NCBI GenBank assembly: GCA_037137395.1
Contig: JBAXKK010000059.1
Coordinates: 1 to 16,765 of the forward strand
Length of the DNA stretch: 16,765 nucleotides
Direction: 5' to 3'
Source of the DNA: Elusimicrobiota bacterium
GTDB lineage: Bacteria > Elusimicrobiota > Elusimicrobia > Elusimicrobiales > UBA9959
Shown: one piece after another, positions 1 through 16,765 of the stretch
Layout of the letters: every line of letters begins with the position of its first letter
Numbering within the stretch: the first letter of the stretch is position 1
Program-made: the position numbers and the translations under genes
Notes under the pieces: model-generated
What the model was told of the DNA's origin: nothing
The model's input: the letters and a program-made list of their open reading frames with translations, nothing else
Database searches by the model: none

Positions 1-338
1 TCCACCGAAATCCAGCGATCGCCCTGGCGGGAGATAGGCGTTTCGCCCACGCCGTACTGGTCGATCCTGTTCCTAAGTATCTCTATGGCACGAGTGATGG
101 CGTCGTTGAGAGTCTCTTTTTTATCAAGTTTCTCAACATCAAGTTCAAGAAGCATATGCGTGCCGCCGCGCAGGTCCAGGCCGAGAGTCAGCATGCGTTT
201 GGGTCGTTCACGCATGGCCTCAAGCTTGCTTCTCTCGTCGGCGGTTTTGGTGTACCATTCCACAGTGGGGTATAAAAGCCATAAAGAAAGTATGCCCAGG
301 CCCAGTATAAGGCCGAGTTTCCAATGTAATTTATTCAT
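1..338 (-). CDS. secD: Protein translocase subunit SecD, 5' part (runs off the window edge)
   Basis: Not in the ORF track. Manual translation from ATG at 338 (GGAG RBS at 347-350) gives MNKLHWKLGLILGLGILSLWLLYP...LGLDLRGGTHMLLELD...AIEILRNRIDQYGVGETPISRQG. The LGLDLxGG and RID.xGV.E motifs and the position after yajC fit SecD. Confidence 0.95.
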   Translation of the reverse strand, partial: MNKLHWKLGLILGLGILSLWLLYPTVEWYTKTADERSKLEAMRERPKRMLTLGLDLRGGTHMLLELDVEKLDKKETLNDAITRAIEILRNRIDQYGVGETPISRQGDRWISV

Positions 339-353
339 TTTATAGGCTCCTGA

Positions 354-623
354 TTATTTGGTCTGGTTCACGAGACCGGCGACCGCGGATCTGACAATAG
401 TAACTTTCACGCTCTTGGCTATTTCCACTTCCAGTTCATCGCCGTTTAAGCCGGTTATAACGCCCACAAGGCCGCCGTTGGTGAGAATTTTGTCCCCTGA
501 CTTAAGGGCTTCAATCATATTCTTCCTTTCTTTCATCTGTTTCTGCTGGGGGCGTATGACGAAAAAATAAAAGATTCCCATTATAATGATTATTGGAATA
601 AATTGAGTAAGTTGGTTGTTCAT
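354..623 (-). CDS. yajC: Preprotein translocase subunit YajC
   Basis: IFYFFVIRPQQKQ...LKSGDKILTNGGLVG motif. Start moved to ATG at 623, which has a GGAGG RBS at 628-632. tgt-yajC-secD synteny. Confidence 0.95.
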   Translation of the reverse strand: MNNQLTQFIPIIIIMGIFYFFVIRPQQKQMKERKNMIEALKSGDKILTNGGLVGVITGLNGDELEVEIAKSVKVTIVRSAVAGLVNQTK

Positions 624-778
624 TGTTCCTCCGTAATTTATATATATATCTGCATTTAATTCTACCAAATTTTAACGGCAAATGTTCGTCTTGGCTGTAA
701 GGGGGGCGTTAAAGGTACGGGCGAAAAGCCGCAACTGTCATTTTAGGTTAAAAAATGTTCGCCGTCAGTCGATTTCGT

Positions 779-1966
<1,188 letters not shown>

Positions 1967-2006
1967 TTATTACTGATTCCTGTCCCGCTGTAGTATTGTC
2001 TTGCTG

Positions 2007-3059
2007 CTAGCTTATAAACATCGCGTCCCCGTATGAATAGAACCTGTATTTTTTATCCACGGCTTCTTTATACGCGTTAAAAAGAAGTTCGCGGCCGGCG
2101 AACGCTGCGGTCATGTAAAGCGGCGCGGAAGAGGGGACATGCAGATTAGTGAGAAAAGCGTCCGCGGTTTTAAACCTGTAGCCGGGATAGATGAAGAGTC
2201 CGGCTTGCCCCTCTCCGGGCAGAAGCCTCCCGGACTCGTCCGAAAAAGTTTCCAAAGTCCGCATAGACGAAGTTCCCACTGCTATTATCCTGCGGCCTTT
2301 TCCCTTTGCGGCGTTAAGCGCGTCGGCCGTCTCGGCTGAAAGAGAACACTCCTCGCCAAGCATCACATGGGCCGTCGGATCTTCGCCGCGGACGGGCTTA
2401 AAAGTGCCCCAGCCGATATGCAGCGTGACATAACGCACATCAACGCCTTTCGCCTGTATCGTATTCAGAAGTTCTGGCGTAAAGTGGAAGCCCGCAGTCG
2501 GCGCGGCGATTGAGCCCGGAACGGCGGCGAAAATTGTCTGATAGCGGGAATCGTCCGGTGTTTCGTTTCCCGCAGGCTCGTTCTTTTTCCTCGCTTTAAG
2601 AATATACTGTGGCAGCGGGACTTCGGCGTTATGCTCCAGGTAAGCCTGGTCGAGAGGGGAAGAAAGATCAAAAAGAAAACTGCCGTCCGCATTCTGGCGC
2701 AGGCAGACGGCTTTTGCCCCGCCGTTGCAGATAAGCGTCTGGCCAGGCTGGATCTTGCGGGCCAGTGCGCTCCATGTTGTCAGGTCTGCGCGTTCCGGTC
2801 TGATCAGAAGAAGTTCAGACTTGCCTCCCGTGGGTTTCCGGGCGGGCAGTTTGGCCTTCCAGACTTTGCTACTGTTGAGGACCAGCACATCTCCGGGGAA
2901 CAGGAGGTCCGGCAGGTTGCGAAAAACTCTGTGCTCTATGGTCTTGCTGGCGCGGTTCAAAGATACAAGCCTGGAGGCGTCCCTCGGCTCAGCCGGTCTG
3001 GCCGCTATAAGGGAGTCAATGGGTAAACTGTCGAATTCCGTAAGGGCGGCCTCAGTCAT
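2007..3059 (-). CDS. queA: S-adenosylmethionine:tRNA ribosyltransferase-isomerase
   Basis: PAEPRDASRL, RYQTIFA, GSIAAPTAGFHF, VTLHIGWGTFKPV and YRFYSYGDAM motifs. ATG at 3059 overlaps the upstream stop (ATGACTGA). Confidence 0.96.
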   Translation of the reverse strand: MTEAALTEFDSLPIDSLIAARPAEPRDASRLVSLNRASKTIEHRVFRNLPDLLFPGDVLVLNSSKVWKAKLPARKPTGGKSELLLIRPERADLTTWSALARKIQPGQTLICNGGAKAVCLRQNADGSFLFDLSSPLDQAYLEHNAEVPLPQYILKARKKNEPAGNETPDDSRYQTIFAAVPGSIAAPTAGFHFTPELLNTIQAKGVDVRYVTLHIGWGTFKPVRGEDPTAHVMLGEECSLSAETADALNAAKGKGRRIIAVGTSSMRTLETFSDESGRLLPGEGQAGLFIYPGYRFKTADAFLTNLHVPSSAPLYMTAAFAGRELLFNAYKEAVDKKYRFYSYGDAMFIS

Positions 3060-4191
3060 CAACAGCCCCTATTGATGTTCCGGGATAATACTGGCGAAGT
3101 ATTTTTTTATAGTTCTTTCCATTCAGCGCCATGTGCTTGGCGCCTTCCTGGCACATGCCCACGCCGTGTCCCCAGCCCCGGCCGTAGAATTCGTAGCCGC
3201 CGTTGCCCGGCGTGATCCGAGTGATAAAAGTGCTCTTTATATCATAGGTGCCGAAATTTTTTCGAACCTCCGAGGCGGCCGCGGTGAATGAGCCGGCGTC
3301 GGTCATAAACTTTATCTTTGTGGCTCGGCCGGAGCGGTCGCGATCGGATATACGGACTCCCTTTATCTTAAGCGCGTTGGAGCCCTTTTTTTGGATAAAG
3401 GAGAGAAGATCGCGGGACGTTGCGTAATATTCCCAGCTGAAATGGGTTGAGTCGGAACAGAAAGGGTCTCTGACGCCGTAAAGCGGCTTAACGACGGCTT
3501 CGCCCCAGGCGGAACTCGCGCTGGCCGTATAGCCTCCGCAGCAGGCGTGAAAAAAAGCGGTAATAAGCTTTTCCTTATATTTCAGCACTTCACCGCGGGT
3601 GGACTTGACGGCGTCTATAATGCGCGAGTTCATGCCGGAGGCGCCATTATAGACCTGTGTTTCCACGCCGTCCGTCATATCGTAGTCTTTCTTCGGATTG
3701 ATACTTTTAAGCGCGTAAGTGCGCGAGGCAACGGCCTGGGCTTTCAGGGCTTCCAGCGGCCAGTCCGGACTCATCTCAACCGGCAGCACGCCGCAGAGAT
3801 AGTCTTCTATAGAGAGATGCTCAACGACTTCCAATTTTTCGGCGGCGGTCGTCTTCATATAGAGATCGCCGTTGTAGAAGTGCCCGTTTATTTTAACGCA
3901 GTCACCGCCATCCGCGGCCAACAGCTTAACAGGCGACTCCAGGGTCTCGCCGGCCACGGCCAGATGTGTGGCGTTGACATATCTGACTTCATATACTGAC
4001 CTTTCAAGCAGCAGATATTTTTGCCCTGTTTTAACCTCCAGCGCGTAAACTTTGGCCGAAGTGACGAGTTTAAATTGATTGGTGTTACGGGAGATAGCGA
4101 CCCGGATAACGGAGGGGGCTTCCTCTCCGGAGCCGGCTGCGAAGTTGAGCGGAGCAAGCGACAATATTGCGCAAAGAAAGAGTCGTATCAT
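3052..4191 (-). CDS. SpoIID/LytB domain protein (lytic transglycosylase-like), signal peptide
   Basis: IEDYLCGVLPVEM..WPLEALKAQAVASRTYA, QVYNG, and GRGWGHGVGMCQEGA...ILRQYYPG motifs; hydrophobic N-terminus. Confidence 0.93.
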   Translation of the reverse strand: MIRLFLCAILSLAPLNFAAGSGEEAPSVIRVAISRNTNQFKLVTSAKVYALEVKTGQKYLLLERSVYEVRYVNATHLAVAGETLESPVKLLAADGGDCVKINGHFYNGDLYMKTTAAEKLEVVEHLSIEDYLCGVLPVEMSPDWPLEALKAQAVASRTYALKSINPKKDYDMTDGVETQVYNGASGMNSRIIDAVKSTRGEVLKYKEKLITAFFHACCGGYTASASSAWGEAVVKPLYGVRDPFCSDSTHFSWEYYATSRDLLSFIQKKGSNALKIKGVRISDRDRSGRATKIKFMTDAGSFTAAASEVRKNFGTYDIKSTFITRITPGNGGYEFYGRGWGHGVGMCQEGAKHMALNGKNYKKILRQYYPGTSIGAVDD

Positions 4192-4225
4192 AAGAAGCAG
4201 TGCATAAGGGGGAGGGAATCACGCT

Positions 4226-5251
4226 TTATAAGAACTTCTCCTGGGTCGGAGCTTTCAGGCCGAGGTGGAGATAGGCTTTTTCGGTCAGAATCCTGCCCCG
4301 GGTGGTGCGCTGTATGAAGCCGGACTGCATTAGAAATGGTTCTATCACATCGGTAAGCGTGTCTATCTCTTCAGACACCGCTACCGCAAGGGTCTCCACG
4401 CCCACCGGGCCGCCTCCGAATTTTTCCGCTATAGTTCGCAGCAGTCTGCGGTCCAAACTATCCAGACCTTCCTTGTCTATCTCCAGAGAATTCATGGCCT
4501 CCAGCGTTACGGCCGGAGTTATTATTCCATTTGCCCGGACCTGCGCGAAGTCGCGCACGCGCTTCAGCAGACGGTTAGCGATTCTTGGGGTGCCTCGGGA
4601 ACGCGCCGCGATATGGGCTAATCCCTCCCTTGTGGCTTCTGTTTTAAGGATGCGGGCCGACCGTTCCAGGATCTGTTCTATTTCGGAGGTGCCGTAAAAC
4701 CCCAGATTGAAAACGATGCCGAAACGGTCCCGCAACGGTCCGGTCAGCAGTCCGCTTCTGGTCGTCGCGCCCACCAGTGTGAATTTGGGGACCGCCAGTC
4801 TGAGCGTGGTGGCGCCGGGGCCCGCGCCGGTGCTGATGAAAAAAAGAAAATCTTCCATGACGGGGTAGAGAGCCTCTTCCACTGAGGCGTTAAGGCGGTG
4901 TATCTCGTCAATAAAAAGGATGTCGCCTTCCTGAAGTTCGGTGGTAAGCATTGCCGCTAAATCTCCCGGCTTTCCCAGGACAGGGCCGGAAGTGACTTTT
5001 ATATTTACGCCCATTTCTTTGGCAAGAATATAGCTAAGCGTGGTTTTGCCCAGGCCCGGGGGGGAATAAAACAGACAATGATCAAGCGCCTCTTTGCGGC
5101 CCTTGGCGGCCTCTATGAAGACCCGCAGATTTTCTTTAAGTTTTTCCTGTCCGACGAATTCGTCAAGGCTGGAAGGACGCAGGGCGCTATCCATATATCT
5201 GGCATCGTCGCCGGTCGCTTTCGCGGAAAGTAAGTTTTCTTTTTCGGGCAT
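4226..5251 (-). CDS. ruvB: Holliday junction branch migration helicase RuvB
   Basis: [53 protein letters not shown] and [16 protein letters not shown] motifs. Confidence 0.98.
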
Positions 5252-5287
5252 AATCAGTGTTTGGCTGCAGGTTGTTGAGCGGTTGTC

Positions 5288-5905
5288 TTATTTCGGAGAA
5301 AGTCTTTTAAGAGTGCGTTTCAAAAGCTCTTCAGCGTTCTCTGTCGCAGGGCGCTCCTCAGCGGCGGCTGCTTCCAGGGCGACTTTGGCTTCTCCAGCCC
5401 TGAACCCTAAACTGGCGAGAGCATTTAGAACCTGGGCGTACACGCCTTGCGCGGTAAAAACCCCCAGCCGGGCTGAACCGGCGGTCTGAAAATCAGGCAT
5501 CTTGTCTTTAAGAGCGGCTATAAGTTTGTCTGCGGTCTTTGCCGTGAAACCGAAGATGGAAGTCAGAAGTTTGGGGTCGTTATGTATAACAGCCTGCTTG
5601 AAATCCGGCAGGGATTTAAGGGCCTTGTTTAGATAGTCCAGCGCTTTCTTAGCGCCCGTATTAGGCACGGCGTCGCGGAAAAGATCGAAGAGACTTTTTT
5701 CTTCCTTAGTCAGAAAACCATAAAGAGCCGTACCGCCGTACATGCTGATGGATTCAGCCACCAACACGAACGCTTCGCTGCCCTCAGGACCGAGATTTCG
5801 GAGCGAGGCTTCGCAGAGAAAAATCTCATAACCGACCCCGCCCGCCTCTATCACGGCGCCCTCATCCGTTTTAAGCGCCACAGAGCCGCGCAGGGAGGCG
5901 ATCAT
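5288..5905 (-). CDS. ruvA: Holliday junction branch migration protein RuvA (divergent)
   Basis: MIASLRG, GGVGYEI, LYGF...EKSLF and C-terminal ALASLGF. The likely ATG at 5905 overlaps the ruvC stop (ATGA). Lies between ruvC and ruvB. Confidence 0.92.
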   Translation of the reverse strand: MIASLRGSVALKTDEGAVIEAGGVGYEIFLCEASLRNLGPEGSEAFVLVAESISMYGGTALYGFLTKEEKSLFDLFRDAVPNTGAKKALDYLNKALKSLPDFKQAVIHNDPKLLTSIFGFTAKTADKLIAALKDKMPDFQTAGSARLGVFTAQGVYAQVLNALASLGFRAGEAKVALEAAAAEERPATENAEELLKRTLKRLSPK

Positions 5906-6402
5906 ACGGCCCTCGCCAGCGCCGCTTTGAAAGGCGCCACGCGCAGGTGACAAATGGCGGCGGCCATGGCGTCCGCTATGTCGTCGGGGCGGGGCAACTC
6001 TTTAAGGTTAAGGGTCATTTGCACTACTCTCTGGATCTGGGGCTTTTCCGCGCTGCCGTTGCCGCTGACCGTCTTTTTTATAGTCTTAGGGTTATATGAG
6101 CTTATCTTAAGCGAGAGCTTTTCGCAGGCCAGCAGTATTACACCCCTGGCGTGGGTTGTGTTAGCCTGTGTCTCGGCTCTTTTAGAGAAAAACACTTCCT
6201 CTATCGCCGCTTCGTCGGGATTGTTCTCCCGTATCACATCGCTTAAAGCGTCGTATATCTCTGCCAGGCGCTTTTCAAGAAGAACTCCTTTTTCAGTGTG
6301 AATAAGTCCTGACGCCAGCAGGCGCGGAGATTTTGAGGCGACGCTTTCAAGCACTGCCCAACCGGTGCGGTCGAGTCCGGGGTCTATGCCTAATATTATC
6401 AT
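5902..6402 (-). CDS. ruvC: Crossover junction endodeoxyribonuclease RuvC
   Basis: ILGIDPG, AAIEEVFF, ARGVI, IKKTVSGNGSAEKPQI and DDIADAMAAAICH motifs. Confidence 0.97.
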   Translation of the reverse strand: MIILGIDPGLDRTGWAVLESVASKSPRLLASGLIHTEKGVLLEKRLAEIYDALSDVIRENNPDEAAIEEVFFSKRAETQANTTHARGVILLACEKLSLKISSYNPKTIKKTVSGNGSAEKPQIQRVVQMTLNLKELPRPDDIADAMAAAICHLRVAPFKAALARAV

Positions 6403-6416
6403 AAAAGATTTTGTGT

Positions 6417-6493
6417 CAGGGTATAGGGGGAGGGTCCAGGGTTAAAGAACCTGTTTGCCGCGCTATATCCTCTATCCTAATCTCTATACCCTG
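6417..6493. repeat. Inverted pair of degenerate heptamer tandem repeats (AGGGTAT family)
   Basis: Left arm agggtat aggggg agggtcc agggtta (6418-6444). The right arm reverse-complements to agggtat agagatt aggatag aggatat. Perfect terminal 10-bp inverted repeat cagggtatag (6417-6426) / ctataccctg (6484-6493). Confidence 0.75.
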
Positions 6494-6496
6494 GTT

Positions 6497-7249
6497 TTAC
6501 TCCAGCTTGGACAGAATGGAGTCCGGAATGTCAAAATTGGAATGGACCTTCTGCACATCATCGTGGTCCTCCAGATTATTCATCAGGTTGACAACCTGCT
6601 GGGCCTTATCTTCTCCCACTTTGACTTCATTTTTGGGGAGCATTGTCAGCTCAGCCAGAACGATGGGGATCTTGCGCTCTTCCAGCTTTTTCTTTACGGA
6701 CTCGAAGTCCGCCGGGGCGGTGATTATCTCATATTCGTCTGATTCAGATTGCGACTTAAAATCTTCGGCGCCGATATCCAAGGCCAACGTCATCAACTCA
6801 TCTTCCTTGGCATCGGATTTTTTTACTGAGATATATCCTTTCGGCTCGAACATCCAGGCCACGCTGCCGGTGCTGGCGATATTGCCGCCGGAAACCTCAA
6901 ATATTTTTCGTATTTCGCTGAAAACCCGGTTCCGGTTGTCGGTCGTAACTTCCACAAGAACAGCGATGCCGCCCGGGCCGTAGCCCTCGTACATTATTTC
7001 CTCGTAAGTCATGCCGGGCAATTGACCGGTGCCGCGCATGATGGCGCGTTTTACATTATCAACTGGCATATTGGCCTCTTTGGCGTCTTCCATAGCTTTG
7101 CGGAGGCGGGGATTTTCGTCAGGCTTACCGCCACCTATCTTGGCGGCCATGGCGATTTCTTTTATGATTCTCGTGAAGACTTTGCCTTTCTTCGCGTCCG
7201 TAATGGCTTTTTTGTGTTTTATTCCTGCCCAGTGAGAGTGTCCACCCAT
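6497..7249 (-). CDS. yebC: YebC/PmpR family protein
   Basis: MGGHSHWAGIKHKK, NPRLR, YEGYGPGG, TDNRNR and LEDHDDVQKVHSN motifs; usual position upstream of ruvC. Confidence 0.96.
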   Translation of the reverse strand: MGGHSHWAGIKHKKAITDAKKGKVFTRIIKEIAMAAKIGGGKPDENPRLRKAMEDAKEANMPVDNVKRAIMRGTGQLPGMTYEEIMYEGYGPGGIAVLVEVTTDNRNRVFSEIRKIFEVSGGNIASTGSVAWMFEPKGYISVKKSDAKEDELMTLALDIGAEDFKSQSESDEYEIITAPADFESVKKKLEERKIPIVLAELTMLPKNEVKVGEDKAQQVVNLMNNLEDHDDVQKVHSNFDIPDSILSKLE

Positions 7250-7268
7250 AATCGGCTCCTTTGCCTCC

Positions 7269-7355
7269 AGAGGGCTGGAGGATTAGAGGATTGGAGGATT
7301 GACCGAAGCGGTTTATATCCTGCTGGTCTAAAATCCTAAGAATCCTCAGTCGTCT
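7269..7355. repeat. Inverted pair of degenerate octamer repeats (RGAGGATT family)
   Basis: agagggct ggaggatt agaggatt ggaggatt (7269-7300), opposed by looser aatcctaa / aatcctc units (about 7316-7355). Confidence 0.7.
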
Positions 7356-7402
7356 CTGTTATATTGTTAAAATTCAACTTTTGCACGCGACTCAGTAAAT
7401 AA

Positions 7403-7431
7403 ATTCTATAATAATACGCGGTCTTTCACAA
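7403..7431 (-). promoter_or_regulatory. Putative sigma70 promoter for the yebC-ruvCAB-...-secD operon
   Basis: Minus strand TTGTGA (7431-7426), 17-nt spacer, TAGAAT (7408-7403). Same TTATAGAAT context as the promoter at 12764. Confidence 0.6.
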
Positions 7432-7443
7432 GACCTGCGGATG

Positions 7444-7524
7444 ACTGGTTAATGATTAACGGCGAGTGTTAAGGCAACCGAGGCGTCATCAATATCCGCG
7501 ATTAACCACTAACCACTCGCCACT
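7444..7524. repeat. Inverted pair of degenerate heptamer repeats (AGTGGTT family)
   Basis: actggtt aatgatt aacggcg agtgtta (7444-7471) versus aaccact aaccact cgccact (7504-7524), directly upstream of the tRNA. Confidence 0.7.
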
Positions 7525-7532
7525 TGATTTAT

Positions 7533-7606
7533 GCCCCCTTAGCTCAACTGGATAGAGCAACTGCCTTCGGAGCAGTAGGTTAGAGGTTCGAACCCTCTAG
7601 GGGGCA
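7533..7606 (+). tRNA. tRNA-Arg(TCG); CCA not encoded
   Basis: Cloverleaf: acceptor GCCCCCT/AGGGGGC, D-arm GCTC/GAGC, anticodon arm ACTGC-CTTCGGA-GCAGT (TCG at 7567-7569), T-arm AGAGG-TTCGAAC-CCTCT. Confidence 0.96.
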
Positions 7607-7772
7607 CAATTTTTGCGACCAACTAAGCGCGTCAACTGCTTGACGCGCGTGAGGGTTCGAAAGCCGGAGCGATGGCGAGCCAGAAGGCGAGTCCGCGAGG
7701 CGGGGCCGAAGGGCCGGTGGAGCGACGGCGACACCGGAACCTGTGGCCGAACCCTCTAGGGGGCACAATTTT
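7589..7772 (+). repeat. 25-bp direct repeat of the tRNA 3' end (att-like) bracketing a structured 134-bp insert
   Basis: cgaaccctctagggggcacaatttt occurs at 7589-7613 and 7748-7772. Confidence 0.9.
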
Positions 7773-7800
7773 AGGTTATTGCAACTGGATGCAATAACCT
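7773..7800. other. Perfect 11-bp hairpin after the duplicated tRNA end
   Basis: aggttattgca-actgga-tgcaataacct; no U-tract on the + strand. Confidence 0.7.
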
Positions 7801-7889
7801 GCCATTAGCCGTTTGCCATAGGCCGTACGCAGAAAGCTCAAAAGGGAAGTTCTTTAAAAGCGTATGGCTAATGGCATAAGGCAAATGGC
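7801..7889. repeat. Inverted pair of degenerate heptamer repeats (GCCATWW family)
   Basis: gccatta gccgttt gccatag gccgtac gc (7801-7830) versus gcgtatg gctaatg gcataag gcaaatg gc (7860-7889). Confidence 0.85.
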
Positions 7890-7960
7890 GGGCTCTCGCT
7901 GTCACAATTTCGTAATCTATCCTTAATGTTCCTGAAAAACGGATATAAGACAATATATAT

Positions 7961-10900
7961 ATGTCATCTGACAAACACCTTGTAAACATTAGGCAAATAT
8001 TTTCAGTACAATTCCTTACTTGCGTCCTGGCAGGCGTATTGTTGGGAGTGTTCTCCGCGCCCGCGGCGGCCGGCAAGCGCAAGGCGCCGGTCAGGCTGTC
8101 CCCGTTATCCGATTCGCTCAGAAAAACCGGAAAGGTCCCGGATTCCGCGGCCCGCGACGCGTTTCGCGGCTTCACAAAAAAAACAGGGACGGATGCCTGG
8201 CGCGTGCGGTACAGCCCTAAAACCGCTCTGCCGGAAGCCATTGTCGGCGCAAAAACTTCAAGATATCCCGGAACCCCTGCGCAAGCCGCCATCGCTTTTT
8301 TAAATGATAACAAGGATCTGCTTAAAGTTGATGTCACTCAGCTGCGCCAGGCTTATTCAAAAGTTTTCATGGGCGTCACGCATATCCAGTACGAGCAGAT
8401 CTATAACTCAATACCTGTAGAATTCGCCTACGTCAGAGTGCATATCAGCCCCTCAGGGGAGGTAACTGGTTACCAAGCTAAATTTGAGCCCGATATTAAT
8501 GTCCGGCTCTCTCCCGCGTTCCCCGCCTCTTACGCGGAAAGCGCCGTGCTTTCCGATCTGGGTTTTTCGGCGCGGATTACGGACCGGACTTTAGTACTTT
8601 TTCCTGACCAGACGGCAGACGGCGCTTTAAAACTGGCATGGAAGATACGCGCCCGAGCATCCGACACCGCAAGCGGCGTCTGGTTGTATTATGTCGGCGC
8701 AGAAGATGGCAAGATCCTTTTCCGTTATAATGACCTGCGCTACGCCTGCCCCGATAACACTAAATCCACCGGCACCGTGAAAGGGTCGGTCTACGCCATC
8801 TCACCGGCCCCGACCGACACCAGTCGCACCATAACGCGCGAATCCTGGACTCAGCCCGCGTCCAATATTCCTATCAACAATCAATATGTATGGGTCACAG
8901 GCGACCTGAGTTTTCCGACAAAGACTACCACCGCAGCCGGAGAATATTGCAGCGCGGCGGCCGGCAAGGTGTTCGCTTCGCTTAAGGGACCGTTTTTTTC
9001 CGTAGTCAACTTTCGCGGCCCAAGCGCCCATTTTGATAATGGAGGCGGATTGTGGCGTTCTGTTTCAACCGCGGTGACCAGCCCGATTCCCTACGCCAAT
9101 TCAAAGACCTATGATTACGCGGTCACCGTGCCTAATGACTGGTCCATTCAGGGCCAGGCTTTCGCGAAGGTGATGCCGCATTTTACGTCTTTCAGCGTGG
9201 GTGAGATGGGCATCGATGGGACCATTAATGATGCCGACCAGCTGAATGTAAAAAACGGAAATGATGTCGTCGCCAGCTATATCGGCACCAGAAGCCAGCC
9301 ATTTTTCGGCGCGGCAGTTGAAAACTCTTCTTACGGCCTGTCTCTTGAGACCGATGAGGCCGGTACGTTCAATGGTTTCTCAGTGGATGTATCAAGCTAC
9401 CTGGTCCTCGCAAACGCTCCTCTCGTTAGGAATAACGCCACCGGCTCCATAGTCTGGTCAACCGGTACGCCCGGAGTATTCATGGATAGCTTGCTGGGCG
9501 GCGTGGAAAACACTTTGGCGGAAGTTAACGCGTTTTATCACCTGAATGCGGCTTACGATTATTTTAAATTAGTAAACCTTGGCCCCGGCGGCCCGTTCGC
9601 CGATCTTTCATCCAACCAGGTGCCTGTTATGGTTCACGCGCATGGCACGGCGGACAACATCGCGGAAGCGGGGGGGATGGAGAACGCGTTTTACGATCTG
9701 GAAAAGGACAATATCTTTCTGGGCGACGGGCCGATGATAGACGGCAGCTACAGATCTTTTGCCCTAGACGGGACCATTATCCGCCACGAGTATATCCACC
9801 GGGTGGTAAATAGGATCTATCCCATTATAAACTTCGGCGAGTTCGGAGCTGTTTCCGAAGCGATGGCTGACTATTTCTCGCTGGCTTCATTTAAACAGGC
9901 GGGCACGCTTACGCCTGAGGGCGGCGTCCTGAATGTGCTCGGCAACTTCGTGGGCGGCGGTGGAGAAGGCATGGCCAGGGATCTGTCCGGCGCGTCTAAA
10001 TCCATGCCGACGGATTGGACCGGAGAAGTGCATGATGATAGTTTGATCCTGTCGCAAACTCTGTGGCAGTTGAAGGACATGGGTAGTTTCAGCGCTATCA
10101 GCGCTTTCCCGAACATGCCAAAAGCTGATGTGTTCACCTACGCGGCGCTCTTCTATTTCCCCGATAATTTCGCGAATTTTTACGATGCATTTGTCGAAGC
10201 CTGCAAACTTCTGGACGCCGGCTGCACCGTGAAAGCGCAAATTGACGCCGCTTTTACAGCGCACGGGATTCCAGCCTATAGCGGAGCGGGCGATACTTAC
10301 GACCAGCCCGTTACCGGCACATTATGCGACAATAATAACGGCCCCGAATGCGCCACCGATGTGAGCACGATGACAGCGCTGTCGGCCACTGTCTATCCGG
10401 CAGGCGATGTCGACTATTATTCCATCCCGCTCCAAGAGGGGAATTTTACAGCCGTTTTGAGCATGCCCGCAACAGCTAACCCTGATTATTACTCTCCTTA
10501 CACGTTGTTTCTCATAGATGCGGACCGTAACCTGGTCACTTACCCCGACGGCAGCGAAGCGCTTGTCACGCCGACAATATCCAACAGCTATACCGACTTC
10601 TGCGAGGATGAGAATTGCATCACCGATTCTTCAACCGTTTCGCTCACTTACTCTATAACAAATCCGGGCAGATATTACATTGGCGTGTCCGGCGCCCTCG
10701 GCATGTATTCAGGCAACTCCAGGGTCGCGTCTCTCCTGCCCTATTCCCTTCAATTATCCTACGCTCCCAAAGGCTCAGCTTCCGCAAGCATGAATACAGC
10801 TAAATATGATCAGGATATTATAAGTTTCACCGTGCCCTACACAAACTTCCCCGTCACCGTCGCGCCCTCTTCCTCCACGCTTACTGGAGCCGAATCGGTT

Positions 10901-11464
10901 TTCGCGTACGCCCAGCTGCGCGATCATAATTTTCAGCCGATAGCTTTGGCCCGCACTGATTACACACCTGCTTCCGGCAGACTTCTTTCAGTTCCATCCC
11001 TACCCTCCAAGTCCTCTGATCACCTCGGCAGGCCGATTTTATCCGGTACGGTCAGCCTTAACTCTGGATTCGCCCTCCGCTATCCCGGAGTAGGCACGGT
11101 ATACCTTGAGGTCTTCGGGCGAAACCATATGGGAAGCGTGATGTCGCTGGGCGTTTCCAACGCGATTAATCTCACCGCGAATAAGTCCGATATTATCGCC
11201 TACAATAATATCCTGACGGGAACCGGCGACCGCGCCCTGATAAAATATGAGCTTCAGACCGCCGGAGAACTGACCATTAAGATTTACACCGTCACCGGCT
11301 CCTTGGTTAAAACACTATTTTCAGGAGGCGTAAGTGCCGGCAAGGGCACTATAGACTGGGACGGGACCAACAACAACGGCGCCAAGGTGGCCAGCGGCAT
11401 CTATTACATAAAAGGAGTTGGTCCGGGGCTGGACGCGGTAGACAAGATAGCTGTCGTACGATAA
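7961..11464 (+). CDS. Secreted M4/M36-like zinc metallopeptidase: FTP and PepSY-like propeptide, CUB-like insert, PPC-like domain, C-terminal FlgD-Ig/T9SS-CTD-like domain
   Basis: Signal peptide ending SAPAAA; FTP-like THIQYEQIYNSIPVE; PepSY-like LAWKI..WLYYVGAEDGKIL; NAFY; HEYIH (9785-9799) with Glu of SEAMAD 20 residues after the second His; EVHDDS; GDVDYY; tail IKIYTVTGSLVKTL..WDGTNNNGAKVASGIYYIK..KIAVVR. Start codon uncertain (no clear RBS). Confidence 0.85.
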   Translation: MSSDKHLVNIRQIFSVQFLTCVLAGVLLGVFSAPAAAGKRKAPVRLSPLSDSLRKTGKVPDSAARDAFRGFTKKTGTDAWRVRYSPKTALPEAIVGAKTSRYPGTPAQAAIAFLNDNKDLLKVDVTQLRQAYSKVFMGVTHIQYEQIYNSIPVEFAYVRVHISPSGEVTGYQAKFEPDINVRLSPAFPASYAESAVLSDLGFSARITDRTLVLFPDQTADGALKLAWKIRARASDTASGVWLYYVGAEDGKILFRYNDLRYACPDNTKSTGTVKGSVYAISPAPTDTSRTITRESWTQPASNIPINNQYVWVTGDLSFPTKTTTAAGEYCSAAAGKVFASLKGPFFSVVNFRGPSAHFDNGGGLWRSVSTAVTSPIPYANSKTYDYAVTVPNDWSIQGQAFAKVMPHFTSFSVGEMGIDGTINDADQLNVKNGNDVVASYIGTRSQPFFGAAVENSSYGLSLETDEAGTFNGFSVDVSSYLVLANAPLVRNNATGSIVWSTGTPGVFMDSLLGGVENTLAEVNAFYHLNAAYDYFKLVNLGPGGPFADLSSNQVPVMVHAHGTADNIAEAGGMENAFYDLEKDNIFLGDGPMIDGSYRSFALDGTIIRHEYIHRVVNRIYPIINFGEFGAVSEAMADYFSLASFKQAGTLTPEGGVLNVLGNFVGGGGEGMARDLSGASKSMPTDWTGEVHDDSLILSQTLWQLKDMGSFSAISAFPNMPKADVFTYAALFYFPDNFANFYDAFVEACKLLDAGCTVKAQIDAAFTAHGIPAYSGAGDTYDQPVTGTLCDNNNGPECATDVSTMTALSATVYPAGDVDYYSIPLQEGNFTAVLSMPATANPDYYSPYTLFLIDADRNLVTYPDGSEALVTPTISNSYTDFCEDENCITDSSTVSLTYSITNPGRYYIGVSGALGMYSGNSRVASLLPYSLQLSYAPKGSASASMNTAKYDQDIISFTVPYTNFPVTVAPSSSTLTGAESVFAYAQLRDHNFQPIALARTDYTPASGRLLSVPSLPSKSSDHLGRPILSGTVSLNSGFALRYPGVGTVYLEVFGRNHMGSVMSLGVSNAINLTANKSDIIAYNNILTGTGDRALIKYELQTAGELTIKIYTVTGSLVKTLFSGGVSAGKGTIDWDGTNNNGAKVASGIYYIKGVGPGLDAVDKIAVVR

Positions 11465-11495
11465 GTGGTTAGTGATGAGTGAATAGTAGTTAGTA
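11464..11495 (+). repeat. Degenerate heptamer tandem repeat (AGTGGTT family), solo arm
   Basis: agtggtt agtgatg agtgaat agtagtt agta; AGT recurs every 7 nt, starting at the last base of the peptidase stop codon. Confidence 0.7.
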
Positions 11496-11523
11496 AAAAG
11501 CGATAACAGAGCAGACTGATTTT

Positions 11524-12708
11524 ATGAATATCTTAAAGCATAACAGAAAGCGCGCTCTTGTCTGGGTGTTTCTGTTTGCTTTTACCCTGGTCCCTAACCC
11601 CTACACCCTATCCCCTGCCTTCTCCGGCGGACCCGGCTCTGCCAGCGTGCAGATACTAAAGACTGATATGAGCCCCCGGGCTATGGGGATGGGCGGAAGT
11701 TTCGTCGCGGTGGCTGACGATATTTACGCCACTAATTACAATCCCGCCGGCATCGGTCAGCTTTATATCCCCGAAGCGTCGGCAATGTACCTCTCCGGAT
11801 TTGAGGATTCAAAACTCCAATATCTGGCCTTCGGAATGCCGCTTCCCATGACAGGTCTCGCCGGATTGGATAAACCTGGACTGGCATTTTCAGCGCTTTT
11901 CTCCCAGAACGGCGACTTCACTTATCGCTTAATTAACCCCAACGGAACAGTGTCTTCGTCCAATATGGACGCTGAAACCACCAGGGTCTTCGCCTTAACC
12001 TACGGCGAGAAGGTATATTCCGGCGAGATGAACCTGGAAGGCTACAAAGCGACATTTGAACAATATTTGGGCCTTTCAGCCAAGTATATCGGGTCTGAAC
12101 TCCTGGGAAAATATTCCGCCTCCGCTTTCGCCGCAGACGCCGGATGGCTGGTAAGAGAACCGAATCTGGGCCTCACTTTCGGCGCGGCGCTTTCAAATTA
12201 CGGCACCGGCATTAAATACCGCACCAAGACCGAAGCGCTTCCTTCTATCCTGCGGCTTGGCCTTTCGTACCAGCGGCCCACTATCCTGGACCAATCCGTT
12301 CTGCTGTCGCTTGAGAGCGACTCACATATGAATGAGAGCCTCAAAAGTTTGCGGGCGGGGCTGGAATACCATTTTGAAAAGTATTTTAATTTCCGCTTAG
12401 GCTACAAGACTATGGAGGATAATAGCGGTATGACTATGGGGCTTGGCATACGGCACGAAGGCTTCGCCCTTGACTTCGCCATGTCGCTGGCCAACGAGGT
12501 TTTCAACACTTCGCAGGTCTCTTTTTCCTACAAGTTCACCAATTGGCGCCCGGTCGAGTATAAGAAGAGCACCCAGTACCGCGACCAGGAAGAGGTCAGA
12601 CCCCAGCCGAGAAAGGCTGTTAAACCCGCTAAAAAAGTGCCGGCCAAACCAAGAAAATCCGACAACATTCCCGCCAATAAGGATTCCGACTTTTTCATGT
12701 TGTACTGA
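11524..12708 (+). CDS. PorV/PorQ-like (FadL-fold/UPF0164-like) outer-membrane beta-barrel protein
   Basis: Signal peptide, then SPRAMGMGGSFVAVADDIYATNYNPAGI (family N-terminal motif), alternating beta-strands (AFAADAG, LPSILRLG, RAGLEY, FRLGY, QVSFSYKF) and a Lys/Pro-rich tail. Confidence 0.8.
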   Translation: MNILKHNRKRALVWVFLFAFTLVPNPYTLSPAFSGGPGSASVQILKTDMSPRAMGMGGSFVAVADDIYATNYNPAGIGQLYIPEASAMYLSGFEDSKLQYLAFGMPLPMTGLAGLDKPGLAFSALFSQNGDFTYRLINPNGTVSSSNMDAETTRVFALTYGEKVYSGEMNLEGYKATFEQYLGLSAKYIGSELLGKYSASAFAADAGWLVREPNLGLTFGAALSNYGTGIKYRTKTEALPSILRLGLSYQRPTILDQSVLLSLESDSHMNESLKSLRAGLEYHFEKYFNFRLGYKTMEDNSGMTMGLGIRHEGFALDFAMSLANEVFNTSQVSFSYKFTNWRPVEYKKSTQYRDQEEVRPQPRKAVKPAKKVPAKPRKSDNIPANKDSDFFMLY

Positions 12709-12763
12709 TCCGAAAAAATCAGGTGTATTCCCCGGACAAGGACCAACTCTTCCTTCCGGGCAT

Positions 12764-12792
12764 TTGACACTTGAAATTCCTTGTTATAGAAT
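12764..12792 (+). promoter_or_regulatory. Strong sigma70-type promoter for the lipoprotein genes
   Basis: TTGACA (12764-12769), 17-nt spacer, TAGAAT (12787-12792); AAGGAG RBS ahead of ATG 12841. Confidence 0.8.
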
Positions 12793-12840
12793 AGAGATAA
12801 TGGGACGCCCAAGTGTCCCCTCATTAAGGAGAGCATTAAT

Positions 12841-13290
12841 ATGAAAAAGACTTTACTGCTGGTGGTTGTGTCGCTGTTAGCTTGGGGGTGTTCGTCCACG
12901 AATCAGAAAGGAACCGTTTCGGATAAGGGTGAGATAGAGCGGGAATGGGTTGAAGAAGGCGTCACCAAAAACTTTGTATTCGCCCGCGGTATCGGCGCCG
13001 CCGATCAGACCCTTGAGAACAAGACGCAGCGCATGGCGACCTCCAGAAACGCCTCAATAGTCAACGGCCAGTACAATATGCTTTCCTTCATCAAAGGCGT
13101 CAGCCTGGAAGGCGGTATAACCGTTGAAAAAGCGATAGAAACTGACTCCGTGCTCGCCACCAAGATCGAATCCGTCATCAAAGGCGCCCAGGTCGTAAGG
13201 ACCGAGTGGACCAGCGACGACGGTTGCGTGATCGTTCTCAGGCTTTCCAAAAAGGCCCTGAAGGAAGCCGGCCTTAAAATAGTTGACTGA
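12841..13290 (+). CDS. Lipoprotein, LPP20/FlgP-like
   Basis: Lipobox LAWGC. The FVFARGIGA..RMATSRNASIV..IKGV..IESVIKGAQVVRTEW pattern resembles LPP20-family proteins (family call by recognition only). Confidence 0.65.
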   Translation: MKKTLLLVVVSLLAWGCSSTNQKGTVSDKGEIEREWVEEGVTKNFVFARGIGAADQTLENKTQRMATSRNASIVNGQYNMLSFIKGVSLEGGITVEKAIETDSVLATKIESVIKGAQVVRTEWTSDDGCVIVLRLSKKALKEAGLKIVD

Positions 13291-13350
13291 TAACAGGGCG
13301 CCGCGAAAATCATTATTTGCCCTGTGCTTTACAAGGAAGTTCGCTTACGG

Positions 13351-13386
13351 TTTCTGCGTATGGCCAATGGCATACGGCAAATGGCA
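13351..13386 (+). repeat. Solo copy of the GCCATWW-family heptamer arm
   Basis: gcgtatggccaatggcatacggcaaatggc (13356-13385) matches 7860-7889 at 28/30; 13351-13386 matches the reverse complement of 7800-7835 at 32/36. Confidence 0.85.
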
Positions 13387-13404
13387 TTTGTCTGGAGCAC
13401 ATAG

Positions 13405-14469
13405 ATGAAACATTACACCCGCATATTCGCTTCTCTTTTGGCCGCCATGCTGTTGGCCGGCTGCTCCGCCACGCGCAAGTCGACGTTAAATAGCGCGTAC
13501 GAAACCGAGGTGGTGGAAGCCGAGGGCATAGCCCCAGTGGTAAACGGCGATCTTGACGGCGCCCGGAAAACATCCCTGCATGAAGCGATGAAGAACGCTC
13601 TGGGCCTTGTAGTCGGAATCTATGTTTCCCAGGAAGCGATGGTCTCAAAAGCCATACTAATAGATGACACTATAACCTCTCAGACCGAAGGCTATATAGA
13701 GAAGTATGAAACTCTTAAGGAAACCCGGGACGGGGACTTCTATAAAACTAAGATACGGGCGCATGTGCGCAAGGAAGATATCACGGCCAAGCTTAGGAAG
13801 CTTGAGAGCGAGCCGCAGAAGCTTGGCAATCCGGTCATAGGCTTTGATATCTCCGAGAGCGTGGACGGGAAAGTTCAGGAGACGGAATACGCTGCCCTGG
13901 AGCTTAAGAGCAGGTTTTCTGAAGCGGGGTTTATGACGGGGGAAAAAGACAAGGCCGATATTCTCATTAAAGGCTCAGCCAAGTCGGATTTTAATACGCG
14001 TGAGGGCCTCGGGGGATTTATTTCCTACAGAGCCGGTCTTTCCGTCAGCGCGGTTAAGCAGGGGTCAGGCGAGACACTGGCCTCGCTTCAAGAAACGGCC
14101 GGTGGCATAGATCTCAACGAACCTTCCGCAGCGCGCGCGGCCATAATTAATTCCGCTAAAAAAGCCGGCGACGATCTTAAGGAGCGCGTCCTTAAGGCGC
14201 TGCGCGAAAAATCCGTGGTGCGGGTCGTTCTTTCCAAAGTTGAAAGTATGAACCAATTGAGCGATTTCTTAAAGTCGGTCAGGAATATTCCGTTGGTTCG
14301 TGACTGCTGGCTGAGAAACATGTCCGGCGACACCGCCGCGCTGGATATCGGGTTAAGGAAGGGGAACGCTTCGGATCTGTCCCAGCTCCTTATGAAAAAC
14401 CAAAAATTTCCGCTCAAGATAAACCGGACTTCATCTTACGACCTTGAAGCTGAACTATCCAAGCCGTAA
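13405..14469 (+). CDS. Lipoprotein with FlgT N-terminal-like domain
   Basis: Lipobox LLAGC; GGAG RBS. VEAEGIAPVVNGDLDGARKTSLHEAMKNAL..VGIYVSQE..TEGYIEKYE resembles FlgT_N/LPP20-fold domains. Confidence 0.65.
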   Translation: MKHYTRIFASLLAAMLLAGCSATRKSTLNSAYETEVVEAEGIAPVVNGDLDGARKTSLHEAMKNALGLVVGIYVSQEAMVSKAILIDDTITSQTEGYIEKYETLKETRDGDFYKTKIRAHVRKEDITAKLRKLESEPQKLGNPVIGFDISESVDGKVQETEYAALELKSRFSEAGFMTGEKDKADILIKGSAKSDFNTREGLGGFISYRAGLSVSAVKQGSGETLASLQETAGGIDLNEPSAARAAIINSAKKAGDDLKERVLKALREKSVVRVVLSKVESMNQLSDFLKSVRNIPLVRDCWLRNMSGDTAALDIGLRKGNASDLSQLLMKNQKFPLKINRTSSYDLEAELSKP

Positions 14470-14544
14470 AGCGTGAGTCGGGAAACGGGAAGAGTGAGTA
14501 ACGCGACAAAATCGTTCGAACTCCTCCCTCTTTGCGCTTCACGA

Positions 14545-15288
14545 TTATTTCCGCTTATTAAGCTTTTCCAGCCTGCGGATCTCCAGATCCTGTAACTTTT
14601 TTTGCCTGCCCTGAAGAAACTCATCAATAAACCCGTCTCTTGCAGCCATTTTTGCGCGAAGATTTTCGGCGTATTTTTTGAGTTTTAGGTAACGGCGTTT
14701 CTCAGCTTTCATCAACACCGAAAATCGGGGAGTGACCCGCACATCCGTGTCCAACCCTGCCAGAGCTTCGCTGCCTGCGGAGAGGACAGTTTCCCTGCCG
14801 TTGCTTTGAATATCCAGTTGTCCTTCAAAAAGACCGATATCGGACGTGGCGGACGAGACCGCTATTGAAAAATCCGTGCCCCGGACAGCGCAGACAGCAG
14901 AGGGCGTTCTGATCTCAAACCTTGAGGCCTTACGCTTAATCTTAGCCGCCAGCCACAGAATCCTGCCTCTTATGAAATTAAAGCCATACTCGCGCGTGTC
15001 GGCATTAAATCTGAGCGTTTCCACCACGGTCTCAGAGTTTTCGTAGAGATATATAAAAGTCCCGTCGCCGGCCAATATCTCACATACGGCCCCGGCACCG
15101 GTCTTTATGCGGGTTCCTTCTCTGAGGGGGACCGCGCTCTTAAGACTGTGCCAGGCCACGGCCCCTGGTTCCAAAAGCTGAACGTCTCCCGCGTATTTGT
15201 AGATGCAGGCCGTCGAGGAAGGCCCGTCGGCCGCGCTGACGGCCCCGCAAGTCATCGCAAGGATAAAAACAGCCAGCAGAGTTTTCAT
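14545..15288 (-). CDS. Secreted FecR-domain protein
   Basis: Signal peptide; GTRIKTGAGAVCEI..DGTFIYLYENSE and FEIRTPSAVCAVRGTDF motifs; basic helical C-terminus. Confidence 0.85.
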   Translation of the reverse strand: MKTLLAVFILAMTCGAVSAADGPSSTACIYKYAGDVQLLEPGAVAWHSLKSAVPLREGTRIKTGAGAVCEILAGDGTFIYLYENSETVVETLRFNADTREYGFNFIRGRILWLAAKIKRKASRFEIRTPSAVCAVRGTDFSIAVSSATSDIGLFEGQLDIQSNGRETVLSAGSEALAGLDTDVRVTPRFSVLMKAEKRRYLKLKKYAENLRAKMAARDGFIDEFLQGRQKKLQDLEIRRLEKLNKRK

Positions 15289-15370
15289 GACACCCCCATG
15301 CCTATTTCGTCAAATAGTAAATCTTTTCTTAACAACTAAAATATACAATATATATGGAATGTAATAAATT

Positions 15371-16252
15371 ATGTCTTATTTCTTTATCATAAATCCTACC
15401 GCCGGCAAGGGGCATGGCGCGAGCCTGTCGGAACGCGTAACAGCGTTTTTCAGAGGGCGAAACATTCATTTTGAGATCGCCTTGACACGACATAAAGGAC
15501 ACGGCCGGGAACTCGCGCGCAGAGCGGTCATTGCCGGCTTCTCTAACATCGTGGCCGTAGGCGGCGACGGAACGATCCGGGAAGCGGCCGAACCCATAAT
15601 AGGTAAAGATGTAACACTGTGCATACTGCCGTCCGGCTCCGGGAACGGTCTGGCCCGCAATCTGGATATTCCCCTGAAGCAAGATGAAGCGCTCAAAGGT
15701 CTTTTGGCGTGGGCTCCGAGGAAGATAGACGTCGGACTCGCCAATGGGCGCCCCTTTTTCTGCGCGGCCGGAGTGGGGCTGGACGCGGAGGTCGCCAGGG
15801 TCTTCAACACCCGTTTGGGCGGCCGGCGGGGAATATTCCCATATGTCTATCACGCGGCCCTGACTTTTTTTAGGTATTCTCCGGCGGCTATCGCCGTGAC
15901 TATGAACGGCCGCCGCCGCACCTTTTCCCCGATGGTCGTAGCGGTCCTCAATGGCCGGCAGTACGGCGGGGGCGCCAAGATCGCGCCGAACGCGTGCATT
16001 GACGATGGCCTGTTGAATCTTATAGTGGTTAAGAAATCCGGAGTTTTAAGGACGCTGCTCGCCGTGCCTGATCTCTTCAACGGAAAGTTTCTCAGACATA
16101 CTGATATCGTAACCACGGATGTCTCCGGGATCATAGAGATAAGTTGCCCGCCGGGAGCGCCCTATCATCTCGACGGAGAGGATTTTACCGGTGACGGCAC
16201 GCTTAAAATTTCGGTTCTTCATCACGCCCTCAGCGTCAGAGCTCCCAAATGA
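15371..16252 (+). CDS. Diacylglycerol kinase family lipid kinase (YegS/BmrU-like)
   Basis: IINPTAGKG, VAVGGDGTI, LPSGSGNGLAR, GVGLDA, YGGG, DDGLL and HLDGE motifs. Confidence 0.93.
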   Translation: MSYFFIINPTAGKGHGASLSERVTAFFRGRNIHFEIALTRHKGHGRELARRAVIAGFSNIVAVGGDGTIREAAEPIIGKDVTLCILPSGSGNGLARNLDIPLKQDEALKGLLAWAPRKIDVGLANGRPFFCAAGVGLDAEVARVFNTRLGGRRGIFPYVYHAALTFFRYSPAAIAVTMNGRRRTFSPMVVAVLNGRQYGGGAKIAPNACIDDGLLNLIVVKKSGVLRTLLAVPDLFNGKFLRHTDIVTTDVSGIIEISCPPGAPYHLDGEDFTGDGTLKISVLHHALSVRAPK

Positions 16253-16765
16253 CCCTTGAAGAAAAGATTCATGAATACTCGGCTCCCGCTGAACTTTTCG
16301 AGCGCCTAAATGATAATAGCGCGCGTTGCCTCGCCTGCGCCCATAAATGCGTGATTCCTTCCGGCGGAGCGGGAATATGCAGGGTTCGGTTTAATAGCGG
16401 AGGCGTGTTAAAAGTTCCGTGGGGGTACATCTCAGGCTATGGGCTCGACCCCATCGAGAAGAAACCTTTTTTTCACGCTTTGCCGGGCGCTTTAACCTTC
16501 TCTTTCGGAATGCTAGGCTGTAATTTTAAATGTTCCTTCTGCCAGAACTATCTTACCTCACAGGCTCTCAGGGATCCCGCCTGTTCCTCCGGGGAGATAC
16601 AGCCGGCGGCGCCTGAGAAGCTGGCGGAGGCAGCGCGCGAGGCCGGGGCATCTTTCGCCGTCTCCACATATAACGAACCTCTCATAACCGCCGAATGGAG
16701 CGTGGCGGTCTTCAAAGAAGCCAGGAAATATGGAATACGGGGGGCATACGTTTCTAACGGCTACG
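16249..16765 (+). CDS. amrS: AmmeMemoRadiSam system radical SAM enzyme, 5' part (runs off the window edge)
   Basis: Not in the ORF track. ATG at 16249 overlaps the kinase stop (ATGA). Translation has CLACAHKC..GICRVRFN, DPIEKKPFFH, GCNFKCSFCQN (CxxxCxxC from 16519), TYNEP and VSNGY. Confidence 0.92.
   Translation, partial: MTLEEKIHEYSAPAELFERLNDNSARCLACAHKCVIPSGGAGICRVRFNSGGVLKVPWGYISGYGLDPIEKKPFFHALPGALTFSFGMLGCNFKCSFCQNYLTSQALRDPACSSGEIQPAAPEKLAEAAREAGASFAVSTYNEPLITAEWSVAVFKEARKYGIRGAYVSNGY

Follow-up and report, generated by a model that had tools for sequence, protein, structure and literature searches.

A small non-coding unit behind tRNA-Arg(TCG) in an Elusimicrobiota genome carries an antisense arm matched to its host gene

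The tRNA-linked repeats (TLRs) of E. coli have been known since 1978; 22 of them, at ten loci, are defined by a terminal copy of 18-19 nt of the gene end, and the source gives no known function for them (PMC8144298). They are small non-coding units that lie right behind a tRNA gene, end in a copy of its 3' end and are often tandem (PMC8144298). In its passages on TLRs, this paper mentions neither an inverted arm nor mobility. The full-text literature, which did not reach Rudd 1999, Egan and Landy 1978 and Bosl and Kersten 1991, yielded no published host-matched TLR arm and no TLR mobility, and prior notice of the arm is possible. Raised mobilome coverage has been described at tyrT-rttR, and such signals at RNA genes were read as RNA/DNA hybrids and not as circles (bioRxiv 10.1101/2024.07.17.603846).

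Other described systems share parts of what we report here. Tyrosine-integrase islands, ICEs and IMEs resemble our unit in their target spectrum (the 3' ends of tRNA genes, rpsI and rplL), in the replacement of the gene end and in the displacement of the host end. REP/REPIN-RAYT and IS200/IS605 are non-autonomous folded single-strand elements; in IS200/IS605 the target is recognised through guide base pairing. The likeness to integron attC sites lies in a structure that is kept over sequence, one preferred strand, a possible microhomology at the cut and occasional single-gene arrays (PMC4792948). In attP(+) of CTXphi, an IMEX on whose folded single-stranded DNA the host XerC acts, two inverted target-like segments form a duplex site, a single strand is exchanged and tandem copies occur (PMC3442271).

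We analysed contig JBAXKK010000059.1 of an Elusimicrobiota genome (UBA9959; hereafter G000), and the window is this whole stretch of 16,765 nt. Its sole tRNA gene, tRNA-Arg(TCG), lies on the + strand at 7533-7607 (7533-7606 by the Rfam bounds), with T54 at 7587 and C56 at 7589. As an earlier note on this DNA had reported, the 3' end of the gene is repeated exactly 159 nt downstream: the 25 nt at 7589-7613, which comprise tRNA positions 56-73 and trailer (19 nt of tRNA and 6 nt of trailer) and complete the gene, are identical to those at 7748-7772, where the second copy likewise begins at C56. The whole unit (7589-7747) is 159 nt long, and all its parts are given on the + strand. Behind the first copy come an antisense piece at 7618-7625, in a slot complementary to tRNA positions 65-72 and decayed in the window copy (5 of 8 matches); a hairpin at 7626-7650, of a fixed length of 24-25 nt, which splits the antisense arm between tRNA positions 64 and 65; a second antisense piece at 7651-7661, the exact complement of tRNA positions 54-64 (7587-7597), two bases of which match the target outside the duplicated segment; and a GC-rich core of 86 nt at 7662-7747, with two branched stems of conserved structure, whose last base (7747) closes a stem exactly at the junction. 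The decayed piece and the 25-nt hairpin were absent from the earlier note; the inverted copy that it described is indeed an exact reverse complement (7651-7661 against 7587-7597), with a length of 11 nt and not 10. Compared with shuffles, the unit region folds with z -6.6 (DNA) and -6.5 (RNA).

The neighbours of the unit are housekeeping genes and a large secreted-type ORF. It had been claimed that the unit holds no credible ORF or integrase, and our data agree: the six-frame translation offers no ATG in frame for a credible ORF, no ORF of at least 80 aa in the ORF list covers the unit, and no integrase lies near it in the window. An Rfam search of the unit with gathering and E-value thresholds returned the tRNA only, and the covariance model of RtT (RF00391) had no match at E<=10 in G000 and none in 7560-7900. 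Judged from its sequence, the unit has the layout of TLRs and RtT (the 178-bp tyrT repeats) without detectable sequence homology to them: it is non-coding, lies directly downstream of a tRNA gene and ends in a copy of 19 tRNA and 6 trailer nt. TLR loci hold one to several units; the window locus has a single one, and tandem units occur in relatives.

Among 2353 sampled window positions, only one had an exact 25-nt copy within 260 nt, and this was the unit itself; none had an exact 11-nt inverted match within 200 nt. Since further 11-nt inverted repeats lie just downstream of the unit, the inverted copy is unremarkable when taken alone, and chance is ruled out because the inverted copy matches the host tRNA across many copies (see below). 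As to an assembly artefact, which had been named as a danger, an 888-nt contig of run X1 is collinear with 7137-8024 with 0 differences, although X1 is possibly the source sample and so not independent.

Homologues at other tRNAs and in other genomes, whose search had been proposed, were found. In G000, direct and antisense copies occur together at 7 of the 36 tRNA genes whose downstream sequence is long enough (mean 0.24 and maximum 2 in permutations). The core of the window unit has three further copies in this genome, at Arg(TCT), at Val(TAC) and at a tRNA-Met remnant, and it was matched in 88 of the 227 genomes of the order. Occupancy is patchy, with both arms at 8 of 20 tRNA-Arg(TCG) loci. 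Precise empty sites also exist: G001, a genome of the same genus, has the same tRNA and flanks exactly without the unit, and one contig of run X4 from another study (depth 3.9), which represents a near-identical strain, skips exactly the 159 nt while its 216 nt of flank differ at 1 position. These empty alleles could reflect gain or loss alike, and slippage between the repeats could yield losses. Taken together, comparative evidence argues that the units are mobile. Several other loci of G000 deserve mention. A second unit family with a different core and equally host-matched arms occurs on C24, C43, C62, C77 and C113, at tRNA-Cys, Gly, Leu, Thr and Glu. The unit at the tRNA-Met end remnant (C13:28430-28710) has no tRNA on its contig and is likely the far end of an island. 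Internally deleted unit remnants lie behind tRNA-Ala(CGC) and tRNA-Arg(CCG) on C5 and C8.

For the comparison of relatives, 75 elements were parsed and 71, at 19 tRNA types, were kept, 4 being dropped as mis-anchored or placed at the wrong tRNA; element positions were fixed by the core anchor and not by the arm match. We found a constant plan: tRNA end, spacer, antisense of 65-72, hairpin of 24-25 nt, antisense of 54-64, core (mostly 85-90 nt) and a direct copy from C56. Whether the inverted core co-varies with the host tRNA had been posed as a check, and the answer is clear: the antisense of positions 57-64 is perfect against its own tRNA in 60 of 71 elements (permuted mean 8.3, maximum 18 in 5000). 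The antisense of 65-72 has on average 6.5 of 8 matches (permuted 3.7), with 7 or 8 of 8 in 41 of the 71 relatives. This matching holds when the set is collapsed to 37 distinct host words, and at orthologous Arg(TCG) genes the arm mirrors single-base differences of the T-loop.

Cores that are 94-99% identical sit at different tRNAs whose target bases agree at just 6-13 of 16. On average, core identity amounts to 0.81 within a genus at different tRNAs and 0.77 between genera at the same tRNA. In a tree of 54 elements with cores of 85-90 nt, a weak one with 6 of 51 branches starred, the cores cluster by host genus and not by tRNA; gene conversion could produce this clustering. The fold is also conserved, with compensatory changes in relatives. 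Among kin sequences, found through similarity to the window copy, 98.3% of the cells of the inner fold are paired (32-40% in slid controls) and 20 of 27 pairs show compensatory change; in the hairpin that occupies the slot of 7626-7650, this holds for 6 of 7 pairs. The + strand of the core folds better than the - strand in all 53 sequences of alignment A2, which were drawn from the 54 of the tree.

The second piece of the arm (7651-7659) can pair with the second copy (7748-7756) in a 9-bp stem, as had been proposed, but the arm tracks the first copy instead. Where the two copies differ, it equals the upstream copy at 134 of 163 positions and the downstream copy at 8, positions that are non-independent owing to truncations; counted per element, it follows the upstream copy in 23 and the downstream copy in 1 of 64. 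Positions 54-55 lie outside the duplication, and when they are not TT the arm changes along in 13 of 15 cases, the 2 misses being cases that look mis-assigned. The direction of wobbles over 57-64 favours pairing on the + strand (5 vs 1), whereas over 65-72 A-C exceeds G-T on the + strand (19 vs 5), which lends no support to + strand pairing there. Beyond the tRNA, the arm matches the trailer in 27 cases and CCA in 24 (n=66).

In Patescibacteria the same core occurs at the ends of tRNA, tmRNA, rpsI and topA genes. The topA-end loci, assigned by Pfam, are L125, L165, L174, L216, L287, L356, L361, L368 and L389; the other protein-gene loci are L328 and L348 at rpsI, L238 at a gene that by eye is ribosomal L7/L12-like, and L123 after a DciA-family gene. 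The topA crossover lies about 70 nt before the stop, so both gene ends can be read as codons. Six long second copies at topA differ from the end in use by 72 silent and 18 replacement changes in 133 codons, and all 12 gene-end loci by 78 and 19 in 155 codons; the comparison ended at three successive amino-acid mismatches, which slightly favours silent counts. Such a silent excess would not be expected of a neutral copy decaying in place, in which mostly replacements should be seen. The mostly silent differences suggest that both ends were functional in different lineages and that one was brought by the unit. The arm matches the end in use at 7 of 9 loci, the downstream end at one (L174) and neither at one (L368). 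We infer that the topA end in use is the carried end, as at integrase attP sites, and that at topA members this carried end has replaced the host end. This evidence comes from the Patescibacteria subfamily and not from the window copy, in which both ends are identical and do not tell which replaced which; by analogy, the first copy (7589-7613) would be the element-borne gene end and the second (7748-7772) the displaced host end.

The 3' core pattern has at least 124 matches in at least 120 GTDB loci, mainly in Elusimicrobiota and Patescibacteria, and 84 of the matches listed lie within 400 nt of a tRNA or tmRNA. Matches that fall in GC-rich genes of other phyla appear to be fortuitous. Among the matches listed, 48 anchored cases come from outside Elusimicrobiota, and 23 of these have a perfect arm (null 1.1). 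A metagenome scan yielded 118 distinct units; 73 of them lie near 34 kinds of tRNA or tmRNA, and others are located where contigs end, at att remnants or at topA and rpsI ends. Viral contigs contained no true copy (0 matches in one search, 4 chance coding matches in others), phage sequences contained no copy, and plasmids gave no true copy and a single 40-nt haloarchaeal match.

Tandem units are common, with 19 pairs among the fetched loci, some of them redundant. Arrays of unit, one gene and unit behind a single tRNA or tmRNA, anticipated in the earlier note, exist but are few: they account for 4 of the 135 units with about 1.5 kb downstream (L130, L282, L303 and L346). The array gene of L282 matches indole-3-glycerol phosphate synthase (PF00218, E 3e-11), and the 84-aa ORF of L130 has no Pfam or NCBIfam match. 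L277 and L325 were rejected as cassette arrays, their second unit belonging to another tRNA. The arrays are cassette-like and rare, and accretion of small islands could also make them. Behind truncated second copies, 17 of 18 loci had no displaced remainder, or only matches of at most 12 nt, within 5-20 kb; at L098, additional copies of the tRNA end lie downstream.

A co-occurring recombinase or HUH nuclease, also anticipated, did not emerge: clustering of 748 open frames near units revealed no recurring recombinase, HUH or RT family. Tyrosine-recombinase motifs near units were two only, at least one of them at an island end. G000 has 6 tyrosine-recombinase, 4 Y1 and 1 RT matches, none next to a unit. 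In two of the 6 tyrosine-recombinase domains, which were scanned, Xer-type models scored above the integron model, all below the cut-off. In the 45 of 88 matched genomes that were profiled, some of them incomplete, Y1 was present in 26 and absent from 19, and RT was present in 16. The single reverse transcriptase of G000 (C52:12491-13186) falls below every NCBIfam cut-off; inspected by eye, it is similar to RTs of the DGR type. The contigs of 4 of the 22 listed runs contained no circular or go-back joint, and the proposed 159-bp circle was thus not seen among them.

These results set the family beside the known systems more closely. The E. coli K-12 TLRs at tyrT, tyrV, lysT, lysW, lysY, argV and proK also contain a short host-matched antisense stretch; compared with it, the arm of the window family matches more exactly and is in two pieces with a fixed hairpin between them. 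The TLR linked to the 5S gene rrfB (L262) has the direct copy and no clear antisense stretch, unlike the tRNA-linked TLRs. With attC the family shares a conserved single-strand fold with a predicted strand bias, but in contrast to an attC cassette the unit carries a target-matched gene end and is nearly always empty. The attC core boxes are R'' RYYYAAC and R' GTTRRRY, and neither occurs in the unit; no integron integrase or attI platform is present in the window. Considering also the rarity of cargo (4 of 135), the label integron-like, which the earlier note had offered, does not fit. Unlike CTXphi, the unit targets a tRNA T-loop or gene end and not dif, has no phage genes and has arms that vary with the target. 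It differs from islands, ICEs and IMEs in having no integrase, a length of about 160 nt, one core at dozens of targets and an internal antisense arm. REP/REPIN and IS200/IS605 elements, for their part, give no gene-end duplication, and Y1 is missing from the 19 unit-bearing genomes mentioned above.

We consider it about an even call that the unit moves as a folded + strand in the manner of attC and CTX and is integrated in trans by a tyrosine recombinase, without being an integron. The folded-strand idea of the earlier note would thereby survive in a corrected form, the duplex being made of the carried end and the antisense arm. According to this model, the unit would carry a replacement 3' end of its target gene. 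In a single-stranded form, the carried end would pair with the arm and give a dumbbell with a duplex half-site; the predicted fold of the 159-nt circle is a dumbbell with this stem. A tyrosine recombinase acting in trans would then exchange one strand at 55|56 and join the unit to the gene at C56, while the arm's two additional bases would test the target for microhomology by pairing with it on the 5' side of the cut, as attC and CTX attP(+) do. The junction would be resolved by replication, and the host's own end, pushed downstream, would become the second copy. When the chromosomal strand is refolded with RNA parameters, the tRNA 5' half is predicted to pair with the second copy and the first copy with the arm, the unit being looped out at the T-loop; such a loop-out would be a plausible excision substrate. 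The least certain step is retargeting, in which the unit would pick up a new gene end and rewrite its arm by hairpin template switching; that the switching takes place in the fold-back is a guess. The ends of rpsI, rplL and tRNA genes are known targets of tyrosine integrases (PMC4701971), and the folded strand has precedents in CTX attP(+) (PMC3442271) and attC (PMC4792948).

Other explanations have to be weighed against this model. It is rather unlikely that the unit is a minimal double-stranded integrative element, moved through its direct repeats by an ordinary tyrosine integrase that some passing island or phage supplies, while the arm and fold are either by-products, kept perfect through template switching at quasi-palindromes, or work as a terminator or as a structure that binds protein. 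The end replacement at topA and the target spectrum would suit any tyrosine-integrase attP, units also sit at island att remnants (L183 and C13 of G000), template switching does perfect inverted repeats (PMC5941160, PMC8604942), and in 4 of 64 elements long fold-backs extend through the trailer for up to 26-27 nt. However, 159 nt offer scant space for the arm sites of an integrase, the segment in common begins at C56 rather than with the first base of the 7-nt T-loop, the register of the arm around the constant-length hairpin does not vary, and one core family serves 19 to 34 RNAs as well as protein genes, unlike site-specific integrases. That the unit is what a deleted genomic island left behind, its inverted repeat being due to chance, is hardly credible. 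Duplicated tRNA 3' ends are typical of island ends, and the remnants on C5 and C8 show that units decay by deletion, yet the constant size and anatomy and the spread across phyla speak against a scar, and the host-matched arms and compensatory fold refute it; the earlier note was right to look beyond a decayed island.

The remaining alternatives place the function or the movement in RNA. An RNA-level device, in which the arm captures the first tRNA 3' strand in a read-through precursor, the second copy takes the place of this strand in the tRNA fold, and the unit is freed as a small RNA or as an RNA resembling a T-loop intron to regulate maturation or to act like the sRNAs RtT/RrB, seems improbable to us. 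Its strength is that the minimum-energy fold of the precursor is exactly this strand swap (z -5.5) and that the fold, which includes an invariant G-U pair, belongs to the transcribed strand; moreover, three rRNA operons of E. coli have TLRs that are transcribed and processed and that bind Hfq and CsrA (PMC8144298). Against it, 27 of 66 elements have an imperfect second copy over 57-72, and this copy is often truncated, terminator-like hairpins precede many units, occupancy of the tRNA-Arg(TCG) loci is patchy, and the same core lies at the ends of topA and rpsI, which offer no tRNA fold. We regard as still more improbable a non-autonomous retro-element, whose folded RNA would be reverse-transcribed into a nick in the T-loop with duplication of the target end, the arm being written by fold-back synthesis or serving as a tRNA primer-binding site. 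The repeat does have a fixed left and a variable right end, with small indels just past the junction, and the arm spans the tRNA 3' strand in the manner of a primer-binding site. The two topA ends are, however, silently diverged versions and not copies of each other, and RT is present in only 16 of the 45 unit-bearing genomes, some of which are incomplete.

If the units are mobile elements as proposed, they would explain the long-unexplained tRNA-linked repeats of E. coli, and the family makes TLRs testable, predicting a fixed point of crossover (C56), the strand used, a homology check of 2 bases, a gene end that travels with the unit and an arm that can be retargeted. Should the single-strand model be right, attC and CTX attP would be joined by a third natural recombination substrate made of a folded strand; its target would be chosen through base pairing, which might be of use for programmable insertion. 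The core is common to Elusimicrobia and Patescibacteria. A bolder reading, possible though doubtful, is that TLR-like units are widespread, protein-free, reprogrammable mobile DNA, in which a folded strand with an arm reading the target across the cut changes target when about 19 of its bases are rewritten, is inserted at the ends of tRNA and housekeeping genes by a tyrosine recombinase, the host's or a passing one, moves between phyla and is able to bracket single genes into cassette arrays. The layout, a TLR-like one, is of a known kind, and no enzyme or intermediate was found. For annotation, island finders would take such repeats for island scars.

Several further features were observed in and around the locus. 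A perfect 11-bp inverted repeat with a 6-nt loop (7773-7800) abuts the second copy and is present in the empty allele too. Another repeat family, made of 7-nt units in inverted pairs, lies at 7800-7890 and 13351-13386; its three-unit pattern has 72 sites on 43 contigs of G000, and in G001 it is found at the corresponding position, with 13 nt inserted. Short modules with GTGGAC and GGACAC at their borders occur at 21 sites of G000 (C26, C62, C65, C109 and others), often as inverted pairs, and look similar to IS ends; one of them sits inside the unit of C26. Finally, the ORF at 7961-11464 encodes 1167 aa with a fungalysin/thermolysin propeptide motif and a C-terminal FlgD Ig-like domain, and its product is probably a secreted metalloprotease-like protein.
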